Source: Candidatus Zambryskiibacteriota bacterium (GTDB taxonomy: Bacteria > Patescibacteriota > Minisyncoccia > Phycocordibacterales > WO2-35-19). From it: a DNA stretch of 64,000 nt. Positions 1 through 64,000 of this stretch are shown here, one piece after another. A program made the translations under genes and the position numbers. The stretch spans positions 4,441 through 68,440 of the forward strand of contig QILQ01000012.1 of the NCBI GenBank assembly GCA_003233455.1, given 5' to 3'. Each line of letters begins with the position of its first letter. Positions within the stretch are counted from its first letter, which is position 1. The notes beneath the pieces were generated by a model, which was not told where the DNA came from, made no database searches, and worked only from the letters and a program-made list of their open reading frames with translations.

Positions 1-210
1 TTTCGCCCCAGTGCCTCGGCAACAATCGCAGTTGTTCCGCTCCCCATAAATGGGTCAAAAACAATATCACCTTTATTACTTGCAGAAAGTAAGACTTGTT
101 GAATAAGTTTGAGTGGTTTTTGTGTGGGGTGTGCTTTCATTCCATTTTCATCTTTAAGTCTTTCTTTGCCCTTGCAAAGCCCAAAAATCCAATCTGTGTC
201 TTTCATTTGC
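1..210 (-). CDS. C-terminal module of beta-class N4/N6 DNA methyltransferase (AdoMet-binding motif I region), partial at window edge; separate ORF that re-starts at a duplicated junction motif
   Basis: Minus-strand ATG at 210 preceded by in-frame stop; translation MKDTDWIFGLCKGKERLKDENGMKAHPTQKPLKLIQQVLLSASNKGDIVFDPFMGSGTTAIVAEALGRK = HPTQKP + FxGSGTT motifs of CcrM/HinfI-type MTases; runs off window. Confidence 0.6.
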
Positions 211-228
211 TTTCTAAATTAAACATTC

Positions 229-1047
229 TTAATTTCTAGATGAAAGTTTTTTTACTGTTGTATTTTCAACAAGTGATTTCATTTGAGCTATGGCCACTAA
301 GCTCTCTTTTTGTGATATTTCTTGTCGAATAAGCTCAGCGTTCATACTTTCCAGATTTGCCAAACAAACGAGCTGGTAAACATTCGCCTCATCACGAATA
401 TTACCTTTTTTATTTTTATTTTTATTTTTCTCTCGCCACTGCTTTGCCGTCATTCCAAAAAGTGCCATATTTAAGACGTCGGCTTCATTAGTATAAACAA
501 ATTTAGTTTCTTTGGTTGTTACCAAGTGCGGAACGATATGTTTTTTAATTGCATCTGTATGAATTTTATAATTTATTTTTGATAGTGTCCTTTTTACATC
601 CCAACCAAGCAATAATCTTTTGTTTTCGTCTTCTTTTAGTCTTTGAAACTCTTTGATAATGTAGAGTTCAAATTCTGCAGAAATCCAAGATGCAAATTTA
701 AAAGCAATATCTTTATGAGCAAAAGTTCCACCATTTCTTCCAGATTTTGAAATAAGTCCAATTGCATTTGTATTATTTATCCACTTACTAGGCGAAAGAA
801 CAAAAGCATTTGTTCCTGCGTTTTTCCAAAACTGGTCAAATTCGACCAGTTTAAAATCTGGATTATTTATTTTTTCCCAAAAACCAAGAAATTCAATGGT
901 GTTTTTTGATCTCAACCAATTTTTCACTATATCCGCTGGGGCTTCTGCATTTTTATATTTAGCAATATCAGTAAGCGAAATAAAATCCTCCTCTTTTTGA
1001 GAGAAAAAATTGATATTTACATTTTTGACGATTAATTCTTTTTTCAT
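229..1047 (-). CDS. KilA-N domain protein (phage/virus-type DNA-binding N-terminal domain)
   Basis: 272 aa ORF; N-terminal LIVKNVNINFF...FISLTDIAKYKN...ADIVKNWLRSKNTIEFLGFWEKINNPDF resembles KilA-N domain proteins. Confidence 0.5.
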   Translation of the reverse strand: MKKELIVKNVNINFFSQKEEDFISLTDIAKYKNAEAPADIVKNWLRSKNTIEFLGFWEKINNPDFKLVEFDQFWKNAGTNAFVLSPSKWINNTNAIGLISKSGRNGGTFAHKDIAFKFASWISAEFELYIIKEFQRLKEDENKRLLLGWDVKRTLSKINYKIHTDAIKKHIVPHLVTTKETKFVYTNEADVLNMALFGMTAKQWREKNKNKNKKGNIRDEANVYQLVCLANLESMNAELIRQEISQKESLVAIAQMKSLVENTTVKKLSSRN

Positions 1048-1058
1048 AAATTATATAT

Positions 1059-1751
1059 TTAAGTATGTAAAAATATTTTATTGCGATGATATTCTAAGTA
1101 TTCCTCCCTTCCTGCAACTGGTAAATCTTCAAATCGTTGTCCCGAGTGTATATTCAATCTATCAATATTTTTCTGTGCAAGTGTCACAGAAATTATAATT
1201 TCTTTACTATTTGAGAATGTTATAAATCCTCTATCAAACAACTTATCAAATGTTGGGCTAAACAAAAAACCATTTTTTGTATCCAATCTTTCTCGATTGT
1301 CTGACATTACCCACGGCTTTATGTGGCTTGCGTTTAATATTCTTGGGTCATCAATTTTTGTAATGGGGCATCTTTTTAAGGTTAAAATTAATTTTTTTCT
1401 AAATTGAGCCTGTCCAATTCTTATTTTTGTAATAACATCTTTCGTTGTTATTTTAACTTCTAATTTTCCCTCTGGAAGAACCAAGTTATTTTCATCATAC
1501 TCAAAAAGAGCAAATGTTCCTTCTTCAATTTTTTTAAAAGATTTTTTATTTTTTATTTCCCGATACAAAACACCACGAATTCCAGCTTGCCATTCACGAG
1601 ACGTTTTTGCTTCGGGATAATATTTTTCGATTTCATTATAAATAATCTCCCAAGTGGCAATGCCACCATTGTCTTCAAGTAATTTTTTAATTGCTTCAAC
1701 TTTTGTCATATTCTTTTTCATTAACTTTATTTTTAATCTCAACAATATCAT
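1059..1751 (-). CDS. HNH endonuclease (HNH_2-like, N-terminal winged-helix-like region); candidate restriction or homing endonuclease
   Basis: C-terminal RCPITKIDDPRILNASHIKPW...NGFLFSPTFDKLFDRGFITF matches HNH_2 family signature (C..T......L.AsHIkPw...NGl.LsP..H..FD.G.i). Confidence 0.6.
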   Translation of the reverse strand: MILLRLKIKLMKKNMTKVEAIKKLLEDNGGIATWEIIYNEIEKYYPEAKTSREWQAGIRGVLYREIKNKKSFKKIEEGTFALFEYDENNLVLPEGKLEVKITTKDVITKIRIGQAQFRKKLILTLKRCPITKIDDPRILNASHIKPWVMSDNRERLDTKNGFLFSPTFDKLFDRGFITFSNSKEIIISVTLAQKNIDRLNIHSGQRFEDLPVAGREEYLEYHRNKIFLHT

Positions 1752-1867
1752 TGCGATTAATATCTAAAACTTCAGCTATGGTTTCAAAAAACATTCCATG
1801 ATCTCTTAAGTTTTCACAGGTCTCGGATGAACATCTGATTTGAATTGTAATTTTATCCATATCTTTA

Positions 1868-2645
<778 letters not shown>

Positions 2646-2670
2646 TTTAGTTAAAGTTATCAATACAGAC

Positions 2671-2722
2671 ATTATATCATGGTCTTGTGTTTTGACACAA
2701 TGATAATTTACAACACAAGTGT
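2671..2722 (-). promoter_or_regulatory. Promoter (-10 TATAAT) with two palindromic operator-like boxes (C-box-like) upstream of the C gene
   Basis: Minus-strand TATAAT at 2676..2671; palindromes TTGTGTtttgACACAA (2685-2700) overlapping the -35 position and ACACaaGTGT (2713-2722). Confidence 0.35.
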
Positions 2723-2739
2723 AAAAATATGATAGCGAA

Positions 2740-2986
2740 CCCGAACGACAAAACCATTTCCTTACCTTTCTTTTCTTTCGGTGGAGGGGTCTGGGGAGGA
2801 GCCGAACAAAAAATTGAAAGGAAATGGTTTTGGTCGGGTGGTCGCCCGAGGTACGAGGGCGACGGTGCGGTGGAGTTGAGAGAGTTACCACTAAACTCTG
2901 CCTGCGGAGAGAGTGGTCAGAATTATTTCAGGCTCTCGCCGTGGGGCGTGCGCCCGCAGGTGCACGCATTAAACAGCACGCACTTC
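2740..2986. ncRNA. GC-rich, hairpin-dense ~250 bp element of unknown identity (candidate structured RNA or cluster of palindromic repeat elements)
   Basis: Strong local GC excess in an AT-rich genome; nested perfect stems e.g. CGACAAAACCATTTCC/GGAAATGGTTTTGGTCG, GTCGCCC/GGGCGAC, CCTGCGG/CCGCAGG, GCGTGC/GCACGC; six-frame ORFs here are Arg/Pro/Gly-rich junk. Confidence 0.3.
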
Positions 2987-3060
2987 TGGTGCGGGATGGG
3001 GTAATCGAAACCCCGACTCAAGTTTGGAAAACTCGCATTTTACCACTAAACTAATCCCGC
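2987..3060 (-). tRNA. tRNA-Gly (anticodon UCC), CCA encoded
   Basis: GCGGGAT-TA-GTTT-AGTGGTA-AAAT-G-CGAGT-TTTCCAA-ACTTG-AGTC-GGGGT-TTCGATT-ACCCC-ATCCCGC-A-CCA cloverleaf. Confidence 0.85.
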
Positions 3061-3105
3061 AATACAAGCCATTTTAACATATTTTGTGATAACATCTAAT
3101 TAATT

Positions 3106-3177
3106 GTCGCCGTAGTTCAATGGATAGAACAAGACACTCCTAACGTCTAGATGCAGGTCCGATTCCTGCCGGTGGCA
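3106..3177 (+). tRNA. tRNA-Arg (anticodon CCU), no encoded CCA
   Basis: GTCGCCG-TA-GTTC-AATGGATA-GAAC-A-AGACA-CTCCTAA-CGTCT-AGAT-GCAGG-TCCGATT-CCTGC-CGGTGGC-A. Confidence 0.8.
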
Positions 3178-3190
3178 CATTATGCAAATC

Positions 3191-3214
3191 AAAAATCCCC
3201 GGAAGGGGATTTTT
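3191..3214. terminator. Bidirectional intrinsic terminator between tRNA-Arg and hup
   Basis: AAAAATCCCC-GGAA-GGGGATTTTT perfect hairpin flanked by A/T runs. Confidence 0.6.
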
Positions 3215-3266
3215 GATAAGTGAGAACAAAAGAATTTGTTCTTTGTAAGACGCTATGCGTCTTAAT

Positions 3267-3539
3267 TTACCGAACCGCTTCTTTCAAAGCTTTAGCGGCA
3301 CGAAACTTGGGAACTCTCATCGCCGGCACTTCTACGGCTTCGCCAGTGCGAGGATTTCTAGCCGTCCTAGCTGCTCTTTGCTTAGTTGAGAATATGCCTA
3401 ATCCGGCAATTGAAACTTCGCCCCCTCCTTTAAGAGCATCAACAATATCGTTTATAATAGTTTCAACCACTTCTTCGGATTGAACTTTAGTTCCACCAAG
3501 TTTTGTATGAACGGAATTTGCTAAATCTGCTTTATTCAT
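3267..3539 (-). CDS. hup: HU family DNA-binding protein
   Basis: MNKADLANSVHTKLGGTKVQSEEVVETIINDIVDALKGGGEVSIAGLGIFSTKQRAARTARNPRTGEAVEVPAMRVPKFRAAKALKEAV. Confidence 0.9.
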   Translation of the reverse strand: MNKADLANSVHTKLGGTKVQSEEVVETIINDIVDALKGGGEVSIAGLGIFSTKQRAARTARNPRTGEAVEVPAMRVPKFRAAKALKEAVR

Positions 3540-3777
3540 TTTTTATAAAGATTAAAATTTTTATAATTGCTCGACCCTTCACACTTTTTAAAACGGACAA
3601 TCTCGAGAGTCGTCCGTTCTTCCTTCGCTTATAAGTATATATTTAATAGTCTTTTTGGCAATACCTTGACTACTTGCCTGTGGATAGGTCTTGTTATAGA
3701 TAAAAACTTTTAGATTTAATCTTTTCATAAGTAAACGAAGACCTGAAACATAATCAGCACTTACGTTTCGGGTTTTT

Positions 3778-4113
3778 TTATTTTTTAGAATCTAAATATT
3801 TTTGAAGTTCTGTTTTAAGAGTAGGAATTTCTTCAACCACAGTTTTCCAAACCATTTTCAAACTAATATTAAAATATTCGTGAACCGCCATATTTCGAAA
3901 TCCCAAAATTTTAAACCAAGGAAGTTCTACTTTTAATCTTGTCTCTTCTGATATTTTCCTTGCATCCTCTCCAATAACAACTAATTGCATAATAATAGCA
4001 CTTTGTGTTTTTTGATCAGATAAAAAAATTTCTTGTTTTTGATCCTTAATAAAACTTTCTATTTTAGAAACAGAGTCAAGAATTCTTAATATGTAAACTT
4101 TTTCATTTTTCAT
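3778..4113 (-). CDS. HepT-like HEPN toxin (DUF86)
   Basis: R-x4-6-H motif FRNMAVHEY; follows and overlaps a minimal nucleotidyltransferase gene. Confidence 0.55.
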   Translation of the reverse strand: MKNEKVYILRILDSVSKIESFIKDQKQEIFLSDQKTQSAIIMQLVVIGEDARKISEETRLKVELPWFKILGFRNMAVHEYFNISLKMVWKTVVEEIPTLKTELQKYLDSKK

Positions 4114-4390
4114 ATATAGTTTTAAGTTCAGGAACAATGTAGGGTTTCATAAATTTATCAATACTATCTTCAGTTACCACATCAACATCTCTGCCTAGAG
4201 CTTTTATTAAATCTTCTTTTAAATCCATAAAAGTAAACAAGCTTAGTGACTTACCAAGTCTGACTACTAAATCTACATCACTATCTTCCCTCTGTTCACC
4301 ACGAGAGAAAGAGCCAAATATATCAGCTTTAGTAATACCGTATTTTTCTAATACGGGAAATATTTTAATTTTGATATCATCAATATTCAT
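4103..4390 (-). CDS. MntA-like minimal nucleotidyltransferase antitoxin
   Basis: GSFSRGEQREDSDVDLVV nucleotidyltransferase motif, 95 aa. Confidence 0.6.
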   Translation of the reverse strand: MNIDDIKIKIFPVLEKYGITKADIFGSFSRGEQREDSDVDLVVRLGKSLSLFTFMDLKEDLIKALGRDVDVVTEDSIDKFMKPYIVPELKTIYEK

Positions 4391-4409
4391 GACAATATTA
4401 TATCATAAT

Positions 4410-4754
4410 TTAAGATGTTTTTGAGATAATTTTTTTGAAAGTTTCTGGAGAAGTGGCTGCAATTTCAGAAAGCATTTTACGATTTAAAAGAATTTTAGCA
4501 GTTTTTAGTGACCCTATAAATTTACTATAAGTAAGACCGCTCTCACGCAAAACAGAATTCAAACGAACATTCCAAAGTCTTCTAAAGTCTCCTTTTTTAT
4601 CTCTGCGATGAGCAAAAGCATAAGTGCCGGCATGAACAATGGCCTCATAAGCTTGCTTTTCTTTCTTTGATCGTCCAAAACGATAACCTTTTACCTGTTT
4701 TAACACATTCCTTCTTGTTTTTAGAGCGTTAACTCCTTTTTTTACTCTTGACAT
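4410..4754 (-). CDS. rplT: 50S ribosomal protein L20
   Basis: MSRVKKGVNALKTRRNVLKQVKGYRFGRSKK... Confidence 0.9.
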   Translation of the reverse strand: MSRVKKGVNALKTRRNVLKQVKGYRFGRSKKEKQAYEAIVHAGTYAFAHRRDKKGDFRRLWNVRLNSVLRESGLTYSKFIGSLKTAKILLNRKMLSEIAATSPETFKKIISKTS

Positions 4755-4756
4755 AA

Positions 4757-4942
4757 TTATTGATTATTAAGATATCTGCTTTTATTTTTATTTGTCATAC
4801 TAAAAACAACTTGCCTGCGTTTTTTAAGGGTTGTTTTAGTTCTATTTTTAGCGTTAAAATGATTTTGACCAATTTTTCTAGTCATTAATTTTCCATTTTT
4901 AGTTACTCTAATACGTTTTGAATAAGATTTATTTGTTTTCAT
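4757..4942 (-). CDS. rpmI: 50S ribosomal protein L35
   Basis: 61 aa basic protein between infC and rplT, MKTNKSYSKRIRVTKNGKLMTRK. Confidence 0.8.
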   Translation of the reverse strand: MKTNKSYSKRIRVTKNGKLMTRKIGQNHFNAKNRTKTTLKKRRQVVFSMTNKNKSRYLNNQ

Positions 4943-4985
4943 AGACTCATATATTTTGCATAAATATGTTTATCTGTCAAATTTA

Positions 4986-5498
4986 TTATTTGGCTTTTTC
5001 TATTATCGCCGTCATTCCCTTCGGACTTTTTTTGGGTTCCTCGGCTATTTTAAAATCTTCTGATATCAATTTAAAGAATCTTTCCATTCTTTCTCTCAAA
5101 AAAGTGGTATCCATATACTTAGTTCTACCCGGCAGAAATAAATTTATTTTTACTCGATGACCATTTTTAAGCCATTCAGAAGTCTTTTTAGCTTTAAGAT
5201 TTAGGTCGTGTTCACCGGTGCCAACCTTAATCTGAAGACTTTTCATTTCAACCACGCGTGTTTTAGATTTTATGACTTTCTGTTTTTTATTTTCAGTATA
5301 TAAGAACTTGCCATAGTTAACAATTTTTGCGATTGGCGGTCTAGCGTTTGGCGATATTTCTATCAAATCAAGTCCCTGATCTAAAGCTTTGTTTATTGCT
5401 TCTCTAGTTGAGACCACTCCGAAGTTTTCTCCTTCGGGTCCAATAAGACGAACTTCCGTCGCCTTAATATTATTATTTATTCTATATTTGATAGCCAA
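4986..5498 (-). CDS. infC: Translation initiation factor IF-3
   Basis: IRINNNIKATEVRLIGPEGENFGVVSTREAINKALDQGLDLIEISPNARPPIAKIVNYGKF; infC-rpmI-rplT order. Confidence 0.9.
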   Translation of the reverse strand: MAIKYRINNNIKATEVRLIGPEGENFGVVSTREAINKALDQGLDLIEISPNARPPIAKIVNYGKFLYTENKKQKVIKSKTRVVEMKSLQIKVGTGEHDLNLKAKKTSEWLKNGHRVKINLFLPGRTKYMDTTFLRERMERFFKLISEDFKIAEEPKKSPKGMTAIIEKAK

Positions 5499-5554
5499 AA
5501 ATTATAAATTATTTCTAAAGACAATTAGAGTGTAGCATTTTTATTTATTTCTGT

Positions 5555-6508
5555 CTAAAAAGGATTTCTGGCGCCACGGATTTCAAAGTGAACATGAGGA
5601 CCGGTAGACTTACCAGTGGTGCCAATAAAAGCGATAACTTGTCCTTGTTTTACAGTTTCTCCTACCGAAACTTTATTTCTACTATTATGAGCATATAAAG
5701 TTTGGGTGCCATTTTTATGTCTAAGAACTACATAATTACCATAACCACCATTCCAACCACCAAATTTGCTAATTATCACTTTTCCATCAGCAGAAGCCAG
5801 TATCGGAGCACCAACTGAAGTGGCAAGGTCAACAGCATTATGTCCGTGGATACCTTGAGTTTTTCTGCCACCAACAATCGGTCTTAAATAATAACCTTTA
5901 TATTCTTTAATACCAGAAGAACCGGATGGACTTAAATAACTGGCATAAGATGGGGTGGATATTTCTCCGTCTGGAATTATGATAACAGAACCGACTTTTA
6001 GAGAATCTCCTTTCTTTAAATCGTTGTAAACTATTATTTCATTCATATCTCCTTTATATTTTTTGGCTATAGAAGAAAGAGTATCCTTTTTGACAACAAC
6101 ATGTTTAACTCCAGAAATAGGCAAGATCACCAAAGTTTCTCCAACTTTTAGAATATTAGAAGGAAGGTTATTACCCCATTTTATGGTATTTACCGTCACA
6201 TTAAACATTTCAGCTATTTGAGAAAGAGTATCTCCCGAACGAACCACGTAAGTGCTTATCTGGTCGCTAACAATCTTTGGTATCTCCGAAACAGAACCGG
6301 CGGGACCAATATTGGACACCAAAGCATTGTCTTTAACTTCCGGAATATAAGAAATATTATTACCGAGCGGAGCAACTACCGCTACCAAAAGAGCCATATT
6401 TTGAATATTTTTATTAGGAACTAGATTTTTGCTATCCGAACCTCTCCAAAGAATATTAAATAGACCAGCAGATACCGAGATTGGCAATAGTAAAATAACT
6501 AACACCAA
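5555..6508 (-). CDS. LysM-domain M23 family metallopeptidase
   Basis: Two LysM repeats (YVVRSGDTLSQIAEMFNV; HVVKKDTLSSIAKKY) and M23 motifs HNAVDLA...GPHVHFEIR. Confidence 0.8.
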   Translation of the reverse strand: MVLVILLLPISVSAGLFNILWRGSDSKNLVPNKNIQNMALLVAVVAPLGNNISYIPEVKDNALVSNIGPAGSVSEIPKIVSDQISTYVVRSGDTLSQIAEMFNVTVNTIKWGNNLPSNILKVGETLVILPISGVKHVVVKKDTLSSIAKKYKGDMNEIIVYNDLKKGDSLKVGSVIIIPDGEISTPSYASYLSPSGSSGIKEYKGYYLRPIVGGRKTQGIHGHNAVDLATSVGAPILASADGKVIISKFGGWNGGYGNYVVLRHKNGTQTLYAHNSRNKVSVGETVKQGQVIAFIGTTGKSTGPHVHFEIRGARNPF

Positions 6509-6728
6509 AAATAACTTTTTTAAATTAAAAAAAGATTTTAAATTGATATTTCGCCTGATTTTCGTTAAAAAATAACGTTTATTTGAATCAGGGTCATCGG
6601 GAATTTTTAAAATAAGCCTAAGGTTAATGATAATTCAGGATTTTCTGGAAAATATTGCTCAACAGAGCCATATTTCAGTATTTCTGCAAATTACAAACAC
6701 GCTCAAAATTGTATCAAAACATACTTCT

Positions 6729-6790
6729 TAGTCAACCATAAATGTGAATAATTTATTATATGATTTTAGGATTTGGTGTTATACTGAGTT
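6729..6790. repeat. Copy 1 of duplicated ~60 bp promoter/leader element (extended -10 TGtTATACT)
   Basis: 53 nt identical to 8512-8564; lies directly upstream of membrane-protein gene. Confidence 0.6.
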
Positions 6791-6797
6791 CATTAGA

Positions 6798-7367
6798 ATG
6801 AGTAATCAATTCAAAACATTTTTGAAATTTGCTGGTTTGGCAGTAATTATTATTATTATTCCAATTATTTCCGACTTATTAGGGAAGAATATTATAGAAT
6901 GGTTTTTTCTTCCCGCCGTAGTAATTTTTCTTTTTTTAATCTGGCGTAAATTATCTCCAAAATTAAAAAGTAAAAATCCAGTAGCTGAAAATATTCCCGC
7001 AATAATCAGCTGGCAAAGACAACTTATTTCCTCTCTTATTTTATCCATAGTGGTCTTTTTGGGTTTTGCCATGTTGGTATTTATCTTAATGCCTGTTCTT
7101 GTGGACTTGGCAGTTTTTATTGCTAATATAATAGGAGGGGTTATTACTAATATTATACTTCAGATACTTTTAATACCTTTTTTAATAATTATAATAGCCA
7201 GATGGATTTCAACGATAAAACATTCCATATTGGTGAGATCAGACGACTTTGCCAGAAAATCTGCCGAAAAAAGAATTATAAAACTGTCATTAGCTATAGG
7301 AGTAGTAGTTCTTATTGAAATTGGTCTTTTCTTTGGAAATATGGTGTTCGGTTTGATCGGTCTTTAA
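6798..7367 (+). CDS. Hypothetical polytopic membrane protein
   Basis: ATG at 6798 (MSNQFKTFLKFAGLAVIIIIIP...), multiple hydrophobic helices; the track's upstream start is a GTG inside the repeat. Confidence 0.4.
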   Translation: MSNQFKTFLKFAGLAVIIIIIPIISDLLGKNIIEWFFLPAVVIFLFLIWRKLSPKLKSKNPVAENIPAIISWQRQLISSLILSIVVFLGFAMLVFILMPVLVDLAVFIANIIGGVITNIILQILLIPFLIIIIARWISTIKHSILVRSDDFARKSAEKRIIKLSLAIGVVVLIEIGLFFGNMVFGLIGL

Positions 7368-7500
7368 ATGTAACCGAGTTTTTGATAATTTTTTATTGCA
7401 TAGATGTTCCCGAAAGCAAAACAGATACTGGTTGGTGGATTCTCCTTTTATTGAAATAAAGATATTATAAAATCGTTAGTAGGTAGAATTAATTAAAAGT

Positions 7501-8421
7501 ATGGATTTACAAGAAACAAATCAAAATTTAAACGAGCAGTTTGGGTCAGAGGTTTTTAAAGAAGAAAAAAGACTTAAACGGTGGCAGGCCTGGGTCATGT
7601 ATTTCATAGCGGTTGTTTTCTTGGGCGTTTTGGTTTTTGTGGGGCGTAGTTATTATGCAAACTACAAGGATCAAATGATTATTTCTGCAGTAACAGAGTC
7701 CTTGAGATATATTGACGAGTATAAAAAACAATTTGGTATGTACCCTTCGGGCAAAAATTTTTATGAGAGTTTTTATTATAAAAATTATCCCAAAGAAAAT
7801 AATTTAATAGTGCCTCGAGTTATGTATAGCGACGGAGTTTATCCTTATTCCCAAGTAAAAAATAATCCCGGATTTGCCGGACAAAAAAAAGCCCTTAAAT
7901 CTGTTCAAGAAGAAATGAGAGTGTTTGAAATTAGTTATTTTCTTTCCAAGGATCGATTATATCGAATTGGAGAAAAATGCACAGGCTCGAATGTAATAGG
8001 GTCGCCAATAGATTATTATTGTATTTTAGGAGCGAAAATTAATATTTCTAGCTGGCAAACATACCGCAATGATAAATATGGGCTTGAAATTATGTACCCA
8101 AATAATTGGTTTATTAAGGATAACAATAGAGGCGCCAATTGGGCAATATTTTTACAAGATAAAAAATATGAAAATGATAAAATTAATCCTTCCGGTCTGG
8201 CTATAGCCGATGCGGAGAATACAGACTTAAGTGGTGCAAAAAATAAAAGAGTTTTTGATATAAATGATACACACAGTACAAATTTTCTTGAGAAAGTTAT
8301 AAGTATATATTTTACAGATAATTCAAAAACATTTTTTGCAACATGTACATCCGATATCAATATTTGCAACCAAATCCTCTCCACATTCCGGTTTTTAGGG
8401 CCGGAAACCGAATCCAATTAA
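7501..8421 (+). CDS. Hypothetical membrane-anchored protein
   Basis: 306 aa ORF with N-terminal TM helix, no recognisable domain. Confidence 0.35.
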   Translation: MDLQETNQNLNEQFGSEVFKEEKRLKRWQAWVMYFIAVVFLGVLVFVGRSYYANYKDQMIISAVTESLRYIDEYKKQFGMYPSGKNFYESFYYKNYPKENNLIVPRVMYSDGVYPYSQVKNNPGFAGQKKALKSVQEEMRVFEISYFLSKDRLYRIGEKCTGSNVIGSPIDYYCILGAKINISSWQTYRNDKYGLEIMYPNNWFIKDNNRGANWAIFLQDKKYENDKINPSGLAIADAENTDLSGAKNKRVFDINDTHSTNFLEKVISIYFTDNSKTFFATCTSDINICNQILSTFRFLGPETESN

Positions 8422-8511
8422 TTGAAATTAAGATATTATGGACAAAAAAGATTTAAAAATAGTAGGTCAGCAAGAGCAACCACAATCAAAGTTGTAGCAA
8501 AATAGAGTCTT

Positions 8512-8573
8512 TAGTCAACCATAAATGTGAATAATTTATTATATGATTTTAGGATTTGGTGTTACACTAAATT
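8512..8573. repeat. Copy 2 of duplicated ~60 bp promoter/leader element
   Basis: 53 nt identical to 6729-6781. Confidence 0.6.
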
Positions 8574-8681
8574 TATTAAAAATGGTATTATAACTTTATG
8601 GAATGAGTAAGTAAGTAGGGCAGGCGGACCAACCAACAACCGAATCTTGTTTAATATTTTATACGTTAAGTTAAAAAATCT

Positions 8682-9074
8682 ATGTCAAAAAATTATTTTG
8701 TAAAAATTCTGTCATATTTCATTTTCGCTCAAGCAGTTTTTGTGTTTTATAAATTTATTCCGATGTTATTTCAGTGGTATAGTCCCGAGGCAATATTTCT
8801 ACTCCCATGGGGTTTAGCGATAACGGACGGCATTCTCGCGACAATTACAGGAATTGGAATTTTACTCAAAAAAAAGTGGGGGATAATTTTTTATTTTATT
8901 TTTGCCATATTTCCAATACTGGCGGCAATTTTTCTTTCACAGATAGCCGGTCTTATAATCAGAACAAAACTACCGGGGATTAGTGAAAACTGGCTTGTGA
9001 TTACTAATACTATTTTTGCATTTTATATTCTATTTAGTGAATGGAAAGAGTGGACAACACAAAAGAAAAGCTAA
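8682..9074 (+). CDS. Hypothetical small membrane protein
   Basis: 130 aa, 3-4 hydrophobic helices. Confidence 0.35.
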   Translation: MSKNYFVKILSYFIFAQAVFVFYKFIPMLFQWYSPEAIFLLPWGLAITDGILATITGIGILLKKKWGIIFYFIFAIFPILAAIFLSQIAGLIIRTKLPGISENWLVITNTIFAFYILFSEWKEWTTQKKS

Positions 9075-9756
9075 CGGATAAATAGTTAAAATTATAATTT
9101 TTTTCAAATTATGGGTTAAAAAGGAATTACAAAAATTGTTTTAATTTGGGTCGTAACAATAATGGCCCTTGTTGATTTTATTAGTTTTGTTATTTATCGC
9201 ACAATGGCCAGTTTCAGCTTTGGCGAATTGATATTTTCTATATCCCATATAGTGACAGTCTCTTTGATATATTCAACTTTAGTTGGACTAATTGGTTCTT
9301 TTTTTATTGGTTGGTTAGGCGAAAATCTGAATATAGAAAAAATTTAAAAAAGATATTTCTTATTACCTTTTTAATTTCTATTTTAATATTTCTAATATGG
9401 TATACAATTAGTAGTCTTTCATTAATTCAAAAACATTTTTGAAATTCTCTGATAAGATAGTAATATGAAAAAAGATTTTGGAAACTGGCACAATAAAAAA
9501 GATAAATTAGAAAATATAGAAAAAAGACCGTTTTTTAAAGAAAGAGAAATTTGGTTTTGTTATCTTGGTTTAAATATTGGAGACGAAGAAGATGGAAAAA
9601 GATTGGGTTATAAAATTGGCGAGATAAGTAAAAATGATTTTTCTGAATTAAAAAGAAAACTCAAGAAATTACTTCCTTGAGATTCTTTTTACCTCTGTCT
9701 TGCGACAGAGTCGGACCGAAGCCATTTGTGAATATAGTGTAGCAAAATCAAAAAAA

Positions 9757-12700
9757 ATGTCAAGTGATTTTTTAGAATTAAATAAAGCTCAAAGAGAAGC
9801 AGTGGAAACAACCGAAGGTCCTCTGCTTGTTTTGGCGGGAGCGGGAGCTGGTAAAACCAAAACTGTCACCTACAGAATTTTAAATTTAATCCAAAAAGGA
9901 GTTGCTCCAGAAAATATTTTGGCCGTAACTTTTACTAATAAAGCGGCTAGAGAAATGGAAGAAAGAATTTCAAATCTTTTAAAGAAAACTTTAAAACTAA
10001 ACAGACCAATTTCAATAGTTGGCAAACCATTTGTGGCCACTTTTCACGGACTCGGAGCTTTTATTATTAAAGAAAATTTTAGGGAAGCTAAAATTAAAAA
10101 ACATTTTAGTATTTATAATAGAGAAGATTCTAAAAAAGCCATTAGAGAAGCTTTGCGAAAAAATAATTATGATACCAAACAATTTGAACCAGGGAAAATA
10201 CTTTCTATTATTTCTCGCGAGAAAAGCAATTTTGTGGTAATAGATGAATATTTGGAAACAACGGAAGGAAACTATTTCAGAGATATGGTCGCCAAAGTTT
10301 GGCAAGATTATGAGATAATTTTAAAAAAAGAAAACGCTTTAGATTTTGATGACTTGCTTTTGGTAGCCGCCAAACTTTTACAAAAAAAGGAAATTAGAAA
10401 AGTTTACGAAAATAGATGGAAATATATTCATATTGACGAATATCAAGATACCAACAAAGTGCAATACCAAATTGTGGAAGCAATCGGCAGAGGACATCAA
10501 AATGTATGCGCGGTGGGAGATACGGATCAATGTCTTATAAAAGGATCGGAAATAAAAATGGCAGACGGTAGTTTGAAAAAAATTGAGAATATAAAAAAAA
10601 ATCAGTATGTATTATCAAATTATGGAAGCGGTGATTTACGTCCTGCAAAAATCACGCGAAAAATAAAAAGCTTTTTTAAGGGTGATCTTATTAGAATCAA
10701 AACAAAAAAAGGAAAAATTATAACGAGCACACCAAATCATACTCATTTTGCCGGATATCAGTTAGAAATCACTCCTCAATTATATTTCAACTACCTTATG
10801 TACAAAAAAGGAATCGGGTGGAGGATAGGTACAACTCAGGTTCATACAAAAGGACAAATAAAACCTGTTATAGGATTTGTACAAAGATCAAATCAAGAAC
10901 ACGCTGATGCTTCGTGGATTATAGCAGTTCACCAAACATCCAACGAGTCCAGAATCCAAGAATATATTTTTTCGCTTAAATACCAAATTCCAACACTTCC
11001 TTTTGTTCCAAGAAAAGGACTCAGTACTGGAGGATATGTTCATGACAAAAATTACCTTAAAAAAATATTTTCCTCTTTCAATACAGAAAAATCCGCCCTT
11101 AAATTACTTTCTGATTTGGGGCTACAATATAATTACCCTCACCATTACCCTCAATCGTCTAATTCTAGTAGAATAAATATAAATGTAACCCTGTGTGGAG
11201 ATAGACGGGGACAAAATCCATTTCATAGAATTTCTGTTCATGGAAATAATAAAATGGAAAAGAAAATACTTGAAACTGCTGGATTTTCTGTTCGCCAAGC
11301 AAAATTAAACACTAAAAATTGGAGATGTGAAAAAGGTTCTTCTAATTACGGAGAAATTTGTATGTTGGCCACGAAGATAGCTTCACTTTTTGATAACTCA
11401 AAAATAATCTTCAGAGCCAGACTTGGTGGTACAAAATCTAACCCAAAGAACAGCAATTCTTTACCGTGTATACCAGCAGGTTCTGTAATGCTAGGTATGG
11501 CTTTATTTTCTATTGACGGCTATGATATTGTATCAAAAATTTCACGAATATCAGTAACCAAAAAAGAAGTTTTTGACATTGATGTTGAAAAAACTCACAA
11601 CTTTATTACAAATGATATAGTAACCCACAATTGTATTTATAGTTGGCGAGGAGCTAACATAAAAAATATTTTGAATTTTGAAAAAGATTACAAAAATGCG
11701 AAAATAGTGGTCTTGGAACAAAATTATCGTTCTACTAAAACTATTCTGGCAGTGGCCAATAAAATTATTGAAAAAAATAAATTCAGAAAAGAAAGAACTT
11801 TAACGACAGAAAATTCAGTGGGTGAAAAAATTGGAATTTTTGAAGCTCTAACCGAAAATCATGAAGCTCAATTTATAGTGGAAAAAGTTAAAGAATTACA
11901 AAAAAAAGGAGTAAATCTTTCTGATATGGCGGTTTTATACAGAGCGAATTTTCAATCACGCGTTTTGGAAGAAGAATTTTTAGCTAAAGATGTGCCTTAC
12001 CAAGTGTTGGGAACTAAATTTTTTGACAGAAAAGAAATTAAAGATATTTTGGCATTTTTAAGGTTTTGTTTTAATCCGGAAAGTATTTCTGATTTAAAAA
12101 GAATAATAAATGTGCCTCCCAGAGGTATAGGTAAAATTACTCTTTTAAAAATTGTGGAAGGGAAAGAAAAAAATTTGCCAGTCAAAATGAAAATAAAAAT
12201 GAAAATTTTTAGAGATCTTTTGAGAAAAGTTAAAGATTTCGCCAGTCAAAATCCATTATCTAAAACTATTTTATTTATAGCGAGAGAAGTCGGTTTAAAT
12301 GAAAATCTTAAAAAAACAGAAGAAGGGGCAGAGAAGATAGAAAATATAAAAGAGCTGGTAACCTTGGCTTCGCATTATGATAAAATATTTAAAGAAGATA
12401 ATGAAGGAGTAAAAAACTGGGATGAAGCGGTGGAAAAATTATTAGAAGATACTTCTTTGGCGTCAGATCAAGACAGTGACAAAAAAGAAAAAAAGGGAGT
12501 TCGTTTAATGACAGTGCATGCCAGTAAAGGTCTTGAATTTACTTATATTTTCATTACCGGCTTGGAAGAGGGACTTTTTCCGCATAGTAGAAGTCAAGAT
12601 GAAAATTTGAGCGAAGAAGAAGCCGAGGAAGAACGCCGACTTTTTTATGTGGCTATTACTCGCGCTAAGAAAAAACTTTTTCTTTCTTACGCTCAAACTC

Positions 12701-12849
12701 GCACCATTTTTGGTAGCAGAGGAATTAATATTCCCTCTGAATTTATACTGGAAATTCCAGATAAATATTTGGAGAGAGAATCTTTGGATTCTCTCCCTAC
12801 GGGAGACAGGTACTCAAAAAGAAAACCACTTATTCATATTGAGTTTTAG
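9757..12849 (+). CDS. uvrD: UvrD/PcrA-family ATP-dependent DNA helicase, intein-containing
   Basis: Walker A AGAGAGKT, motif III GDTDQ/CIYSWRGAN split by intein, C-terminal VHASKGLEF...YVAITRAKKKL. Confidence 0.85.
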   Translation: MSSDFLELNKAQREAVETTEGPLLVLAGAGAGKTKTVTYRILNLIQKGVAPENILAVTFTNKAAREMEERISNLLKKTLKLNRPISIVGKPFVATFHGLGAFIIKENFREAKIKKHFSIYNREDSKKAIREALRKNNYDTKQFEPGKILSIISREKSNFVVIDEYLETTEGNYFRDMVAKVWQDYEIILKKENALDFDDLLLVAAKLLQKKEIRKVYENRWKYIHIDEYQDTNKVQYQIVEAIGRGHQNVCAVGDTDQCLIKGSEIKMADGSLKKIENIKKNQYVLSNYGSGDLRPAKITRKIKSFFKGDLIRIKTKKGKIITSTPNHTHFAGYQLEITPQLYFNYLMYKKGIGWRIGTTQVHTKGQIKPVIGFVQRSNQEHADASWIIAVHQTSNESRIQEYIFSLKYQIPTLPFVPRKGLSTGGYVHDKNYLKKIFSSFNTEKSALKLLSDLGLQYNYPHHYPQSSNSSRININVTLCGDRRGQNPFHRISVHGNNKMEKKILETAGFSVRQAKLNTKNWRCEKGSSNYGEICMLATKIASLFDNSKIIFRARLGGTKSNPKNSNSLPCIPAGSVMLGMALFSIDGYDIVSKISRISVTKKEVFDIDVEKTHNFITNDIVTHNCIYSWRGANIKNILNFEKDYKNAKIVVLEQNYRSTKTILAVANKIIEKNKFRKERTLTTENSVGEKIGIFEALTENHEAQFIVEKVKELQKKGVNLSDMAVLYRANFQSRVLEEEFLAKDVPYQVLGTKFFDRKEIKDILAFLRFCFNPESISDLKRIINVPPRGIGKITLLKIVEGKEKNLPVKMKIKMKIFRDLLRKVKDFASQNPLSKTILFIAREVGLNENLKKTEEGAEKIENIKELVTLASHYDKIFKEDNEGVKNWDEAVEKLLEDTSLASDQDSDKKEKKGVRLMTVHASKGLEFTYIFITGLEEGLFPHSRSQDENLSEEEAEEERRLFYVAITRAKKKLFLSYAQTRTIFGSRGINIPSEFILEIPDKYLERESLDSLPTGDRYSKRKPLIHIEF
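10531..11631 (+). other. Intein (367 aa) inserted in helicase motif III of UvrD/PcrA
   Basis: Block A CLIKGSEI after GDTDQ; block B TPNHTHF; blocks F/G VFDIDVEKTHNFITNDIVTHN followed by +1 Cys (CIYSWRGAN). Confidence 0.75.
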
Positions 12850-12887
12850 AGTATTGATAATGTTATGATAAAGTATATACTTGAATT

Positions 12888-13136
12888 ATGACTACCCAAA
12901 TAATGTTCAAAATTGAAAATAAGCTCAAGAAAGCAGCTCAAGAAAGAGCCAAAGAAGAGGGAATTACTCTAAGTGATTTTTATAAATCTGCCACCAAATC
13001 ATTTGTGGAAGGTAAAATAACAGTAGGAATAATTTTTGAAGAAGAGAGTTTAAACGATTACACAAAAGAAAGTTTATTGTCTTTAAAAAAAGGATTAGCT
13101 GATTGTAAAAAAGGCAAAGTTTTTAGAACAAGATGA
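12888..13136 (+). CDS. RelB/DinJ-family antitoxin
   Basis: IMFKIENKLKKAAQERAKEEGITLSDFYKSATKSFVEG; overlaps toxin gene by ATGA. Confidence 0.55.
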   Translation: MTTQIMFKIENKLKKAAQERAKEEGITLSDFYKSATKSFVEGKITVGIIFEEESLNDYTKESLLSLKKGLADCKKGKVFRTR

Positions 13137-13390
13137 AAATATTTTGGACGAATGAATTTAATAAAAATTTAAAACTTCTCCCAACTAAAACAAGAAGGCT
13201 CTACAAAAAACAGGAAAATATCTTTTTTGTAAACTGGAAAGATCCTCGCCTCCACACAAAAAAACTAAAAGGAGTTAATCAGATTTTTTCTTTTAGAATT
13301 ACAAGAAAATATAGAGTTTTATTTAAAATTACAGATAAATCCTCAATTTTGTTTGTTTCAATAGGTCACAGAAAAAATATTTATGACTAA
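13133..13390 (+). CDS. RelE/ParE(YafQ)-family toxin
   Basis: 85 aa, ...FSFRITRKYRVLFKITDKSSILFVSIGHRKNIY. Confidence 0.6.
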   Translation: MKIFWTNEFNKNLKLLPTKTRRLYKKQENIFFVNWKDPRLHTKKLKGVNQIFSFRITRKYRVLFKITDKSSILFVSIGHRKNIYD

Positions 13391-14324
13391 ATTTCAACCA
13401 AAAAAATCATTGGGGCAACATTTTTTGAGAGATTCAAAAATACTCAAGAGAATTGTTGATTTTGCCGAGATTAAAAAAACAGATATTATGGTAGAAGTGG
13501 GACCTGGAGAAGGAGGACTTACTAAATTACTTCTTGAACAAGCGAAAAAAGTGATAGCGGTTGAAAAAGATGAAGAGATGGTAATTTTTTTGAAAGGCAA
13601 ATTTAAAAAAGAAATCAAAGAAGGAAAATTAGAAATTGTTGAAGGAGATATTTTAGATTTTTATTCGCAAAATATTTTCTCGCCACTTGCGGACTCAAAC
13701 TATTTTGCCACCAACTATAAATTAGTTGGCAATATCCCATATTACATAACTGGAGCTTTGTTTAAAAAAGCTTTAGAAGCTTCAAATTTTCCAAAATCAA
13801 TAACTTTTGTAGTCCAAAAAGAGGTAGCACAAAGAATTATGGCTCAAAGATGCCTGCCTGCCGGTGGGCAGGGAAAAGAAAGTATTTTGAGTATTTCCAT
13901 AAAAGTTTATGGCAAGCCGAAATATGGGGGAGTTATAAAAGCGGGCAGTTTTTATCCAAAACCAAAAGTTGATTCGGCTATTTTATCAGTAAGAGGTATT
14001 TCAAAAGAAAAATTTCAAAGGACTGACCTTAAAAAAAATCCCAAAGGTCAGTCCTTGGGAAAAGAAAATTTTTCTTTTGGGGAAATACTTGAGCAGAATT
14101 TCTTTAAAATATTAAAAATAGGATTTTCTCATAAAAGAAAGTTGCTTATTAAAAATTTGGAGAACCTGTCAAGGGTCGCCTTTTTGGGGCAACTTTCAAA
14201 GGCGACCCTTGACACTTCAAATCTAAAAGAAATTTTTGAAAAATGTGGAATTTCAGATAAAGCCAGAGCAGAAGATTTAAAAGTTGAAGATTGGATTTGC
14301 TTGAGCAAAAAGTTTTCACCATAA
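13383..14324 (+). CDS. rsmA: 16S rRNA (adenine1518/1519-N6) dimethyltransferase RsmA/KsgA, with in-frame palindromic insertions
   Basis: LGQHFLRDSKILKRIV...VEVGPGEGGLT...FYPKPKVDSAIL...FSHKRKLLIKNL; longer than usual owing to inserted segments. Confidence 0.85.
   Translation: MTKFQPKKSLGQHFLRDSKILKRIVDFAEIKKTDIMVEVGPGEGGLTKLLLEQAKKVIAVEKDEEMVIFLKGKFKKEIKEGKLEIVEGDILDFYSQNIFSPLADSNYFATNYKLVGNIPYYITGALFKKALEASNFPKSITFVVQKEVAQRIMAQRCLPAGGQGKESILSISIKVYGKPKYGGVIKAGSFYPKPKVDSAILSVRGISKEKFQRTDLKKNPKGQSLGKENFSFGEILEQNFFKILKIGFSHKRKLLIKNLENLSRVAFLGQLSKATLDTSNLKEIFEKCGISDKARAEDLKVEDWICLSKKFSP
14018..14056. repeat. Perfect 13-bp inverted repeat (AAGGACTGACCTT/AAGGTCAGTCCTT) inside rsmA coding sequence
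   Basis: Direct reading; encodes RTDLKKNPKGQSLG within the ORF. Confidence 0.7.
14167..14214. repeat. Perfect 17-bp inverted repeat (TGTCAAGGGTCGCCTTT/AAAGGCGACCCTTGACA) inside rsmA coding sequence
   Basis: Direct reading; encodes SRVAFLGQLSKATLDTS inserted between conserved KRKLLIKNLENL and NLKEIFEKCGI. Confidence 0.75.
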
Positions 14325-14361
14325 GCAAAAAAAGTATAAAATCTTTGCTATACTTAAACAA

Positions 14362-15210
14362 ATGATTGCTTTACCAAGTAAAAAAGTTTTGAGTATTTTG
14401 ATTTTAACAACTGCTTTGGTAGTAGCTGTTATTATCGCTTTTGGCAGAGATAAAAACAATAAAACCATAAATTTTGCCAGTAATTTAGTGGCAGGAGATA
14501 AAGTCTCATTACCAAAAAATCCAAATTGGCAAAATGAATTAAATAATGTAACCACCGGTATAAATCAAACAGAAGAAAACGCTTCAACAACAAAAGAAAC
14601 TGCCACTGATATTATATCAAGAAGTTTGATATCAAATTATTTAGCTTTAAAACAAAGTGGTAATTTAAACCAACAATCAGCCAAAAAATTAGTATCTCAA
14701 ACTGTAAATTTAACTAACCAATTGGGAAATAAAGTTGTTTTAAATACCAAACTTAATATTGTGGCTAACAATGGTCGTCAATCAATTCTTGACTATGGTG
14801 AAAATTTAGGAAATATTCTAAAAAAGAATAGACCTAAAGAATTAAAAAATGAATTGAAGATTATCAGTCAAGCGGTAGAATTAAGAGACCCATCAAAAAT
14901 AAATGAGTTGGACAGTGTTATTGTTGTCTATCAAAAAATTGTTGATAAACTGATTAAAATGCCCGTGCCTCAAACTTTTGCTAAAGCTCACTTGGATTTA
15001 ACCAATGGATTAAAGGGGGTAATCATCTCTCTTACAGAAATGAAAACTATTTTTAATGACCCCATTAAAAGTTTGTCGTATATGCAACTATACAAAGAAA
15101 GTGTAAATAAATTTACTCAAGCGATAAAAGCCACTGATATATTTATAATTCAGAATAAGATTATTTATAAACAAGGTAGCGGTGGCTACTACTTATTATA
15201 CGGGATATAA
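14362..15210 (+). CDS. Hypothetical secreted/membrane-anchored protein
   Basis: N-terminal hydrophobic anchor, N/Q/K-rich. Confidence 0.35.
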   Translation: MIALPSKKVLSILILTTALVVAVIIAFGRDKNNKTINFASNLVAGDKVSLPKNPNWQNELNNVTTGINQTEENASTTKETATDIISRSLISNYLALKQSGNLNQQSAKKLVSQTVNLTNQLGNKVVLNTKLNIVANNGRQSILDYGENLGNILKKNRPKELKNELKIISQAVELRDPSKINELDSVIVVYQKIVDKLIKMPVPQTFAKAHLDLTNGLKGVIISLTEMKTIFNDPIKSLSYMQLYKESVNKFTQAIKATDIFIIQNKIIYKQGSGGYYLLYGI

Positions 15211-15251
15211 TAAGGATGAAAAGTCACAAAAATTAAAAGCAATAAAATAAT

Positions 15252-17630
15252 ATGACAAAACTCTCAAAAAAAATTATCGTTTTAGTTTTAGCGACTACCT
15301 TTATTTTTTCTCCTATTTTAGCAACTAAAGTTGAAGCTCAGTGGGTCGTTTGGGATCCGGGAAATTTCGTGCCAAATTCAATTTCCGCCGCAAATAGCAT
15401 AGCACAAACAACAAAAGATTATGGGCTTGATAGTGTAGCTTGGATAATAGTCAATCTTATAATAGAAAGAATGGCGGCCAGCACAGTTAATTGGATAAAT
15501 ACCGGTTTTAAAGGAAGTCCCGCTTATGTAACAGATCCGCAAGCCTATTTTCAAGATATTGGCGATAAGGTAGCTGGTCAATTTATATTTAAAAATCCAA
15601 ATTTGAATTCTCTTTGCAGACCTATAAATGCCAACATAAGATTGGCTCTCAATCAAAATTATATTCAAGACAGAATTTGGCAATGTACTTTAACTGACTC
15701 AGTGGGAAATATGCAAGATTTTTTGGGCGATTTTAATAAAGGAGGTTGGGATAAATTTTTTGAACTCTCGCAAAGACAACAAAACAATCCGATTGGTGCT
15801 TATTTGCAGGCCCAAAATGAGCTTGATCTTCAAATTGCCACCAGACAAGAAACAAAACAAAAAGAACTTAATTGGGGTCAAGGTTTTATGTCTTATAAAA
15901 AATGCGAAATTTACGGACCAGATATAGTAACCCCTGGTTTTCCGGGTGACCCAGCTAGACCAGAAATAAGACAACCTGTTTGTTTGAAAGAAACAACAAA
16001 AACACCTGGGTCAGTAATATCAAATCAATTAAATAAACAGTTAGGAGCCGGTCAAGATAAATTGGTGGCAGCAGATGAAATAAACGAGATAGTCAGTGCT
16101 CTTTTGAATCAACTTATAACTCAAGTGGTTGGTGGCGTGGGTAGGGGTTTGAGAGGATTGAGTAGTCCAAGTCAAACTAACAGTAGTCAAACGTTTACGA
16201 AGCAGTTGTCTAATACTAGTGCAAAATCAACAGTTGATTATTTTGGAAGTACTGTTGATACATCAATTTTAGACATTCCTCCTCCAGATTTAAACGCAAA
16301 CAAGCCCGAGAATTTTAATTCTCAACCTATAAATCTAAATAATTCAAACATTGATACTGTTGCAATAACAGGTGCTTTTAAAATAGGGAGCACATTAGCG
16401 ACTAACATTTCAGTACCAATAGGCACAAATGTAACTTATCAGTGGCAAATAGCAGATACGGAAAATGGAGTATATAAAAATATTTCGTTAGCTACAGGAA
16501 CCACATATACCCCAACAGCGACTGATGTTAATAAATTTATTAGAATCGCTATAAAAGATTCGGGTAGTCTATCTGGAACAATAACAAGTAAAGCCACAAT
16601 AATAACACCTAATGTAAATGCACCAACAGCATCAGATAATAATATTGGAGTATATTTTTGGGCAAGCCCTATAATAAATAGCGGTTCAGATATAATAAAA
16701 ACTGGAGTTAATCTTACTAAAAATCTTGGAGTGAAGAAAATAAGGATAACTCTTAGTTCCAAAACTGATCTTGATTATGGTATAAGCAATAATTGTATAA
16801 GCAATTTTTCTTTGGTTAATATTGCCAAGAGAGGGGATTTCACTTCAATATTTTCTGATCCAAAATTTAATACCATTATGATTACTGCCTATGATGGAGT
16901 GTCTTTCCCTGATTGTATTACCAAAAATTACCTCAATCCAAATTTTGTAACTAAAAATAAGCAACAAATTGAACAAGAATATAAAGATCTTGCAAATTAT
17001 TTGAAAAGTTTCCCTTCAAAAAATTTTATTATATCAAACTGGGAAGGGGATAATGATATATATTGTGGTCAAGCTTATGGAACATCAGCTACTGTTTGTC
17101 CAAATTATTTAAATGCTATGGATGGATTTAAAAAATGGGTAATAGCATACAGCGACGGAATTAGTTCTTCTGGGGCTAGTAATGTTTACAGTGCAGTAGA
17201 ATTTAATATTGCCAGATATTTAAAAAATAATGATTTACCGAGTGTGCTATATGATGTGATTCCAAATGTTAACACAAATTATTTTTCCTACTCTTCTTAT
17301 GAATCAATAAATCCAATCATTACTTTAAATGACAAGGGAAATCAATTAAAATCAGATTTAACTTTAATTAAAAATGTAATTTCTAGTGCAAGTAAAAACC
17401 CAAATAATCTAATTATTGGTGAATTTGGTTTTAGTTCTTCAAATAGAGATTTGGTCAAAGATAGTCTAAAAACTGCTGTTGATATATTTAAAAATAATAA
17501 TATTAATAACTATTTTGTATGGAATCTTTCAGATTCAGGCGGATCATTTGGTTTATATGATGCCAATTCACAAATGACCAGTGCTGGTAAATATGTGTGC
17601 AGTATCGCGGGTGGATTAAACTGTATTTAG
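15252..17630 (+). CDS. Large hypothetical secreted protein (792 aa)
   Basis: Signal peptide MTKLSKKIIVLVLATTFIFSPILATKVEA, no recognisable domain. Confidence 0.4.
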   Translation: MTKLSKKIIVLVLATTFIFSPILATKVEAQWVVWDPGNFVPNSISAANSIAQTTKDYGLDSVAWIIVNLIIERMAASTVNWINTGFKGSPAYVTDPQAYFQDIGDKVAGQFIFKNPNLNSLCRPINANIRLALNQNYIQDRIWQCTLTDSVGNMQDFLGDFNKGGWDKFFELSQRQQNNPIGAYLQAQNELDLQIATRQETKQKELNWGQGFMSYKKCEIYGPDIVTPGFPGDPARPEIRQPVCLKETTKTPGSVISNQLNKQLGAGQDKLVAADEINEIVSALLNQLITQVVGGVGRGLRGLSSPSQTNSSQTFTKQLSNTSAKSTVDYFGSTVDTSILDIPPPDLNANKPENFNSQPINLNNSNIDTVAITGAFKIGSTLATNISVPIGTNVTYQWQIADTENGVYKNISLATGTTYTPTATDVNKFIRIAIKDSGSLSGTITSKATIITPNVNAPTASDNNIGVYFWASPIINSGSDIIKTGVNLTKNLGVKKIRITLSSKTDLDYGISNNCISNFSLVNIAKRGDFTSIFSDPKFNTIMITAYDGVSFPDCITKNYLNPNFVTKNKQQIEQEYKDLANYLKSFPSKNFIISNWEGDNDIYCGQAYGTSATVCPNYLNAMDGFKKWVIAYSDGISSSGASNVYSAVEFNIARYLKNNDLPSVLYDVIPNVNTNYFSYSSYESINPIITLNDKGNQLKSDLTLIKNVISSASKNPNNLIIGEFGFSSSNRDLVKDSLKTAVDIFKNNNINNYFVWNLSDSGGSFGLYDANSQMTSAGKYVCSIAGGLNCI

Positions 17631-17661
17631 TGGTTTTATATTTTATTATAATGAAATAAAT

Positions 17662-20175
17662 TTGGTAAAAATAAAAATGACAAAGAAATTTTTAACATTC
17701 GGAATAATAATAATTATATTAGCTGGGATTTTTGTCCCGTCTGTTGTTTTAGCAATTACAGATGGACAATGTACTGCAGATCAAATAGCTGCTGGTGGCA
17801 TAACCAGAAAGCTTGGGGATATTGTTGATAGTAGAATTACACTTACAGAATACTGTCAAGAAGCAGGAGAAAAAGGAGACCAAGGGGTTGTAGGTGGAGC
17901 TATTAATGATGCTGGTGCCGCGATAAGTGCACCAGCTAAAATAGCGGCTAATTGGATGGGAGCAAAACTTTTTGAATGGATAGGTAAAATCTTAATGACT
18001 TTATCATCCCTTATTTTAATAATTTCCGGTTACATATTTGATAAAATTGTTAATTTCACCATTGTTAATATGTCAAAAAATATTGGCGACCCTAATGGAG
18101 TAGGTGGTAGTATCACTGGAGCTTGGAAAACGCTTAGAGATATCGCCAATATGGCTTTTATATTCGTGCTTCTCTTTGCTGCTTTTAAAGCAATGTTTAA
18201 CACCGATTTTAGTGGTTTTCGCAATACTGTAAAAAATATTATTATAGTGGCTTTACTTATAAACTTTAGTCTTTTCTTTTCAAAAGTGGTTATTGACGCT
18301 TCTAATATTGCTTCCGTCGGTTTTTACAATTCAATTGTGGGAGCCAATTCAAACAGTATTGAATTGGTTGCCGGCAATAAAAGCACCGCTCCCGGAGGCA
18401 CAAGTAATTTTAAAGGTATCTCTGGTGGTTATATGAGAATGTTGGGATTGCAAACATTTTACGGCGCCGATATTTTAACAGGACAAACTGATGCCATAAA
18501 AATATTTATCCTCGGTTTTATGAGTTCAATATTTATGCTGATTACCGCTGTTGTACTTTTAATAGCCGGCGTAATGTTTGCCACTCGTTTTATTATTTTA
18601 ATTTTTTTAATGATTCTCTCACCTCTGGCTTTTATCGCTTATATTATACCGGGAATGGAAGGTCACTTTAAAAAATGGAAAAGTGCATTGATAGACCAAT
18701 CTTTTTTTGCTCCATTATTTTTTGCTTTAACTTGGGTAGTGTTTAAAATTGGTTCTTCACTTGTTACAGTATTAAATGTGTCCACCCAAACAGGCAGTGG
18801 AGCACAATGGACTGATATGATGACAGATCCAAAGAGTGCTACCGCTCTCTTGCTTAATTATGTATTAATAATCGGCTTTTCTATTGCCGCTCTTGTTTTA
18901 TCCAAACAAATGGCGATTAAGACAGCTAGATTTGAAGCTATTAGTGGAGGAATTGGTACTGCAACCATTGGTGGTGTCGCCCGTGTAGGTAGGAATACTG
19001 TTGGAAGAGGGTCAAGAGCACTTCTTAATTCAGACAAATTAAGGAATGCCTCCTCTTCAGAAAAATGGTATTCGGGTGCAGCCAGAGCTGGTCTTTGGAC
19101 ATCTAAAAGAGGAGCTGAAAGCAGTTTTGATTTGAGAGCATCTAATAAATTAGGAAAAGTGCCCGGACTTGGTGGAGAATTGGGAATTCTTGGCAAAGCT
19201 GGAGGTAAAGGAGGGTTCAGTTCGGCAGTAGATAAAAAAGCAAAAGACAAAGCGGCATATTCTAAAGCTATTTATGGGCAGACGGATGAAGAAAAAGAAA
19301 AAGCTAATAAAGAAAAAAGAAAATATGAAGGATATATGGGTGATGACGGTAAATGGGTAAAAGGAGCTAAAGAAGAATACGAAAACACAAAGAAAAAAGA
19401 AGATGAAAGAATCAAAGAGGAAAGAAAAGCGGAAAAAGAAAAGATAGCAAAAACTAAGGAAGAAGCAACAAAAAATGTTAAAGAGAAGGAAGAAAAACTT
19501 CAGCAAGAAAAAGATGCTAGGATAGCTGGAGTGGGAAGTTTTATAAATGAGGAAAAAGCTAATAAAGAACTTGAAGAATCCAAAACAAAATTAGAAAATA
19601 TCACAAAAGCACATGAGTTAGCTATTGAAAGAGAAAAAGCGAAAATTGAAGACGCTGATTATTCGGAAGCTACCATAGCATTAAAAACAGAGGCCGATCT
19701 CAGGAAAGTTGGGTGGGATAAAATTAAAAATGCCGGTGCTGAAAGACAAAGAGCTTATGCTAAAAGACTTGATAAAGGTAAGTTAGGAAAAGTAGCGAGA
19801 GGGATTGGTTCAGGAATACTTAGTGGTAGTGCGGGTGCAGTAACGGGAGGAGCAATGGGATCATTAGCTGGACCAATAGGCACCATTGTTGGATCTAGTG
19901 TTGGGGGTGTTCTTGGTTTTTGGGGTGGAGTAAAAACTAGCCACCAAGGAAATAAAGCTGCCGCGAGAGCAATAATAAAGCAAGCCGAAGGGAAATCTAA
20001 AGCAGAACAATTAGCTGATGCGGCAAGAGATTATCAAAAAGAGGAAGATAAGAAAAAAGAAAAAAATGGTGCAACAGCTGAAAAAGCTACAGATACAACA
20101 AAAGAAAATAAAGAGAAGGAAGAAAAAAATGGTGCAACAGGTTTTACACCACCCCCATCGTCCGCTAACTCATAA
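17662..20175 (+). CDS. VirB6/TrbL-like polytopic membrane protein with long C-terminal K/E-rich coiled-coil and Gly-rich tail
   Basis: Signal/anchor then >=6 TM helices over aa 100-420 (TrbL/VirB6-like topology), followed by ~400 aa charged coiled-coil; sits upstream of PrgI-like and VirB4 genes. Confidence 0.45.
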   Translation: MVKIKMTKKFLTFGIIIIILAGIFVPSVVLAITDGQCTADQIAAGGITRKLGDIVDSRITLTEYCQEAGEKGDQGVVGGAINDAGAAISAPAKIAANWMGAKLFEWIGKILMTLSSLILIISGYIFDKIVNFTIVNMSKNIGDPNGVGGSITGAWKTLRDIANMAFIFVLLFAAFKAMFNTDFSGFRNTVKNIIIVALLINFSLFFSKVVIDASNIASVGFYNSIVGANSNSIELVAGNKSTAPGGTSNFKGISGGYMRMLGLQTFYGADILTGQTDAIKIFILGFMSSIFMLITAVVLLIAGVMFATRFIILIFLMILSPLAFIAYIIPGMEGHFKKWKSALIDQSFFAPLFFALTWVVFKIGSSLVTVLNVSTQTGSGAQWTDMMTDPKSATALLLNYVLIIGFSIAALVLSKQMAIKTARFEAISGGIGTATIGGVARVGRNTVGRGSRALLNSDKLRNASSSEKWYSGAARAGLWTSKRGAESSFDLRASNKLGKVPGLGGELGILGKAGGKGGFSSAVDKKAKDKAAYSKAIYGQTDEEKEKANKEKRKYEGYMGDDGKWVKGAKEEYENTKKKEDERIKEERKAEKEKIAKTKEEATKNVKEKEEKLQQEKDARIAGVGSFINEEKANKELEESKTKLENITKAHELAIEREKAKIEDADYSEATIALKTEADLRKVGWDKIKNAGAERQRAYAKRLDKGKLGKVARGIGSGILSGSAGAVTGGAMGSLAGPIGTIVGSSVGGVLGFWGGVKTSHQGNKAAARAIIKQAEGKSKAEQLADAARDYQKEEDKKKEKNGATAEKATDTTKENKEKEEKNGATGFTPPPSSANS

Positions 20176-20183
20176 TAAATATT

Positions 20184-20738
20184 ATGAACTATAAAGAAAC
20201 AATACTAAAAAGATTAAAAGAATTACCAGAGGCATTAAGGTCTTTCATATTAGACGAAAAATGGAGAGCGGATGCAGAAAGAATTGGCAAGCAATTTAAC
20301 CTTAATGAAGAAAAATACGCTTCTTTTGAAAATGAAATTTTTGTGGTATTACTCGCCCTTGAACCAATCGGTGACTTCGAAGAAAACATAAAAATTACAC
20401 TAAAACTGGACTCAAATATGGTAGGTTGGATTGCTGAAGATGTTAAAAAAAGTATTTTTGATAAAGTCTCTAGCGAACTTAATGCAATATGGAAAGAAAT
20501 TGGAAAAGCAGAAGAAAAACAAAATGAAGAAGTACTAAAAGAAAATCAAACTCCAAAAAATATAGAAAATTCATTTGAGCAAAAAATATCAAATCAAGCT
20601 AAGGCAATGCGCCCCGCCCAAAAAGCTCCAATTAATTTACCAACAGAGCAGGAGAGTGAAGTAAAAACAGAAGAAAAACCAAAAGCCACACAGAGTTACG
20701 AAATAGGAAAAGACCCTTATAAAGAACCATTAAATTAA
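20184..20738 (+). CDS. Hypothetical acidic soluble protein in T4SS-like cluster
   Basis: 184 aa. Confidence 0.3.
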   Translation: MNYKETILKRLKELPEALRSFILDEKWRADAERIGKQFNLNEEKYASFENEIFVVLLALEPIGDFEENIKITLKLDSNMVGWIAEDVKKSIFDKVSSELNAIWKEIGKAEEKQNEEVLKENQTPKNIENSFEQKISNQAKAMRPAQKAPINLPTEQESEVKTEEKPKATQSYEIGKDPYKEPLN

Positions 20739-20743
20739 AAACC

Positions 20744-21163
20744 ATGCGTTTTCAAATACCACAATTTATAGATGTAGAAGACAAAATTTTCGGACCTTTT
20801 ACTTTGAAGCAATTTATTTATTTAGCCGGAGGAGCTTCTGTGGCGGTAGCTTCTGTCACATTTTTTGGTCTTTTTTTTGGAATTCTTATTTCTTTGCCTA
20901 TTGTTGTGTTAGCTCTGGCTTTGGCTTTTTATAAAATAAACAACCGACCTTTTATTTATACTATGGAATCAGCCTTTAAATACATAACAAAAGATAAACT
21001 TTATATTTGGAGAAAAGAGGAAAGAAAAGAAGAGAGGGAAAAAAATAATGAAAAAAAATATAGCTCTTTAGTAGTGCCGAATCTGTCCAAAAGTAAGCTA
21101 AAAGATATGAATTGGGAATTGGATGTTAAGAAAAAAGAAGATAAAAAATTAGTTAATAGTTAA
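20744..21163 (+). CDS. PrgI/VirB3-like small membrane protein
   Basis: 139 aa; F.GPFTLKQFIYLAGGA...two TM helices then K/E-rich tail, immediately upstream of VirB4. Confidence 0.45.
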   Translation: MRFQIPQFIDVEDKIFGPFTLKQFIYLAGGASVAVASVTFFGLFFGILISLPIVVLALALAFYKINNRPFIYTMESAFKYITKDKLYIWRKEERKEEREKNNEKKYSSLVVPNLSKSKLKDMNWELDVKKKEDKKLVNS

Positions 21164-21184
21164 ATATTAGGTTAAAATATATAT

Positions 21185-21808
21185 ATGAGTAAAAATGCGA
21201 CTCAAGAGTTTGTGCCGATAGATGATATTAGAGATGGTATCGTTATATTAAAAGACGGCGGTATGAGAGGTATCTTAATGGCCTCTTCTATAAACTTTTC
21301 TCTAAAATCAGATGATGAAAGACGAGCTATACTGCTTCAATTTCAAGATTTTTTAAATTCTTTAGACTTTTCCATTCAGATATTAGCTCAGTCCAGAAAA
21401 CTTGACATCAGACCATATATCGCTCTTTTAGAAGGAAGATATAAAGAACAAACGAATGATTTGATGAAAATTCAAATTGAGCAATATATGGAATTTATAA
21501 AAAGTTTTACTGAATCAACCAATATTATGACCAAAAACTTTTTTATTGTAGTCCCTTACGACGCGGCCATTATCTCCACTAAACGCAACATTTTTTCCAG
21601 TATTAGCGGTAAAAAAGAAAGCCAAGAAACAAAAGAAGAAAATTTTGAGGAGAAGAAAAATCAGCTTGAACAGAGAATGGGAGTAGTGGAACAAGGTTTG
21701 GTTCGTAGCGGAGTAAGAGTGGCTAAACTTGGCACCGACGAAGTGATAGAATTATTTTATAAAATATTTAATCCGGGAGAATCAGAGAAACCTATAAAGA
21801 TAAAATAA
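21185..21808 (+). CDS. VirB4/TrsE/PrgJ-family conjugative ATPase, N-terminal domain (split gene part 1)
   Basis: FVPIDDIRDGIVILKDGGMRGILMASSINFSLKSDDER...typical N-terminus of Gram-positive-type VirB4. Confidence 0.55.
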   Translation: MSKNATQEFVPIDDIRDGIVILKDGGMRGILMASSINFSLKSDDERRAILLQFQDFLNSLDFSIQILAQSRKLDIRPYIALLEGRYKEQTNDLMKIQIEQYMEFIKSFTESTNIMTKNFFIVVPYDAAIISTKRNIFSSISGKKESQETKEENFEEKKNQLEQRMGVVEQGLVRSGVRVAKLGTDEVIELFYKIFNPGESEKPIKIK

Positions 21809-21812
21809 ATAT

Positions 21813-23627
21813 ATGTTTGATTTTTTAACAAAAAAGAAAAAAAAAGATAATTTGACCGCAGTTTCCATCTTGCCAAAATCAATAACCGAAAGTTCCGAGT
21901 TGGAGCTCAGAGACATCTTGGCACCAAGTGCTTTAAAAGTAAATTCTAAGGAACTTAATTTGGGAGAAAAACTGGTCAGGAGTTTTTTTGTTATATCATA
22001 TCCAAGATTTGTAACCGAAGATTGGTTTGCTCCAATTATAAATATGGATAAAATGTTTGATGTCTCTATTTTTATTCACCCATTGGAAACAGCTAAGATA
22101 CTTAGAAGTTTTCAAAAAAAAGTGGCCGAAGTTCAGAGCCAAATTAGAATAAGAGAAGAAAAAGGTTTAGTCCGAGATCCTGTGCTTGATACCGCTTATC
22201 AAGATTTAGAAAATTTGCGCGACCAGCTTCAGCAGGCTCAAGAAAAAATGTTTGAAGTTGGACTTTATATTTCGGTTTACGCCAGTAGTAGTGATGAATT
22301 GGACAAAGTTGAATCGGAAATAAAATCAATCCTTGAATCCAAACTGGTTTATGTTAAACCGGCTTTATTTCAACAAGAACAAGGGTTTAGAAGTATTTTA
22401 CCAACCGCCGAAGATAAACTTATGGTGCATTCCAAAATAAATTCTTCGCCTCTTTCCAGTTTATTTCCTTTTATTTCTTTTGACCTCACTTCCGATAAAG
22501 GCATTCTTTACGGTATCAACCGCCATAATTCCTCTTTAGTTTTATTTGATAGATTTTCTTTGGAAAATTACAACTCAGTCACTTTCGCTAAAGCCGGTGC
22601 TGGAAAATCCTATAATATAAAACTTGAAATATTACGCACTCTTATGTTTGACGCCGAAGTAATCGTCATAGACCCGGAAAATGAATATGAATATATGGCC
22701 GAAGCGGTAGGGGGTAGATATTTTGACATTTCTTTAAATTCCGACCATCACATCAATCCTTTTGAACTTCCCATTCCGGCGGAAGACGAATCTACCGCCA
22801 GTGTTTTACGAAGCCAAATAATAAATTTGGTGGGACTTTTCAGAATAATGATGGGAGGACTTTCAGCCGAAGAAGATGCTATTATTGACAAAGCTATTAC
22901 CGAAACCTACGCTTTAAAAGATATTACTATTGATTCTAATTTTAAAAATGTGGAGCCACCACTTCTTTCCGACTTTGAATTAGTGCTCAGTGGTATGGAA
23001 GGAGGAGAGTCTTTGGCTCAAAGGTTGTCAAAATATACTAAAGGCACTTGGTCAAATTTCATCAACAGACCTTCAAATATAGATATCAACAAAAAGTTTG
23101 TGGTTTTTTCCATTAGAGATATGGAAGACGAATTAAAACCAGTGGCTATGTATATAGTTACCCATTATATTTGGAATGCTATTAGAAGAGAATTAAAAAA
23201 ACGACTTTTAGTGATTGATGAAGCTTGGTGGATGATGAAATCAGAGGATACTGCCTCTTTCTTATTATCTTTAGCCAAAAGAGGACGAAAGTATTATCTG
23301 GGATTGGCGACTATCACCCAAGATGTGAGCGACTTTTTGAAATCTCCATACGGCGCGCCCATTATCAGTAACTCTTCCATTCAAATTTTACTCAAACAAT
23401 CACCGACAGTGATAGATAAATTGCAACAAGTTTTTAATTTAACTGATGAAGAAAAATATCTGCTCTTGGAATCGGGAGTGGGTGAGGGTATCTTTTTTGC
23501 CGGACTTAAACATGTGGCTATAAAAATAATCGCTTCTTATACCGAAGACCAAATCATCACTTCCGACCCATCTCAAATTTTGGCTATTAAAAAACAAAAG
23601 AAAGAAGATGATGAAAAGAAAAAATAA
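21813..23627 (+). CDS. VirB4/TrsE/PrgJ-family conjugative ATPase, ATPase domain (split gene part 2)
   Basis: Walker A FAKAGAGKS, VIDPENEY, Walker B LLVIDEAWWMM, RGRKYYLGLATITQD. Confidence 0.7.
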   Translation: MFDFLTKKKKKDNLTAVSILPKSITESSELELRDILAPSALKVNSKELNLGEKLVRSFFVISYPRFVTEDWFAPIINMDKMFDVSIFIHPLETAKILRSFQKKVAEVQSQIRIREEKGLVRDPVLDTAYQDLENLRDQLQQAQEKMFEVGLYISVYASSSDELDKVESEIKSILESKLVYVKPALFQQEQGFRSILPTAEDKLMVHSKINSSPLSSLFPFISFDLTSDKGILYGINRHNSSLVLFDRFSLENYNSVTFAKAGAGKSYNIKLEILRTLMFDAEVIVIDPENEYEYMAEAVGGRYFDISLNSDHHINPFELPIPAEDESTASVLRSQIINLVGLFRIMMGGLSAEEDAIIDKAITETYALKDITIDSNFKNVEPPLLSDFELVLSGMEGGESLAQRLSKYTKGTWSNFINRPSNIDINKKFVVFSIRDMEDELKPVAMYIVTHYIWNAIRRELKKRLLVIDEAWWMMKSEDTASFLLSLAKRGRKYYLGLATITQDVSDFLKSPYGAPIISNSSIQILLKQSPTVIDKLQQVFNLTDEEKYLLLESGVGEGIFFAGLKHVAIKIIASYTEDQIITSDPSQILAIKKQKKEDDEKKK

Positions 23628-23672
23628 AACCCACCCTATTTAGATTTATTACAAATTTAAAGTTTCTCGCTT

Positions 23673-23720
23673 CCCCTCTCTTTGATAAGGAGAGGGCACA
23701 CGAAGTGAGGGGTGAGGTGA
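23673..23720. repeat. GC-rich palindromic repeat element, half copy (hairpin CCCCTCTCTTTGATAAGGAGAGGG + GAAGTGAGGGGTGAGGTG)
   Basis: Shares motifs with elements at 42354-42467, 46365-46415 and 47863-47936. Confidence 0.6.
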
Positions 23721-23760
23721 TTAAAAAAGAGATAGAGAAAGTTATGATACAATACTTCTT

Positions 23761-24198
23761 ATGAAAGAAAAACCTCTACAAAATTACCCTCCTTTAAAAA
23801 GACCAGTTAGAACCATACCGCAAAAAAGTGAAGAAAAAAGAGAAAGGATAAGCGTTTGGGTGGGTGCTTCTATGATAATAGTCGCTTTATGTGTTGATGT
23901 GGCTCAAGCTCTTCTTATAATTCTCGGTATAGGATTAGCATTAGGATCAATAATAACTATTGTAGCATACTTTGTTTTTTGGATTTGGTTTATGATTTTA
24001 GGTGTATCATTTATTACTAATCCTAAAAAACTGTTGACGGTGGGTATTGGTGGAGCGGTAGAAGCTTTGCCTCTTTTTAATTTCTTACCAGCCTTTACCG
24101 CCATGATAGCAACAGTAGTCTTTATGACCAAAGCTGAAGACAAAGGTGGTATGATTGGAAAAGCGGCTAGTTTGGCTCAAGGAAAAATAAAATCTTAA
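23761..24198 (+). CDS. Hypothetical membrane protein (T4SS-like cluster)
   Basis: 145 aa, 3-4 TM helices. Confidence 0.35.
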   Translation: MKEKPLQNYPPLKRPVRTIPQKSEEKRERISVWVGASMIIVALCVDVAQALLIILGIGLALGSIITIVAYFVFWIWFMILGVSFITNPKKLLTVGIGGAVEALPLFNFLPAFTAMIATVVFMTKAEDKGGMIGKAASLAQGKIKS

Positions 24199-24238
24199 AA
24201 TATTATATATAATGGAATCTAAATGATATAATAATAAA

Positions 24239-25243
24239 ATGTTAAATAAGTTTATAAAAACTTTAATATTGGTAGGTTTTGGAGTGATAATTCTACCAAC
24301 AATCTCTTTTGGTCAAATAAAAGTAAACACTTCCTACGCTCTTTCAAACGAGCTTGGAGTTGAAATCATTCCCAACTATCCAAAACCGAATAAGATGGTT
24401 TTTATCAATTTAACCCTTTACACTAACGATTTAAATTCTGCTCTCATAACTTGGTATAAGGACGGAAAAAAAGTCTTAAGTGGCAAGGGAAAAACCAAAT
24501 ATTCATTTAGAACAGCGAATGTTGGGAAAGAAACAAAAATTGAAACAGTAATTAAACTTTTAAACGGTTCTGTTTTCTCAAAAGTTTTCACTCTGAATCC
24601 AGCCAATGTTGACTTGACTTGGGAAGCTAACTCATATACGCCACCATTTTATAAAGGTAAAGCCTTGCACCCCAAACAAGGTAGTTTAAAAGTTGTAGCC
24701 ACTCCGGAATTTATTAAAGGAGGTAAAATAATTCTTCCTCAAAATTTAATTTATAAATGGTCAAATGGTCTTAAAGTATATCAAGAGCAATCCGGTTATG
24801 GTAAAAATGTTATTATTTTAAATGGTTCAATTTTAGGAAGAAATGAAAACATAAAAGTTTTAGTGACAGATCCGGTCAATAATTTAGTGGCAGAAAGTTT
24901 TGTTAATATAAAACCAATTAACCCGGAAATAGTTTTTTACAAAGACAGCCCATATTATGGACCTATTTTCAATTTAGCCATCGCTAATAATTTTAATTTA
25001 AAAGCAGAAGAAACACAGATTCTGGCAGCTCCGTATTATTTCACCAAAGAAAATATTAATGGTTTAAAATATGAATGGAGATTAAATAATCAAGTTATTT
25101 CAAATCTTTCAAGCTCCAGAACCGCCATCTTTAGAAAACCTAAAAAACAAGCGGGAAAATCCCTTATTTCTTTGCAAGTTCAAAATCTAATTAGAATCTT
25201 GCAACAAGCAGATAGAAATTTAACAATAAGTTTTAGTGATTAA
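24239..25243 (+). CDS. Hypothetical secreted protein
   Basis: Signal peptide, 334 aa. Confidence 0.35.
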   Translation: MLNKFIKTLILVGFGVIILPTISFGQIKVNTSYALSNELGVEIIPNYPKPNKMVFINLTLYTNDLNSALITWYKDGKKVLSGKGKTKYSFRTANVGKETKIETVIKLLNGSVFSKVFTLNPANVDLTWEANSYTPPFYKGKALHPKQGSLKVVATPEFIKGGKIILPQNLIYKWSNGLKVYQEQSGYGKNVIILNGSILGRNENIKVLVTDPVNNLVAESFVNIKPINPEIVFYKDSPYYGPIFNLAIANNFNLKAEETQILAAPYYFTKENINGLKYEWRLNNQVISNLSSSRTAIFRKPKKQAGKSLISLQVQNLIRILQQADRNLTISFSD

Positions 25244-26165
25244 GAATCATAAAATGAAAAAGATAATTTTAAAAATAGGAATATTGATAATACTTGCAAT
25301 GTTGATGTTGCCAATAACACAAGTTATTGCCGCTGGTGCTACTGATAATTGGGATAATAACACAACAAGTAAAAACGAATATGCGGTTCTGGCACCACTT
25401 CCCGGTGTAGCTAATAAAGTTGGTGATACCACTACTTTAAAAAAATATATCCACGCTATTTTTAATCTGGCCATAGGTCTTTCAGCGGTAGCGGCAGTCT
25501 TAATGATTGTTTTGGGCGGTTTTCAGTATATGTCCACCGATGCTATTATGAAAAAAGAGGAAGGTAAGAAGAGGATTAAAAATGCCATATATGGCTTGAT
25601 TCTTGTTATTTCTGCTTGGCTTATTCTTTACACTATTAACCCAAATCTTTTAAAACTTAACTTAAATATAGAATCCATAACAACAGCCACTCCGGCGGGA
25701 GGAACTTTGACTGGCGTCAGAACAGCAACCGGAGTGGATCTTTTATCCGGAAACAGTTTACAAGCTGATCAAGCTATTAGAGATAATTTAGGTAAGGTAA
25801 AAGTAAATAATAAACCTTGCACAACTCAAAGAACATCTAAATGCACCAATCTTAACGGATTACCCCAATCAATGATTTCTTCTTTGAAGAATTTACAAAA
25901 AAATTGCACCCAAGGTAGTAATAATTCCTGTATTGTTCAAATTAGCGGTGGCACAGAAACTTCTTTACATATAGCAGGAAGTGAACATAAACCGGGTAAA
26001 AGTGTGGTGGATTTATCATCAAAAAACACATTAAATACTTATCTTGGATACCCAACTCCTCAAAGCGGAGACACTGTAACCAAAGATGGTTTAAAATTTA
26101 AATATGAGGTTACTGGAGAAAATGGAGTTTCCACGGGACCGCATTGGCATGTAATACCCCCTTAA
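25236..26165 (+). CDS. VirB2/TrbC-pilin-like hairpin protein fused to C-terminal domain with M23-like motif (candidate T4SS-associated cell-wall hydrolase)
   Basis: Signal peptide, two hydrophobic helices separated by a short polar loop (IHAIFNLAIGLSAVAAVLMIVLGGFQY / NAIYGLILVISAWLILYTI), C-terminal ...GVSTGPHWHV resembling the STGPHxHF motif of M23 peptidases. Confidence 0.35.
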   Translation: MIKNHKMKKIILKIGILIILAMLMLPITQVIAAGATDNWDNNTTSKNEYAVLAPLPGVANKVGDTTTLKKYIHAIFNLAIGLSAVAAVLMIVLGGFQYMSTDAIMKKEEGKKRIKNAIYGLILVISAWLILYTINPNLLKLNLNIESITTATPAGGTLTGVRTATGVDLLSGNSLQADQAIRDNLGKVKVNNKPCTTQRTSKCTNLNGLPQSMISSLKNLQKNCTQGSNNSCIVQISGGTETSLHIAGSEHKPGKSVVDLSSKNTLNTYLGYPTPQSGDTVTKDGLKFKYEVTGENGVSTGPHWHVIPP

Positions 26166-26177
26166 AGTATAAATAAA

Positions 26178-27428
26178 ATGAGTAAAAAAATATTATTGAT
26201 AATAGGAATATTGGCGGTAGTGGCGGTAGCTTTGTTTTTGATTTTAACTTCAAAACCGCAAACAACTGGAGAAAATCGGGTGGGATTTTCCGTTAGAGAA
26301 TTCTTGCCTTTTGGCAAAAATGGCAATACAGAAACAAGCAGTTCAACAACAAAAATAAAAGAAAATCAATCAATTGACACATCATTAAACACAACATCAA
26401 ACCAACTAATACCAAGACTCCGAAAAATATCCAGCGGACCGATAGCGGGAGCGGTTGTTTTTAATATTGGCACCACCAGCATCGTAAGATTTGTGGAAAA
26501 AGGCACCGGTAATATTTATGAAGCGAGATCAGATTCTTTAATAATTAAAAGACTTACCAACACCACTATTCCTAAAATAATAAGAGCTTTTTGGTTGCCG
26601 AACGGTTCCGCTTTCTTAGCTCAAACTTTAATACCGAATAGTGAGATTATAGAAACAAACTTTATAAAATTAAATAAAAATCCTATTAATGTTGGCAGTG
26701 AGAATTTAACTCCATTTAGCACCACTATCGGCAAACTGCCTACTGGTATAAAAGAAATTGCCATTAAGCCTGATAGTTCCAAAATTTTTTATTACACTGT
26801 TTCCGGTTCGTCAAATTGGTTTATTTCAAAACCTGATGGTACTGATAGTTATTTGGTAATGTCTCAACCGCTAACCGAATGGTTGCCAAAATGGATTACT
26901 TCCAACCAAATAATTATGCAGAATAAAGCGAGTTCAGAAAGTGTGAGTTTTAGTTATGTTTTTAATATCAAAAATAAAACTTTCAAAAAGATAGGTTTGG
27001 GTATTAGAGGACTTTCCACAAAGCCAAATTATAATGGAACTTTAACTTTAGCTTCAAGTGGTGGCACTTTTCCTCAATTATTTATTATTGATAATAAAAA
27101 TATTACCATAAGTAAAGTAAACGCAAATACTCTAGCCGACAAATGTGTTTGGTCTAAAGATAAAAATCTTTCTGTTTATTGTGCCATCCCAATTCAAATA
27201 CCAAACGGCAATTATCCGGATATTTGGTATAAAGGGCTTGTTTCTACTGAAGATTTTATAGAAAAAATAGACTTAAATAATGATATTTTTTATAATGTTT
27301 CCAATCTTTCTTCTGAATCCGGTCAAAAAATAGATGTGATGAATTTAAGTATTTCTCCAGACGGAGCTTATCTTATTTTCCGCAACAAAACTGATGATTA
27401 TTTATGGATGTTGAAAATTGAGAAATAA
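26178..27428 (+). CDS. Hypothetical secreted protein
   Basis: N-terminal TM/signal, 416 aa. Confidence 0.35.
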   Translation: MSKKILLIIGILAVVAVALFLILTSKPQTTGENRVGFSVREFLPFGKNGNTETSSSTTKIKENQSIDTSLNTTSNQLIPRLRKISSGPIAGAVVFNIGTTSIVRFVEKGTGNIYEARSDSLIIKRLTNTTIPKIIRAFWLPNGSAFLAQTLIPNSEIIETNFIKLNKNPINVGSENLTPFSTTIGKLPTGIKEIAIKPDSSKIFYYTVSGSSNWFISKPDGTDSYLVMSQPLTEWLPKWITSNQIIMQNKASSESVSFSYVFNIKNKTFKKIGLGIRGLSTKPNYNGTLTLASSGGTFPQLFIIDNKNITISKVNANTLADKCVWSKDKNLSVYCAIPIQIPNGNYPDIWYKGLVSTEDFIEKIDLNNDIFYNVSNLSSESGQKIDVMNLSISPDGAYLIFRNKTDDYLWMLKIEK

Positions 27429-27474
27429 TAATGTATAATTAACCAGTATTCGTTTATTAATATAATTTAATCGT

Positions 27475-29649
27475 ATGAAAAAAATAATTATTCTTTTTAT
27501 TGCATTTTTAATAATATCTCCCAATTTCGCTTCTGCATCTACAATTAATAACTTACAAGAACAAATAAGATCTCTGCTCGCGCAAATTGCCTCACTTCAG
27601 CAACAACTATCACAACAAGTAGGTCAATCTGAACAAAAAATTTATACCAATACAAATAGAAATACATGCCTTTCACTTACCAACAATTTATCATATAGAT
27701 CAAGAGACTCTTGGACAAACGGGGAAGTATCAACATTGCAAGATTTTCTTCAGGTAAAAGGATATCTAAGCTCTGAACCAACGGGGTATTTTGGCCTTCT
27801 TACTCTTGAGGCGGTAAAGAAATTTCAAATCGCAAACGGTATTAGCCCAGTTCAAGGGTTTGTAGGAGTTCTCACTAGAGCAAAACTTAATTCTATGAAT
27901 AGTTGTGCTAAAACAACCACCAAAACAAGTCCAATTTCAACTTCAAACCAAATACACACACTTTCTATTCTTTATCCAACCCATAATGCTTCGTTTATCG
28001 GTACTGGTCCCAGTACAGTAACTTGGACTGATGGCGATGCAAACGGAAAATATGCTATTAAAGTCACTGTTATAAATTCTGTTGGGTATTCTTCAGGTAC
28101 AAAAGTTTTCTCCACTACCCTTACTAGAGAACAATCGGGGTGTTCGGCTAGCGATAAATGTTCCTACTCATTATCAGTAAAAATAGCTGGAACTTATCGT
28201 TTAAGTGTCAAAAATCAAACCAACGGAGTAAGCGATACAGTAAACTTTACAATTCAGGCAAATACAATCTCTCAAGTTCCTTCTATAACTATTCTTTCAC
28301 CTTCACCAATGGGAGTAAAAGGGGGGTTAGATATTGATCCAGGTAGTAATTATACTATTCGATGGACATCAACCGAGTTAAATAAAGTAAAACCTTACTT
28401 ATGTACTTATTCAGGAAGTTGTAAAATTTTAGGGAATGTACCCAATGTTGGTGTTAATACTTATTTAGGTTCTTTTAATTGGTATGTTGATCCAAATCAT
28501 CCATATTTTCCTGGTTATAATTTACGAATAAAACTTGAAGATGCTTCAAATAGTAAGGTGTTTGCTTATAGTGGTTATTTTGATGTTATTCCTATAATTG
28601 ATATAGCTCCTCAAATTCTTTATCCCAAGGGTGGTGAGATACTACAAGGCAACATAACAAATTTTATTTCTTGGAATCCAATATCATATTCCGAAACATT
28701 TGATGTATCAATTATAGGAATTGATTCTGGAAATAGTTATTTAATTATTCAGAATGTACCAGCTAAAGCAACTGATAAGCAATCAATCCAGTGGACACCT
28801 AAAACGGGGATGTACGAAAAAGATACTCGGTTCATGGCACAGGTGTGCAGAACAGGAACAACTCTTTGTTCAAAAAGTAATGGTTTTACTATTAACTTTC
28901 CAAACACTTCACAAACTCAACCATCTAATGGTAATTTCTCCATTTCTAGAAGTTCATTTGATTTCAAATATACTCAAGGTGAAAAAACTCCTCCACTTCA
29001 AGACCTAACTTTTACCAATACCTCTAACACGAAGATTACCTATACTTTAAAAGTAGACAACAAACCTAACTGGTTAAATACTAGCTATAATACAGACTCT
29101 GCAACGGTTTGGCCCGGGACAGTCACTGGCTTGCATGCTCTTGTTGATCCTGTAGGTTTAGCTCCAGGAAATTACAAAACAACCCTCTCTATTAATGGAA
29201 ATTTTACCAATTCACCTATTTCTATTCCAATTACCTTATCTGTAGTTAGTAAACCTACCACATCTAATGTAACCCCCCCAACCAACCTTACCGGCTCTTG
29301 CCCAGCACCTTATACTAAAGCAAATGTTAGTTGGGTCGCTAGTGGATACAGTCCATACTATGTCCGCATGAATCCTGGTGCTTATAATTACACATGGCCT
29401 TTGTCTTCAGGTGGTATAGTAAATCAAGTGACTAATACTAATTGGAGTTTTCCTACTACTCCTGGGAAACATTATACTTGGTGGTTAACTGTCGTAGATC
29501 CTAAAACTGGCACCATGACCGATAGGGTTGTTTATGATTTGTCTTGTGGAACCCCCCCTACAGCTACCACTCTAAACTCCAATCAAATGGCGAATGTTTT
29601 GATGTCTGTTTCGGCAATTTTAAAAAACATACTAAAATCGTTGAGATAG
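27475..29649 (+). CDS. Secreted protein with peptidoglycan-binding (PG_binding_1-like) domain and Ig-like repeats
   Basis: Signal peptide, coiled coil, then TLQDFLQVKGYLSSEPTGYFGLLTLEAVKKFQIANGISPVQGFVGVLTRAKL. Confidence 0.45.
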   Translation: MKKIIILFIAFLIISPNFASASTINNLQEQIRSLLAQIASLQQQLSQQVGQSEQKIYTNTNRNTCLSLTNNLSYRSRDSWTNGEVSTLQDFLQVKGYLSSEPTGYFGLLTLEAVKKFQIANGISPVQGFVGVLTRAKLNSMNSCAKTTTKTSPISTSNQIHTLSILYPTHNASFIGTGPSTVTWTDGDANGKYAIKVTVINSVGYSSGTKVFSTTLTREQSGCSASDKCSYSLSVKIAGTYRLSVKNQTNGVSDTVNFTIQANTISQVPSITILSPSPMGVKGGLDIDPGSNYTIRWTSTELNKVKPYLCTYSGSCKILGNVPNVGVNTYLGSFNWYVDPNHPYFPGYNLRIKLEDASNSKVFAYSGYFDVIPIIDIAPQILYPKGGEILQGNITNFISWNPISYSETFDVSIIGIDSGNSYLIIQNVPAKATDKQSIQWTPKTGMYEKDTRFMAQVCRTGTTLCSKSNGFTINFPNTSQTQPSNGNFSISRSSFDFKYTQGEKTPPLQDLTFTNTSNTKITYTLKVDNKPNWLNTSYNTDSATVWPGTVTGLHALVDPVGLAPGNYKTTLSINGNFTNSPISIPITLSVVSKPTTSNVTPPTNLTGSCPAPYTKANVSWVASGYSPYYVRMNPGAYNYTWPLSSGGIVNQVTNTNWSFPTTPGKHYTWWLTVVDPKTGTMTDRVVYDLSCGTPPTATTLNSNQMANVLMSVSAILKNILKSLR

Positions 29650-29707
29650 AGTGATTAGTATATAAATTAGTTATTATCCATTTAAATTTATTAAATAAAT
29701 AGTACAT

Positions 29708-30445
29708 ATGATCAATCAACAAATACTTAATTATATTAAACAACAACTTAGTCAGGGTGTAACCGAGGAAAATATTAAAAGAGTACTTCTTCAAAATAGT
29801 TGGGGTAATGAAGATATAGATAAGGCTTTTTCTATACTTCACCCCAAAACTCCAACACCTTCAGTACCTTTACCACCATCCTCCTCTGTATCATCAAACT
29901 TGTCGACAAAAACAGAAAATAGTTTATTTATAAATAAGCAAAAAAGATTACACCCTAAAGCAGTCTGGTTGTTTTTCTTTAATAGAATTATTTGGTGGAC
30001 ATTTGTTGCTATTTTCTTAGGCTGGGAAGGAGCGAGTATTCTCAATAGTAATAATACAGAATTAAAAGTATCTTTTAATGGATTATATTTTGTATGGTTT
30101 ATTATTATTTTTGTGATAATAATGATTATTGCTTACATTGTCGCTAAATTAACTTATCATTTTTATAAATTTGAATTGACTGACAGTGAATATAAAGCAG
30201 AACGAGGAATAATTTGGAAAAGATACATTTCTATTCCTTACGAAAGAATTCAAAATGTTGATATATATCGAGGAGTTCTTAATAGATTATTTGGTTTAAG
30301 TGATCTTAATATTCAAACTGCTGGATATGGAGCAGTTGGAATGGCAGGTAAAGGTGGAAGTGAAGGAAGATTACCTGGATTAAGTAAACAAGAAGCAGAA
30401 TTAGTACGAGCAGAACTTATTAAAAGAGCTAAAAGTATAAAGTAA
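29708..30445 (+). CDS. Bacterial PH-domain (YdbS/YdbT-like) membrane protein
   Basis: TM hairpin then ...IPYERIQNVDIYRGVLNRLFGLSDLNIQTAG. Confidence 0.45.
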   Translation: MINQQILNYIKQQLSQGVTEENIKRVLLQNSWGNEDIDKAFSILHPKTPTPSVPLPPSSSVSSNLSTKTENSLFINKQKRLHPKAVWLFFFNRIIWWTFVAIFLGWEGASILNSNNTELKVSFNGLYFVWFIIIFVIIMIIAYIVAKLTYHFYKFELTDSEYKAERGIIWKRYISIPYERIQNVDIYRGVLNRLFGLSDLNIQTAGYGAVGMAGKGGSEGRLPGLSKQEAELVRAELIKRAKSIK

Positions 30446-30470
30446 ATATTTAGAAAAAAATATTTAATAT

Positions 30471-30914
30471 TTAATTCTTATATATAACAAAAAAGGGAGC
30501 CACAAGTGACTCCCTAAAAAACAAACCAACCTCACCGTCCAGTTTATCCCTTACCGTTGGGGTAAATCCCCAGTTTCCTCTGAAAAGTGGTAGTGTCACA
30601 CTTTCCATTAGAACAAACCGTAAAGGTCGTCGGACCAACAGGTGGCATGCCTTCCTTTGGGAAAACTGCGACGCTTCCCGCCAGCGATTGGAGAATTTGG
30701 TCGCCAGCAGAGAACGACCGATGATAACCACCGCGTCGTTAGGGAGTGGTCTGGTCATGATAGCGTAGCGACCATCATCCATTATTCCCTCGCTTCCAAA
30801 CCACACCTCTTCTGGTAGTGGTCCCCACGGATCCACCACCACAGTGGATTTTTCAATCTGTCCACTGTTAATGCGGATTGCATCAATGGGACAGATTCGT
30901 GGCATAATATACAA
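30471..30914 (-). CDS. Hypothetical protein on a GC-rich island (composition unlike surrounding genome)
   Basis: 147 aa ORF with clear GC excess, starts RICPIDAI...; own terminator; next to IS remnant. Confidence 0.35.
   Translation of the reverse strand: MYIMPRICPIDAIRINSGQIEKSTVVVDPWGPLPEEVWFGSEGIMDDGRYAIMTRPLPNDAVVIIGRSLLATKFSNRWREASQFSQRKACHLLVRRPLRFVLMESVTLPLFRGNWGFTPTVRDKLDGEVGLFFRESLVAPFFVIYKN
30489..30520. terminator. Bidirectional terminator hairpin
   Basis: AAAAAAGGGAG-ccacaagtga-CTCCCTAAAAAA. Confidence 0.5.
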
Positions 30915-31002
30915 AAACGTACTCCTAAAACAACCATTTCATGTTATGGTTAAGCTATATAAGTAACATTTGTTAATTAACATGATTAAAAAAACACACT
31001 AA

Positions 31003-31865
31003 ATGCCCACAGTGCGGGTCTTTTTCAATTATCAAAAAAGGACTTAAAAGAAGAGTTCAAACATACTTTTGTAAAAATTGTAGTAGAGGTTTTAGTAGTC
31101 AGAGAAGAAAGAAAAACATTTTAATTAAAAAAATATGGAAGGATTATGTTTTTTTCAAACAAACATTAAGAGAACTTAAATATAAACACAAAAAGGATAA
31201 AAGAACATTAAGAAATATTTTAGATAATTACATTCCTTTAATTAAAAACCACAAACCTAGATTAATACATCTAATTGTAGATGCTACATATTTTGGAGAA
31301 AGGAAAGAGAAAACCAGTTGATGTGTAGTTGTTTTTAGAGATCTCAAAAGAAAAGAAAACCTCTGGTGGAACTTTTATAATACCGAAACCACTTCCGCGT
31401 ATTTAGAAGGAAGAAAATATTTAGAAAATCTAGGATATAAAATACTATCAATTACTGGAGATGGATTTGGTGGTATCAGACAAGCTTTTTATGGTATTCC
31501 AGGTTCATATGAAAAGATTAGTAGTTAAAGGAACTACCAATAATCCTCAAACTGAAGCTGGTCGAGTCCTTCTAGCTTTGATTAAAACATTACCCAATAC
31601 AGACAAAAATACTTTTAACAGACGCTTGTTTAAATATTCCATTAAATATAGAAACTTTTTAAATCAGAAATCAATTAATCTAGAAACTGGAGAAATGTTT
31701 TGGACTCATAAACCATTAAAACAAGCTTTTAATAGTATTCTTGGACTTCAAGAGTTTTTGTTTACCTATGAAAATAATATAAATATATCAACAACCACTA
31801 ATTCACTTGAAGGTCACTTTAGACAGAAATTGTTTCTGTTCACTGTGGTCTTTCTAGAGTATTAA
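31003..31865 (+). mobile_element. Degraded IS1-family insertion sequence: zinc-finger InsA-like part plus frameshifted DDE (InsB-like) transposase
   Basis: CPQCGSFSIIKKGLKRRVQTYFCKNCSRGF zinc ribbon; DATYFGER and ITGDGFGG motifs; C-terminal TTNSLEGHFRQKL; three reading frames needed, so pseudogenised. Confidence 0.5.
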
Positions 31866-31995
31866 AACAAAAAATATTATATTCCATTTTTTTGGCTTCC
31901 ACTATTGCTCCAAACAAAAAGAAACTTGATGAAATTCTATAAAAAAGAGTACGTTTTTGTATATTATGCCAAAAAATTGAGAAATAATTAAAAAA

Positions 31996-32721
31996 TTACT
32001 TTTGGTTTTTTATCTGTTTTCTAATATAGACATCTTGGGCTATACCAAAAACATTACTAACAAACCAATAAAGAGCCACCACTCCAGATATTTTCCAAGA
32101 AATGAAAAATACTATAAAGGGCATAGTATATTTCATTTGTTTAGTCATTATTTTTGCAAAATCTGGTTTCTTGTTTGGATTAATTTTAGTTGTTTTTGTA
32201 TCTCCCATTGATTTAGAAGCTAAGTCCATCTGCCAATAACTGGTAATAGCGGCTAAAAAAGCTAAAATAATACTTTTTTGGGAAACATCTATAAGACCTA
32301 AAAATTTCATAGAGATATCTGTCGGCACTTTTATAAAAGAATATAAGAGATTGGTATCAATATTCGGTAAACCTGATTTAAAAAATATATAATAGAGAGA
32401 AAATATAATGGGAATTTGAATAATAACAGTTAAAATACTGGAAAAGGGGTTGATATTGTTGGTTTTATAAAACTCCATCGTTTTAACCGCTTGCTCTTGT
32501 TTATCTTTATATTTTTCTTTTATTAAAGCCAATTCTCCTTCTTTCTCTTTCATTCTAGTTTGGGTAACGGTAGATTTTTTGGAAATAGGGTAGAGAATTA
32601 GTTTTACTAAAATAGTCAAAATAACGGTAGCGACACCAACATCAATCCAACTTACATTTAGAATAAGAATAAGAATATTATAGAGTGGCGTATAAATAAT
32701 CGTTTTAAAGAAAGCTATCAT
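31996..32721 (-). CDS. yidC: Membrane protein insertase YidC (short form)
   Basis: 241 aa, conserved position after rnpA, multiple TM helices. Confidence 0.75.
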   Translation of the reverse strand: MIAFFKTIIYTPLYNILILILNVSWIDVGVATVILTILVKLILYPISKKSTVTQTRMKEKEGELALIKEKYKDKQEQAVKTMEFYKTNNINPFSSILTVIIQIPIIFSLYYIFFKSGLPNIDTNLLYSFIKVPTDISMKFLGLIDVSQKSIILAFLAAITSYWQMDLASKSMGDTKTTKINPNKKPDFAKIMTKQMKYTMPFIVFFISWKISGVVALYWFVSNVFGIAQDVYIRKQIKNQK

Positions 32722-32722
32722 T

Positions 32723-33052
32723 TTATTTTATTAATTTTGATTTTTTGAGTATAGATTCTAAGTTTTTAATAATTTCCTCATTATTTTCTGGTATTTTTCT
32801 AAAAGAAAAAAAATTAACAGTATTTGATTGTATTTTAGGAATATATTTTTTTAACAACCGATAACCGACGCGTCTCATTTTATTCCGCGTTACCGCGTTT
32901 TTAGCCACTTTTTTAGAAATGGAAAAACAAAATCTGGAAGATTTACTGTTTTTAAAAATAAACTTCAACACAAAAAGGTCATTTTTAAAAATTTTAGTTC
33001 CATTTAATAATGGGAACATTTTTCTAGGAATTCTTCTGTTTTTGGGAAACAT
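32723..33052 (-). CDS. rnpA: Ribonuclease P protein component
   Basis: FSISKKVAKNAVTRNKMRRVGYRLLKKY; rpmH-rnpA-yidC order. Confidence 0.75.
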   Translation of the reverse strand: MFPKNRRIPRKMFPLLNGTKIFKNDLFVLKFIFKNSKSSRFCFSISKKVAKNAVTRNKMRRVGYRLLKKYIPKIQSNTVNFFSFRKIPENNEEIIKNLESILKKSKLIK

Positions 33053-33058
33053 TAAAAA

Positions 33059-33193
33059 TTAAACTGTTAGCTTTTTACGACCCTTTTGGCGACGCTTCTT
33101 TAACACCTTTAAACCACCCACACTTTTGCTGCGTTTTAAGAAACCGTGGCTTTTTGCTCTTTTTCTTTTTTTAGGTTTATAAGTGATTGACAT
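33059..33193 (-). CDS. rpmH: 50S ribosomal protein L34 (not in the ORF track, 44 aa)
   Basis: Hand translation MSITYKPKKRKRAKSHGFLKRSKSVGGLKVLKKRRQKGRKKLTV. Confidence 0.85.
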   Translation of the reverse strand: MSITYKPKKRKRAKSHGFLKRSKSVGGLKVLKKRRQKGRKKLTV

Positions 33194-33290
33194 AATACCA
33201 AACTTTATCAACTGATTATTCACAGATTATAAACATATTTGATAATAAATACAAGTTCCATAAATATTATTTACATATATAATAAACAAT
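33194..33290. promoter_or_regulatory. Candidate oriC / dnaA promoter region with DnaA-box-like site
   Basis: AT-rich divergent rpmH/dnaA intergenic region; TTATTCACA at ~33218. Confidence 0.4.
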
Positions 33291-34634
33291 ATGGACACCA
33301 AGGAATTATGGAATAATATCCTGTTGGAAATAGAGACCTCTGTCTCTAAAGCTAATTTTACAACATGGTTTAAGGAAACTAAAATATCCGGATTTGATAA
33401 AGGAACAATATATTTAAGTGTACCAAACACTTTTGTCCAAGAATGGTTATTGAAAAAATTTCACAGTCTTATATTAAAACTTTTAAGACAATCTTCCGAG
33501 TCAATTCATGCTCTTGAATATGTGATAAAAGAAGAAAGTAAACAAAAAAATCAATATGTGCCGACTAAAACCATACTAGCAACAAGAGAATTACCCTTGT
33601 CTGAACACTATATCAATAAAGATAATAATTTAAATCCAAGATACACTTTCGAATCTTTTGTGGTTGGACCATTTAATGAGTTAGCGAACGCCGCCGCTCA
33701 AGGTGTATTAAAAAATTTAGGAGTAGCTTATAATCCACTTTTTATATATGGTAATACTGGACATGGTAAAACTCATTTAATTCAAGCGGTTGGTAATGCT
33801 GTAAAAGCGATAGATTCATCAAAAAAAATATTTTATTTTACTTCTGAAAAATTTGTTAATGATTATATAAGTTCGGTTCAAGCAAATAAAGTGGATAAAT
33901 TTAAAGAAAAATATAGAAAATATGATATGTTGATAATGGATGATGTTCAATTTCTTTCAGGAAAAGAGAGAACCCAAGAAGAGTTATTTCATCTTTTTAA
34001 TATAATGAAAGACAATAATAAACAAATAGTTTTTTCTTGCGACAAACATCCAAATTTTGTAAATGGTTTAGAGGATAGATTAAAATCTAGGTTTGCTTCT
34101 GGTATGATTGTTGATATACCAGCACCTGACCATGAATCAAGAGTGGCAATTATCAGATCTAAATGTGCCAGTATAAATCTTTTTATAGATAATGAAATTA
34201 TTGATTATTTAGCTGATTCAATAAAGGGTAATATAAGAGATTTAGAAGGTGTAATAAATTTAATAGTTTGTCAAACAGAAACTAAAAATAAAACTTTAAA
34301 TTTAAATGAAGTGAAAGATTTAGTTAAAAATAGTATTAAACAAAAAAAATTATTATCTTATAAAGAAGTTATTAAAATAATAACTGATTTTTATAAAATA
34401 GAGGAAGAGATGATATATAAAAAAACCAGAAAAAAAGAAGTTATAAAACCAAGACAAATAATAATGTATATATTAAGAGAAGATTTTAGTATATCCTATC
34501 CATCAATAGGTGAGAAATTAGGTGGTAGAGATCATACCACAGTAATACATTCATGTGAAAAAATTAAAAAAGAGGTTAAAATTGATATGCTTTTATTAAA
34601 AGAAATACAAGAAATAAGGTCAATTATAGGTTAA
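33291..34634 (+). CDS. dnaA: Chromosomal replication initiator DnaA
   Basis: Walker A GNTGHGKTHL, ...LMDDVQFLSGKERTQEELFHLFN, C-terminal DNA-binding domain. Confidence 0.95.
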   Translation: MDTKELWNNILLEIETSVSKANFTTWFKETKISGFDKGTIYLSVPNTFVQEWLLKKFHSLILKLLRQSSESIHALEYVIKEESKQKNQYVPTKTILATRELPLSEHYINKDNNLNPRYTFESFVVGPFNELANAAAQGVLKNLGVAYNPLFIYGNTGHGKTHLIQAVGNAVKAIDSSKKIFYFTSEKFVNDYISSVQANKVDKFKEKYRKYDMLIMDDVQFLSGKERTQEELFHLFNIMKDNNKQIVFSCDKHPNFVNGLEDRLKSRFASGMIVDIPAPDHESRVAIIRSKCASINLFIDNEIIDYLADSIKGNIRDLEGVINLIVCQTETKNKTLNLNEVKDLVKNSIKQKKLLSYKEVIKIITDFYKIEEEMIYKKTRKKEVIKPRQIIMYILREDFSISYPSIGEKLGGRDHTTVIHSCEKIKKEVKIDMLLLKEIQEIRSIIG

Positions 34635-34812
34635 TTAATTGTTAATAATGTGTTTAAAAACTGTGTTAATTATGTTATTAAAAAAATTAAAAAAGAAGTT
34701 ATAATTTAATTATAAACATTAAATAAAAATTAAAAAAGAAATAGGAGTTTAAAAATAAAGTTTAAAAAAGAAATCCACTAATCCACAAGTATATATAAGT
34801 AATTAAAATAAT
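34635..34812. promoter_or_regulatory. dnaA-dnaN intergenic AT-rich region with DnaA-box-like repeats (second oriC candidate)
   Basis: AAATCCACTAATCCACAAG contains two near-consensus TTATCCACA-like boxes. Confidence 0.35.
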
Positions 34813-35916
34813 ATGAAATTTGAATGTAATAAATTAAAAATAGAAAAAGCTTGTCAAAAAATACTAAAATTAACTGATAAACATTTAACTTTACCGGTGC
34901 TTACTTGTGTTTATTTAGATATTTTAAGTAATAATAAACTTATTATAAAAGCGACGAATTTAGATGTTGGGGTAGAAATTGAAATAAAAATTAAAACAAT
35001 AGAAAAAGGTATTATAACTGTTCCAGCTAATATTTTGTTGGGAGTATTATCTTCTATTAAAGAAAATAATACTTTAATTTTTGAATCTAAAGAGAATAAT
35101 TTTAAAATATTATCCAATAAAAATTCAGTGATTATTAAATGTTTACCCTATGAAGATTTTCCAAGTATTCCAAAATTAGAAAACATAAAACCAATAAAAA
35201 TAAATTGCCATAATTTAATATCTGGGTTTAAATCTGTTTGGTATAGTGCTTCAAGTTCAAATATAAAACCAGAGCTTTCAAGTGTTTATATATATAAAAA
35301 AGATGATAAATTAGTTTTTGTTTCTACTGATTCCTTTCGTTTGGCTGAAAAAAAAATCAATACTAAAATACCAATTAATTTTCCTCAAACTATTATTCCA
35401 TATAAAAATGTTTCAGAAATAATAAAATTATTTGAAGATTATAATGGTGATATTGATGTTGTTTTTGAAAAAAACCAAGCCGCTTTTATTACAGAAGATA
35501 TTTATTTAGTATCAAGATTAATAGATGGAACTTTTCCAGATTACAAACAAATAATACCAAAAACATTTAATACTACTGTTACGGTTTTAAAAACTGATTT
35601 AATAAATTCTATTAAAACATCAAATATTTTTTCAGATTCTTTAAATCAAATTAAATTAAAAGTGAATGTTAAAAATAAATCTCTAGATATAGAATCAAAA
35701 AATAATAATATAGGAGAGTATAAAGAATCAATTACCGCTTCTGTTTTTGGTGATGATTTGGAATTAAATTTTAATAATAAATATATATTAGATTGTATGC
35801 AATCTATCCCTTCTGATAGTTTAATTTTAAGTTTTGATGGGGTTGGTAAACCACTTGCTATAAATGGAGCAACAGATAAAAGTTTCCTTTATATTGTAAT
35901 GCCTATGAATAGATAA
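34813..35916 (+). CDS. dnaN: DNA polymerase III beta sliding clamp
   Basis: 367 aa directly after dnaA. Confidence 0.85.
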   Translation: MKFECNKLKIEKACQKILKLTDKHLTLPVLTCVYLDILSNNKLIIKATNLDVGVEIEIKIKTIEKGIITVPANILLGVLSSIKENNTLIFESKENNFKILSNKNSVIIKCLPYEDFPSIPKLENIKPIKINCHNLISGFKSVWYSASSSNIKPELSSVYIYKKDDKLVFVSTDSFRLAEKKINTKIPINFPQTIIPYKNVSEIIKLFEDYNGDIDVVFEKNQAAFITEDIYLVSRLIDGTFPDYKQIIPKTFNTTVTVLKTDLINSIKTSNIFSDSLNQIKLKVNVKNKSLDIESKNNNIGEYKESITASVFGDDLELNFNNKYILDCMQSIPSDSLILSFDGVGKPLAINGATDKSFLYIVMPMNR

Positions 35917-35999
35917 TCTCACTTTAAAATACCTCACCTTAGTCCCTCTCCTATAAATACAGGAAAAGGGAGAAAGAAAGGAAAAATAATTTTAAAAAA

Positions 36000-36248
36000 A
36001 TGAATAGTATTACTAATTTTTTACAGAAATTTTTAAAATTTGAGAAAGATAATAATATAAAATTAGCTATTATTTTAGATTGTATAAAACAAGCTACAAA
36101 TATAGAGCTAACCAGGGAGATGTTGGAAATAAGAGGGGATAATTTAAAACTAAACTGTAATCCAGTATTCCGAAACGAAATTTTTATGCATAAATCTAAA
36201 ATAGAGGAGTTATTAAAGGTTCAAAAGATATTTTTAAATATTGTTTAA
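36000..36248 (+). CDS. Hypothetical protein
   Basis: 82 aa ORF. Confidence 0.25.
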   Translation: MNSITNFLQKFLKFEKDNNIKLAIILDCIKQATNIELTREMLEIRGDNLKLNCNPVFRNEIFMHKSKIEELLKVQKIFLNIV

Positions 36249-36454
36249 AAACATCCTTAGCCTCTACACATAGTTTTACTGTAACTATCCCTAAAGAAAT
36301 TATTAGGAAATTTGGGTGGCGGGAGCATCAAAAAATCTCTATTGAAGACAAACCTCGCAAGAGGTTGGAGTTAAAGGATTGGAAGAGGAAATAAAAATAA
36401 TTAAATCTAAATAAAATATGAAAACTTGGACATTAAAATTTAGAAAAACTTAAA

Positions 36455-36757
36455 ATGAAAAAAGTTTTTAAAAATGATAGATACAAGAAAGATAGAGGGG
36501 GATATTCTAGATTGTTAGAAATTTCTTGTCAGAAATGTGGTGGACATATTTGTCATTATCAAAAAGATGGACCTGGTGCTTTGAGAAGAATATATGTTGA
36601 TAGGATTTTTGATTCAAAAGTATCTATTTCTAAAAAAAATCTATCTTGCTTGAAAGATCATTTAATTGGAATAAAAATTATATATGAAAAAGAAAAAAGA
36701 CCCGCTTTTAGACTGTTTGTAGATTCAATTACTAAAAAAATAATTAAATCTAAATAA
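36455..36757 (+). CDS. Hypothetical Cys-containing (zinc-ribbon-like CQKCGGHICHY) protein
   Basis: 100 aa ORF. Confidence 0.3.
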   Translation: MKKVFKNDRYKKDRGGYSRLLEISCQKCGGHICHYQKDGPGALRRIYVDRIFDSKVSISKKNLSCLKDHLIGIKIIYEKEKRPAFRLFVDSITKKIIKSK

Positions 36758-37037
36758 TCTAAATAAAATATTAAAATTTAAAGACTGGAAGAAGAGTGTT
36801 CATTCCATAATGAATTAGGACACTTGTAATACAATTAATTCTATAAAGAAAAAATTAAAAAATTTGGAATTCTAGTTTTTGAACTTGAATAATTTAATCT
36901 GAACATAAAAAATAGAAAGATTTTGAGGTCTTTTTTATCCACAGAATATTTGACTTTTAGATTCTAAAATGTATATAATGTTATTGTATCAATACGAAAA
37001 AGACCCGAACGGTGTAGTGCCTAAGGGGCTTTTTTAT

Positions 37038-37529
37038 TTATAAGACTATTTTTGATTTAATATCTTCTTTCTCAAGAGAGTCATAAAATTCACCGCCTAA
37101 TTTTTTATATAGAGAGGATGCAAATTCAGTATTTGGAAATAATATTTTTTCAAATTTATCTTTTTTAATAAGAAAATCAATAAGTTTTTTATAATCCCCA
37201 TCTCCAGAAACAATCACAATTTTATTAAACTTTTCTTGTTCTACTAATTTTTTCATTATCGAAAACACAATATCACAATCAACGTTTCCTTTCTTTTTGC
37301 CTTTTAAAGCAGAGGAATGTTCTCTAAAAGATAATATAAAACCAGCTTTTTGGAGATGATTGTACAAATTTTGTTCCTCTTCAGAAATAAATCCTAAAAA
37401 ATAGTAAGCTTCTGTTACTTTATATTTATCAAAAAGATATTTTCTAAATTTTTTGTGGTTTATTGACCAATTTTTTTCTTTGGTACCCAGATGTAGGTTT
37501 TGTCCATCAATAAAAGCATAATTATTCAT
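37038..37529 (-). CDS. NYN-domain (LabA-like, PIN-related) protein
   Basis: MNNYAFIDGQNLHLG...IVIVSGDGDY; paralog at 48260..48658. Confidence 0.6.
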   Translation of the reverse strand: MNNYAFIDGQNLHLGTKEKNWSINHKKFRKYLFDKYKVTEAYYFLGFISEEEQNLYNHLQKAGFILSFREHSSALKGKKKGNVDCDIVFSIMKKLVEQEKFNKIVIVSGDGDYKKLIDFLIKKDKFEKILFPNTEFASSLYKKLGGEFYDSLEKEDIKSKIVL

Positions 37530-37537
37530 GTAAATAT

Positions 37538-39703
37538 TTAGTTACTTCTTAATATAAACGGACGATCGGCGGAGAGATTATGGTTTTGGGCCCATAAGCG
37601 GACAGAGTATTCCCAGCGTTCAAATTGAGGATCAGGATTTGGATATTCTGGGTAGTCTCCTCTTGGGTCATCTTTATTTACCCAGCTTAATATGGAATGT
37701 GGTCCACCGGTTACTATTCTAATATTTGAGTTTGAAGTTGAGCTTGCAAATTCACCACCTTGCCAAATACCTTGCAAGACTGGTTTTAGGTTAGGATTAT
37801 TTTTAATTAAAGGTTCTTCAAATTGCTCATTTGGTATTTGTGGTAATATTTTATCCATAAAAGCTCTCCACATTGGAGCAACAATAAAGCCAGCTATTTT
37901 CTTTTTCATTGGAGTATTATCGTTGTTCCCAGCCCAAGCTCCAACAGCAATAGATGGAGTGTAGCCAATAATCCAAGCATCTTTATAATTATTAGTAGTA
38001 CCGGTTTTAACAGCAACATCTCTATTTTTAAAATATAAAAAAGATGATGGTCCAAAAGCGGGTGTTCTAGCTATATTATCGGAAAGTATACTAGATATTT
38101 TTAAAGCAATTTCTTTATCTAATACTTTAACAGGTTTGGGATTATGTTTTTCTAAAATTTTTCCATTTTTATCTTTTATTTCAATTATGGGACTGATATC
38201 AGTTTTTATTCCATCATTAGCAAACACTCCATAAGCACCGGTAATCTCAAGAGGAGTAACTTCTCCACCACCCAAAACCAAAGTTAAACCATAATTTCCT
38301 TTCTCGCTGAGAGATTTTATACCCATATCTCTTGCTAATCTTATAGATTTGTTTATACCGGCTAAATACAAAACTTTTACAGATGGCACATTTATTGATT
38401 GAGCTAAAGCATTTCTTAAAGTTGTTGGACCCCTAAAAATATGGTCATAGTTACTTGGAGCATAACAACCATTAATCATTGTTAGATTGTTGGGAGCACA
38501 AGAAGCTGAAAATTGTGTTTTCAAATCAAAAACAACTGTTTCTGGGGTGTATCCTTTTATAAAAGCTTCGGAATAAATAAATGGTTTAATAGTGGAACCG
38601 GGTTGTCTTTTGGCGGTAATAACATTAAAAGCCCCATCTATTTTTTTATCAAAATAATCTCTGGAACCAACCATGGTTAATATTCCTCCTGTTTTTGGGT
38701 TTATAACCACCATAGCGGCATTCTCCGCGTCAAATTTCTTCTTATTACTCATTGCGTAATCGTGAACAATTTTTTCAGCTATAGATTGAAAATTATAATT
38801 TAAAGAAGTTGTTACTCTTAAACCATCAGTGTTTATAATTTCTCCGCCATATTTCTTTTTTATATAATCAAGAACATAAAAAACAAAATGAGGAGCTTTA
38901 ATACTATAATCGCTTTTAGGCATAAAAGAAACTTTTTCAGCCATAGCCGAGTTATATTCTTTTTTGGTAATAAAATTATTTTTAAACATCTCTCTTAAAA
39001 CTAAATTTTTTCTCTCTTCAAGTTTATCTCGGTGTTTACCATAAGGGGAATAATAAGTTGGTGCTTTTGGCAAAGCTGCCAAATAAGCGGCTTCAGCCAG
39101 AGTTACTTCCGAAGCTTTTTTACCAAAAAAAGCTTCACTGGCTTCTTCCACGCCATAAATAACTCCACCATAAGGTATTTCATTTAAATACATTGAAAGA
39201 ATTTCATCTTTAGTTGCCACTTTTTCCAATTTAATAGCCAAGACCCACTCTTTTAATTTTCTTGAGATGAGTTTTTTGGAAGTGAGTAATGAATTTTTAA
39301 CCACTTGTTGAGTAATAGTAGAACCTCCTTGACTAAAGTTTAAAGATAATATATTTACCAGAGCAGCTCTTAAAAAAGAAGTAAACTCAACTCCTTTATG
39401 GTTGTAAAAATCTTTATCTTCTATGGCAATAGTGGCATTCTTAATATGTCTGGATATTTCTTCTATAGGCACCACACTTCTTCTGGTGTTGCCACCAGTA
39501 TCGTATAAAAGAATTTTTCCCGTTCGGTCATATATTTTAGTTGATTCAATAATTCTTCTTTCTCTGATTGATCCCGGAGTTGGTGCCCTAAAAGTGCTAA
39601 TCCAAAGAAAAGTTATAGCTCCCAATATAAAAAAAGCTGAGAACGAAAGAGTTATTAAGGTTTTTATAACTAGTTTATGTTTTACTACAAATCTTTTTAC
39701 CAT
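37538..39703 (-). CDS. Class A penicillin-binding protein (glycosyltransferase GT51 + transpeptidase)
   Basis: IEDKDFYNHKGVEF, GGSTITQQ, SGSTIKPF motifs. Confidence 0.85.
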   Translation of the reverse strand: MVKRFVVKHKLVIKTLITLSFSAFFILGAITFLWISTFRAPTPGSIRERRIIESTKIYDRTGKILLYDTGGNTRRSVVPIEEISRHIKNATIAIEDKDFYNHKGVEFTSFLRAALVNILSLNFSQGGSTITQQVVKNSLLTSKKLISRKLKEWVLAIKLEKVATKDEILSMYLNEIPYGGVIYGVEEASEAFFGKKASEVTLAEAAYLAALPKAPTYYSPYGKHRDKLEERKNLVLREMFKNNFITKKEYNSAMAEKVSFMPKSDYSIKAPHFVFYVLDYIKKKYGGEIINTDGLRVTTSLNYNFQSIAEKIVHDYAMSNKKKFDAENAAMVVINPKTGGILTMVGSRDYFDKKIDGAFNVITAKRQPGSTIKPFIYSEAFIKGYTPETVVFDLKTQFSASCAPNNLTMINGCYAPSNYDHIFRGPTTLRNALAQSINVPSVKVLYLAGINKSIRLARDMGIKSLSEKGNYGLTLVLGGGEVTPLEITGAYGVFANDGIKTDISPIIEIKDKNGKILEKHNPKPVKVLDKEIALKISSILSDNIARTPAFGPSSFLYFKNRDVAVKTGTTNNYKDAWIIGYTPSIAVGAWAGNNDNTPMKKKIAGFIVAPMWRAFMDKILPQIPNEQFEEPLIKNNPNLKPVLQGIWQGGEFASSTSNSNIRIVTGGPHSILSWVNKDDPRGDYPEYPNPDPQFERWEYSVRLWAQNHNLSADRPFILRSN

Positions 39704-39748
39704 CCCTATATATTATGCCAAAAAACAAAATTATGGTAGCATTTTTAT

Positions 39749-40960
39749 ATGTTTAAGTCTAAATCAAAAATAATAACTGATGAAAAAAAAATAGACGAGA
39801 TTCTCACTCGCGGGACAGAGGATATTTTTATTAGGGAAAATTTAAAAAAAGAGTTACTTAGCGGAAAACAATTACGAATTAAACTTGGTATAGATCCAAC
39901 CGGTCCAGCTATTCATTTAGGCAGAGCTGTTCCTTTGCGAAAATTAAAAGCTTTTCAATATCTTGGACATAAAATTGTTCTTATTATGGGTGATTTTACC
40001 GCGAAAATAGGAGATCCTTCTGATAAACTTGAAAAAAGACCGATGTTGACTGATGGTGATATTAAAAATAATCTTAAAGATTACTTAAAACAAATAGGTA
40101 AGATAATTGATTTATCTAAAACAGAAGTTCGTTATAATTCAGAATGGTTAAAAGAAATGGGTTATATGGAAATTGCTAAACTTTTAGAATGTTTTACCGT
40201 CCAACAAATGTCAAAAAGAAGAAATTTTCAGGAGAGATTGAAACAAGGACATGATGTTTTTGTTGTTGAATTTATGTACCCAGCTCTTCAAGGATACGAT
40301 AGTGTAAAAGTTTCTGCTGATGTTGAAATTGGGGGATTTGATCAATTATTTAATTTAAAATCTGGACGAATTGTGCAAAAAAAATATGGAGAAAAAGAGC
40401 AAGATATTATGACAGTATCTATGCTTTTAGGTTCCGATGGAAGAAAAATGTCTTCTTCGTGGGGGAATATAATTTCTCTTCTTGATACTAGTGAAAATAT
40501 GTTTGGTAAAATAATGTCCATTAAAGATGATTTGATTATTCAATATTTTACTTTAGGCACGGATATTTCACTTGTAGAAATCTTAAATATTGAAAAAGAA
40601 CTAAAATCTGGCATCAATCCAAAAAATATAAAATTAAAATTAGCTAAAGAAATAGTGAAAATGTATCACGGAGAAAAAGAGGCGGAAAAAGCGGCAGAAG
40701 TTTTTGAAAATACTTTTAGCAAAAAAGAATTTCCGGAAGATGCTTTGGAAATAAATGTAGCAGAGAATATTAAAATATCAGATGTTTTGGTAAATAATAA
40801 AATTATAGAATCAAAATCAGAATTTCGCCGTTTAGTAATAGCGGGTGCTATCTCAGATTATCCAAACAAAAAAATAAATAATTCTAACGAAATAGTTGGA
40901 GATAAAGAAAGAAAAATAAAAGTTGGCAAAAAAACTTTTATTATTTTAAAACCAAAATAA
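39749..40960 (+). CDS. tyrS: Tyrosine--tRNA ligase
   Basis: GIDPTGPAIHLGRAV (HIGH-like), KMSSSWGN (KMSKS). Confidence 0.85.
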   Translation: MFKSKSKIITDEKKIDEILTRGTEDIFIRENLKKELLSGKQLRIKLGIDPTGPAIHLGRAVPLRKLKAFQYLGHKIVLIMGDFTAKIGDPSDKLEKRPMLTDGDIKNNLKDYLKQIGKIIDLSKTEVRYNSEWLKEMGYMEIAKLLECFTVQQMSKRRNFQERLKQGHDVFVVEFMYPALQGYDSVKVSADVEIGGFDQLFNLKSGRIVQKKYGEKEQDIMTVSMLLGSDGRKMSSSWGNIISLLDTSENMFGKIMSIKDDLIIQYFTLGTDISLVEILNIEKELKSGINPKNIKLKLAKEIVKMYHGEKEAEKAAEVFENTFSKKEFPEDALEINVAENIKISDVLVNNKIIESKSEFRRLVIAGAISDYPNKKINNSNEIVGDKERKIKVGKKTFIILKPK

Positions 40961-41182
40961 AGACTTACTCTGTTTCGTCTAATTCATCTATATCTTTTAT
41001 TGAGGATATTGGTATCCCATTTTCATCTAATTCCTCTTCCTCCTCTTCTGATTCATCTCCAATTCCATATATTTCATCGTGATCCATAAAATTTAATTTA
41101 TTTTTAATTCTGATTAAAATTTAGCCAACAGCTAAAATCAGATTTTATAATTTTTATCACAATGTATTTTTTTTTGCAATAA

Positions 41183-41704
41183 CTAAACCAATATATCTGT
41201 GGATAAGGAAATGGCGGCACAAGTAAGGGCTGTGGCGATAGCGTCATATTCATCATCACGTCTTTTTTTTCCATTAGTTGATGGATTAATTTTAATCAAT
41301 TTTTCCACCATACTGATAACTTGTTTTTTGTCACTTTTCCCATAACCCGTTACCGCCAGTTTTATTTGATTGGGATTATATTCACAAATTAAAAGACTGC
41401 TTCTGGCTCCTTCAAGCAATATTACTCCACGAGCTTCCGCCACTTGGAGAGCGGTTTTTTTATTTTTACTCCAAAGTAGAGTTTCAATTGCCATTTTATT
41501 TGGATGATATTTTTTAATTATTTTTTTAATTTTCTCTCCTACAAGCAGTAATCTTTCGTGGTGGGGAAGTTTACCATCTGTTTCAAAACATTCTGAATAA
41601 ATCAATTTCTCTCCTTTATTAGTTTTTTCAACTATAGCTATTCCGATTCTACCGTAGCCTGGGTCAATACCTAATATTATATTTTTATTTTTTATTGGAG
41701 TCAT
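41183..41704 (-). CDS. ruvC: Holliday junction resolvase RuvC
   Basis: IILGIDPGYGRIGIAIVE... Confidence 0.8.
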   Translation of the reverse strand: MTPIKNKNIILGIDPGYGRIGIAIVEKTNKGEKLIYSECFETDGKLPHHERLLLVGEKIKKIIKKYHPNKMAIETLLWSKNKKTALQVAEARGVILLEGARSSLLICEYNPNQIKLAVTGYGKSDKKQVISMVEKLIKINPSTNGKKRRDDEYDAIATALTCAAISLSTDILV

Positions 41705-41746
41705 ATTTTTATTAAGGCACTTCAAAAGTATATTCTCAACGAAAAA

Positions 41747-42283
41747 TTACTCTGCATTTGTGAAAACTTCTTGAACTTCATCATTTTCTTCAAGTTCTTC
41801 TATTAAAATTTGCAATTTAGCGTTATCTGTTTCTGATATTGGTATCGTATTTTTGGGTGTCCAAATGTTGGCATCTATTTTTTTTTCAAAAGCCCAAGTA
41901 GCTGAACCAGGGACAGCTAACTCAAAACCATTTTTTGAAAGTATGTGTCTTATTTCTTGAGCAGCTCTATTTTTACTTTCGGTTAAAGCCTCAATAATCA
42001 AAGCGGAGCCACCTGGTCCGTAAGCTTCGTATGTTATTTGTTCCATTTCTCCAACCTCGGTTTCCACGCCTTTCTTTACCGCTCTTTCAATATTGTTGTT
42101 CGGCACATTTTCTGTTTTCGCTTTTTCTATAGCGGCTCTCAATCTGGGAGCATTAACATCGCCCCCAACTTTTTTAGACTCTATTGCGATAAGACGAACT
42201 AACTTGCCAAAAACTTTGCTTTTTTGAGCGTCGGTAACCGCTTTTTTATTTTTTATTTTTGACCATTTATTATGTCCTGACAT
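41747..42283 (-). CDS. YebC/PmpR family protein (short)
   Basis: MSGHNKWSKIKNKKAVTDAQKSKVFGKLVRLI. Confidence 0.7.
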   Translation of the reverse strand: MSGHNKWSKIKNKKAVTDAQKSKVFGKLVRLIAIESKKVGGDVNAPRLRAAIEKAKTENVPNNNIERAVKKGVETEVGEMEQITYEAYGPGGSALIIEALTESKNRAAQEIRHILSKNGFELAVPGSATWAFEKKIDANIWTPKNTIPISETDNAKLQILIEELEENDEVQEVFTNAE

Positions 42284-42353
42284 AATTTAAATCATAACAA
42301 AATTGTGATAATTTTTCTAACATCCCTAATCCTTTTAATCCTCTAAAAAATAA

Positions 42354-42467
42354 CCTCCCTAACTCTCCTTACTTTAAGGAGGGAACCGCGCAATAAACTC
42401 TGTTAAACAACTGAATAATAAATATGAGTCACCCTCTCCTTAAGGTAAGGAGAGGGCTGGGGAGAGG
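42354..42467. repeat. Two copies of GC-rich palindromic hairpin element (CTCTCCTTAcTTTAAGGAGGG and CCCTCTCCTTAaggTAAGGAGAGGG) in yebC-ruvB intergenic region
   Basis: Direct reading; same family as 23673, 46365, 47863. Confidence 0.6.
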
Positions 42468-42487
42468 TTAGATAATGCAGTTATAAT

Positions 42488-43537
42488 TTAAAGTAACTTC
42501 TCTTGTTTTTCTTTTGGAAAATCTATATCCAAATGTTTGTAGGCACGTTTTGTGAGCACCCTTCCTTTTGGTGTACGCTCTAAGAAACCAATTTGGAGCA
42601 AATAAGGTTCATTAAATTCTTCAATAGTTGACTCTTCTTCCGAAAGGGAAGCGGCTAAAGTATTAAGACCAACTGGTCCGCCTCTAAATTTATCAGCAAT
42701 AGTTTTGAGTAGGGCAATATCGGAAAAATTAAGTCCCGCTTTATCTATGCCTAAAAGATTAAAAGCTTCTCGGGCTATATTTTGGTCAATATCTTTTTTT
42801 TGGATTTGGGCATAATCTCTAGCTCTTTTTAAAAGATAATTAGCAGTGCGAGGAGTAAACCTGCTTCTTTCTCCTATGTCCTTTGCCGCCATTTTATCTA
42901 AAGAAACTCCCAAAATATTCGCCGAACGTTTGATTATTTGTATAATTTCATTCGGATTATAAAATTCAAGACGAAAGACGCCACCGGAAAACCTGCTTCG
43001 CAGAGGCGAAGAAAGCATAGCTACCCGAGTAGTGGCTCCTATCAGAGTAAAAGCGGGCAATTCAAGCTGAATAGTTCTGGCACTTGGTCCTTTGCCTATA
43101 ATAATATCTAACAACCCCGACTCCATCGCCGGATAAAGCACTTCCTCAATAGATTTATTTAATCGGTGAATTTCATCTATAAAAAGAATATCTCCTGGAG
43201 AAAGGTTGGTGAGTATAGAAGCCAAGTCTCCTATTTTTTCAATAGCTGGTCCGGAAGTTGAACGCATCTGACTGCTTGTTTCTTTGGCTATAAGATGGGC
43301 TAAAGTAGTTTTGCCAAGACCTGGGGGACCGTAAAATAAGAGGTGTTCCGGCGGATGTCCTCTTTCTCGGGCGGCGTCTAAGAGAATTCTAAGATTTTTT
43401 TTTATATTTTCTTGTCCGATATACTCATCCCATTTAGAAGGTCTTAAGGTTTGGTCTAAAAAATCAAGATTTTCACCTGATACACTATTATGATGAGCGG
43501 GTTTGTTTCCTTTGTTTTTCTTGCTATTTATTGACAT
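42488..43537 (-). CDS. ruvB: Holliday junction branch migration ATPase RuvB
   Basis: GPPGLGKTTLAHLIA, ...ILFIDEIHRL. Confidence 0.9.
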   Translation of the reverse strand: MSINSKKNKGNKPAHHNSVSGENLDFLDQTLRPSKWDEYIGQENIKKNLRILLDAARERGHPPEHLLFYGPPGLGKTTLAHLIAKETSSQMRSTSGPAIEKIGDLASILTNLSPGDILFIDEIHRLNKSIEEVLYPAMESGLLDIIIGKGPSARTIQLELPAFTLIGATTRVAMLSSPLRSRFSGGVFRLEFYNPNEIIQIIKRSANILGVSLDKMAAKDIGERSRFTPRTANYLLKRARDYAQIQKKDIDQNIAREAFNLLGIDKAGLNFSDIALLKTIADKFRGGPVGLNTLAASLSEEESTIEEFNEPYLLQIGFLERTPKGRVLTKRAYKHLDIDFPKEKQEKLL

Positions 43538-43617
43538 ATTTTATCATATATGATATACTCTTTTTGAATTTGAAATGATTGTAGTTTGAATAGAATGTTT
43601 TAATTTGCCTACACACT

Positions 43618-43779
43618 GGAGATACAAATCTCTAAGCGACACCTCGCTTTGGCGCGGTTAGACATTAAATCAAGGAAGAGCTGGTATCGTCTTTCGGGAA
43701 GAACCACTAGCTCTTTCCTCAGAATAATGTTTTGCTTTTTATTTAAATATAGAAAGTGTCGCTTAGAGATTTGTATCCC
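43618..43779. ncRNA. 162-bp element closed by 24-bp terminal inverted repeats with internal bubble and apical stem: 6S-RNA-like sRNA candidate or MITE
   Basis: GGAGATACAAATCTCTAAGCGACAC (43618-43642) vs GTGTCGCTTAGAGATTTGTATCCC (43756-43779); inner stem GGAAGAGCTGGT/ACTAGCTCTTTCC; poorly paired middle. Confidence 0.35.
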
Positions 43780-43862
43780 TAATTTCATTATTCACAAAAC
43801 TCTTGCTTCGGCAATTTATTTTGTGTATAACTTTTTAGGAAAAGTTCTTTGAAACGTTAATT

Positions 43863-44573
43863 GTGTTTCGCTACAGCAGAAAGAATCTTAAAGTAGGATT
43901 TTTCCTGCTGTGGCTAAGTGCAAATAAAGCCAAAACCAAACAGCATATGGAACATGTTTCCAGGAAGATTAAAAGCATGTCTTTTAAATCAGATTTTTCG
44001 TTTGACCAAATTTCTCAGCTTGTGTTTTCCTTGAGGAAAAACGGTTGGGATAAAAAAGATGTCACTAATTTGGGTCAGTGTGGAAAAGGGGGGTCGGCCA
44101 GCATTCGCGATTTTCTTGACGGACAAGCCGAGATTATTCTGATTGAGAAAAAAAATGATCTTGTTCTTTGTGCTGGTGTCGATGGCACCAGTACAGCAAA
44201 AAAAGCACTGAACAACCTTGGTTCTTTGGAGAAATACCTTGATTATGACGTTGTCGCCACCATGTTTCATGGTGGGGATGATGAGGTAAAAGTTCATTTC
44301 TTCAAAGTTGGTCGCAGCATCAGCGACAACGATTTGGAGGAAGAGTATAGATTAAATGGGCTCAAGCCTATTGATCCGTATTCGCTAATTGCCGTCAACA
44401 GAATCTACCCAGCTTTTTCCAAGGAGTATCCTAACGGTACCCATTGGAGAGATTCCAGTGGTATGTGGTGCCACTGTGCCTTCTGTAGCTGGTACAATCA
44501 CCACAGTGTTGTTGTTAACCACAACAACAGCTGGTGGGGTAGTAGTCCTTTTTGGTATGCTGGCTTTCGGTAG
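43863..44573 (+). CDS. Hypothetical protein (possible frameshift near 3' end)
   Basis: 236 aa ORF; last ~50 aa are Trp/His-rich while the overlapping frame 44389..44592 encodes a plausible TM helix. Confidence 0.3.
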   Translation: MFRYSRKNLKVGFFLLWLSANKAKTKQHMEHVSRKIKSMSFKSDFSFDQISQLVFSLRKNGWDKKDVTNLGQCGKGGSASIRDFLDGQAEIILIEKKNDLVLCAGVDGTSTAKKALNNLGSLEKYLDYDVVATMFHGGDDEVKVHFFKVGRSISDNDLEEEYRLNGLKPIDPYSLIAVNRIYPAFSKEYPNGTHWRDSSGMWCHCAFCSWYNHHSVVVNHNNSWWGSSPFWYAGFR

Positions 44574-44635
44574 AGCTGAATCGATTCCCTGAAAATTCGA
44601 AAGGATAAGTAGGGGGATCTGTTTTTTTATTAATT

Positions 44636-46348
44636 TTACTCCTCCAAATCAATTACTCTACCTAATTCATCAATAGAAGTAATGCCTCGCAGGATTTTAA
44701 TGACACCATCTTGCTTCATATTTAAAATATTCTGACTCTCGGCTGCTTTATTTACTTCTCTTTCACTCGGATTTTTATTGACAACTTCTTCTATTTTTTC
44801 ATCTGTTAGTATCGCTTCAAAAATGCCGGTCCTACCTTTAAATCCGGTGAAATTACATTCAGCGCAACCAACAGTTTCAAATATATTTGTAGTATCTAAA
44901 TCTTTTAAATAATTTTTATCTGAAATACTATCTGTGATTTTTTTTATTATTTTATTTTCTTTTTCCCTTAAAACAGCTTTCTTTTTGCATTTATTGCAGA
45001 GCTTTCTTATCAATCTTTGAGCCATAGCTATATTGATAGCTGAAGTAATAACTTTTGAATTTACTCCCAAATCAATCAAACGGGGGAAAGTGCCGGCAGC
45101 GTTGTTGGTATGAAGAGTGGAAAAAACAAGGTGCCCAGTTAAAGCGGCATTAACCGCAATTTCGGCTGTTTCTTCATCGCGAATTTCGCCAACCATAATA
45201 ACATCTGGGTCTTGACGCAACGAACTTCTCAAACCTTCAAGAAAGGTATAGCCTTTTTCTTCTTCCACCTGAGTTTGAACTACGCCTTTTAAATGATATT
45301 CAATCGGGTTTTCTATGGTGATCATTTTTATGCCCGGAGTCTGGATTTTTTTTAAGAAAGCATAAAGAGTGGTAGTCTTGCCACTGCCAGTCGGACCGGT
45401 ATTTAAAACCATCCCGTTTGGTTTTTTAAGTTCATTAGCGATTATATTTAATAGTTTCTTATTTATACCAAGATTTTCCAGAGATACTGAAATAGCGTTT
45501 GGATTTAAAACTCTTAAAACTATTGATTCTCCGTAACCACCAGGCAAAAGGGAGGTTCGGATTTCAATTTCCATATCGCCAAGTTTTATACTAAATCTAC
45601 CATCTTGAGCCTTTTCTTTAATATTTAATTTAAGATTTGAAATAAGTTTGATGCGAGAGAGAAGTAATTCATAAGTAGTATGATCAAGCTCTAGTATGTC
45701 ATTTAAAACTCCGTCCAGTCTATATCTAAGTTTGGCTAATTTTTCTTCCGGTTCAATATGAATATCAGAAGCATTTATAGAAATAGCTCCGGCTAATATT
45801 ATTTCCAGTATTTTTGATATACGATAACTTTTTTTTTGGTTTAAAACTATTTCAATTGATTTTTTTACATCATTAGCACTTTTAACCGATTTTACTAAAT
45901 CTTGAATCTCTTCATTGGCGATATCTAAAGATCCTCCCTTCGTTTCCATTGAATAGGAAAGGTCCTTGTAACGGTTCCAAACTTTTTCTAAACTTTGTTT
46001 GGATGCCATAAATAAAAAAGGAACATATCCTCTATCTTTTAAATCTTCAATCAGGGCGATAGTTTTATTATTATTTGGAGAGATGATGGCTATTGAAACT
46101 TTCTTATTGATAATATTAAAAGGAGCTACTTCTATCTCTCTGGCTTCTTTCTCTTTTATTATACGCAGAGCGTCAATATTGACGGGACTGATTGAAAGAT
46201 CAATATAAGGCAACCTATATTTTTGGGACATCATTTGAGCCAAACCCTCTTCTTCTTGTTCTCTTAGTTCTTTGAGTTTTATTTTTTGTTTATCTTCGTT
46301 GAATTTGATTGACATATATAAATTATAACATACAAAAAAATAACTCAC
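44636..46348 (-). CDS. pilB: Type IV pilus assembly ATPase PilB/GspE family
   Basis: Walker A GPTGSGKTTT, GEIRDEETAEIA, tetracysteine CNKC...CAEC. Confidence 0.85.
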   Translation of the reverse strand: MSYFFVCYNLYMSIKFNEDKQKIKLKELREQEEEGLAQMMSQKYRLPYIDLSISPVNIDALRIIKEKEAREIEVAPFNIINKKVSIAIISPNNNKTIALIEDLKDRGYVPFLFMASKQSLEKVWNRYKDLSYSMETKGGSLDIANEEIQDLVKSVKSANDVKKSIEIVLNQKKSYRISKILEIILAGAISINASDIHIEPEEKLAKLRYRLDGVLNDILELDHTTYELLLSRIKLISNLKLNIKEKAQDGRFSIKLGDMEIEIRTSLLPGGYGESIVLRVLNPNAISVSLENLGINKKLLNIIANELKKPNGMVLNTGPTGSGKTTTLYAFLKKIQTPGIKMITIENPIEYHLKGVVQTQVEEEKGYTFLEGLRSSLRQDPDVIMVGEIRDEETAEIAVNAALTGHLVFSTLHTNNAAGTFPRLIDLGVNSKVITSAINIAMAQRLIRKLCNKCKKKAVLREKENKIIKKITDSISDKNYLKDLDTTNIFETVGCAECNFTGFKGRTGIFEAILTDEKIEEVVNKNPSEREVNKAAESQNILNMKQDGVIKILRGITSIDELGRVIDLEE

Positions 46349-46364
46349 CTTTTTTTATTTCAAA

Positions 46365-46415
46365 CCTCACCCCTCACTCCGTGTAGCCCTCTCCTTAATA
46401 AGGAGAGAGGGGAGA
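46365..46415. repeat. GC-rich palindromic repeat element (CCTCACCCCTCACTCC + CCCTCTCCTTAataAGGAGAGAGGGG)
   Basis: Inverted orientation relative to 23673 copy; intergenic. Confidence 0.6.
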
Positions 46416-46488
46416 AACCAAAGGGAACCCTTAAAGAATTAAAGAAATGCCCCAAAAGGTCCCCCTTGGTTTTGTGTAGTATGAAAGC

Positions 46489-46517
46489 TTGACTTTTGGT
46501 TTTGACTTTGTTATAAT
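46489..46517 (+). promoter_or_regulatory. Consensus sigma70-type promoter TTGACT-17-TATAAT
   Basis: TTGACT 46489-46494, 17-nt spacer, TATAAT 46512-46517, ~25 nt upstream of ATG 46543. Confidence 0.5.
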
Positions 46518-46542
46518 TCAAATAGAAAGAGAGAGGTGTATT

Positions 46543-47430
46543 ATGAAAACCATTTTCTTGTGTGTTTTTTTGGCCACCATGCTCACCTTTACGATGAGTG
46601 GGTACGGTAGTAATCAGATTACGACGGGTGCTAAAAAGGCTGCCACCGTGGCAACCAAACAGGCGAAAAATGCTCAAAAGGTTGCCTCATCGGCAACCAA
46701 AAGAGCAGCCAAAAAGGTTGCAGAAGCCCGAAGGGCTGCGGTGAATGTCGCAGAAAAACCCAACAGCAAGAAGGCAAAAAAGAGGGCCTCCATTGCCATA
46801 GAGGTTGCGAAGGTAACACTCGAGCAGGCGAAAAATGCTCAAAAGGTTGCCGAGCAAGCTGCTGAACAGGCAAGGCTTGCCAGAGAAGCAGTTGCTGAAT
46901 TCAAGAGAACCGAGTCCCGTGCTCGATGGGAGGCTCAGCAACAGAGATGGAAGAGAAATCTCAATCTCTCATGTCCCGCCGGTGGGTGGGAGAACGTTGT
47001 CATTGAGCCGGAACTCGGAAGGGACTCCTTTCGAGTCAGTGGCAACAGGGTTGCTAGATTTTTGCTGGCTCGGTATATGGGGCTTGTAACAGCCTTCAAT
47101 CCATACCCAGATGTCGTTAATATTGACGAGGGTAGTCGAGCCCTCGTTCGCGACATGTGTCCCAAAGGGAAGATATCCCTGGTGGCCACCTTGGGGTGGG
47201 ACGCTGGGATTCTTGGTGGAGATGATTATGAGGAAGAGGAATTCCTTTGGACTGTTAGCTTGTACAAGAATGGGCACTTGTACAAGGGAAAAAGTCCGCG
47301 TCTACTCCTGTATGTATATCAATGGGTCAAGGAAAAAAAGCCTGCCCCATGGACAATGGAAGTGGACGACATTGATCGTCCTCTCCCCAAACATCTCCCG
47401 GAGCATAGGGAGGGGGGGCAGTGGAGATGA
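46543..47430 (+). CDS. GC-rich secreted Ala/Lys-rich coiled-coil protein (compositionally foreign)
   Basis: Signal peptide MKTIFLCVFLATMLTFTMSG; repeated KKAA/AKNAQKVA segments; GC3-rich codons unlike neighbours. Confidence 0.45.
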   Translation: MKTIFLCVFLATMLTFTMSGYGSNQITTGAKKAATVATKQAKNAQKVASSATKRAAKKVAEARRAAVNVAEKPNSKKAKKRASIAIEVAKVTLEQAKNAQKVAEQAAEQARLAREAVAEFKRTESRARWEAQQQRWKRNLNLSCPAGGWENVVIEPELGRDSFRVSGNRVARFLLARYMGLVTAFNPYPDVVNIDEGSRALVRDMCPKGKISLVATLGWDAGILGGDDYEEEEFLWTVSLYKNGHLYKGKSPRLLLYVYQWVKEKKPAPWTMEVDDIDRPLPKHLPEHREGGQWR

Positions 47431-47450
47431 GCAGCAATTTCTGTTCCGCT

Positions 47451-47500
47451 GGAGACTGTTCGCACAAAGTGTGCGACAGCCTCCGACGGGACTTTTTTTA
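47451..47500 (+). terminator. Intrinsic terminator
   Basis: GGAGACTGTTCGCACAAAGTGTGCGACAGCCTCC hairpin followed by CTTTTTTTA. Confidence 0.6.
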
Positions 47501-47549
47501 TTTTAATTTTGTTTACAGTTAGTCCTTTAAATTTGTTAAAAGATTTGTA

Positions 47550-47575
47550 TTTTGTAGCGATTAATCGCTACAAAA
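47550..47575. promoter_or_regulatory. 26-bp perfect palindrome upstream of tsaE (candidate operator)
   Basis: TTTTGTAGCGATT|AATCGCTACAAAA. Confidence 0.3.
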
Positions 47576-47630
47576 CAAAGTATATAAATTATTTCAAAAA
47601 TATTTTTTAGCTATGCTACAATATTGAAAT

Positions 47631-48125
47631 ATGAAAGAATTTTTATCTAAAAATGTAGAAGAAACAGCCAAAATTGCTACTGATTTTGGAAAGCAATTAA
47701 ATAGAATAAACAGAAAGGCACCTTCCGCAAAAGCTACTGTTGTGGGGTTGTATGGAGAATTGGGAAGTGGTAAGACTGCTTTTATGAAATATTTAGCGAA
47801 TTTTTTTGGTATTAAAGAAACTATCCAAAGTCCAACTTATGTAATTATGAAAACTTATAAAACCTCACCCCCCAGCCCCCTCTCCTTAACAAGGAGAGGG
47901 GGAGAAGAAAACTCCCGTTCTCTTGGGAGTGAGGTGTTCCAACATTTAATTCATATTGACGCTTATCGGATAGAAAAAGAAGATGAGATGATAAATTTAG
48001 GTTGGCAAGAAATTATATCTGACCCTAAAAATTTAATTTGTATAGAATGGCCGGAAAATATCTCAGGTATAATGCCTGAGCATACTATGATAAAATTTAA
48101 ACAAAAAATGACGAAAGAAAAATAG
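47631..48125 (+). CDS. tsaE: tRNA threonylcarbamoyladenosine biosynthesis ATPase TsaE with in-frame repeat-element insertion
   Basis: VGLYGELGSGKTAFMKYL...IQSPTYVIMKTY...IHIDAYRI...LICIEWPE; 22-aa insert SPPSPLSLTRRGGEENSRSLGS encoded by repeat. Confidence 0.7.
   Translation: MKEFLSKNVEETAKIATDFGKQLNRINRKAPSAKATVVGLYGELGSGKTAFMKYLANFFGIKETIQSPTYVIMKTYKTSPPSPLSLTRRGGEENSRSLGSEVFQHLIHIDAYRIEKEDEMINLGWQEIISDPKNLICIEWPENISGIMPEHTMIKFKQKMTKEK
47863..47936. repeat. GC-rich composite palindromic repeat element inserted in frame in tsaE
   Basis: CCTCACCCC...CCCCCTCTCCTTaacaAGGAGAGGGGG...ACTCCCgttctcttGGGAGTGAGGTG. Confidence 0.7.
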
Positions 48126-48259
48126 TTGTAAAAATAAAAGAATAAATTGGTATTATTAATATAATAAGTTGGTCTAATTATTTTAAAAATGATGGAAAAG
48201 ATGTTGGAGAGCTAGTTAAAGAAGAATTTCAAAAGATAAAAGAAAAGAAAAATTGAATT

Positions 48260-48658
48260 ATGAAAGACGAGAATAATTATGCTTTTATAGATAGTCAGAA
48301 TTTAAACTTAAGTATTAGAGAACTTGATTGGATTTTGGATTTCGCTCGTTTTAGAGTTTATCTGAAAGAAAAATATATAGTAAACAAAGCCTTTCTTTTT
48401 ATAGGTTTTGTTGAATCAAATAAAAAACTTTATAATTTTTTATCTCGAGCTGGATATGTTTGTATTTTTAAACCAACTCTAAAATATAAAAATGGAGAAA
48501 CAAAAGGAAATTGTGACGCAGAATTAATACCCAATAAACTTAAATTTTCTGCTTTGTTAAAATTTCGACAATTACGATCTTTTTTACGTTATATGAATGA
48601 CTTAAGGCAAAAATTGGAGTATAAAAAGAAAAGACCCTATAAGGACAAAACCTTATAG
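48260..48658 (+). CDS. NYN-domain protein paralog (shorter, possibly degraded)
   Basis: NNYAFIDSQNLNLS... aligns with N-terminus of 37038..37529 product. Confidence 0.45.
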   Translation: MKDENNYAFIDSQNLNLSIRELDWILDFARFRVYLKEKYIVNKAFLFIGFVESNKKLYNFLSRAGYVCIFKPTLKYKNGETKGNCDAELIPNKLKFSALLKFRQLRSFLRYMNDLRQKLEYKKKRPYKDKTL

Positions 48659-48710
48659 GGTAATCTTTTCCGTTGGTGATACGATTACAACAATATCAAA
48701 GTAAAAAATT

Positions 48711-51131
48711 ATGTCAAGTAAAAATGTGAATAAAAAAGAAAAGAAGAAACTAGTATTGCTTGATGCACACGCTATTATTCATCGGGCTTATCACGCCATA
48801 CCTGATTTTGCGACCAGTAGGGGTGAGCCGACTGGAGCTTTATATGGGTTGATTTTAATGATTTTGAAAATAGCGACGGATTTGAAACCGGATTATATTG
48901 TGGCTTGCTATGATTTACCAAAACCAACTTATAGGCACGAAGTTTATGAAGGATATAAAGCAGGTAGAGCAAAGACTGATAATGATTTAGTGGAACAGCT
49001 TGAAAAATCAAAACAAATTTGCGAAGTTTTAAATATTCCGATGTATTCTAAAGAAGGTTTTGAAGCGGATGATATGCTTGGCACTATTGTAGAAAAAACT
49101 AAAAATGATAAATTAGATATAATTATAGCCTCTGGCGATATGGATACGATGCAGTTGGTAAAAGATGCCGATAAAAATAATGGAAATGTAAAAGTTTATA
49201 CTTTAAAAAAAGGCATTAAAGAAACTATTTTATATGATGAAAAAGAGGTTAAAGAAAGATTTGGTTTTGAACCGAAATTTTTAGTAGATTTTAAAGGATT
49301 GCGAGGAGATCCATCAGATAATATTATCGGTATAGTGGGCATAGGAGAAAAAAGCGCGACCGAATTAGTAAAAAATTTTGGCAGTATTGAAAATATTTAT
49401 AAAATTTTAAAAAAGAATCCAAAAAAACTTGAAGAAAGAGGTATCAAAAAAAGGATAATAGAACTTTTGAAAGAGGGGGAAGAAGAAGCGAAGTTTAGTA
49501 AAATGTTGGCTACCATCAGAAGAGACGCACCAATTGATTTTATTTTGCCGACTGAAAAATGGAAGGATGGTTTAGATTTGAAAAAAGCAGATAATTTATT
49601 TTCTAAATTTGAATTTAGAAAGATGGGGGAAAAATTAAGGAGTGTTTTAAATAATCGCTCAGGAAGTCCTGCTCAAAAAGTCCTCGGGTCGCACTTACAG
49701 GACTCAACCAAACTTTCCTCACAGGATTTCCTGAGTGATAATGACCTTCAAGAATTAAAAATAGCTCTTTGGGTGGTTAATTCAAATATAACTAATCCTA
49801 AAGTAGAAGATATTTTTAATTTTACTGGTGTAAATTCACTAGAAAAAAGTAAAGAAATAATTTTTGCGGAGCTTAAAAAAAGAGAAAGTGAATTTATTTT
49901 TGAGGAAATAGAAAAACCTTTACTTTCTGTAATTAAAAAAATGGAAGATAGAGGAGTTTTAATAGATGCTGAATTTTTAAAAAAATTAAATAAAAATTAT
50001 TCAAAAGATGTAAAAGAAATAGAAAAGAAAATATGGAAAGAGGCGGATACCGAGTTTAATGTGGCTTCTCCAAAACAGTTGGGAGAAATTTTATTTAATA
50101 AATTGAGTCTGACTGTTAAATATCAAAAGAAAACAAGCACTGGAGCCAAATCAACCAAAGAATCTGAATTGCTAAAAATGAAAGATTTACACCCCATAAT
50201 ACCAATGATTTTAGAATTTCGGGAGCTTTCAAAACTTGTTTCTACTTATATAGAACCTATACCTAAAATGGTGGATAATAAAAATAGATTGCATACTAAA
50301 TTTATCCAAACCGGCACCACTACCGGTCGGATGGCATCGCAAAACCCTAATTTGCAAAATATTCCCATAGGTTCAGAAAAAGGAAAAGTAATCAGAAAAG
50401 CTTTTTTGGCTCCAAAAGGATTTAAATTAGCCTCTTTTGATTATTCGCAAATAGAACTCAGAATTGCCGCTTTTCTCTCCGGTGATAAAAAATTGATTCA
50501 AATTTTTAAGTTAAACGAAGATGTCCATAGCAGTGTCGCTTCATATGTTTTTGGAGTATCAACAGAAAAAGTGGATAAAGAAATGCGTCGGAGAGCTAAA
50601 GTAATAAACTTCGGTATTCTTTATGGGATGGGGGTAAATGCTTTGATGAAAAATTTGGGCTCTGATAGAAAAACAGCTCAAGAATTTTATAATACTTATT
50701 TTGAAAAATTTGACGGTTTGGCGCGATATTTGGATTCTTCAAAAGAAGAAGTAAATAAACTTGGTTATACTAAAACATTTTTTGGTAGGCGGAGATATTT
50801 TGAAGGTATCAAATCCAAACTGTCTTTTATTCGGGCGGCGGCGGAAAGGATGGCTATTAACGCTCCGATTCAGGGAACTTCAGCTGATATTATTAAAATA
50901 GCTATGAAAAAAGTTGATGATTTTATTGTAGAAAATAAATTAGAGAAAAAAGTTTATCTTATTCTTCAAATTCACGATGAGCTTATTTATGAAATATCGG
51001 ATGATTTAATAATGGAAATAACGCCAAAAATAAAAAATATAATGCAAAATATTTTGTCTCCCGAGAAAATTTATAAAGTGCCTATTATTGTTAATTTCTC
51101 TTCGGGACAAAATTGGGGAGAATTATCTTAA
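48711..51131 (+). CDS. polA: DNA polymerase I (5'-3' exonuclease + polymerase; 3'-5' exonuclease domain vestigial/absent)
   Basis: N-terminal 5'-nuclease, C-terminal KFIQTGTTTGRMASQNPNLQNIP, RRRAKVINFGILYGMG, ILQIHDELIYE; only ~90 aa between domains. Confidence 0.85.
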   Translation: MSSKNVNKKEKKKLVLLDAHAIIHRAYHAIPDFATSRGEPTGALYGLILMILKIATDLKPDYIVACYDLPKPTYRHEVYEGYKAGRAKTDNDLVEQLEKSKQICEVLNIPMYSKEGFEADDMLGTIVEKTKNDKLDIIIASGDMDTMQLVKDADKNNGNVKVYTLKKGIKETILYDEKEVKERFGFEPKFLVDFKGLRGDPSDNIIGIVGIGEKSATELVKNFGSIENIYKILKKNPKKLEERGIKKRIIELLKEGEEEAKFSKMLATIRRDAPIDFILPTEKWKDGLDLKKADNLFSKFEFRKMGEKLRSVLNNRSGSPAQKVLGSHLQDSTKLSSQDFLSDNDLQELKIALWVVNSNITNPKVEDIFNFTGVNSLEKSKEIIFAELKKRESEFIFEEIEKPLLSVIKKMEDRGVLIDAEFLKKLNKNYSKDVKEIEKKIWKEADTEFNVASPKQLGEILFNKLSLTVKYQKKTSTGAKSTKESELLKMKDLHPIIPMILEFRELSKLVSTYIEPIPKMVDNKNRLHTKFIQTGTTTGRMASQNPNLQNIPIGSEKGKVIRKAFLAPKGFKLASFDYSQIELRIAAFLSGDKKLIQIFKLNEDVHSSVASYVFGVSTEKVDKEMRRRAKVINFGILYGMGVNALMKNLGSDRKTAQEFYNTYFEKFDGLARYLDSSKEEVNKLGYTKTFFGRRRYFEGIKSKLSFIRAAAERMAINAPIQGTSADIIKIAMKKVDDFIVENKLEKKVYLILQIHDELIYEISDDLIMEITPKIKNIMQNILSPEKIYKVPIIVNFSSGQNWGELS
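49662..49736. repeat. Palindromic repeat element in frame in polA (shares 36-nt core with murE copy)
   Basis: CAAAAAGTCCTCGGGTCGCACTTACAGGACTCAACC vs reverse complement of 57230-57265 (1 mismatch). Confidence 0.7.
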
Positions 51132-51157
51132 CTTTAGTCGGAAAAGTAAAAATTAAA

Positions 51158-51616
51158 ATGCTAAATTTATTTAAAGAATATGAAGGAATTTTCAATCCAG
51201 AAGTAAAAGAAGATTCTAATATAAAAGAAAAAAAAGGAAGAGTTTTTAACTATAATCCTTTTGCTTTGCAAGACGCGATAGGGGAGAAAAATATAAAAAA
51301 AACTTGGATTGAATATCAAAAACTAAAATTAGCCGGTATAGGAGCTGAAGAGATTATACATAGTATAGTAAGAAAAGTAAGAGATATGACATTTATAATA
51401 ATAGGTATCAGCAAAGAAGATTTGGGTTTAAAAGATTATCCGTATAATAAATCAAAAAGAGATGCTAAAAATTGGAAAGAATTAGAACTTAAAAATTTTT
51501 ACACCAAACTGATAATAATTTATCACCAGTCGCGGATGACTTATCCAAATGGTTATTCAATCAATCGGATTGATGAACTTGAGATAGCAATTGAAAAAAT
51601 TTTGCTTAGTATCTAA
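51158..51616 (+). CDS. Hypothetical protein
   Basis: ATG at 51158 (MLNLFKEYEG...), no recognisable domain. Confidence 0.3.
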   Translation: MLNLFKEYEGIFNPEVKEDSNIKEKKGRVFNYNPFALQDAIGEKNIKKTWIEYQKLKLAGIGAEEIIHSIVRKVRDMTFIIIGISKEDLGLKDYPYNKSKRDAKNWKELELKNFYTKLIIIYHQSRMTYPNGYSINRIDELEIAIEKILLSI

Positions 51617-51941
51617 ACTTAGTTATGGCTTCGTGAGTATTGATTTTTCTATAAAATAATTTACTGCAAATAAAAATAACTCTAATAAAAAATCCGGCAA
51701 TCAAGGTTTGCATAATCCAACTCGTATCTCGGATAGCGACTATAAAAAAATTAAAAGTAGAATAAATATTGTTTTTAGGTATGTTGTTTAAAACATTATG
51801 GAAAGAGATTAATAAAAAAGAAATAATAAAAAATAAAGCAAGCATAAAATAATCAGAATAATCCATAAAAATATTTTTTGCATATTCCAAATAAATGCGA
51901 GACATTACTCTTGTTTTTAGATTTAAAAAATTAGTATTCAT
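51606..51941 (-). CDS. Small membrane protein downstream of ECF sigma factor (candidate anti-sigma)
   Basis: 111 aa with 2 TM helices, overlaps sigma gene end. Confidence 0.3.
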   Translation of the reverse strand: MNTNFLNLKTRVMSRIYLEYAKNIFMDYSDYFMLALFFIISFLLISFHNVLNNIPKNNIYSTFNFFIVAIRDTSWIMQTLIAGFFIRVIFICSKLFYRKINTHEAITKFRY

Positions 51942-52473
51942 AATTGTTGTTAAATTTTTTATATATTTCTATAAACATTTTTTTAGATCGATGAACTCTA
52001 ACTCTGGCAGTACTATTTTTTATATTTAATATTCTGGAAATTTCTTTGAATGATTTACCTAAAATATAACGTAAATTTATTATCTCGGCCGCCTTACCGC
52101 CTATTTTGTCTAATACAAATCGCGCATAATTCTGATTGTCATTAATAACATATTCTTCACTTAACATATCCGACGCATCTCCCATTTCTTCAACGAAAGT
52201 AACAGATATATTTTTATATTTATTAATTTGGTCAGCCATACAATTTTTTAAGATAGTATTAGCCCATGGTCTAAACTTACCTCCATTTATGGGAAATTTT
52301 TTACCATATTTATAAATTTTTATAAAAGTATCCTGAACCGCGTCTTCAGCGTCATCTTTTGACCTGAGAGTTTGCTCGGCGATTTTTAAAAACCTCTTAT
52401 AATGGCGGTCAAAAAGTTCGCTAAAATGGTGAGGTCTTTTATATGAAAGCTTTAATATTTCCTCGTCGCTCAT
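51931..52473 (-). CDS. ECF-type RNA polymerase sigma factor
   Basis: DAEDAVQDTFIKIY (region 2), ...ILGKSFKEISRILNIKNSTARVRVHRSKK (region 4). Confidence 0.75.
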   Translation of the reverse strand: MSDEEILKLSYKRPHHFSELFDRHYKRFLKIAEQTLRSKDDAEDAVQDTFIKIYKYGKKFPINGGKFRPWANTILKNCMADQINKYKNISVTFVEEMGDASDMLSEEYVINDNQNYARFVLDKIGGKAAEIINLRYILGKSFKEISRILNIKNSTARVRVHRSKKMFIEIYKKFNNNYEY

Positions 52474-52757
52474 ATTTATATGACTATTGTTTTATTAAAA
52501 ATGTTACATCGTAACTTTCATGGTTAATTGTAGGTCATAAGTGATATAGAAGCAATAATTACAAAATTATGATGTTTATACAAAAAATAAAACAACAAAA
52601 TATAGAATTTTTTCTAAAAGCGCGCCTCTCCAGAGCCCCGCCCTAGAGGGCGTTTAAAACAACAAGACAACACAATTTAAACAAAATTTAATATAAAATT
52701 CCGCGCCATTATGCCAAAAGCATACAACAAGTGCGGAGTTTTTGTTTGTGTATTTTG

Positions 52758-52830
52758 TGCGCCCAGTAGGAATTGAACCTACGACCATTTGCTTAAAAGG
52801 CAACTGCTCTACCAACTGAGCTATGGGCGC
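52758..52830 (-). tRNA. tRNA-Lys (anticodon UUU), no encoded CCA
   Basis: GCGCCCATAGCTCAGTTGGTAGAGCAGTTGCCTTTTAAGCAAATGGTCGTAGGTTCAATTCCTACTGGGCGCA, close to E. coli tRNA-Lys. Confidence 0.85.
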
Positions 52831-52890
52831 ATTAAAACATTGAAAATATAACACAAAATTCTCAAAAACGAAAATTATATAGTATAAATT

Positions 52891-53385
52891 TTACAAAGGC
52901 AAGTCTATGGCGAAAGCACCGGCGCCGGAGAAAAGAAGAGAAATAACAATAGCCAAAAGCATAAAATAAAAAACAAAATTTCTTTTAAGGACTTCCGGTT
53001 CTTTATATTCAATATAGCTTTCGGCAAAGACCAAAAGGCCTAAAACTAAAGCGGCTATTTGAGTATAAAATCCTAGAATAAGCATTACTCCACCTATCAT
53101 CTCAATACCTCCAAATATTTTGACTGCTAATTTAGGGTTGGGTATTTTCAAGGCGGAGAGAGAAATAATCCACCTTTCCTTTTCATTTTTGAAGGCTAAA
53201 AACCCTAGATCTATAAATATAAGACCAGCTACTAGACGCAAAATAAGTGGTGCCAGTAGCGAATAAATAAGTAACTCTGGAAATGGATTTAACATATAAA
53301 TATAATATACTAATATACTAATGATGCAAATGAAACAAATGGCTACAAATAATACAATTGTCATATTAAATAATATACGAAGCAA
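52891..53385 (-). CDS. DoxX-family membrane protein
   Basis: 164 aa, four TM helices, ...FGGIEMIGGVMLILG... Confidence 0.5.
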   Translation of the reverse strand: MLRILFNMTIVLFVAICFICIISILVYYIYMLNPFPELLIYSLLAPLILRLVAGLIFIDLGFLAFKNEKERWIISLSALKIPNPKLAVKIFGGIEMIGGVMLILGFYTQIAALVLGLLVFAESYIEYKEPEVLKRNFVFYFMLLAIVISLLFSGAGAFAIDLPL

Positions 53386-53935
53386 TCAAAATGTTGGTTC
53401 TATTTTTAGGACTGCCGATGCTGTTGGTGTTTCAAAGATAATTTTAGTTGGTTATACTCCAACGCCTACCGATAGATTTGGCAGGGAAAATAAAGGTTTG
53501 ACTAAAGCTTCTTTGGGAGCAGAGAAATTTGTAAAATGGGAGAAAATTGGGAAACTTTCTGAAGTTATTAATAAATTAAAAAATCAGAAAAATTCGTCCT
53601 CCTCACTTAGCACACATAATTTTCTTCTGAAAATTTGCTCTGCTCGGTCTCTCGACCTGCGCAAGGCACGTTCAGAGAAGAATTTTTCTGATTTTTTAAT
53701 TATAGGTATAGAACAAAATAAAAAAGCGATTGATTATAGAAAAATAAAAAATTTGAACCTTGTAACTTGTAACTCTAATCTTGCTCTGGTTTTTGGAAAT
53801 GAAGTTGATGGGCTTTCAAAAGAAGATTTAAAACTTTGCGATATGGTTGCCCAACTTCCAATGTTGGGCAAAAAAGAATCTCTCAATGTTGCTGTTTGTG
53901 CCGGCATTGTTTTGTATTCTTTAATAACTAATTGA
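53321..53935 (+). CDS. SpoU/TrmH-family RNA 2'-O-methyltransferase (with possible inserted segment)
   Basis: NQNVGSIFRTADAVGV...LVFGNEVDGLS...NVAVCAGIVLY; ~35 aa low-complexity insert around 53590-53700. Confidence 0.65.
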   Translation: MMQMKQMATNNTIVILNNIRSNQNVGSIFRTADAVGVSKIILVGYTPTPTDRFGRENKGLTKASLGAEKFVKWEKIGKLSEVINKLKNQKNSSSSLSTHNFLLKICSARSLDLRKARSEKNFSDFLIIGIEQNKKAIDYRKIKNLNLVTCNSNLALVFGNEVDGLSKEDLKLCDMVAQLPMLGKKESLNVAVCAGIVLYSLITN

Positions 53936-54853
53936 ATCAACAATCAGACCTTTTTCATCGTGGAGGTCTATTTTATCATGTCTTGTTCGCCAAAGCGGTC
54001 CAAATTTATTTAAATAAATACGATATTCATTACCCGGAAAATCGGTATCACCAAGATGTTTGGCTATACAAGTATTATAATTTATTTGGGTAGTGATATA
54101 GGTTTTGCAAGCTGAGGAAACAGTATCAGGTAAGTCCCTTATAAATTCATTATCTCTGGTAACGCATCGCGGTATTCTTTCTATAATATTCAAACATTCA
54201 TCATTCCTATCATAAACGTTGGAAAATCTTGGTAAATTTTCGTCTTTTGACAGAGGACATTGTAAAGACAAACTTGGATAAAATGTCCTATTTTCTTCAA
54301 AATAACCGGTACATTTATTTGTTCGGAAAGATATACCTATAGGAGAAAAACCTTTAATTAAATAAACCCTATCTCCTTGTTGAAGGACTACATTACTTTC
54401 TGTTTTGGCAAAAGGAAATGGCAATAAAGCTGCTTGACCGATGATAGTATAATATCCGGTAACTTCACTCTTTAAATACCAGTCGGTTATTTTTAGAGTC
54501 TCATTTTTTTTGAGATTGGTAGAAAGAGAAAGATATTCTTCATTAGGATTATCTTGATAAAGTCCGGATATGTTTGACATTCTAATTTTATCGTAATAAG
54601 GAGAACGTTTGCTTCGTTTTATTTTTTTATCTAAACTTTGTTCTAATTTTTTGATGTCTTTTTTTGCTTCTTTTATATTTGCCGCTACTTCTTTATTTGA
54701 TGAATAACCTAAATTTTTATTGTTTGTTCCGATTGAAGAAATATTTTTGGAGATGTTGTTCCTATTTGTCTTGGCTTTTTTGAGCGGACTGTAAGCAAGT
54801 CCTACAAGAATAAACAAAACTAATATTATAATCAATGGTTCCTTAATATTCAT
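53921..54853 (-). CDS. Hypothetical secreted protein
   Basis: Signal/anchor MNIKEPLIIILVLFILVGLAYS. Confidence 0.35.
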   Translation of the reverse strand: MNIKEPLIIILVLFILVGLAYSPLKKAKTNRNNISKNISSIGTNNKNLGYSSNKEVAANIKEAKKDIKKLEQSLDKKIKRSKRSPYYDKIRMSNISGLYQDNPNEEYLSLSTNLKKNETLKITDWYLKSEVTGYYTIIGQAALLPFPFAKTESNVVLQQGDRVYLIKGFSPIGISFRTNKCTGYFEENRTFYPSLSLQCPLSKDENLPRFSNVYDRNDECLNIIERIPRCVTRDNEFIRDLPDTVSSACKTYITTQINYNTCIAKHLGDTDFPGNEYRIYLNKFGPLWRTRHDKIDLHDEKGLIVDSISY

Positions 54854-55769
54854 ATTTTATCTGGTGTTTGGAGCAAAAGTGAGCGCTTCTGCCCCTAATT
54901 ACTATTCTTTCTATTATACCCGAACAATTCCTTTTTGAACATTTTTGTCCTTTTTTACCGTAAACTTTATGAAAATTCTGAAAACCGCCTTTTTCACCAA
55001 AAACATTTCTATAATCCGATTTGGAATCGCCTCCATATTTAATTGAGAGTTTTAAAATTTTTTGCATTGCTTTAAAAATTTCCGCAAATTTCTCTTTCGG
55101 AATTTTATCGGCGAATGATAAGGGGTGAATGTCGGTTTGCCAAAGAATTTCGTCTGAATAAATGTTGCCAATACCGGCAATGGCTTTTTGGTCAAGTAAG
55201 GCGGATTTTATAGGGGTTCTCTTTTTCTTGCACATTATCTCAAAAAGTTTCTTGGCATTGAATTTCGGGTCAAGAGGGTCCGACCCGAGTTTTGATAAAG
55301 TTTTGTGTTGATGAAGTTTGGTTGTTTCAAAAATAGTAACAGAAGCAAATTTTCTCATATCAGAAAGCACTAAATGTTTATTATTTGATAAAGAAAAAAC
55401 TAGATGTATAAATTGATTGTATGAATCTTGAAGAGGTCCTTTTTTGTAATCACCAACCATTAAGTGTCCTGTCATTTTCATATGGATTATAATGGTGTAT
55501 AAAATCAAGGTTAAACCTTGGAGATTTTCAAGGTTTAACCTTGATTTTATGTGAATTAAAATATTTTTTCCTTTTTTTTCAATAGAAATAATTTTTGCTC
55601 CTACTACAATTTGTTTGAAATAATCAAAATACTTTTTATTTTTTATAGTCTGACTATTTCCGCAAGCGGTATTAACATAAAAATCAGACCAGACATCTTT
55701 AATAGTTTGTCCGATAATAGTCTTTTTTAATCCTTCAACTGTTGTATATACTTCTGGTAGTTCGGGCAT
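54843..55769 (-). CDS. mutM: Formamidopyrimidine-DNA glycosylase (Fpg/Nei family) with in-frame palindromic insertion
   Basis: MPELPEV N-terminus, C-terminal zinc finger C..C...C..C; insert KSRLNLENLQGLTLILYTII before HMKMTGHL. Confidence 0.75.
   Translation of the reverse strand: MPELPEVYTTVEGLKKTIIGQTIKDVWSDFYVNTACGNSQTIKNKKYFDYFKQIVVGAKIISIEKKGKNILIHIKSRLNLENLQGLTLILYTIIIHMKMTGHLMVGDYKKGPLQDSYNQFIHLVFSLSNNKHLVLSDMRKFASVTIFETTKLHQHKTLSKLGSDPLDPKFNAKKLFEIMCKKKRTPIKSALLDQKAIAGIGNIYSDEILWQTDIHPLSFADKIPKEKFAEIFKAMQKILKLSIKYGGDSKSDYRNVFGEKGGFQNFHKVYGKKGQKCSKRNCSGIIERIVIRGRSAHFCSKHQIKYEY
55498..55550. repeat. AT-rich perfect inverted repeat (23-bp arms) inserted in frame in mutM
   Basis: TATAAAATCAAGGTTAAACCTTG-gagatttt-CAAGGTTTAACCTTGATTTTAT. 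Confidence 0.75.
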
Positions 55770-55827
55770 AACTTAAAGATACAAATTTACTAATGATACT
55801 AATAATACAAATGACTACAAATTAAAA

Positions 55828-56109
55828 TTACAATCCTAATCTTTTTTTGGCAATTTCATAAACTTCTTTTCGGTGACCCATAACTTGGATTCTCACTTCT
55901 TTTCCAATAATTTCATAAATAATTCTGTAATCCCCAATTCTCAACCTCCAATATCCTCTAAGATTAGAACGTAGTGGTATACCGTAAATTTCTGGATGAA
56001 ATGATAGTTTTTTGTAACCTTTTAATAAAAGTTTTTTGGATATAGTTCCTAATCTTGGTAGGTCAATGTGCAGAACTTTTGGGTGATAATTTATTTGATA
56101 TGTTTCCAT
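55828..56109 (-). CDS. RelE/ParE-family toxin
   Basis: ...LRGYWRLRIGDYRIIYEIIGKEVRIQVMGHRKEVY. Confidence 0.6.
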   Translation of the reverse strand: METYQINYHPKVLHIDLPRLGTISKKLLLKGYKKLSFHPEIYGIPLRSNLRGYWRLRIGDYRIIYEIIGKEVRIQVMGHRKEVYEIAKKRLGL

Positions 56110-56324
56110 ACTTCTTCATGGGGGATATATTTCACATTCTTTTCTTTAGATCTTTTGTCTGCTATCTCAGCCCAAACAAGATCTTCCTCAAATTCTAAAG
56201 CTTGCTTCACCAACTCCCTAACTTTAGCTGATGTGGGCATGTGATCTCTTTTGGCAAGTTGCTTGATAGCCCAACCTGTGTCTTTATCAACAGTTATGTT
56301 TATTCTTTGTTTTGTGGTGGGCAT
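56091..56324 (-). CDS. Ribbon-helix-helix-type antitoxin partner
   Basis: 77 aa, overlaps toxin start. Confidence 0.4.
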   Translation of the reverse strand: MPTTKQRINITVDKDTGWAIKQLAKRDHMPTSAKVRELVKQALEFEEDLVWAEIADKRSKEKNVKYIPHEEVWKHIK

Positions 56325-56397
56325 AATGTTTTTATTATAAATTTATAATAATTTAAGTGTATCAAAAGTGTAACACTTGTCAATTTGACAATTTTCC

Positions 56398-57816
56398 TTA
56401 TTTAAAAATTTTCTTTAATTCTTCACGAACTACTGTGGCGTCATCCCATTCTTGTTTAGTTCCATTTGGACCCATAATATAAGGGTCGGTACCTTTGCCG
56501 GTAATTAAAACAACCACTTTTTTATTTGAACCTTCTTTATTTGTAAAATCTACAGCTTTTTTGATGGCGGTATTTATAGCTCTTCTTCTGTCCATAATTA
56601 TTTCAACTGGTTTATTTTTTATTCCTTCTTTTATCTCTTCTACAATCTTTTTAGGGTCTTCGTTATAAGGGTCCTCATTTGTTAAAATTATTTGGTCGCA
56701 ATATTTGTCAGCTATTTCTCCCATCACTTTTCTTTTCCAAGTATCTCTACCTCCGCCGGTATTTCCAAGAATACAAATAAGATGATACTTATTTTTCTCT
56801 TTTTTTGAAAGGGGATTATAAGTTTCGTAAACGGCTTTTAATGAATCTGGGGTGTGAGCATAATCAACTACTATATCAATTTGCTTGTTGGCAGGAAGGA
56901 ATTTTGATGTGTCTATTTTCTCCATTCTGCCTCTAATAAATTTTATATTCTCTAATCCTTCTTTTATTTTTTCTAGAGAAATACCTGCAAATCTAGCATA
57001 AGCGATAGCTCCAAGCATATTGGAAACATTAAAAATTCCTGGTAATTTGCTGTGAATGACAATTTTGCCAATTTGAAAAGAGGAACCTTTTTCATCAGCT
57101 TTTATAGCAATAGCATCATTAAGAGAATAAGGAACTTTATTTTTTATATTAAGCTCCAAAAATTTTTCTCCCTCTTTGTCATCGGTATTCGCTATGATCA
57201 CAGGGCCAGAAAAAGATGTCTCTGAGAAAAGTCTGGTTGAGTCCTGTAAGTGCGACCCTAGGACTTTTTGAAGAGATTTCTTTTTCTGGCCTATTAATTC
57301 CTTGGCAATAGTGAGTTTAGCTTTCAAATAATTTTCATAAGAGCCGTGTGACTCAATATGTTCCGGTGCCAAATTGGTGAAAATAAGAGCGTCTAAAAAT
57401 AAAAACTTATGTCTAAATTGAGGCACCCCTTCGGAACTTATTTCAACAATAGCGTAGCTACAGCCCGCACCAACCGCTTGTCTTAAAAATTTTTGGGTAA
57501 AAAATCTACCTCGCAAAGTCATTTTAAACATATTTCTCCATTCTTTTTCTCCAATTTTATATCTTAAAGTGCTAGCTAAAGCTGTTTTATAACCAGCTGT
57601 TTTTAAAATAGTGTTTACCAATTCTACGGTGGTAGTTTTACCTTTAGTGCCGGTAATACCAATGACGATTAATTTTTTAGCGGGGAAGCGATAAATAATC
57701 GCTCCAGTAATTGCTAAAATATAATGATAAATTGGTTGAGTGCTTCTAAATAAACTTTTTGGTATTATTTTTCTGCCAATATTCAATATTTTTTCTAGAA
57801 ATTTTGATTCTTTCAT
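56398..57816 (-). CDS. murE: Mur ligase, MurE-type (UDP-MurNAc-tripeptide synthetase) with in-frame repeat insertion
   Basis: GITGTKGKTTT, DYAHTPDSL; insert ...QKVLGSHLQDSTRL... identical to polA insert. Confidence 0.7.
   Translation of the reverse strand: MKESKFLEKILNIGRKIIPKSLFRSTQPIYHYILAITGAIIYRFPAKKLIVIGITGTKGKTTTVELVNTILKTAGYKTALASTLRYKIGEKEWRNMFKMTLRGRFFTQKFLRQAVGAGCSYAIVEISSEGVPQFRHKFLFLDALIFTNLAPEHIESHGSYENYLKAKLTIAKELIGQKKKSLQKVLGSHLQDSTRLFSETSFSGPVIIANTDDKEGEKFLELNIKNKVPYSLNDAIAIKADEKGSSFQIGKIVIHSKLPGIFNVSNMLGAIAYARFAGISLEKIKEGLENIKFIRGRMEKIDTSKFLPANKQIDIVVDYAHTPDSLKAVYETYNPLSKKEKNKYHLICILGNTGGGRDTWKRKVMGEIADKYCDQIILTNEDPYNEDPKKIVEEIKEGIKNKPVEIIMDRRRAINTAIKKAVDFTNKEGSNKKVVVLITGKGTDPYIMGPNGTKQEWDDATVVREELKKIFK
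57206..57289. repeat. 84-bp palindromic repeat element in frame in murE (outer 11-bp inverted repeat CCAGAAAAAGA/TCTTTTTCTGG, core shared with polA copy)
   Basis: Direct reading. Confidence 0.7.
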
Positions 57817-57830
57817 TTTTTGCTTGTAAT

Positions 57831-58397
57831 TTATTTACCTAAATTTTTAAGAATATATTTTATTTTTTCATTGGCACCAGTTAAATCCTTTGGCAATTTT
57901 TTTATTACCGCTTGAATATCTCTTTCTCTGTAACCAAGCGATTTAAGGGCTTCAAAAACATCCACATCTTCATTTGTTCTGGAATCTCCTTTTTGAGTAG
58001 TCGCTAATTTACCATTTAATTCCAAAACAATTTTTTCCGCTATTTTTCTGCCAATGCCGGATATTTTAGTTAAGGAAGAAGTATCTCCGGTGGCCACTGC
58101 TTCTTCAATTGATTTTACTCCGGCAACGCCAAGTATAGCCAATCCAGATTTTGGACCGACTCCAGAAACGGTGATTAAAAGTTCAAAGACTCTAAGTTCT
58201 TCCTCTGTTTCAAATCCATAAAGATCTAAAGCGGTTTCTCTGACTACCGTATGAGTCCAAAAATTAGCTTCCATACCAACTTTTAATTTTTCCAAAGATG
58301 AAAGAGTGGCGTGTATAACAAAACCCATTCCGTCAACTTTTATAATGACCCGAGTCGGTTTTATATCAAATATTTTACCTGTAATGTGTCCAAACAT
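57831..58397 (-). CDS. ruvA: Holliday junction DNA helicase RuvA
   Basis: MFGHITGKIFDIKPTRVIIKVDGMGFVIHA...VSGVGPKSGLAIL. Confidence 0.85.
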   Translation of the reverse strand: MFGHITGKIFDIKPTRVIIKVDGMGFVIHATLSSLEKLKVGMEANFWTHTVVRETALDLYGFETEEELRVFELLITVSGVGPKSGLAILGVAGVKSIEEAVATGDTSSLTKISGIGRKIAEKIVLELNGKLATTQKGDSRTNEDVDVFEALKSLGYRERDIQAVIKKLPKDLTGANEKIKYILKNLGK

Positions 58398-58532
58398 AAA
58401 TTATGTATTATAGGATAAGTATATCGTATTAAAGTAAAATTGAAAATTTGCGTATTTATCCATTTTCTGTTATTCTTTTGAAGTTGGTTTGAATCATAAT
58501 ACTTAATATGAAATACTTAATACTTCAATAAT

Positions 58533-58793
58533 ATGCCAATAACAAAATCAGCCAAAAAAGCGTTGAGAGGCTCTAAAAAGAAGAGAGTTTTTAATTTACG
58601 CAAAAAAAATAAGATGCAAAGCGTAATAAAAGAATATAAAAAATTAGTTTCAGCTAAAAAAACAGATGAAGCTAAAAAACTTATACCCGAACTTCAAAAA
58701 GCCATAGATAAAGCTAAAAAGAAGGGAATTATAAAGAAAAACACCGCTGCTCGCAGGAAATCTCATCTCGTCAAATTAACTATAAAATTATAA
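58533..58793 (+). CDS. rpsT: 30S ribosomal protein S20
   Basis: MPITKSAKKALRGSKKKRVFNLRKKNKMQS... Confidence 0.85.
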   Translation: MPITKSAKKALRGSKKKRVFNLRKKNKMQSVIKEYKKLVSAKKTDEAKKLIPELQKAIDKAKKKGIIKKNTAARRKSHLVKLTIKL

Positions 58794-58847
58794 AAACAAA
58801 AAGTGGTGGGAAGACCTCTTTTTTGTTAAGGTGTAACTGTATTAAAT

Positions 58848-58919
58848 GCTCTCATCGTTCAATGGATAGGACATAACTTTGCGGAAGTTAAAATGTAGGT
58901 TCGATTCCTACTGGGAGCA
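58848..58919 (+). tRNA. tRNA-Arg (anticodon read as GCG), no encoded CCA
   Basis: GCTCTCA-TC-GTTC-AATGGATA-GGAC-A-TAACT-TTGCGGA-AGTTA-AAAT-GTAGG-TTCGATT-CCTAC-TGGGAGC-A. Confidence 0.7.
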
Positions 58920-58921
58920 CA

Positions 58922-60082
58922 TTAAACAAGTGGTAATTTTTTGGAAAATTCTGACAAAACAAACTGTTCAAAATTCTCACCCTCTTTATTCGGACGCTTT
59001 TTATATTCTTGATAAAATTTAAATATCAAATCTCGTAAATGATTTTCTTCAAATTGCTTAAAATACTCTAGTGACTTATCTCTTAAGTCATCAAGTGAGT
59101 TTATCCCCAACTTATCACATCTTAGCCGAAAATTTCTACTTTGTTTTAATTCTTTTTGAAATCCTCCTTCGGAGAACTCATTCAGTTTTTTAGCAAAATC
59201 TTCATAGGTTTGTGGCGATTTGTCTTTCTTAAGAACATCATTATACGTTCTTATAAATTCTTCGCACAACAAACTAAAATATCCTTCACCATAATCTTGC
59301 CTTAATTTTTCGCTGGCAAGTTTGGATATTTCTCCTTTTTGTTTATCTGTTAACTGTTGAGAAAGTTTTTCCACAATTGGATTTATAATGCTGTGAAGAA
59401 ATTCATGGTCTTGATTATCTACATTATCAATATGAGAAATTATAATATATTCACCAGGAAATGCTGGAAAGGCTCTACCGGAATTTTTTCTATAAAGTGG
59501 GTCAGTTGGAACAAAGCTTATTTTTTGCACATCTGTTGTTTTAGAATCTGGTTTGAAAAAATCAATCAAGGATTCAATCCGTTGTCTGGTTTCTTCCAAC
59601 CTCTTCAATCTTTCATTTCTGTCGTCTTCTATTTTGATGGCAAACTTTTCAGCCAATAGAGAATCAGAAAAAACTTGGTCAAAATTTTCAAGAATTTCTA
59701 ATAACTTGCGATGAACTTCTTGTGGATTTTTTACGTGCGGTTTGTATTTTGCTACCATCTCCAGAACCTTTTTTGCTCGTTCAGGGTGTTTATATGTGAG
59801 AGCCAAGTTATAAAGAGTTTCTTCGTCAACCCCTTGCTCATAAAAATCTCGTATTGTGTCAATAACTTCCGAACTCAAGGGATTATCTTTGAAATAGTCC
59901 GCCGTTTCCATTGCTGGAGTAGTTTCAGTTTCTCCCCAATCTGGATTTTCTGCCTTTAGCAATAAAGAAAATAACTGAGCGCCCCTTTCTTCTTGTATCA
60001 CAATTTCAGGAGTTTTCATTACCTCAAAAACTCCTTCTGGTTTTTTAATATTTTGATTTATTTTTGATTCAAATTTATCCAT
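58922..60082 (-). CDS. Hypothetical protein with HExxH motif (HEFLH)
   Basis: 386 aa; only motif-level evidence. Confidence 0.3.
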   Translation of the reverse strand: MDKFESKINQNIKKPEGVFEVMKTPEIVIQEERGAQLFSLLLKAENPDWGETETTPAMETADYFKDNPLSSEVIDTIRDFYEQGVDEETLYNLALTYKHPERAKKVLEMVAKYKPHVKNPQEVHRKLLEILENFDQVFSDSLLAEKFAIKIEDDRNERLKRLEETRQRIESLIDFFKPDSKTTDVQKISFVPTDPLYRKNSGRAFPAFPGEYIIISHIDNVDNQDHEFLHSIINPIVEKLSQQLTDKQKGEISKLASEKLRQDYGEGYFSLLCEEFIRTYNDVLKKDKSPQTYEDFAKKLNEFSEGGFQKELKQSRNFRLRCDKLGINSLDDLRDKSLEYFKQFEENHLRDLIFKFYQEYKKRPNKEGENFEQFVLSEFSKKLPLV

Positions 60083-60096
60083 ATTTTAAATTTTCA

Positions 60097-60933
60097 TTAT
60101 TTTAGTTTCTCCTCTTTCGGATTTGACAAGTAATTCTTTCTTGTTGAAACTTTTTTACCACTCTTTAATTCCAAATCTTTTCTTGCTTTGCCAGCAACCG
60201 CCCCACCCTCCCGCGCTGTGATTTTATTTTCACCCAAACCTTTTGCGTTTTTGTTTTTCGTAATTTCTGTCGTAGATGCCTCACCAAGCATTGAAAAAAT
60301 CAATTCTAAGTCATTCATATGGTCACGCAGATTTTCTCTTTTGAGTTTTTTGAACTTCTTATATTCACTTGGTGTCATGCCAAAAGTCGCTTTAGAAATT
60401 TCGGCTGTTAAAATTGCATATTCCACCCCTTCTTTCACATCTCTTTTTTGCCATTCGTCAGTCAATGTTTCGCGGACTTCAATGCCTCGCATTCTTTTTT
60501 CTATCCAAACATTTGAATATCCTTTTGCTTTATAGATTGCTCGTGTGCGTTTTATCGCCAATTCTGGGTCTTCAATCTCTTGCACTCGCTCATAACCAAC
60601 TTTTGCAAACCACCGCTTAAACGGTTCTGCTTTTGGTGATGGGATTGATTGAATGATACGAAAAGTTGTTTCGGTATTTGCACAGTCTGTTTCTCTTTTT
60701 TTGCCGTCAGAAGCCATTATTTTCAACCGTCCGATATTTTCGGACACTTCAGAATAACCTTCTTTTTTGAGTTTACTTTTCAAATCACTCCAATATTTCC
60801 GTGGTCTTTCTGTTTCGGTTAGAGCCTTAATAATATCAATGATAGAAAACCACCATTCATTTTTATAAATAATTTTACGAATCTCTTTTCTGCGAAAAAT
60901 TGCTATTTTTGTTGTTGTGATTTTTTTCGCCAT
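60097..60933 (-). CDS. DinD/Bro-N-like (phage antirepressor-type N-terminal domain) protein
   Basis: KIAIFRRKEIRKIIYKNEWWFSIIDIIKALTETERPRKYWSDLKSKL. Confidence 0.45.
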   Translation of the reverse strand: MAKKITTTKIAIFRRKEIRKIIYKNEWWFSIIDIIKALTETERPRKYWSDLKSKLKKEGYSEVSENIGRLKIMASDGKKRETDCANTETTFRIIQSIPSPKAEPFKRWFAKVGYERVQEIEDPELAIKRTRAIYKAKGYSNVWIEKRMRGIEVRETLTDEWQKRDVKEGVEYAILTAEISKATFGMTPSEYKKFKKLKRENLRDHMNDLELIFSMLGEASTTEITKNKNAKGLGENKITAREGGAVAGKARKDLELKSGKKVSTRKNYLSNPKEEKLK

Positions 60934-61044
60934 ATTATTTCAATAATTCATTATTTTAACCTCGGCTAATGTGTATGCTCTGTCTAAATCTAGGAGAGTT
61001 ACAGCGAACCCAGACTGCTAGAGTGTGATGTTAAGGTGCAAAAT

Positions 61045-61512
61045 TTATCTTGCCAAGAGTTTATCAAACCATTTATGAATTAGAGATTCTTCCAAAAATT
61101 CTTCTTCTAAAAATTCTAAAAGAACATCTCTAACATTATTTAAATCAATTTCTTCATTTATAGGCACTATGGTAAGAGGTAATAGAGAATTTGCTGAACG
61201 CATTAAAAGACGATAACCGTGAATATGCTCATCTTCAATCCAAAAAGATTGGTAAGACATCCAAGGATAAAGTCGTCCGCCAAAAACCACTCCTTTATGG
61301 ACTATCTTTATGGTAATTATTTTTGTTTCTTTATACGAAAGCATGCCGATAGTTAATCCGGCGATTATAATAAATACCCCAAACAAAAAATTGCCAAAAT
61401 AAAAAGCCAATACCGACGCACCTAAAGTGATTACGGCAAGTATCCAATACCAGTCATTGGTTTTTTTATCAAAATGATGTTCGGGCGAATGCCATTCTAA
61501 AATAGTTTCCAT
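61045..61512 (-). CDS. Hypothetical membrane protein
   Basis: 155 aa, 2 TM helices. Confidence 0.3.
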   Translation of the reverse strand: METILEWHSPEHHFDKKTNDWYWILAVITLGASVLAFYFGNFLFGVFIIIAGLTIGMLSYKETKIITIKIVHKGVVFGGRLYPWMSYQSFWIEDEHIHGYRLLMRSANSLLPLTIVPINEEIDLNNVRDVLLEFLEEEFLEESLIHKWFDKLLAR

Positions 61513-61664
61513 TTGCTTTATTTTAACATATCAAATCATCTAACAACACTCCCGAGTGGGATATCATTAGAGACTTTAAGTAGAGAAAAAAATTTTCCTC
61601 CCCAAAATCAACTGAAAGTTTTAGTAATTTTCCTGAGCCCTCAACTGATTTGGCTGATATTATT

Positions 61665-61919
61665 TTACCGACTCTTATTTCTACTATAAAATAATGGTTT
61701 TAATTCTTTTTCAGAAATATACTGAGACGCTTGAATGAATATTTGTTTAAGTAAACCCTTATCAATTTCATAATGCATTGGTATGGTAAGAGTCTCTTTA
61801 CTTCCATCGACAATACGCCTAAGTTTTGCGTGGCTTCCATGCTGATCAATTTTTTTAAAACCAAAAGAAGTAAATATTTTAATTAAATCTTTACCTCCAA
61901 GAACTCTCAATTTAGGCAT
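61665..61919 (-). CDS. hicA: HicA-family toxin
   Basis: MPKLRVLGGKDLIKIFTSFGFKKIDQHGSHAKL...TLTIPMH. Confidence 0.55.
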   Translation of the reverse strand: MPKLRVLGGKDLIKIFTSFGFKKIDQHGSHAKLRRIVDGSKETLTIPMHYEIDKGLLKQIFIQASQYISEKELKPLFYSRNKSR

Positions 61920-62133
61920 ACTGGGGTATTTCAAAATTAACAAAAAGTGATGGTTTTTGATTCAATCCATTTTGTTTTAAATCTTCATCAGAAAAATGAA
62001 GTTCTGTGGCCTCTTGAATATTTTTTACAAGCTCGTCAAGGGTTTTTGCTTGAGTGAAAATAGGAAAATCATTAGCATGAGCTGTATAATATTTTTTACC
62101 TTTTTGAATTGTAAATTGGACTATATTTTTCAT
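61912..62133 (-). CDS. hicB: HicB-like antitoxin
   Basis: 73 aa, ...YTAHANDFPIFTQAKTLDELVKNIQEATELHF; overlaps hicA start. Confidence 0.45.
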   Translation of the reverse strand: MKNIVQFTIQKGKKYYTAHANDFPIFTQAKTLDELVKNIQEATELHFSDEDLKQNGLNQKPSLFVNFEIPQYA

Positions 62134-62263
62134 ATCTCTATTATAACATATAATACTCTTATTTCTACTTTTGCAAAATCTTTTATGTTTATCATAAGTA
62201 TAGAGTATAAATATTTTAACTTCATTGTCTATCGGGTATTTATGTTGTAATATCTATGTTTAT

Positions 62264-62350
62264 GGAAGGGTGGCAGAGAGGTCGAATGCACGAGTCTTGA
62301 AAACTCGAGTCTCCGCAAGGGGACCGTGGGTTCGAATCCCACCCCTTCCG
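62264..62350 (+). tRNA. tRNA-Ser (anticodon UGA), long variable arm
   Basis: GGAAGGG-TG-GCA-GAGAGGTCGAA-TGC-A-CGAGT-CTTGAAA-ACTCG-AGTCTCCGCAAGGGGACC-GTGGG-TTCGAAT-CCCAC-CCCTTCC-G. Confidence 0.85.
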
Positions 62351-62530
62351 CAAATTGAAACTTCTATTGATTCTTTTTCTATGCGAAATGTTTGTTTTAC
62401 TCCAAAAACAAAAATCAAATCTACTTTCTCGGGCTTATCCTACTCTGAAAGATACTCATATAAATTTTTCAAGAGTTTTTGTTTTGTAGAATCATTTTGC
62501 ACATTCAAAATATTATCTACCAATTCTTTT

Positions 62531-63193
62531 TTATATAAATTTGTTTGCACTTGTGTGTACCAGTTCCGCGGCAGTTTTACCATTTTTGTTCATATAGTCG
62601 CACACCAATTTGAAGCCAATTGAATACCCAGACCATTTTGGAACATCTTTACCAAAATTCCACGACCAGTAATTTCCGCCTGGTTTCTCCCAGTCTTCTT
62701 TTTTTGCTTTTTTGATGAGAGATAAAATTTCTTCTTCAGATAAAGCAACAGACCACGGATATGGTTTGCCTTCATTAATTTCAATATCAAAATTATCTGC
62801 AAGACCTTCCGCAATAAAAGATTCTAATATACTCGGATTTTCCCAGGGGTACATGATACTCCGCGCGGCATGATGTAGTTCGTGAGTTATGGCGCGGGTT
62901 ATCGTGGGGGCAATGTTTGATAAAAATACCTCTGATTTTGTGTCTAAATAGATAAAAACAAGATTGGGGTTTGGAGAAAAACCGCCAACACCTGTTTCAG
63001 GAATTGTGTTTCCAGGATTATTGCATATTACAACATCGCATATTTGTAAAGACAATACTTTTTTTACTTTATTGATAGCCGACTGTGTTGACGAACGTAA
63101 AATATCTGAAATCTGCGCAACAGACGGATCTGAATCAGCTATGTATATTTTTATAAAATTTGATTTCATTATATTGAAAGTATAGCACATCAC
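62531..63193 (-). CDS. Putative Zn-dependent protease-like protein (HELHH motif, DUF2268-like)
   Basis: ...AITHELHHAARSIMYPWENPSILESFIAEGLADNF. Confidence 0.35.
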   Translation of the reverse strand: MMCYTFNIMKSNFIKIYIADSDPSVAQISDILRSSTQSAINKVKKVLSLQICDVVICNNPGNTIPETGVGGFSPNPNLVFIYLDTKSEVFLSNIAPTITRAITHELHHAARSIMYPWENPSILESFIAEGLADNFDIEINEGKPYPWSVALSEEEILSLIKKAKKEDWEKPGGNYWSWNFGKDVPKWSGYSIGFKLVCDYMNKNGKTAAELVHTSANKFI

Positions 63194-63219
63194 TATAATA
63201 CTATTAAATTATTGAAAAT

Positions 63220-63426
63220 ATGGCAAAAGAAATTACAATCGGGAAAAATATAAAGAAATACCGCAATAAACTAGGATTATCACAAGAAGAGTTTGCTCAA
63301 AAATCTGGTGTAAAATATACAACTCTAACAAAGATTGAAAGTAGCGTAATAAAAAAACCATCTGTTATGATTATGGCACAAATTGCCAAAACGCTTGGCG
63401 TTTCTATTGAGGATTTAATAAATTAA
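63220..63426 (+). CDS. XRE-family HTH transcriptional regulator
   Basis: IGKNIKKYRNKLGLSQEEFAQKSGVKYTTLTKIESS. Confidence 0.7.
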   Translation: MAKEITIGKNIKKYRNKLGLSQEEFAQKSGVKYTTLTKIESSVIKKPSVMIMAQIAKTLGVSIEDLIN

Positions 63427-63436
63427 AAATATACTC

Positions 63437-63964
63437 ATGGCTACATTAGACGAAATAAAAAAGCAAATAAAAAATCTTAGTATAGGGAGTAAGCTTCTTG
63501 GAATAAAGGAAATTAAGGCACTTCCCGATATTTTATGGGAAGATGAAAAACTTGAAAAGATAGTTCAAGGTTTTTATGAAAATGGGAACGGAATACTTAT
63601 TGCCACAAATAGGAGGTTAGTTTTTGTGGACAAAGGTATGATTTATGGAATTAAGGTAGAAGATTTTCCATACGATAAAATTTCTTCGATTCAGTATCAA
63701 ACTGGGATACTTGGCGGAAAAATAACCATTTTTGCTTCTGGCAACAAAGCTGAGATAAAACGAGTAGTAAACGCACAAGCAAAAAATTTTGGTGACTACG
63801 TACGGGCAATGATTTCTAAGACGCAAGATCATTTAAGTAATACAAGCCAACACGCTGAGGATGACATGACTATACAACTTGAAAAATTAGCTATATTGAA
63901 GCAGAAAGGAATTCTTACGGAGGAAGAATTTAATGCTAAAAAGAAATTAATTCTTGGTTTATAA
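63437..63964 (+). CDS. Bacterial PH-domain protein with C-terminal SHOCT domain
   Basis: ...LIATNRRLVFVDKGMIYGIKVEDFPYDKISSIQYQ... and C-terminal LEKLAILKQKGILTEEEFNAKKKLIL. Confidence 0.5.
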   Translation: MATLDEIKKQIKNLSIGSKLLGIKEIKALPDILWEDEKLEKIVQGFYENGNGILIATNRRLVFVDKGMIYGIKVEDFPYDKISSIQYQTGILGGKITIFASGNKAEIKRVVNAQAKNFGDYVRAMISKTQDHLSNTSQHAEDDMTIQLEKLAILKQKGILTEEEFNAKKKLILGL

Positions 63965-64000
63965 ATAATTTAAAATAAAACTATGGAAAATTTATTCAAG

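Follow-up and report, generated by a model that had tools for sequence, protein, structure and literature searches.

A candidate structured RNA linked to a controller protein gene at a tRNA junction in Parcubacteria

Introduction

Within the 64-kb stretch of Candidatus Zambryskiibacteriota DNA analysed here (the window), a gene for a small XRE-type helix-turn-helix (HTH) protein (2433-2642, minus strand) and a gene for tRNA-Gly(TCC) (2987-3060, minus strand) enclose an intergenic region of more than 300 nucleotides. The part next to the HTH gene (2643-2734) is a divergent control region that separates this gene from a GC-rich, hairpin-dense element (2735-2986), which in turn runs up to the 3' end of the tRNA gene. 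The tRNA-Gly, identified by both ARAGORN and Rfam, is co-directional with the operon headed by the HTH gene, and beyond it lie the gene for the DNA-binding protein HU (3267-3539, minus strand) and tRNA-Arg(CCT). A first-pass annotation, made by reading the letters alone, had singled out the element as a structured stretch lying at the junction of a tRNA and an island, and this placement holds. Here we describe the architecture, relatives and neighbourhood of the element, and weigh the readings of its function that these permit.

Methods

Relatives of the element were obtained by translating a spurious plus-strand open reading frame (ORF) that traverses it (2729-3004) and using the product in protein database searches, which returned 14 homologous "proteins" at first and then 17 cluster representatives among 1.84 billion, comparable false ORFs having been annotated by gene callers in other sequences. 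Distinct DNA copies were subsequently fetched (L183, L184, which is identical to L185, L186, and L187), giving a comparison set of five distinct DNA copies, the window included, together with two distant ones (L002 and L098). Synteny was followed through about 120 Parcubacteria HU neighbourhoods. A covariance model (R1) was used to score copies of the element, and folding energies were compared with those of dinucleotide-shuffled sequences. Known RNA families were sought with Rfam 15 (4227 models) and ARAGORN, and neighbouring proteins were assigned using Pfam and PADLOC.

Results and discussion

Composition and folding of the GC-rich stretch

The element had been described as the most GC-rich non-coding stretch of the window, and its composition bears this out: GC content is 0.556 at 2751-3000 versus 0.26-0.39 in the flanks, and the top GC segment of the entire window, which averages ~0.30, is 2771-3035 (GC 0.56). 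The element is predicted to fold strongly in both orientations, with a free energy of -108.7 kcal/mol (z = -4.4) for the plus strand and -90.6 kcal/mol (z = -4.5) for the minus strand, none of 200 dinucleotide shuffles being as good in either case. The stems that the first-pass annotation had named are all present, and include inverted repeats I1 (arms 2749-2773 / 2808-2832), I4 (GTCGCCC / GGGCGAC, 2841-2847 / 2857-2863), I5 (CCTGCGG / CCGCAGG, 2901-2907 / 2954-2960), and I3 (GCGTGCGCC / GGTGCACGC, 2946-2954 / 2959-2967). The stem described there as 16 bp and perfect is not perfect, however, and consists of 13 perfect pairs (CAAAACCATTTCC / GGAAATGGTTTTG) followed by a bulged G and CGA/TCG.

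A constant module and a swappable 3' domain

On comparison of its sequence with those of its relatives, the element is bipartite, comprising a constant module of ~135 nt (2735-2866) and a swappable GC-rich 3' domain (2867-2986). The constant module, modelled on the plus strand, scores 153.7 bits with R1 and consists of a long interrupted hairpin capped by a G-rich mirror motif (GGAGGGGTCTGGGGAGG) and followed by a short GC hairpin. Its parts are, in order, a 5' arm (GCGAACCCGACCGACAAAACCATTTCCTTACCTTTC...), the mirror repeat GGAGGGG-TCT-GGGGAGG, the string AACAAAAAATTGA, a 3' arm (AAGGAAATGGTTTTGGTCGGG), and the short GC hairpin. The main stem of the long hairpin (2749-2763 / 2818-2832, CAAAACCATTTCCTT / AAGGAAATGGTTTTG) is found alike in inverted repeat I1, in the minimum free energy fold, and as helix 2 of R1, with an outer helix at roughly 2739-2744 / 2834-2839. 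The apical mirror repeat (2783-2801, plus strand, GGAGGGG-TCT-GGGGAGGAG) presents a Shine-Dalgarno (SD)-like GGAGG on the plus strand and a C-rich loop on the minus strand, and is near-invariant across the five DNA copies, the single change being G to A in L183. The short GC hairpin (2841-2863, GTCGCCC-N9-GGGCGAC), corresponding to I4 and to R1 helix 5, is retained in L184, L187, L002, and L098 with an altered loop and a partly altered stem.

The 3' domain of the window, a GC-rich, multi-hairpin sequence designated type A, terminates exactly at the 3' end of tRNA-Gly and is shared with L186 only (~87% identity to L186:125-337). L184 and L187 carry an unrelated type B domain in its place, and L183 carries a third type. 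BLAST, run for both orientations, detected no resemblance of one type to another, and homology or an inverted arrangement among them was accordingly dropped. Between the two type A domains there are a few compensatory changes, and the strand signals that they give conflict.

Conservation exceeds that of the neighbouring gene

Identity between the window, L183, L184, and L187 differs markedly by region, amounting to 96-100% in the core and 87-100% in the 5' arm, versus 69-86% in the HTH gene and 49-64% in the intergenic control/promoter region. These region-by-region identities place the core under stronger constraint than the adjacent protein gene, while the divergence of the flanks excludes wholesale recent transfer. 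R1 scores range from 93 to 166 bits in L183, L184, L187, and L186, and fall to 55 bits in L002 (minus strand, E about 3e-8) and 30 bits in L098; within the window, the model matches once.

The distant relatives (L002/L003/L014 and L098) are GC-rich elements of different build. These, along with a partial leader match in L144, were all that the walk through HU neighbourhoods yielded, and synteny of the element with HU was thereby ruled out across the ~120 Parcubacteria neighbourhoods covered. In L004 and L013, HU, tRNA-Arg, and tRNA-Gly are present and nothing follows the tRNA-Gly. A pattern scan with the L002 leader motif found coding region only. A scan of IMG/VR with a 29-mer of the core gave 0 matches; matches to an 18-mer there fell exclusively in G-rich stretches of high-GC phage contigs and were discarded as coincidence, and BLAST against phage and plasmid collections returned nothing relevant.

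In the two distant relatives, L002 and L098, the main stem bears changes on both sides at 9 of its 15 pairs; across the alignment, 93% of cells in this stem (R1 helix 2) are paired and G-U pairs are absent. For R1 as a whole, 91% of cells pair and 17 pairs are changed on both sides, versus 6.1 +/- 1.9 in shuffles (0/500) and no more than 5 on sliding of the 3' partners; given that the alignment was fitted to R1, and that the covariation stems from two distant sequences (L002, L098), these figures show a conserved hairpin and no more. Because the main stem is purely Watson-Crick, it carries no strand information and is equally compatible with a DNA hairpin. In L186, the 5' arm has been replaced by a sequence that cannot pair, while the loop and the 3' arm are unchanged. 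Since the arms of this copy are not complementary, its sequence must be constrained beyond pairing, and the hairpin alone is insufficient to explain the conservation. While the first-pass annotation had left room for a stretch lacking both conservation and covariation, conserved copies are found on further contigs of Parcubacteria, and covariation is seen in the long stem. That it is a conserved, functional structured element of one kind or another appears highly probable.

The constant partner is a controller protein gene

The HTH gene (2433-2642, minus strand) encodes a 69-residue protein of XRE/HTH_3 type that matches Pfam HTH_3 (E = 2.3e-15) and, over its full length, the PADLOC profile Control_protein (E = 1.6e-18), and is hereafter called the controller (C) protein gene. 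The corresponding protein in L184 matches the same PADLOC profile (E = 2.8e-17). At the amino acid level, the window protein is 90% identical to that of L183 and 61% identical to that of L184. Homology between loci spans the C gene, the intergenic region, and the constant module, and ends ~30 nt past the C gene stop codon; the constant module and its divergent C gene make up, to judge from these boundaries, a portable ~0.5-kb unit. The cargo that follows the C gene differs from one locus to the next. In the window it comprises a split, truncated N6_N4 methyltransferase, a 54-residue ORF, an HNH type II restriction endonuclease, and KilA-N; in L187, type III Mod and Res; in L183, an operon with an AAA_5-domain ATPase, to which PADLOC gave no match; and in L184, aspS, with no restriction-modification (R-M) genes.

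The divergent control region (2643-2734) contains the predicted C gene promoter and C-box-like palindromes (TTGTGT-N4-ACACAA and ACAC-AA-GTGT), which, as read from the letters, are putative operators. Inverted repeats lie upstream of the C gene at ~2683-2725, and a predicted minus-strand promoter lies at 2698-2671 (GTGTCA-16-TATAAT). The locus resembles C-box control regions in that the adjacent HTH protein matches C-protein profiles, the gene heads R-M operons, and palindromes lie upstream of its promoter. To our knowledge, however, described C-box regions are short operators, and that architecture does not include structured sequence of 135-250 nt that lies past the operators, is near-invariant, and surpasses the C gene in conservation; literature searches returned no paper.

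On the far side of the element, a co-directional tRNA gene is found in every visible context. Its distance and identity vary, with tRNA-Gly at 0 nt in the window, two tRNAs at about 110 nt in L186, and a long-arm tRNA at about 170 nt in L184; on the P0140 contig, a tRNA is implied by a false ORF that ends in the peptide "GIRTHD", typical of antisense tRNA. It had been asked initially whether the element is linked to tRNA-Gly as such. The neighbouring tRNA changes among genomes, and the constant partner is the controller HTH gene.

Strand signals

Signals that might indicate the transcribed strand point both ways. In four of the five copies (L183, L184, L186, and L187), the module is preceded by a plus-strand TTATAAT box; the corresponding -10 box of the window is degenerate. 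A terminator ahead of the tRNA in L186 is predicted to function in the plus direction only. The plus fold is the more stable of the two and contains 12 G-U pairs versus 3 in the minus fold, and a GCAA tetraloop is present on the plus strand of the type B domain. Two hairpin variants, one between the window and L186 and one carried by L184/L187, read as U-G on the minus strand and as C-A on the plus strand; the overall tally of such variants is conflicting, with two favouring the minus strand and one favouring the plus strand. L186 has a GCAA loop on the minus strand, and folding z-scores are equal on both strands.

No intrinsic terminator with a canonical U-tract was found in the element, and a weak 5-bp site lies at the tRNA end (2993-2979, minus strand). 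U-rich tracts past the long hairpin on the minus strand are 3-10 nt away from it and are not conserved. As the tRNA-Gly of the window lacks a real terminator, its transcription should enter the element on the minus strand.

A candidate RNA of the C-gene unit

We interpret the element, with a probability of roughly 0.45, as a candidate C-gene-linked structured RNA. Such an RNA, of ~250 nt, would form part of the C-gene unit and would most plausibly start on the plus strand within the shared divergent control region; a start at that position would couple its synthesis to the putative operators of the C protein. The RNA and its hairpins could then shield the C-controlled restriction operon from upstream tRNA transcription, which is strong, or time the expression of that operon. 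Insulation or timing specifically is a doubtful component of this scheme; insulation or termination leaves an invariant 95-nt sequence unexplained. The invariance of the loop, and its richness in SD-like GGAGG/GGA, suggest that it may bind a highly conserved cellular partner, either the anti-SD of the ribosome or an RNA-binding protein. It is tempting, and still somewhat unlikely, that the near-invariant RNA is an obligate partner of R-M controller proteins across the candidate phyla radiation (CPR), acting as a layer of control, establishment, or mobility with its GGAGG-rich loop engaging the ribosome or another universal factor.

Among described elements, the candidate RNA is reminiscent of the orphan GC-rich intergenic (GC-IGR) non-coding RNA candidates of the Breaker laboratory (and of raiA, ROOL, and HEARO), which are likewise GC-rich, strongly folding, conserved, and covarying intergenic islands that are often linked, as the element is, to mobile or defence genes. 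Unlike these classes, it has no counterpart in Rfam 15, its invariance is unusually high, and its 3' domain is modular.

A possible role as DNA

The main rival to an RNA is that the element acts as DNA, serving as a conserved end or recombination platform for a mobile R-M cassette that lands by tRNA genes. Either the hairpin would be recognised in DNA that is single-stranded or extruded as a cruciform, or the sequence would be bound by a recombinase or host factors, and cargo would be swapped behind a head consisting of the C gene and the element. Several observations fit this. The element lies at the junction of a tRNA 3' end and islands with differing cargo; that of the window begins right after the discriminator base of the tRNA and supplies the CCA, and a relative (L004) has neither island nor element at the same tRNA-Gly. 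A purely Watson-Crick long stem, and loops as invariant as the stems, are also what a DNA-level role would accommodate. Four of the six contigs stop within ~150 nt of the element, which suggests a strain-variable junction or an assembly repeat, and in L144 a decayed serine recombinase abuts tRNA-Gly(TCC), beside sequence shared with the L002-type element. (A recombinase remnant inside the element itself was considered and rejected, as tblastn with the L144 fragment matches L144 only.)

Weighed against these, no copy is adjoined by an integrase or transposase, and both the distance to the tRNA (0, about 110, or about 170 nt) and the identity of the tRNA vary, which sets them apart from an att site. 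Neither a second copy nor a direct repeat can be seen; the island extends past the edge of the window at its far end. The core was not found in the IMG/VR, phage, and plasmid collections. The comparison with the attL/attR arms of tRNA-targeting islands is similarly mixed: a conserved non-coding flank of a tRNA 3' end, an island edge, and variable cargo are common to both, whereas at the element an integrase is absent nearby and tRNA and spacing vary, and att arms are AT-rich with arm-type repeats while the element combines high GC content and dense hairpins with a stem that covaries. On balance, we consider a DNA-level role unlikely, and retain the C-gene-linked RNA as the preferred reading.

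Dispersed palindromes and the apical motif

The first-pass annotation had noted a motif shared between the element and an intergenic repeat at 42456-42467. This sharing is real: 42448-42465 matches the 18-mer GGAGGGGTCTGGGGAGGA of the apical motif with 4 edits, and a 16-mer scan gave 2 matches versus 0.05 expected. In L098, an unrelated stem carries the identical 18-mer in its loop, and L002 has GGGGGAG-TTT-GAGGGGG in a hairpin loop that is reversed with respect to the rest. Short hairpins built as CCCTCTCC-loop-GGAGAGGG-CT-GGGGAGAGG are found at 42430-42470 of the window and in L009, L016, and L138. All motifs of this apical family are purine mirror repeats beside a pyrimidine arm, a geometry that allows, we infer, an intramolecular triplex or a two-tier G-quadruplex. 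A further palindrome copy (47855-47935) interrupts tsaE while leaving its frame open, and splits the Pfam TsaE match in two; an in-frame mini-repeat of this sort suggests that elements like the Rickettsia palindromic elements (RPE) exist in CPR genomes.

Taken together with G-rich hairpin modules that point in opposite directions in L002 and L098, and with 3' domains that are interchangeable and mutually unrelated, the dispersal of the apical family (42430-42470, the tsaE copy, L009, L016, and L138) gives some substance to the idea that the whole element has no function, and that GC-rich palindromic mini-repeats similar to REP/BIME or RPE have merely piled up in a gap next to a tRNA gene where insertions are tolerated. 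A pile-up of palindromic repeats had indeed been suggested at the outset, and the suggestion stands for the apical motif, which belongs to a dispersed family, and falls for the 135-nt module, which is single-copy in the 64 kb. Moreover, conservation of the module exceeds that of the neighbouring protein gene, its partner and orientation are fixed, its distant relatives carry compensatory changes, and 17 clusters among 1.84 billion representatives is unlike the abundance of a high-copy repeat. The likeness to REP/REPIN/BIME and Rickettsia palindromic elements therefore extends to GC-rich hairpins in an AT-rich genome, to the dispersed apical motif, and to the in-frame tsaE copy, which recalls those within Rickettsia genes; many near-identical copies, the hallmark of REP/REPIN/BIME, are found for the short apical family and not for the module, which is rare overall and, unlike such repeats, bound to one gene partner in one orientation. 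A non-functional pile-up is hence an improbable explanation of the element as a whole.

Coding potential

ORFs called through the element had been dismissed as nonsense, and the comparison with homologues agrees that it is non-coding, as no reading frame is preserved. The conserved nucleotides are translated by the homologues in no fewer than three frames (ANPTDKTISLPFF...GGGVWGGAEQKIERKWFW, RTRPTKPFPYLSF...AEGSGEEPNKKLKRKWFW, AEGSGEEPNKKLK..., and KIEKEMVL...), which implies 1-nt insertions or deletions inside the conserved part; such 1-nt indels of the conserved stretch sit in A-runs, and the translated homologues are unrelated to each other after about 40 residues.

These results bear on the proposal that the plus strand is a small peptide gene, or a CreT-like toxic mini-mRNA, repressed by the HTH protein, the pair forming an addiction module for the restriction cassette. 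This would call for an SD-like GGAGGAG and a UUG or AUG start, followed by GC-rich codons that are rare in an AT-rich genome. In keeping with it, the element is divergent from a small XRE-type repressor, as are the partners of many toxin-antitoxin pairs, its invariant part holds SD-like motifs and start codons, and the ORFs that traverse it are rich in Arg, Gly, and Pro from GC-rich codons. However, SD-to-start spacing is poor (12 nt to UUG, 1-2 nt to AUG), neither the sequence nor the length of the peptide is conserved past about 11 residues, frameshifting indels are tolerated within the conserved part, and the HTH protein resembles R-M controller proteins rather than antitoxins. CreTA (type VIII) toxin-antitoxin systems share with the element a small structured RNA candidate with SD-like motifs that is divergent from a likely repressor and attached to defence genes; here, in contrast, the repressor is an HTH protein and not Cascade, and a conserved mini-ORF of rare codons was not found. 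We thus regard a peptide or toxic mini-mRNA as a distinctly improbable reading.

Known RNA families

Rfam and ARAGORN agree with the initial failure to match the element to tmRNA, RNase P RNA, or SRP RNA. In the window, Rfam gave zero matches at the gathering score and none at E<10 for plausible families; over the window, L002, L022, L183, L184, and L186, the 4227 models of Rfam 15 recovered tRNAs only, residual matches being miRNA and lncRNA hairpin noise far below threshold. ARAGORN found no tmRNA or tRNA gene in 2735-2986. With regard to retrons, omega-RNA, and bridge RNA, no reverse transcriptase, TnpB/IscB, or IS110 recombinase domain occurs among the neighbour genes in five contexts.

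Individual resemblances were followed up and set aside. Mimicry of a tRNA through a 13-mer identical to the D-arm was rejected, as AGTGGTA is AGTGATA in L186; a T-box likeness of GGGTGGT was rejected, its U being C in all other copies; and an RNase P-like GGGAAGTCCGG in L022 is a local hairpin without Rfam support. A structured GC-rich island beside tRNA genes in an AT-rich genome, a 13-mer (AGTTTAGTGGTAA, minus strand) identical to the tRNA-Gly D-arm, and a string (GGGTGGTCGCC) that faintly resembles the T-box motif might nonetheless invite the view that covariance models have missed, in CPR, a divergent housekeeping or regulatory RNA (RNase P, tmRNA, SRP, 6S, T-box or other riboswitch, or tRNA-like), but this is very improbable, given that matches to these families at E<10 are absent from five copies along with any ARAGORN tmRNA, that the element is missing after the same tRNA-Gly in L004 and L013 and is hence accessory rather than universal, that it is linked to a mobile C gene, and that L186 carries a mutation in the D-loop-like GG and the other copies have C in place of the T-box-like U.

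Conclusions

We regard the element as conserved and structured and as belonging to a kind not described before, either RNA or DNA, from which C-box regions, REP/RPE repeats, GC-rich non-coding RNAs, att sites, and CreTA each differ in at least one defining feature. With a covariance model (R1), five DNA copies, and clear boundaries, it adds a new, well-defined candidate to the still short list of non-coding RNAs in CPR. The way in which C proteins control R-M systems is considered well understood, as a circuit of protein and operator alone. An element that outlasts the C gene in conservation, and does so across type II, type III, and other operons, would indicate a component of regulation, insulation, or mobility that has gone unrecognised, at least in Parcubacteria.

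Dispersed short hairpins and a palindromic insertion in tsaE

Copies of a short hairpin family were found at positions 42430-42470 (+) of the window and, among the fetched comparison loci, at L009:2598-2618 and L009:3466-3483 (both -), L016:1071-1088, and L138:817-866. Each hairpin consists of a C-rich arm, a loop, and a G-rich arm; behind it comes a mirrored G-tract, in many cases with a run of T as well, and all of these copies contain purine mirror repeats (e.g. GGAGAGGG-CT-GGGGAGAGG). The family may form triplexes or G-quadruplexes, or may act as terminators. The apical G-rich mirror motif of the element, the 18-mer GGAGGGGTCTGGGGAGGA, was also found in high-GC phage contigs from IMG/VR (L174-L181, GC 0.62-0.66), where seven of the eight contigs have it embedded in a G-rich tract that is itself conserved (ggggtggggttgtt...agaaggggaggg), the context in L176 being different; these matches were judged coincidental with respect to the element.

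A GC-rich palindromic mini-repeat, reading CCTCACCCCCCAGCCCCCTCTCC-TTAACAA-GGAGAGGGGGAG..., is inserted in-frame at 47855-47935 within tsaE (ORF 47631-48125, +). It contributes approximately 26 extra residues (TSPPSPLSLTRRGGEENSRSLGSEV) and interrupts the match to Pfam TsaE, which falls into two separate parts; the insertion resembles Rickettsia palindromic elements, which likewise lie inside genes.

Genes and structured stretches near the element and elsewhere

The island N6_N4 DNA methyltransferase (1868-2427, -) is present as two ORFs instead of one, covering positions 1-36 and 67-159 of the 221-position Pfam profile, with the C-terminal third missing. Because this methyltransferase is split and C-terminally incomplete, the restriction-modification system adjoining the element (2735-2986) looks decayed. 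A HepT-like/nucleotidyltransferase (MNT) toxin-antitoxin pair is located between L20 and HU (3778-4390, -), and several relatives do not carry it at this position.

In L184, one of the loci with a DNA copy of the element, a 19-nt inverted repeat (GCCCCGGACATTAGATGAG) has arms at 3283-3301 and 3438-3456, the second of which directly adjoins the tRNA gene on its 3' side; between the arms lie ~135 nt of AT-rich sequence that include a bidirectional terminator. A further, unrelated GC-rich and hairpin-rich stretch of ~200 nt (L022:2955-3160) lies immediately past the HU terminator, starts with the RNase P CR-I-like GGGAAGTCCGG, and had no Rfam match. Positions 46489-47430 (+) of the window are GC-rich (0.52-0.55), with ORFs overlapping on both strands, and may represent a foreign gene; the longest ORF (313 aa) has a signal-peptide-like N-terminus, Ala/Lys-rich repeats, and no Pfam match.

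Distant relatives of the element and the tRNA-Gly(TCC) locus

Distant relatives of the element occur downstream of HU, without a C gene, at L002:4375-4665 (likewise in L003 and L014) and at L098:2515-2850. Common to both are a leader of 45 nt that is conserved (CCAAGCTCGAACCTATTT...), an outer GC stem, the long hairpin that covaries, and additional hairpins with G-rich loops; neither matched an Rfam family. At L098:2327-2460, the site of tRNA-Arg(CCT) in relatives, all that is left is the gene's 3' end (TGGTGCCACCGGTAGGAAT) together with a piece of the T-arm in inverted orientation; the tRNA gene looks disrupted, given that ARAGORN calls no tRNA there.

The leader of L002 and L098 is also present at the 5' edge of a decayed C-terminal portion of a large serine recombinase (L144:2718-3191, -), which carries an in-frame stop and adjoins the 3' end of tRNA-Gly(TCC). 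This points to tRNA-Gly(TCC) as an integration hotspot of this lineage.

Follow-up and report, generated by a model that had tools for sequence, protein, structure and literature searches.

The endonucleases that reviews and surveys list in inteins are of the LAGLIDADG or HNH types or, rarely, Vsr-like or Endo VII-like, and to our knowledge inteins are barely documented in CPR bacteria. UvrD/Rep/PcrA helicase inteins have been counted in intein surveys (PMC4760082, PMC5874633), and the GenBank annotation of Escherichia phage PaulScherrer (Bas60, MZ501100) includes an 'intein-containing UvrD/Rep family helicase precursor'. The non-canonical intein endonucleases reported are in-frame HNH, Vsr-like/DUF559 and out-of-frame Endo VII-like proteins (10.1101/2025.01.02.630785; PMC2677866), and GIY-YIG enzymes have been stated to be absent from inteins (PMC1564403, PMC2677866). 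In the literature we found no description of the middle domain reported here or of an endonuclease of UvrD/PcrA inteins, and the MZ501100 entry labels its element only 'intein'. As UvrD/PcrA helicase inteins are already known, the intein described below is itself a catalogue entry and the interest lies in the domain nested within it.

We analyzed a 64,000-nucleotide stretch of DNA (the window) in which a forward-strand precursor ORF, with its ATG at 9757 and its reading frame open from a TTG at 9700, runs to position 12849. The N-extein (9757–10530, 258 aa from the ATG) ends in CAVGDTDQ, the first half of motif III of a PcrA/UvrD helicase, and matches Pfam UvrD-helicase (8.1e-76) and TIGR01073 pcrA. 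The C-extein (11632–12849, 405 aa plus the stop codon) begins with CIYSWRGAN, the second half of the motif, and matches Pfam UvrD_C (1.7e-75). Between them, at exactly the coordinates given by the first-pass annotation, lies an intein (10531–11631, also forward strand) of 1101 nt or 367 aa, in frame with the helicase ORF. The TGT codon of Cys1 (10531–10533) adjoins the CAA codon of the Gln of GDTDQ, and the CAC AAT codons of the terminal His366-Asn367 (11626–11631) are followed by the TGT codon (11632–11634, read directly) of the +1 Cys, the extein nucleophile for transesterification. The peptides quoted in that annotation, CLIKGSEI (block A), TPNHTHF (block B), VFDIDVEKTHNFITNDIVTHN (blocks F/G) and CIYSWRGAN, were all found at the locus. 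Upon removal of the intein the protein aligned end-to-end with PcrA 1pjr (E 3.6e-149), with a gap-free junction that reads CAVGDTDQ-CIYSWRGANIKNIL, and the proposed insertion in motif III of a UvrD/PcrA helicase was borne out. The related claim that splicing restores the canonical motif holds for the junction but not for the +1 residue, which is Cys here, Ser in PcrA 1pjr and Asn in 19 intein-free CPR orthologs.

The nearest PcrA orthologs come from Candidatus Zambryskibacteria/Patescibacteria MAGs (70–81% identity), in agreement with the CPR-like genome that had been proposed. The intein was absent from 80 of the 80 nearest GTDB PcrA orthologs, Zambryskibacteria included, with a contiguous site in each, and the 19 CPR orthologs are likewise contiguous there, such that the extein junctions are clean by comparison with intein-free proteins. 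An initial scan of the genome contigs with the intein gave no match, and the proteins of the window had no identical sequence on record.

Within the insert the Hint splicing domain is encoded in two parts, residues 1–75 (10531–10755) and residues 313–367 (11467–11631). Cys1 and the block B TxxH motif (Thr67-Pro-Asn-His70) are both present, the C-terminal end reads VTHN followed by the +1 Cys, and conservation among relatives is 90% or higher at S66, T67, H70 and H72. Pfam Intein_splicing (PF14890) gave 46.0 bits against a cut-off of 35.8, TIGR01445 (intein_Nterm, spanning residues 1–70) gave 32.6 against 24.5 and TIGR01443 (intein_Cterm, residues 346–367) gave 28.7 against 15.6, and as all of these scores exceed the cut-offs the matches to intein models are not due to chance. 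The A1 profile matched the N-termini of Hint, hedgehog and PI-SceI proteins, and the C-terminal part of the Hint domain aligned with the corresponding C-terminal segments of the Ssp DnaB and gp41-1 inteins. An AlphaFold2 model of the whole intein (pLDDT 89.9, pTM 0.87) predicted a Hint fold, and Foldseek matched it to PI-SceI, VMA inteins and mini-inteins (E 3e-10 to 1e-3), the last with target-normalised TM-scores of 0.66–0.81 and a probability of 1.00.

The first-pass annotation had named as its refuting case a lineage-specific helicase domain devoid of splicing-block residues; such a domain would be kept in the mature protein. Every splicing-block residue is present, however, and the curated intein models score above their cut-offs. 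The terminal His-Asn plus a +1 Cys or Ser (HN/[SC]I[YF], the slash marking the junction) was found in 65 of 82 relatives, the insert splits an essential catalytic motif and is cleanly absent from relatives, and a Hint fold is confidently predicted. That the insert is a retained helicase domain is thus close to refuted, and we give it almost no chance. Intein identity and the clean extein junctions are established, and the sequence comparisons confirm 10531–11631 as a class-1 intein in motif III (GDTDQ/CIYSWRGA) of a PcrA/UvrD helicase. The precursor would be translated as a single 1030-aa polypeptide in which the Hint domain, judging from its conserved residues, would catalyze standard four-step splicing: (i) an N-S acyl shift at Cys1, (ii) transesterification to the +1 Cys, (iii) cyclization of Asn367 with the assistance of His366, and (iv) an S-N shift. 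The spliced product would be a 663-aa helicase reading GDTDQ-C-IYSWRGA.

The middle domain is about 240 aa in length (residues ~76–312) and lies in frame between Hint blocks B and F. Profile searches found 1,889 protein clusters of its family, which is very large and unannotated, at E<=1e-3 and 978 at the stricter cut-off of E<=1e-10, the figure of about 1,900 being a count of clusters at 50% identity. Nearly all of the members examined were located at the same helicase motif III site. The upstream junction was G[DE]xxQ/C in 78/82 members, the +1 residue was Ser in 52 members and Cys in 13, and the host proteins were UvrD-family helicases in 11/11 cases checked. We found no free-standing copies of the middle domain; the short matches were frameshifted or truncated gene calls from high-GC contigs. 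Many database entries for the helicase gene are split or truncated at the intein, a point of relevance to annotation. The intein is not special to the CPR, the same family being found across numerous bacterial phyla as well as in cultured coliphages.

In the cultured E. coli phages that carry the middle-domain family, alleles with and without the intein coexist: 38 of 210 phage records are intein-plus, and close relatives lack the element. When the alleles of PaulScherrer (intein-plus) and alia (NC_052655, intein-minus) were compared, 26 of the 35 nucleotide differences fell within −27 to +50 of the insertion point, a concentration that is a mark of homing. This homing-type footprint is that of the phage alleles, the coliphage copy being 29% identical to the window intein over residues 88–367; for the CPR lineage the observation is absence from the 80 orthologs. 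Decayed copies also occur in the family. One (P0030) is missing residues 80–196, and another (L001) has an in-frame TAG and a degraded CGDRRG motif, both being stages typical of the homing cycle. The absence of the element from the nearest relatives, the size of the family, its site-specificity and the homing-type footprint in the phage alleles are established.

These data bear on whether the middle domain could be a domesticated DNA-binding or regulatory module rather than a nuclease, in an intein that is immobile and vertically kept, for example one that makes splicing of this repair protein respond to DNA or stress. Conditional splicing of repair-protein inteins has been proposed (PMC4760082), strong conservation can also mean benefit to the host, the C-terminal lobe described below has the look of a DNA binder, and the GC content of the intein is that of its host (0.327 and 0.322, respectively). 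The equal GC contents rule out a recent foreign origin by this measure, and thus the window copy need not have moved recently. However, the absence from all of the nearest orthologs, the coexisting phage alleles with differences concentrated at the insertion point and the decayed copies form a pattern that suits a selfish, mobile element better than a regulator that has become fixed, and we consider domestication very unlikely.

In the AlphaFold model (pLDDT 90) the middle domain consists of two lobes. The N lobe (10762–11025, residues 78–165) has the order ββαβα and is a putative catalytic lobe of GIY-YIG-like appearance. It is followed by two linker helices and a C lobe of order ββαββαβ (together 11026–11466, residues 166–312), a putative DNA-binding β-saddle. 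In an alignment of 96 sequences the family-invariant residues of the N lobe are Y88, R98, G100, R119, E123, D126, W129, E144 and P154, and the conserved residues of the C lobe are P203-H204, R214, C222, R226, H232 and W264-R265. About 15 residues of the middle domain are 94–100% conserved over these sequences, and the window copy retains every one of them. Such conservation, together with the number of clusters, marks the middle domain as a genuine family under selection. Neither the single sequence, nor profiles, nor 22, 44 and 40 relatives scanned individually gave anything significant in searches that covered Pfam, PHROGs, NCBIfam and PDB sequences, and the C lobe had no Pfam or PDB sequence match. 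In Foldseek searches weak likenesses to single-motif LAGLIDADG enzymes, eIF1/SUI1 and the MotA C-terminal domain were assigned to the C lobe by inference from the order of secondary-structure elements, and the modeled lobe has a β-saddle form reminiscent of SUI1 or of one half of a LAGLIDADG domain.

The resemblance raises the question of whether the middle domain derives from a LAGLIDADG endonuclease by strong divergence or degeneration, as either an inactive remnant or a variant whose motif is no longer recognizable, in an intein of the canonical kind. I-PnoMI, I-OnuI, I-Vdi141I, I-CvuI and I-CeuI were among the best PDB Foldseek matches of the middle domain, that to I-Vdi141I having a probability of 0.92 over 74 columns, and the whole intein matched PI-SceI, the Tli/Pho VMA inteins and PI-PfuI (E 3e-10 to 1e-5) better than it did mini-inteins. 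Moreover, the C lobe, following a helix with the pattern LLxDxGL, has the α-ββαββα order of a half-domain. Against this, neither the intein nor any of about 100 relatives matched a LAGLIDADG Pfam model, even at E<=10, and the middle-domain Foldseek E values were 3.5e-3 to 0.5 (none below 1e-3) with TM-scores of about 0.2 over 74–80 columns to the single-motif enzymes. No helix precedes the first strand of the N lobe. No sequence duplication between the lobes was detected (hhalign P 0.11) and we rejected an internal duplication, and hhalign comparison with two LAGLIDADG_3 intein domains (P>=0.06) led us to reject a similarity. The terminal acidic residue of the candidate helix is not conserved, as L192 is the only position above 80%, and it is in the N lobe that the invariant polar residues are clustered. 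A decaying remnant is also hard to square with conservation over 1,889 clusters. We therefore consider a LAGLIDADG origin of the whole middle domain unlikely. The first-pass annotation had seen no clear LAGLIDADG motif, and that observation held up in the intein, its middle part and sets of 22, 44 and 40 relatives scanned one by one, none of which matched a LAGLIDADG or HNH Pfam family. It had left the choice between a degenerate domain and one of another type; given the conservation over the clusters, the invariant residues intact in the window copy and a sequence that is not LAGLIDADG, we favor another type and disfavor degeneracy.

Other known endonuclease types also failed to account for the domain. 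No HNH Pfam match was obtained, and the ββα at residues 216–249 ends its first strand with C-G-D, not His. An endonuclease hidden in another frame or strand was ruled out, the longest alternative-frame ORF being 58 aa. The ShiLan out-of-frame HNH element (PMC11855218), considered because one BFVD match was a phage methyltransferase, has an unrelated layout.

The N lobe has the topology of a GIY-YIG core in the same order (ββαβα, from the AlphaFold model), and its best PDB sequence match was the UvrC GIY-YIG domain 1yd6 (E 0.54). In this alignment Y88 pairs with the GIY Tyr, R98-I-G100 with Y-V-G, QRxxxExAD with QRLVEEIAD, and E144 with the metal-binding Glu. Pfam GIY-YIG (PF01541) was matched by 3 of 44 members (best E 0.036) and was the only family matched repeatedly. 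An hhalign comparison of the N lobe with 86 UvrC N-termini gave P 0.0045 over 68 columns with a probability of 8%, and 4 of 300 column shuffles reached the real score (~0.013). The weak BFVD fold matches include GIY-YIG Seg-like endonucleases. Each of these signals (PDB, Pfam and hhalign) is below conventional significance. The I-TevI single sequence gave no signal against the N-lobe profile, NCBIfam and PHROGs gave no GIY-YIG support, and Foldseek against the PDB ranked LAGLIDADG enzymes over GIY-YIG structures. No uvrC gene is present within the window.

The GIY motif Tyr is represented by Y88, which is 100% conserved within 'YLM' and aligns with the Tyr of UvrC 'CYLM', and E144 (98% conserved) is paired with the Glu in 'EALILE' of UvrC. 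The YIG motif is not found as such: the expected spacing is kept, as is an invariant G100, but an invariant Arg (R98-I-G100) replaces the Tyr. The helix that follows YIG, which carries the catalytic Arg in UvrC and I-TevI, is absent from the AlphaFold model. Invariant R119 aligns with a later UvrC Arg (that of QRL) rather than with the catalytic Arg, and in the shortest family members it lies just 8 residues past the Gly. The downstream GIY-YIG Asn has no equivalent, the family having Y-x-I-P-T there. A GIY-YIG ancestry of the N lobe, judged from sequence and model, is a tentative assignment with belief and doubt about evenly balanced.

It must also be weighed whether the homing endonuclease has no relation to GIY-YIG and represents a new fold or type of catalysis. 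Its active site might be a His/Arg site built from P203-H204, R214 and H232 of the C lobe, or a composite site between the lobes. No nuclease family gave a significant match, H204 and H232 are 94–98% conserved over the 96 sequences, and the evidence of mobility is independent of fold. However, the coliphage copy lacks H232 and W264 yet retains the N-lobe residues, and GIY-YIG is the only recurrent weak sequence signal. We give a type with no tie to GIY-YIG little credence.

The middle domain is most likely the homing endonuclease of the element. We suggest that the intein is itself of an ordinary kind and that its homing endonuclease is probably a bipartite enzyme not described before, with an N lobe like a remodeled GIY-YIG domain; nuclease activity and the division of labor between the lobes are inferred. 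The layout would resemble that of I-TevI, with a catalytic lobe, a two-helix linker and a DNA-binding lobe. The N lobe would provide the active site (Y88, R98, R119, E123 and E144) and the C-terminal β-saddle would serve for DNA binding. Cleavage by the enzyme would fall in the motif III coding sequence of alleles that lack the intein, and repair templated by the intein-plus copy would then spread the element. The broader proposition, that a large family of motif III inteins has a previously unrecognized endonuclease type composed of a GIY-YIG-derived catalytic lobe with a Tyr / Arg-x-Gly / Glu signature plus a β-saddle like half of a LAGLIDADG domain, is possible, although we lean somewhat against it.

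The nested two-lobed domain is confidently predicted and strongly conserved and matches no catalogued family. In thousands of genomes it sits within a helicase motif that is among the most conserved, and in cultured coliphages its behavior is that of a mobile element. Should it prove to be an active nuclease, it would add a new scaffold to the homing-endonuclease repertoire and a potential modular genome-editing reagent for long sites. It would also mean that the capture of nucleases by inteins has been commoner than supposed, and targeting of an invariant helicase motif would explain hopping between phyla. If the GIY-YIG-derived reading is true, this would be the first GIY-YIG-class enzyme inside an intein and would amount to a new structural family of homing endonucleases, for which E. 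coli phage Bas60 would be a ready experimental model.

Like the LAGLIDADG inteins (PI-SceI, PI-PfuI and Tli/Pho VMA), which are its best whole-chain Foldseek matches, the window intein has a Hint domain split between blocks B and F by a domain of ~200–300 aa. It differs from them in having neither the motif, a Pfam match nor pseudo-dimeric duplication, and in TM-scores of ~0.28. It shares with inteins having non-canonical endonucleases a module other than LAGLIDADG, although none of the HNH, Vsr-like/DUF559 or Endo VII-like types matches its middle domain, which is in frame, with no alternative-frame ORF above 58 aa, whereas the Endo VII-like proteins are out-of-frame. With the UvrC N-terminal domain (1yd6), I-TevI and Seg it has in common the ββαβα order, the strand-1 Tyr and the Glu of the last helix, together with an x-I-G in strand 2 ten residues after that Tyr and a QRxxxExAD helix as in UvrC. 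The arrangement of catalytic lobe, linker and DNA-binding lobe would be that of the bipartite enzymes I-TevI and Seg. It departs from the GIY-YIG enzymes in that the YIG Tyr is Arg, the catalytic-Arg helix and conserved Asn are unmatched and the statistics are sub-threshold, and the putative β-saddle stands in place of their NUMOD, zinc-finger or HTH modules. The UvrD inteins, that of PaulScherrer included, have the same helicase family and insertion point (GDxxQ / C...HN / [C/S]IY). The window intein differs from them in its CPR host, in sampled relatives that lack the element and in a +1 Cys that replaces Asn, and it shares with the PaulScherrer intein homologous Hint and middle domains.

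The gene for the PcrA/UvrD-type SF1 helicase (forward strand, 9700/9757..12849) matched Pfam UvrD-helicase (8e-76) and UvrD_C (2e-75); its reading frame extends 19 codons 5' of the ATG at 9757, where PcrA similarity starts, to a TTG at 9700. TIGR01073 (pcrA) matched the ORF as two blocks either side of a gap, and the gap is exactly the insert that the first-pass annotation had named as a 367-residue motif III intein (10531-11631, forward strand). The Cys1 codon (TGT, 10531) lies directly 3' of the GDTDQ codons, His-Asn codons (CAC-AAT, 11626-11631) encode the intein C-terminus and the +1 Cys codon (TGT, 11632-11634), all on the forward strand, encodes the first residue of CIYSWRGAN. PF14890 scored 46.0 bits on the intein against its own threshold of 35.8, TIGR01445 gave 32.6 (threshold 24.5) and TIGR01443 gave 28.7 (threshold 15.6). 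Upon removal of the 367 residues the helicase aligned over its full length with the PcrA of Geobacillus (1pjr, E 3.6e-149) with a gapless junction. The AlphaFold2 model of the intein (pLDDT 89.9, pTM 0.87) recovered solved inteins, with mini-inteins at target-normalised TM-scores of 0.66-0.81. Hence, codons, curated models, the 1pjr alignment and the predicted fold all bear out the intein call. Judging by residue conservation, splicing would utilize Cys1, Thr67/His70, His366-Asn367 and the +1 Cys.

The genome was rightly called CPR-like, because the nearest relatives of the C-extein were Candidatus Zambryskibacteria and other Patescibacteria MAGs (70-81% identity). Intein sequence was absent from 80 of the 80 nearest orthologous loci retrieved, and in the 19 closest a single codon separates the N- and C-extein matches; with the 1pjr alignment, this gives the clean extein junctions expected of an intein. 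The proposed restoration of motif III by splicing held only up to the junction residue, which is Cys in the window versus Ser in PcrA and Asn in all 19 intein-free CPR/Patescibacteria orthologs (GDxDQ-N-IYSWRG). Ser, Asn and Cys can all occupy this position, and the window's Cys, which splicing needs, must have come in with the intein. The GC contents of intein (0.327), extein (0.322) and window (0.323) are equal. Directly downstream of pcrA are two small overlapping forward-strand ORFs forming a ParE-type toxin pair (12888-13390); the second (13133-13390, forward strand) matched the ParE toxin family PF05016 (29 bits), the first is probably the antitoxin, and rsmA/ksgA (13383-14324) follows. 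The only close intein-bearing relative found was a 3.2-kb metagenome contig (JGI 3300038404 contig Ga0393997_0054600) with about 70% amino acid identity. In its intein the Leu codon of the conserved motif TLCGDRRG is an in-frame TAG (2662-2664), and the motif has decayed to CAGKRN; either the endonuclease domain is decaying, with the helicase gene broken as well, or the stop is a sequencing error.

The motif III intein is real and ordinary: it adds one member to those already recorded for this host protein and insertion site, and as an intein record for the CPR it is first-of-few. UvrD inteins have been counted (16 in PMC4760082) and the UvrD/Rep/PcrA intein family tabulated (PMC5874633); our literature search found no paper on the nested domain of these inteins, which is the notable part of the locus. 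Searches of Pfam, PHROGs, NCBIfam and PDB sequences found nothing that matched residues ~76-312, whether the query was the single sequence, a profile or the relatives one by one, and the intein contains no alternative-frame ORF longer than 58 aa. A 22-sequence profile of the domain, run against 1.84 billion representatives, matched 1,889 clusters (50% identity) at E<=1e-3 and 978 at E<=1e-10. The domain is far from lineage-specific: named bacterial sources include Holophagaceae, Gallionella, Steroidobacteraceae, Solirubrobacterales and Planctomycetota, and the named phage sources include cultured phages of Escherichia, Klebsiella, Salmonella, Bacillus and Streptococcus. The host was a UvrD-family helicase in 11 of the 11 proteins checked, some of which carry extra inteins at other sites with LAGLIDADG_3 or DUF559/Vsr-like domains. 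As G[DE]xxQ|C stood at the expected upstream distance in 78 of the 82 full-length matches and HN|[SC]I[YF] downstream in 65 (+1 Ser in 52, Cys in 13), the nested domain keeps to a single insertion point, motif III. Site-specific and unannotated, its family is very large and shows signs of mobility.

Some relatives carry several inteins. Four giant UvrD-like helicases (P0121, P0125, P0176 and P0193; 1872-2536 aa) have two or three each, the motif III family being joined, further upstream, by LAGLIDADG_3-type or other inteins. In the UvrD-family protein P0122 (1210 aa) a second, contiguous intein sits elsewhere (residues ~250-544), and its nested domain matches DUF559/REase_MTES_1575 (Vsr-like). 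A 2025 survey of actinophage inteins reported LAGLIDADG endonucleases both in frame and antisense, HNH enzymes in frame, Vsr-like ones antisense and Endo VII-like ones out of frame (10.1101/2025.01.02.630785). In the intein literature found, Vsr-like endonucleases are described with split inteins or in antisense orientation only, and the in-frame example in P0122 may merit separate attention.

Signs of mobility came from phages. The junction region of the spliced helicase of the cultured Escherichia phage PaulScherrer (Bas60) matched 210 phage records, 38 of which are split by the element, and close relatives such as phage alia are uninterrupted with junction regions about 96-97% identical. 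The PaulScherrer (MZ501100.1, 2252-3292) and alia (NC_052655.1) alleles differ at 35 positions over 663 nt, 26 of which fall at -27 to +50 of the insertion point (33% divergence versus 1.5% elsewhere); such a footprint is expected if homing brings co-conversion or if endonuclease pressure makes the target site diverge. Decayed forms exist too: besides the metagenome stop codon, a Planctomycetota intein (P0030, residues 251-494) is a natural partial deletion that has lost residues 80-196 (N lobe and linker) and kept the C lobe, and in many database proteins the intein contains a truncation or frameshift. The window copy retains all residues that are 94-100% conserved across 96 full-length relatives. 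Many database gene calls for the helicase end early or are broken up within the intein even where the contig is long (P0014, P0016, P0017 and P0018, for example, on contigs of 100-770 kb); such calls, mostly from high-GC Actinomycetota with apparent frameshifts, point to a helicase locus that is systematically mis-annotated or often pseudogenised.

Predicted models divide the nested domain into an N lobe (β85-92, β96-105, α115-122, β127-134, α137-151), a two-helix linker (173-195) and a ββαββαβ C lobe (216-298). The invariant polar residues cluster mainly in the N lobe (Y88, R98, G100, R119, E123, D126, W129 and E144), and the coliphage copy keeps most of these, the exception being D126 (Gln), whereas C-lobe H232 and W264 are not retained. 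The top match of the N-lobe profile among 177,635 PDB sequences was the UvrC GIY-YIG domain 1yd6, at a non-significant E of 0.54, in an alignment that pairs Y88 with the GIY Tyr, R98-I-G100 with Y-V-G, QRSNQEHAD with QRLVEEIAD and E144 with the metal-binding Glu of EALILE. GIY-YIG was also the sole Pfam family with repeated matches, in three of 44 members (best E 0.036), and hhalign against 86 UvrC N-termini gave P 0.0045 over 68 columns, a score reached by 4 of 300 column-shuffled controls. Against this link, the YIG Tyr is Arg, the catalytic-Arg helix is missing, there is no Asn equivalent, and NCBIfam and PHROGs searches gave no match to it. Foldseek ranked LAGLIDADG enzymes, eIF1/SUI1 and the MotA C-terminal domain highest in the PDB (all E>1e-3), the whole intein was closer to LAGLIDADG-bearing inteins than to mini-inteins, and in BFVD only Seg-like proteins represented GIY-YIG, among weak matches. 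GIY-YIG enzymes are not found in inteins according to a phylogenomic analysis (PMC1564403) and a fractured-genes paper (PMC2677866). We did not assign GIY-YIG membership, the family-model match and the YIG Tyr both being absent; a GIY-YIG-derived hybrid endonuclease is a tentative reading that we would lean against. LAGLIDADG was likewise not assigned, as both motif and model match are lacking, in agreement with the first-pass annotation, which saw no clear motif. The 70-90-column Foldseek matches (single-motif LAGLIDADG enzymes, SUI1) fit the secondary-structure order of the C lobe, which is therefore read as a putative β-saddle DNA-binding module; it lacks a conserved catalytic acid and may descend from a LAGLIDADG half-domain. 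In Foldseek, a BFVD model of a phage protein annotated as an adenine specific DNA methyltransferase (A0A8S5TZY8, Myoviridae sp. ctCuC1, 782 aa) matched 133 columns of the nested domain (E 8e-8, rmsd 3.1), so one lobe may also occur in a non-helicase host. The libraries searched (Pfam, PHROGs, NCBIfam, PDB, BFVD) gave no confident fold assignment.

By its behaviour the nested domain is a putative homing endonuclease without family placement, set within a standard class-1 Hint domain, that would cut the intein-less motif III coding sequence. Block B (TPNH) and the F/G blocks of the Hint portion can be aligned with the Ssp DnaB and gp41-1 inteins. The PaulScherrer intein, 29% identical to the window copy, is annotated in its record as an intein at the same motif III site; the GenBank mature peptide contains the +1 Cys and is therefore one residue too long. 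The nested domain would most likely be a bipartite enzyme with the order proposed here of catalytic lobe, linker and DNA-binding lobe, as in I-TevI.

Follow-up and report, generated by a model that had tools for sequence, protein, structure and literature searches.

The rsmA gene in the window—the whole 64,000-nucleotide stretch of DNA analyzed here, from a tiny uncultured bacterium of the CPR (Paceibacterota)—contains two perfect palindromes, and both lie in frame within the sequence coding for this essential 16S rRNA dimethyltransferase. Most probably, at odds that we would put at about three in four, they are non-autonomous REP-type (REPIN-like) doublets that have entered permissive loops on the surface of RsmA without disturbing its frame. 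Each is a member of a dispersed family, and the 13-mer from which the first is built is physically linked, in related genomes, to a clade of RAYT-like Y1 transposases.

Palindrome 1 occupies positions 14018–14056 of the plus strand (39 nt, or 13 codons). Its 13-bp arms, AAGGACTGACCTT (14018–14030) and AAGGTCAGTCCTT (14044–14056), are 100% complementary and enclose a 13-nt loop, AAAAAAAATCCCA. It is a head-to-head doublet of an AAGG-N5-CCTT unit, the 13-mer AAGG(T/A)CNGACCTT, and represents the compensated A/T variant of a family with the consensus AAGGTCTGACCTT / AAGGTCAGACCTT. Palindrome 2, at 14167–14214 (+; 48 nt, 16 codons), has arms of 17 bp, TGTCAAGGGTCGCCTTT (14167–14183) and AAAGGCGACCCTTGACA (14198–14214), also 100% complementary, and a 14-nt loop, TTGGGGCAACTTTC. 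These arms include the units AAGGGTCGCCTT and AAGGCGACCCTT, giving an AAGG-N4-CCTT doublet architecture like that of palindrome 1, and the whole is an expanded version of a minimal 21-nt hairpin, TGTCAAGGN-nnn-NCCTTGACA, found at the same site in orthologs. The first-pass annotation had reported both repeats at these positions, with these lengths, and a repeat finder and our own reading of the sequence agree with it. The frame is as it described, within a 313-aa RsmA ORF, and so are the encoded peptides, QRTDLKKNPKGQSL (aa 212–225) and LSRVAFLGQLSKATLDT (aa 262–278). It also called the palindromes GC-rich; that is true relative to the window, which is ~32% GC, but not in absolute terms, for the arms reach only 46% and 53%.

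Hairpins of this quality were suspected from the outset to exceed chance, and they do. The predicted folds have energies of –32.2 kcal/mol (z = –4.3) for palindrome 1 and –33.8 kcal/mol (z = –6.0) for palindrome 2, and none of 200 dinucleotide shuffles matched either one. The window has four perfect stems that reach 13 bp or more, where first-order Markov simulations (40 runs) lead one to expect 0.075. Two of the four, both in rsmA, have a stem GC of at least 0.4, against an expectation of zero.

The host gene (13383–14324, +) is identified as rsmA/ksgA by the equivalog model TIGR00755, which it matches with a score of 203.4 bits (cutoff 171). KsgA structures are its best matches in both sequence (E = 4e-32 in the PDB) and fold (Foldseek TM(target) 0.74–0.85), and the protein keeps the KsgA fold despite its inserts. 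That the palindromes are insertions, as first proposed, is evident from alignment: Bacillus subtilis KsgA is gapped opposite residues ~208–235 and 262–277 of the query in the HMMER alignment, and several of 36 close orthologs have no residues at either site. These orthologs range from 246 to 360 aa, and nearly all of the variation in length resides in five hot spots. Judged by hot-spot length, the enzyme in the window has gained 26 aa at the site of palindrome 1 (site B) and 19 aa at that of palindrome 2 (site C), and it exceeds the shortest close orthologs by ~67 aa. About one-fifth of one essential enzyme (~67 of 313 residues, in five hot spots), then, consists of hypervariable insertions, many of them encoded in this clade by palindromic repeat DNA. 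Both palindrome segments are predicted to form low-confidence loops: in the AlphaFold model, pLDDT drops below 50 at residues 215–229 and 270–272, and exceeds 90 in the core.

Three further features of the gene lie outside the first-pass annotation. A weak remnant hairpin remains at site A (13667–13708, +), where an 8-bp inverted repeat, GCAAAATA / TATTTTGC, spans a 26-nt spacer (z = –4.3). The site is a variable loop of RsmA, with GDIL on one side and YKLVGNIPYY on the other; relatives have perfect palindromes here with stems of 18–24 bp, and the insert of the sister ortholog L085, which aligns with the same flanks, is 27 aa longer. At site D (13857–13872, +), a small GC hairpin, CCTGCC-ggtg-GGCAGG, lies within a seven-residue insertion, RCLPAGG, that is additional to the alignment consensus; the hairpin alone is not significant (z = –1.9). 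Palindrome 1, finally, sits within a second inverted repeat, which is AT-rich and has perfect arms of 14 bp (14002–14015 / 14066–14079), making a composite 78-nt hairpin (14002–14079, +). The right part of this composite contains a mini-palindrome, AAAAGAAA-att-TTTCTTTT (14060–14078, gene nt 678–696; stem 8, loop 3), that contributes ~8 residues, KENFSFGE, absent from L085.

Among related Paceibacterota, the elements are patchily distributed over the rsmA tree. The site B palindrome, AAGGTCTGACCTT / AAGGTCAGACCTT, is present in L081 to L084 and in L086, and site C is occupied by the minimal TGTCAAGGN-nnn-NCCTTGACA hairpin or by long or nested forms of it, such that growth appears to proceed from the apex, from 21 nt to 48–75 nt. 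The first-pass annotation allowed that orthologs might have the same residues without the symmetry; instead, those that share the peptides carry perfect palindromes in their DNA. Pairing at site B is conserved in 97.7% of alignment cells. Three core pairs have changed on both sides and none has become unpaired; in the flanking pairs, the only variation consists of sense-strand U-G wobbles. The 26 nt of the site B arms are identical (26/26) in five orthologs whose third-position identity is 0.49–0.67, meaning that synonymous sites are near saturation. Simple insertion, once, followed by drift does not predict such identity; re-insertion, concerted evolution or constraint at the level of the host is needed to account for it. 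Once reverse-complemented, the L085 loop matches that of palindrome 2 (17/20 versus 6/20), which is to say that between these sister taxa the loop has flipped. And one composite element occupies two different sites in the rsmA genes of two genomes, site A in L082 and site C in L084.

Do the same palindromes occur elsewhere, as the annotation suggested they might? As exact arms they do not: allowing up to 2–3 mismatches, the window yields only the palindromes themselves. As families, and in other genomes, they do. An exact-pattern scan found the palindrome 1 doublet in at least 120 metagenome contigs, with GC contents of 0.28–0.60 and mostly without an assigned taxon. Of the 124 copies among the matches listed, 96 fall within ORFs of 60 aa or more, where several frames and both strands are represented, and four contigs have two copies each. 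The hosts include genes for VirD4-like proteins, ArgRS, PriA, IleRS, TopA, GatB, SMC and UvrC, and the peptides produced depend on frame and orientation: LRSDLK..KGQTL, KGLTL..KGQTL, QGLTL..QGQTL, RSDL..RSDL and KVRP. Use in multiple frames and both orientations implies that it is the DNA that is conserved, and not a coincidence of codons. Some doublets sit beside other palindromic units in mosaic clusters. The two halves of the doublet evolve in compensation: among the matches listed, the variable pair is T/A in 107 copies, the compensated A/T in six, A/A in four and T/T in none. An early idea that the loop might be a conserved ‘cargo’ with free stems was abandoned when the metagenome scan showed that the arms define the family and the loops vary. 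Another, which had the conserved loop motif TGGGGCAA either originate from the 5′ end of rsmA or base-pair with it, the two sharing the 10-mer TTGGGGCAAC, was dropped because orthologs lack the link; the match is probably due to chance.

The palindrome 2 family turned up in five contexts, among them rsmA sites A and C, a 527-aa ORF (L173) and a position upstream of a gene (L081). We found no linked transposase for it, and an artificial 40-aa tandem of its peptide matched nothing in the protein database. A related, perfect 22-bp palindrome is present in the fpg/mutM gene of the window (55499–55550, –; core AAGGTTAAACCTT / AAGGTTTAACCTT, loop 8, z = –9.0; family-level match 55507–55542). It is in frame in the ORF at 54843–55769 (minus strand), where it encodes IKSRLNLENLQGLTLILY, and the Pfam Fapy_DNA_glyco match is stretched, residues 1–143 covering 116 model positions. 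A decayed intergenic doublet, AAGGGAACCCTT ... AAGGTCCCCCTT (46421–46467, no strand assigned), has the family loop motif GAAATGCCCCA and belongs to the same family as the rsmA elements of L082 and L084. Patterns of both families found no matches among the viral contigs of IMG/VR, and there is thus no sign of a phage vector.

The link to transposases comes from related genomes. In Paceibacterota, a clade of genes for RAYT-like Y1 (IS200-like) transposases has the palindrome 1 13-mer in its flanks, and the 13-mer is also inserted inside these genes. Three Y1_Tnp genes (31–37 bits; gathering score 23) have the REP-associated tyrosine transposase as their best NCBIfam match, although at 36–41 bits against a cutoff of 80 the proteins, of ~225 aa, score below the level set for RAYTs proper. 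In L161, one doublet lies within the Y1_Tnp ORF and a unit follows 10 nt beyond the stop codon; in its orthologs L210 and L211 the gene is flanked by GCGAAGG(C/T)CAGACCTTCGC hairpins, with a unit 5–7 nt past the stop. Taken together, AAGG(C/T)C(A/T)GACCTT units occur upstream of these three genes, within their ORFs and, at a distance of 5–10 nt, beyond their stop codons, in the manner of a RAYT gene and its cognate repeat, and the single units beside the genes form hairpins by themselves. The protein of the L161/L210 clade is the candidate enzyme, we infer, for AAGGTCNGACCTT hairpins. Other RAYT-like genes, those of L090, L095 and L207, each have a hairpin family of their own in their flanks. 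The Y1 gene that accompanies the repeats is apparently single-copy: its clusters occur on few contigs, and across the three contigs that were compared its syntenic position is kept. The family is large, with 7832 homologs, the named ones from Paceibacterota, Parcubacteria and similar groups, and one is called RayT by JGI. No significant tblastn match to the gene was found in the 64-kb window, nor in the rsmA loci of close relatives.

REPINs, in Pseudomonas, are head-to-head doublets of REPs that fold into one long hairpin, and RAYTs are REP-associated tyrosine transposases. In both rsmA palindromes, likewise, palindromic units are paired head-to-head into a longer hairpin. Short palindromic units, head-to-head doublets, compensatory changes and mosaic clusters are features shared with REP/REPIN-RAYT systems and BIMEs, and an apparently single-copy Y1 gene flanked by its cognate unit is a further feature shared with REPIN-RAYT. 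There are differences, too. REPs are extragenic by definition, whereas the elements here are mostly intragenic and in frame (in the proportion given above for the sampled copies among the matches listed). The doublets are much smaller than REPINs, ~36–48 nt, and their units begin with AAGG; in 104 unique copies we found neither a GTAG or CGTC tag nor any other conserved flanking tetranucleotide. The enzymes, besides their size and scores, differ from RAYTs in lineage (CPR/Paceibacterota), and none is encoded in the window. REPs fall into GTAG- and CGTC-tagged superfamilies, and for the CGTC type the authors found no dedicated transposase (PMC3733652); the elements here, in contrast, have a linked candidate.

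The first-pass annotation likened the rsmA insertions to the RPEs of Rickettsia. ‘RPE-like’ captures how they behave, as in-frame palindromic selfish DNA, but what they look like are REP-type head-to-head doublets linked to RAYT-like transposases. Intragenic REPs and REP dimers have been documented (Di Nocera et al. 2013; PMC3733652). These and RPEs are often dimers, sometimes occur twice in one gene, and lie in frame in functional housekeeping genes, including those for DNA repair, to which they add ~13–30 residues (PMC3733652). The elements here are similar in being in-frame palindromic repeats within intact, conserved ORFs—rsmA, uvrD, fpg, tsaE and others—but their hosts belong to another phylum, and their AAGG...CCTT units are set apart, by description, from the CGTC-tagged RPE-4 and RPE-6 and from the longer RPE-1. 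In-frame palindromic elements of the REP/RPE kind are thus already known elsewhere; our literature search found no description of them in this lineage, the CPR, and none of the 13-mer sequence. PATE-type MITEs, which derive from IS200/IS605 and depend on a Y1 HUH transposase that recognizes DNA hairpins, are comparable in that they, too, make no evident target-site duplication. Their two subterminal hairpins, left and right, differ from each other and their target is a defined tetranucleotide, whereas here there is a single symmetric hairpin, and counts of the sequences flanking doublet copies revealed neither a target motif nor an evident duplication. Coding palindromes of up to 284 bp, both arms of which encode conserved parts of proteins, occur in Nematomorpha mitochondrial genes (PMC6649704). 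These and the GC-cluster hairpins of organelles are alike in being perfect, translated inverted repeats in compact AT-rich genomes, and the elements here differ from the former in being short, in occupying non-conserved loops, and in forming sequence families common to many genes and genomes.

How might such elements move? Each is an inverted, head-to-head doublet of a short AAGG-N4/5-CCTT unit, and as RNA or single-stranded DNA it can fold along its length into one hairpin. The families would have spread through Paceibacterota (CPR) genomes, landing between genes and, mostly, inside housekeeping genes, and the survivors would be copies in frame, without a stop codon, in tolerant loops; a filter of this kind would leave precisely the copies that are translated as short extra peptides. 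A RAYT-like HUH/Y1 enzyme, encoded elsewhere in the genome outside the window, might mobilize, excise or re-insert the elements in trans, its substrate being the hairpins that form in single-stranded DNA as the genome replicates. Mobilization in this way would explain the patchy presence of the elements, their flipped loops and their nesting.

A different view is that the hairpins are not selfish DNA but cis-acting structures in the mRNA or DNA that are selected by the host, for mRNA stability, RNase III processing, translational pausing or KsgA autoregulation. The identity of the arms at one site in orthologs with saturated synonymous sites would fit, as would the compensatory covariation, the restriction of flanking variation to sense-strand U-G wobbles, and the strength of the folds. 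We consider this unlikely. At least 120 contigs contain the doublet sequence, which appears in unrelated genes, is read in several frames and from either strand, and turns up between genes in mosaic clusters; among close orthologs of rsmA it is patchy, and in sister taxa its loop is flipped. No Rfam family corresponds to it—Rfam 15 detects tRNAs alone in the window at the gathering score, and in rsmA, at E-value thresholds, sub-threshold matches to generic hairpins (miRNA precursors) at chance level—and the association with RAYT-like genes points to mobile DNA. Individual copies could nevertheless have been co-opted by the host. That the palindromes were made locally, by intra-strand template switching at replication and with no mobile family involved, is decidedly improbable. 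Template switching creates quasi-palindromes and perfects them, and it would accommodate the perfect arms, their exact uniqueness within the window, the nested apical growth of the 21-nt form into forms of 48–75 nt, and the compensation of every core change, which is what arm-to-arm correction would give. As the sole origin it is refuted by the presence of the family at many unrelated sites: it leaves unexplained why over 100 unrelated loci have identical 13-mers with loops that resemble one another, why site A of L082 and site C of L084 share a composite element, and why units flank RAYT-like genes. It may, all the same, contribute to keeping the arms perfect.

Very little speaks for the idea that the DNA symmetry is incidental, with selection acting on the peptides as a protein module or codon choice producing it by coincidence. 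The peptides do recur at the same positions of RsmA in several orthologs, but their codons are atypical for a genome of 32–36% GC, synonymous positions in the arms are invariant, and the inserts are predicted to be disordered or low-confidence and are absent from several orthologs; the different peptides that the same DNA yields in other frames and orientations refute the idea. Least credible of all is an artifact of assembly or amplification, such as a chimeric inverted duplication. MDA chimeras can produce perfect palindromes, and the source is an assembly of the metagenome type, but the elements preserve the reading frame and contain no stops, and they occur at the same sites in genomes assembled independently by different projects and on more than 120 other contigs.

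If these are indeed REP-type doublets, then they are a family that is mainly intragenic and whose arm sequence is kept over deep divergence, a pattern of interest for REP/RAYT biology. The case also bears on how very small, gene-dense genomes make room for selfish DNA: intergenic space is scarce, and the elements reside in coding loops. Besides RsmA, they are present in tRNA synthetases, topoisomerase, SMC, repair proteins and others, and the proteins of CPR/Patescibacteria are known for odd, lineage-specific insertions. In CPR gene calling and homology modeling, such inserts show up as low-confidence loops that inflate apparent divergence, and the elements amount to natural ‘insertion-tolerance maps’ of essential proteins. 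Conceivably, though we regard this as doubtful, the hairpins are not just junk that the host tolerates: a RAYT-like enzyme inherited vertically in Paceibacterota might have a long-term partnership, operating inside coding sequence, with its palindromic doublets. The elements would then last, or be put back continually, at orthologous sites in essential genes, subject to a constraint specific to their sequence; they would expand through nested insertion at the apex, and would either be a standing source of novel surface loops for CPR proteins or have some function for the host in its DNA or mRNA.

Other hairpins in the window share this habit of lying in frame. A second family, CCCCCTCTCCTT-aac-AAGGAGAGGGGG, has a copy in tsaE (47876–47902, +; z = –4.7) that encodes SPLSLTRRGG and breaks the TsaE Pfam match into two stretches; its sister copies, at 42432–42456 and ~46387–46411, are intergenic. 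And a Mur ligase gene (ORF 56398–57816, minus strand) contains, in frame, a long imperfect palindrome with 30-nt arms that are 83% complementary (57204–57291, –; z = –5.5).

Two perfect palindromes lie within rsmA, a 313-aa gene (13383-14324, + strand) whose product scores 203.4 bits against TIGR00755, the RsmA/KsgA equivalog (cutoff 171); KsgA structures match this protein in sequence, and its AlphaFold model matches them in fold. Palindrome 1 has arms AAGGACTGACCTT (14018-14030) and AAGGTCAGTCCTT (14044-14056) around a 13-nt loop; palindrome 2 has arms TGTCAAGGGTCGCCTTT (14167-14183) and AAAGGCGACCCTTGACA (14198-14214) around a 14-nt loop. Both stand exactly where the first-pass annotation put them, and simulations and folding agree with its opinion that they exceed chance. 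Perfect stems of 13 bp or longer number four in the window (~32% GC), versus 0.075 per sequence in 40 runs of a first-order Markov model of it; two of the four, both in rsmA, have GC of at least 40%, a combination that no run produced. Fold energies are -32 kcal/mol (z = -4.3) for palindrome 1 and -34 kcal/mol (z = -6.0) for palindrome 2. Three other features of the gene had been overlooked: a perfect, AT-rich 14-bp inverted repeat that encloses palindrome 1 (14002-14015/14066-14079), a remnant hairpin (13667-13708), and a small GC hairpin (13857-13872) that is not significant alone. The palindrome 2 loop (14184-14193) and the conserved 5' end of rsmA (13410-13419, codons for LGQH) have the 10-mer TTGGGGCAAC in common; orthologues do not repeat this pattern, so the sharing is probably chance and we discount it as a link.

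The palindromes were proposed to be in-frame insertions relative to RsmA orthologues, and so they prove to be, in permissive loops. In a HMMER alignment, Bacillus subtilis KsgA is gapped opposite residues about 208-235 and 262-277 of the window's RsmA. The closest 120 homologues—the named ones from Zambryskibacteria, Paceibacterota and Parcubacteria—are 50-63% identical (local BLASTP alignment) and 246-360 aa long, and when 36 of the closest are aligned, the length variation is almost wholly confined to five hot spots. One is the N-terminus; the others are site A, flanked by GDIL and YKLVGNIPYY, site D, which precedes KESILS, site B (palindrome 1), which precedes FFEILK, and site C (palindrome 2), which follows KRKLLIKNL. 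Compared with the shortest orthologues, the window protein has 13 extra residues at A, 7 at D, 26 at B and 19 at C. Much of the core of the AlphaFold model has pLDDT >90; the inserted segments (residues 100-107, 215-229 and 270-272) fall below 50.

Might the symmetry be coincidental codon choice, with orthologues sharing the residues and lacking the palindromic DNA? Perfect-hairpin scans of rsmA DNA from 16 related genomes place palindromic DNA in orthologues at these very positions (L-numbers denote sequences fetched from other genomes). Site B reads AAGGTCTGACCTT, a 13- or 16-nt loop, then AAGGTCAGACCTT in five orthologues; the window arms are the same except for a compensated T>A/A>T change, which the sister orthologue, L085, shares along with two more compensated pairs. 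Arm complementarity is maintained: 97.7% of cells in the site-B alignment are paired, and three of the 13 core pairs are altered on both sides with no core cell left unpaired. The site-C element is, in several orthologues, a minimal 21-nt hairpin, TGTCAAGGN-nnn-NCCTTGACA; it is long in the window and in L085, and in L084 it is a nested composite with a second hairpin inserted at the apex. The rsmA hairpins appear, from such sequences, to grow from the apex. Site A of L001 and L086 holds a palindrome that has a 24-bp stem and the same TGTCAAAGG ends, site A of L082 the very element found at site C of L084, and site A of L003, L005 and L007 another hairpin family. On a rough NJ tree the site-B element is patchy: present in L083 but absent from L003, present in L084 but absent from L005/L007, and present in L086 but replaced in L001. 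The palindrome 2 loop matches the reverse complement of the L085 loop at 17 of 20 positions, versus 6 of 20 in the same orientation. This patchiness, together with the flipped loop, the pairing changes and the nesting, points to turnover rather than to a static structure.

The elements belong to dispersed palindromic families. The proposed search for the same palindromes elsewhere is negative within the 64-kb window, where the exact arms of neither occur again. When JGI metagenome contigs are scanned with the pattern AAGGWCTGACCTT-N10-20-AAGGTCAGWCCTT, the palindrome 1 doublet (family 1) is found in at least 120. Among the matches listed, 96 of 124 copies fall within ORFs of 60 aa or more, with both strands and different frames represented; four contigs have two copies each, and the flanks display no target motif or tag. 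Peptides encoded by this DNA include LRSDLK..KGQTL, KGLTL..KGQTL, QGLTL..QGQTL, RSDL..RSDL and KVRP, and hosts sampled are a VirD4-like ATPase, ArgRS (twice), PriA, IleRS, TopA, GatB, SMC, UvrC and an LCAT-like protein. The arm positions that vary do so together (T/A 107, A/T 6, A/A 4, T/T 0), and in a set of contigs with ~37% GC the doublet is one module of mosaic clusters of varied palindromic units. Besides rsmA sites A and C, the contexts of family 2 (TGTCAARGG...CCYTTGACA) are a 527-aa ORF in L173 and the DNA upstream of an L081 AAA_14 gene. Within its arms, palindrome 2 has AAGG-N4-CCTT units, the same architecture as palindrome 1. Neither family is present in IMG/VR viral contigs, and no Rfam family matches the elements.

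In related genomes the unit is physically associated with genes for RAYT-like (REP-associated tyrosine transposase-like) proteins. Scanning all fetched DNA for motifs brought out three ORFs, in L090, L095 and L161, that bear HUH and Y...NP signatures; all three pass Pfam Y1_Tnp, and the best NCBIfam match of each is the REP-associated tyrosine transposase, at a score under the cutoff. Hairpins of ACCTGCAAGG-tcttg/caaga-CCTTGCAGGT lie on either side of the L090 gene, and six CATAGGC-ctc-GCCTATG hairpins flank the L095 gene, with one more in the ORF (6341-6369). The L161 gene has a AAGGTCTGACCTT doublet within the ORF (3012-3056) and a unit 10 nt past the stop. GCGAAGG(C/T)CAGACCTTCGC hairpins flank its orthologues in L210 (78% identity) and L211 (68%), where a unit follows the stop by 5-7 nt, and L210 has an in-frame cognate hairpin (10166-10216) at the same position as that of L161. 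Because such units flank the L161, L210 and L211 genes, the arm of palindrome 1 corresponds to the unit cognate to the L161-clade transposase, and palindrome 1 is, going by sequence, a head-to-head doublet of that putative cognate unit. Conserved synteny in L210 and L211, beside a ribosomal protein operon, suggests that this gene is vertically inherited and single-copy. L207, L210 and L211 share the order PG_binding-domain giant protein, RAYT-like gene (about 10001/4001), PKD-domain protein; in L210 and L211, RecA and FtsK precede this block and the S19-L22-S3 operon follows it. With so fixed a neighbourhood across Paceibacterota genomes, the gene looks domesticated. At E <= 1e-10 the RAYT-like family counts 7832 homologues; those with names are almost all from Paceibacterota or Parcubacteria relatives, and one is labelled RayT by JGI. 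Neither the 64-kb window nor the rsmA loci of the relatives contain a RAYT-like gene.

The evidence supports the rsmA palindromes being REP-doublet (REPIN-like) elements. The first-pass annotation likened them to Rickettsia palindromic elements (RPEs); the behaviour—in-frame palindromic insertion—is indeed of that type, and the membership is better given as REP-doublet. What is established about IS200/IS605 and RAYT enzymes suggests how they might move: the hairpin, in single-stranded DNA, would be recognised by a Y1/HUH enzyme that, acting in trans, excises and inserts the element. Landing sites would be mostly coding in such gene-dense genomes (about 1 Mb), and just the stop-free, frame-preserving copies in loops would survive. 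This mechanism does not explain the apparent apical growth, nor why the site-B arms are identical at 26 of 26 nt in five orthologues whose third-codon-position identity is just 49-67%. Each of the following could contribute: re-insertion where a site is already occupied, concerted evolution of the copies, template-switch correction of one arm by the other, and a host-level function.

In-frame intragenic REPs and REP dimers are already known as a kind, having been described as encoding 20-30 residues, with RPE-4 and RPE-6 of Rickettsia conorii and elements in uvrA/uvrB of other bacteria as examples (Di Nocera et al. 2013, PMC3733652). Ours differ in lineage (CPR/Paceibacterota), in the AAGG...CCTT unit without a GTAG or CGTC tag, in their small doublets, in being predominantly intragenic, in arms conserved at orthologous sites, and in the longer, divergent RAYT-like protein linked to them. 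We found neither these elements in CPR nor the 13-mer described in the literature.

Other palindromes occur in the window. The longest perfect one (55499-55550, core AAGGTTAAACCTT; 22-bp stem, 8-nt loop, z = -9.0) is in frame in the Fpg/MutM N-terminal domain (ORF 54843-55769, - strand), with an AAGG-N5-CCTT doublet architecture like that of the rsmA elements. A second hairpin family, CCCTCTCCTTAA..AAGGAGAGGG, has three copies (42432-42456, about 46387-46411, and 47876-47902), two intergenic and one in frame in tsaE; GTAG precedes the 46387 copy. An imperfect 88-nt palindrome (57204-57291; 30-nt arms, 83% complementary) is in frame in a Mur ligase gene (ORF 56398-57816, - strand), between two stretches of the Pfam middle-domain match, and a decayed intergenic doublet lies at 46421-46467. 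Near tRNA-Gly (2987-3060), an imperfect inverted repeat with 25-nt arms (2749-2832) is inside an implausible N-terminal extension of an HTH_3 ORF (2433-2891, - strand); the gene probably starts later, in which case the repeat would be intergenic.

Directly upstream of rsmA is a two-gene cassette (12888-13390, + strand) of an 82-aa ORF, for which a Pfam search gave no match, and an 85-aa ParE-like toxin ORF that shares 8 nt with the start of rsmA; this pair is also present in L081 and L082. Before it, a 1049-aa UvrD/PcrA-type helicase (9700-12849, + strand) is split by an intein (Pfam Intein_splicing, residues 286-644) that its orthologues on related contigs, of about 657-660 aa, do not have. 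Downstream of rsmA in L082 (16419-20891) and L086 (9702-10776) are type IV secretion/conjugation-like genes (PrgI, TraC-like, TraG P-loop, T4SS pilin), and a hairpin in L082 (19297-19336) overlaps the 3' end of the TraG-like gene. GC in the window dips to a local minimum of 22% at 34001-36000, across ORFs 33291-34634 and 34813-35916, which may be foreign or fast-evolving DNA.
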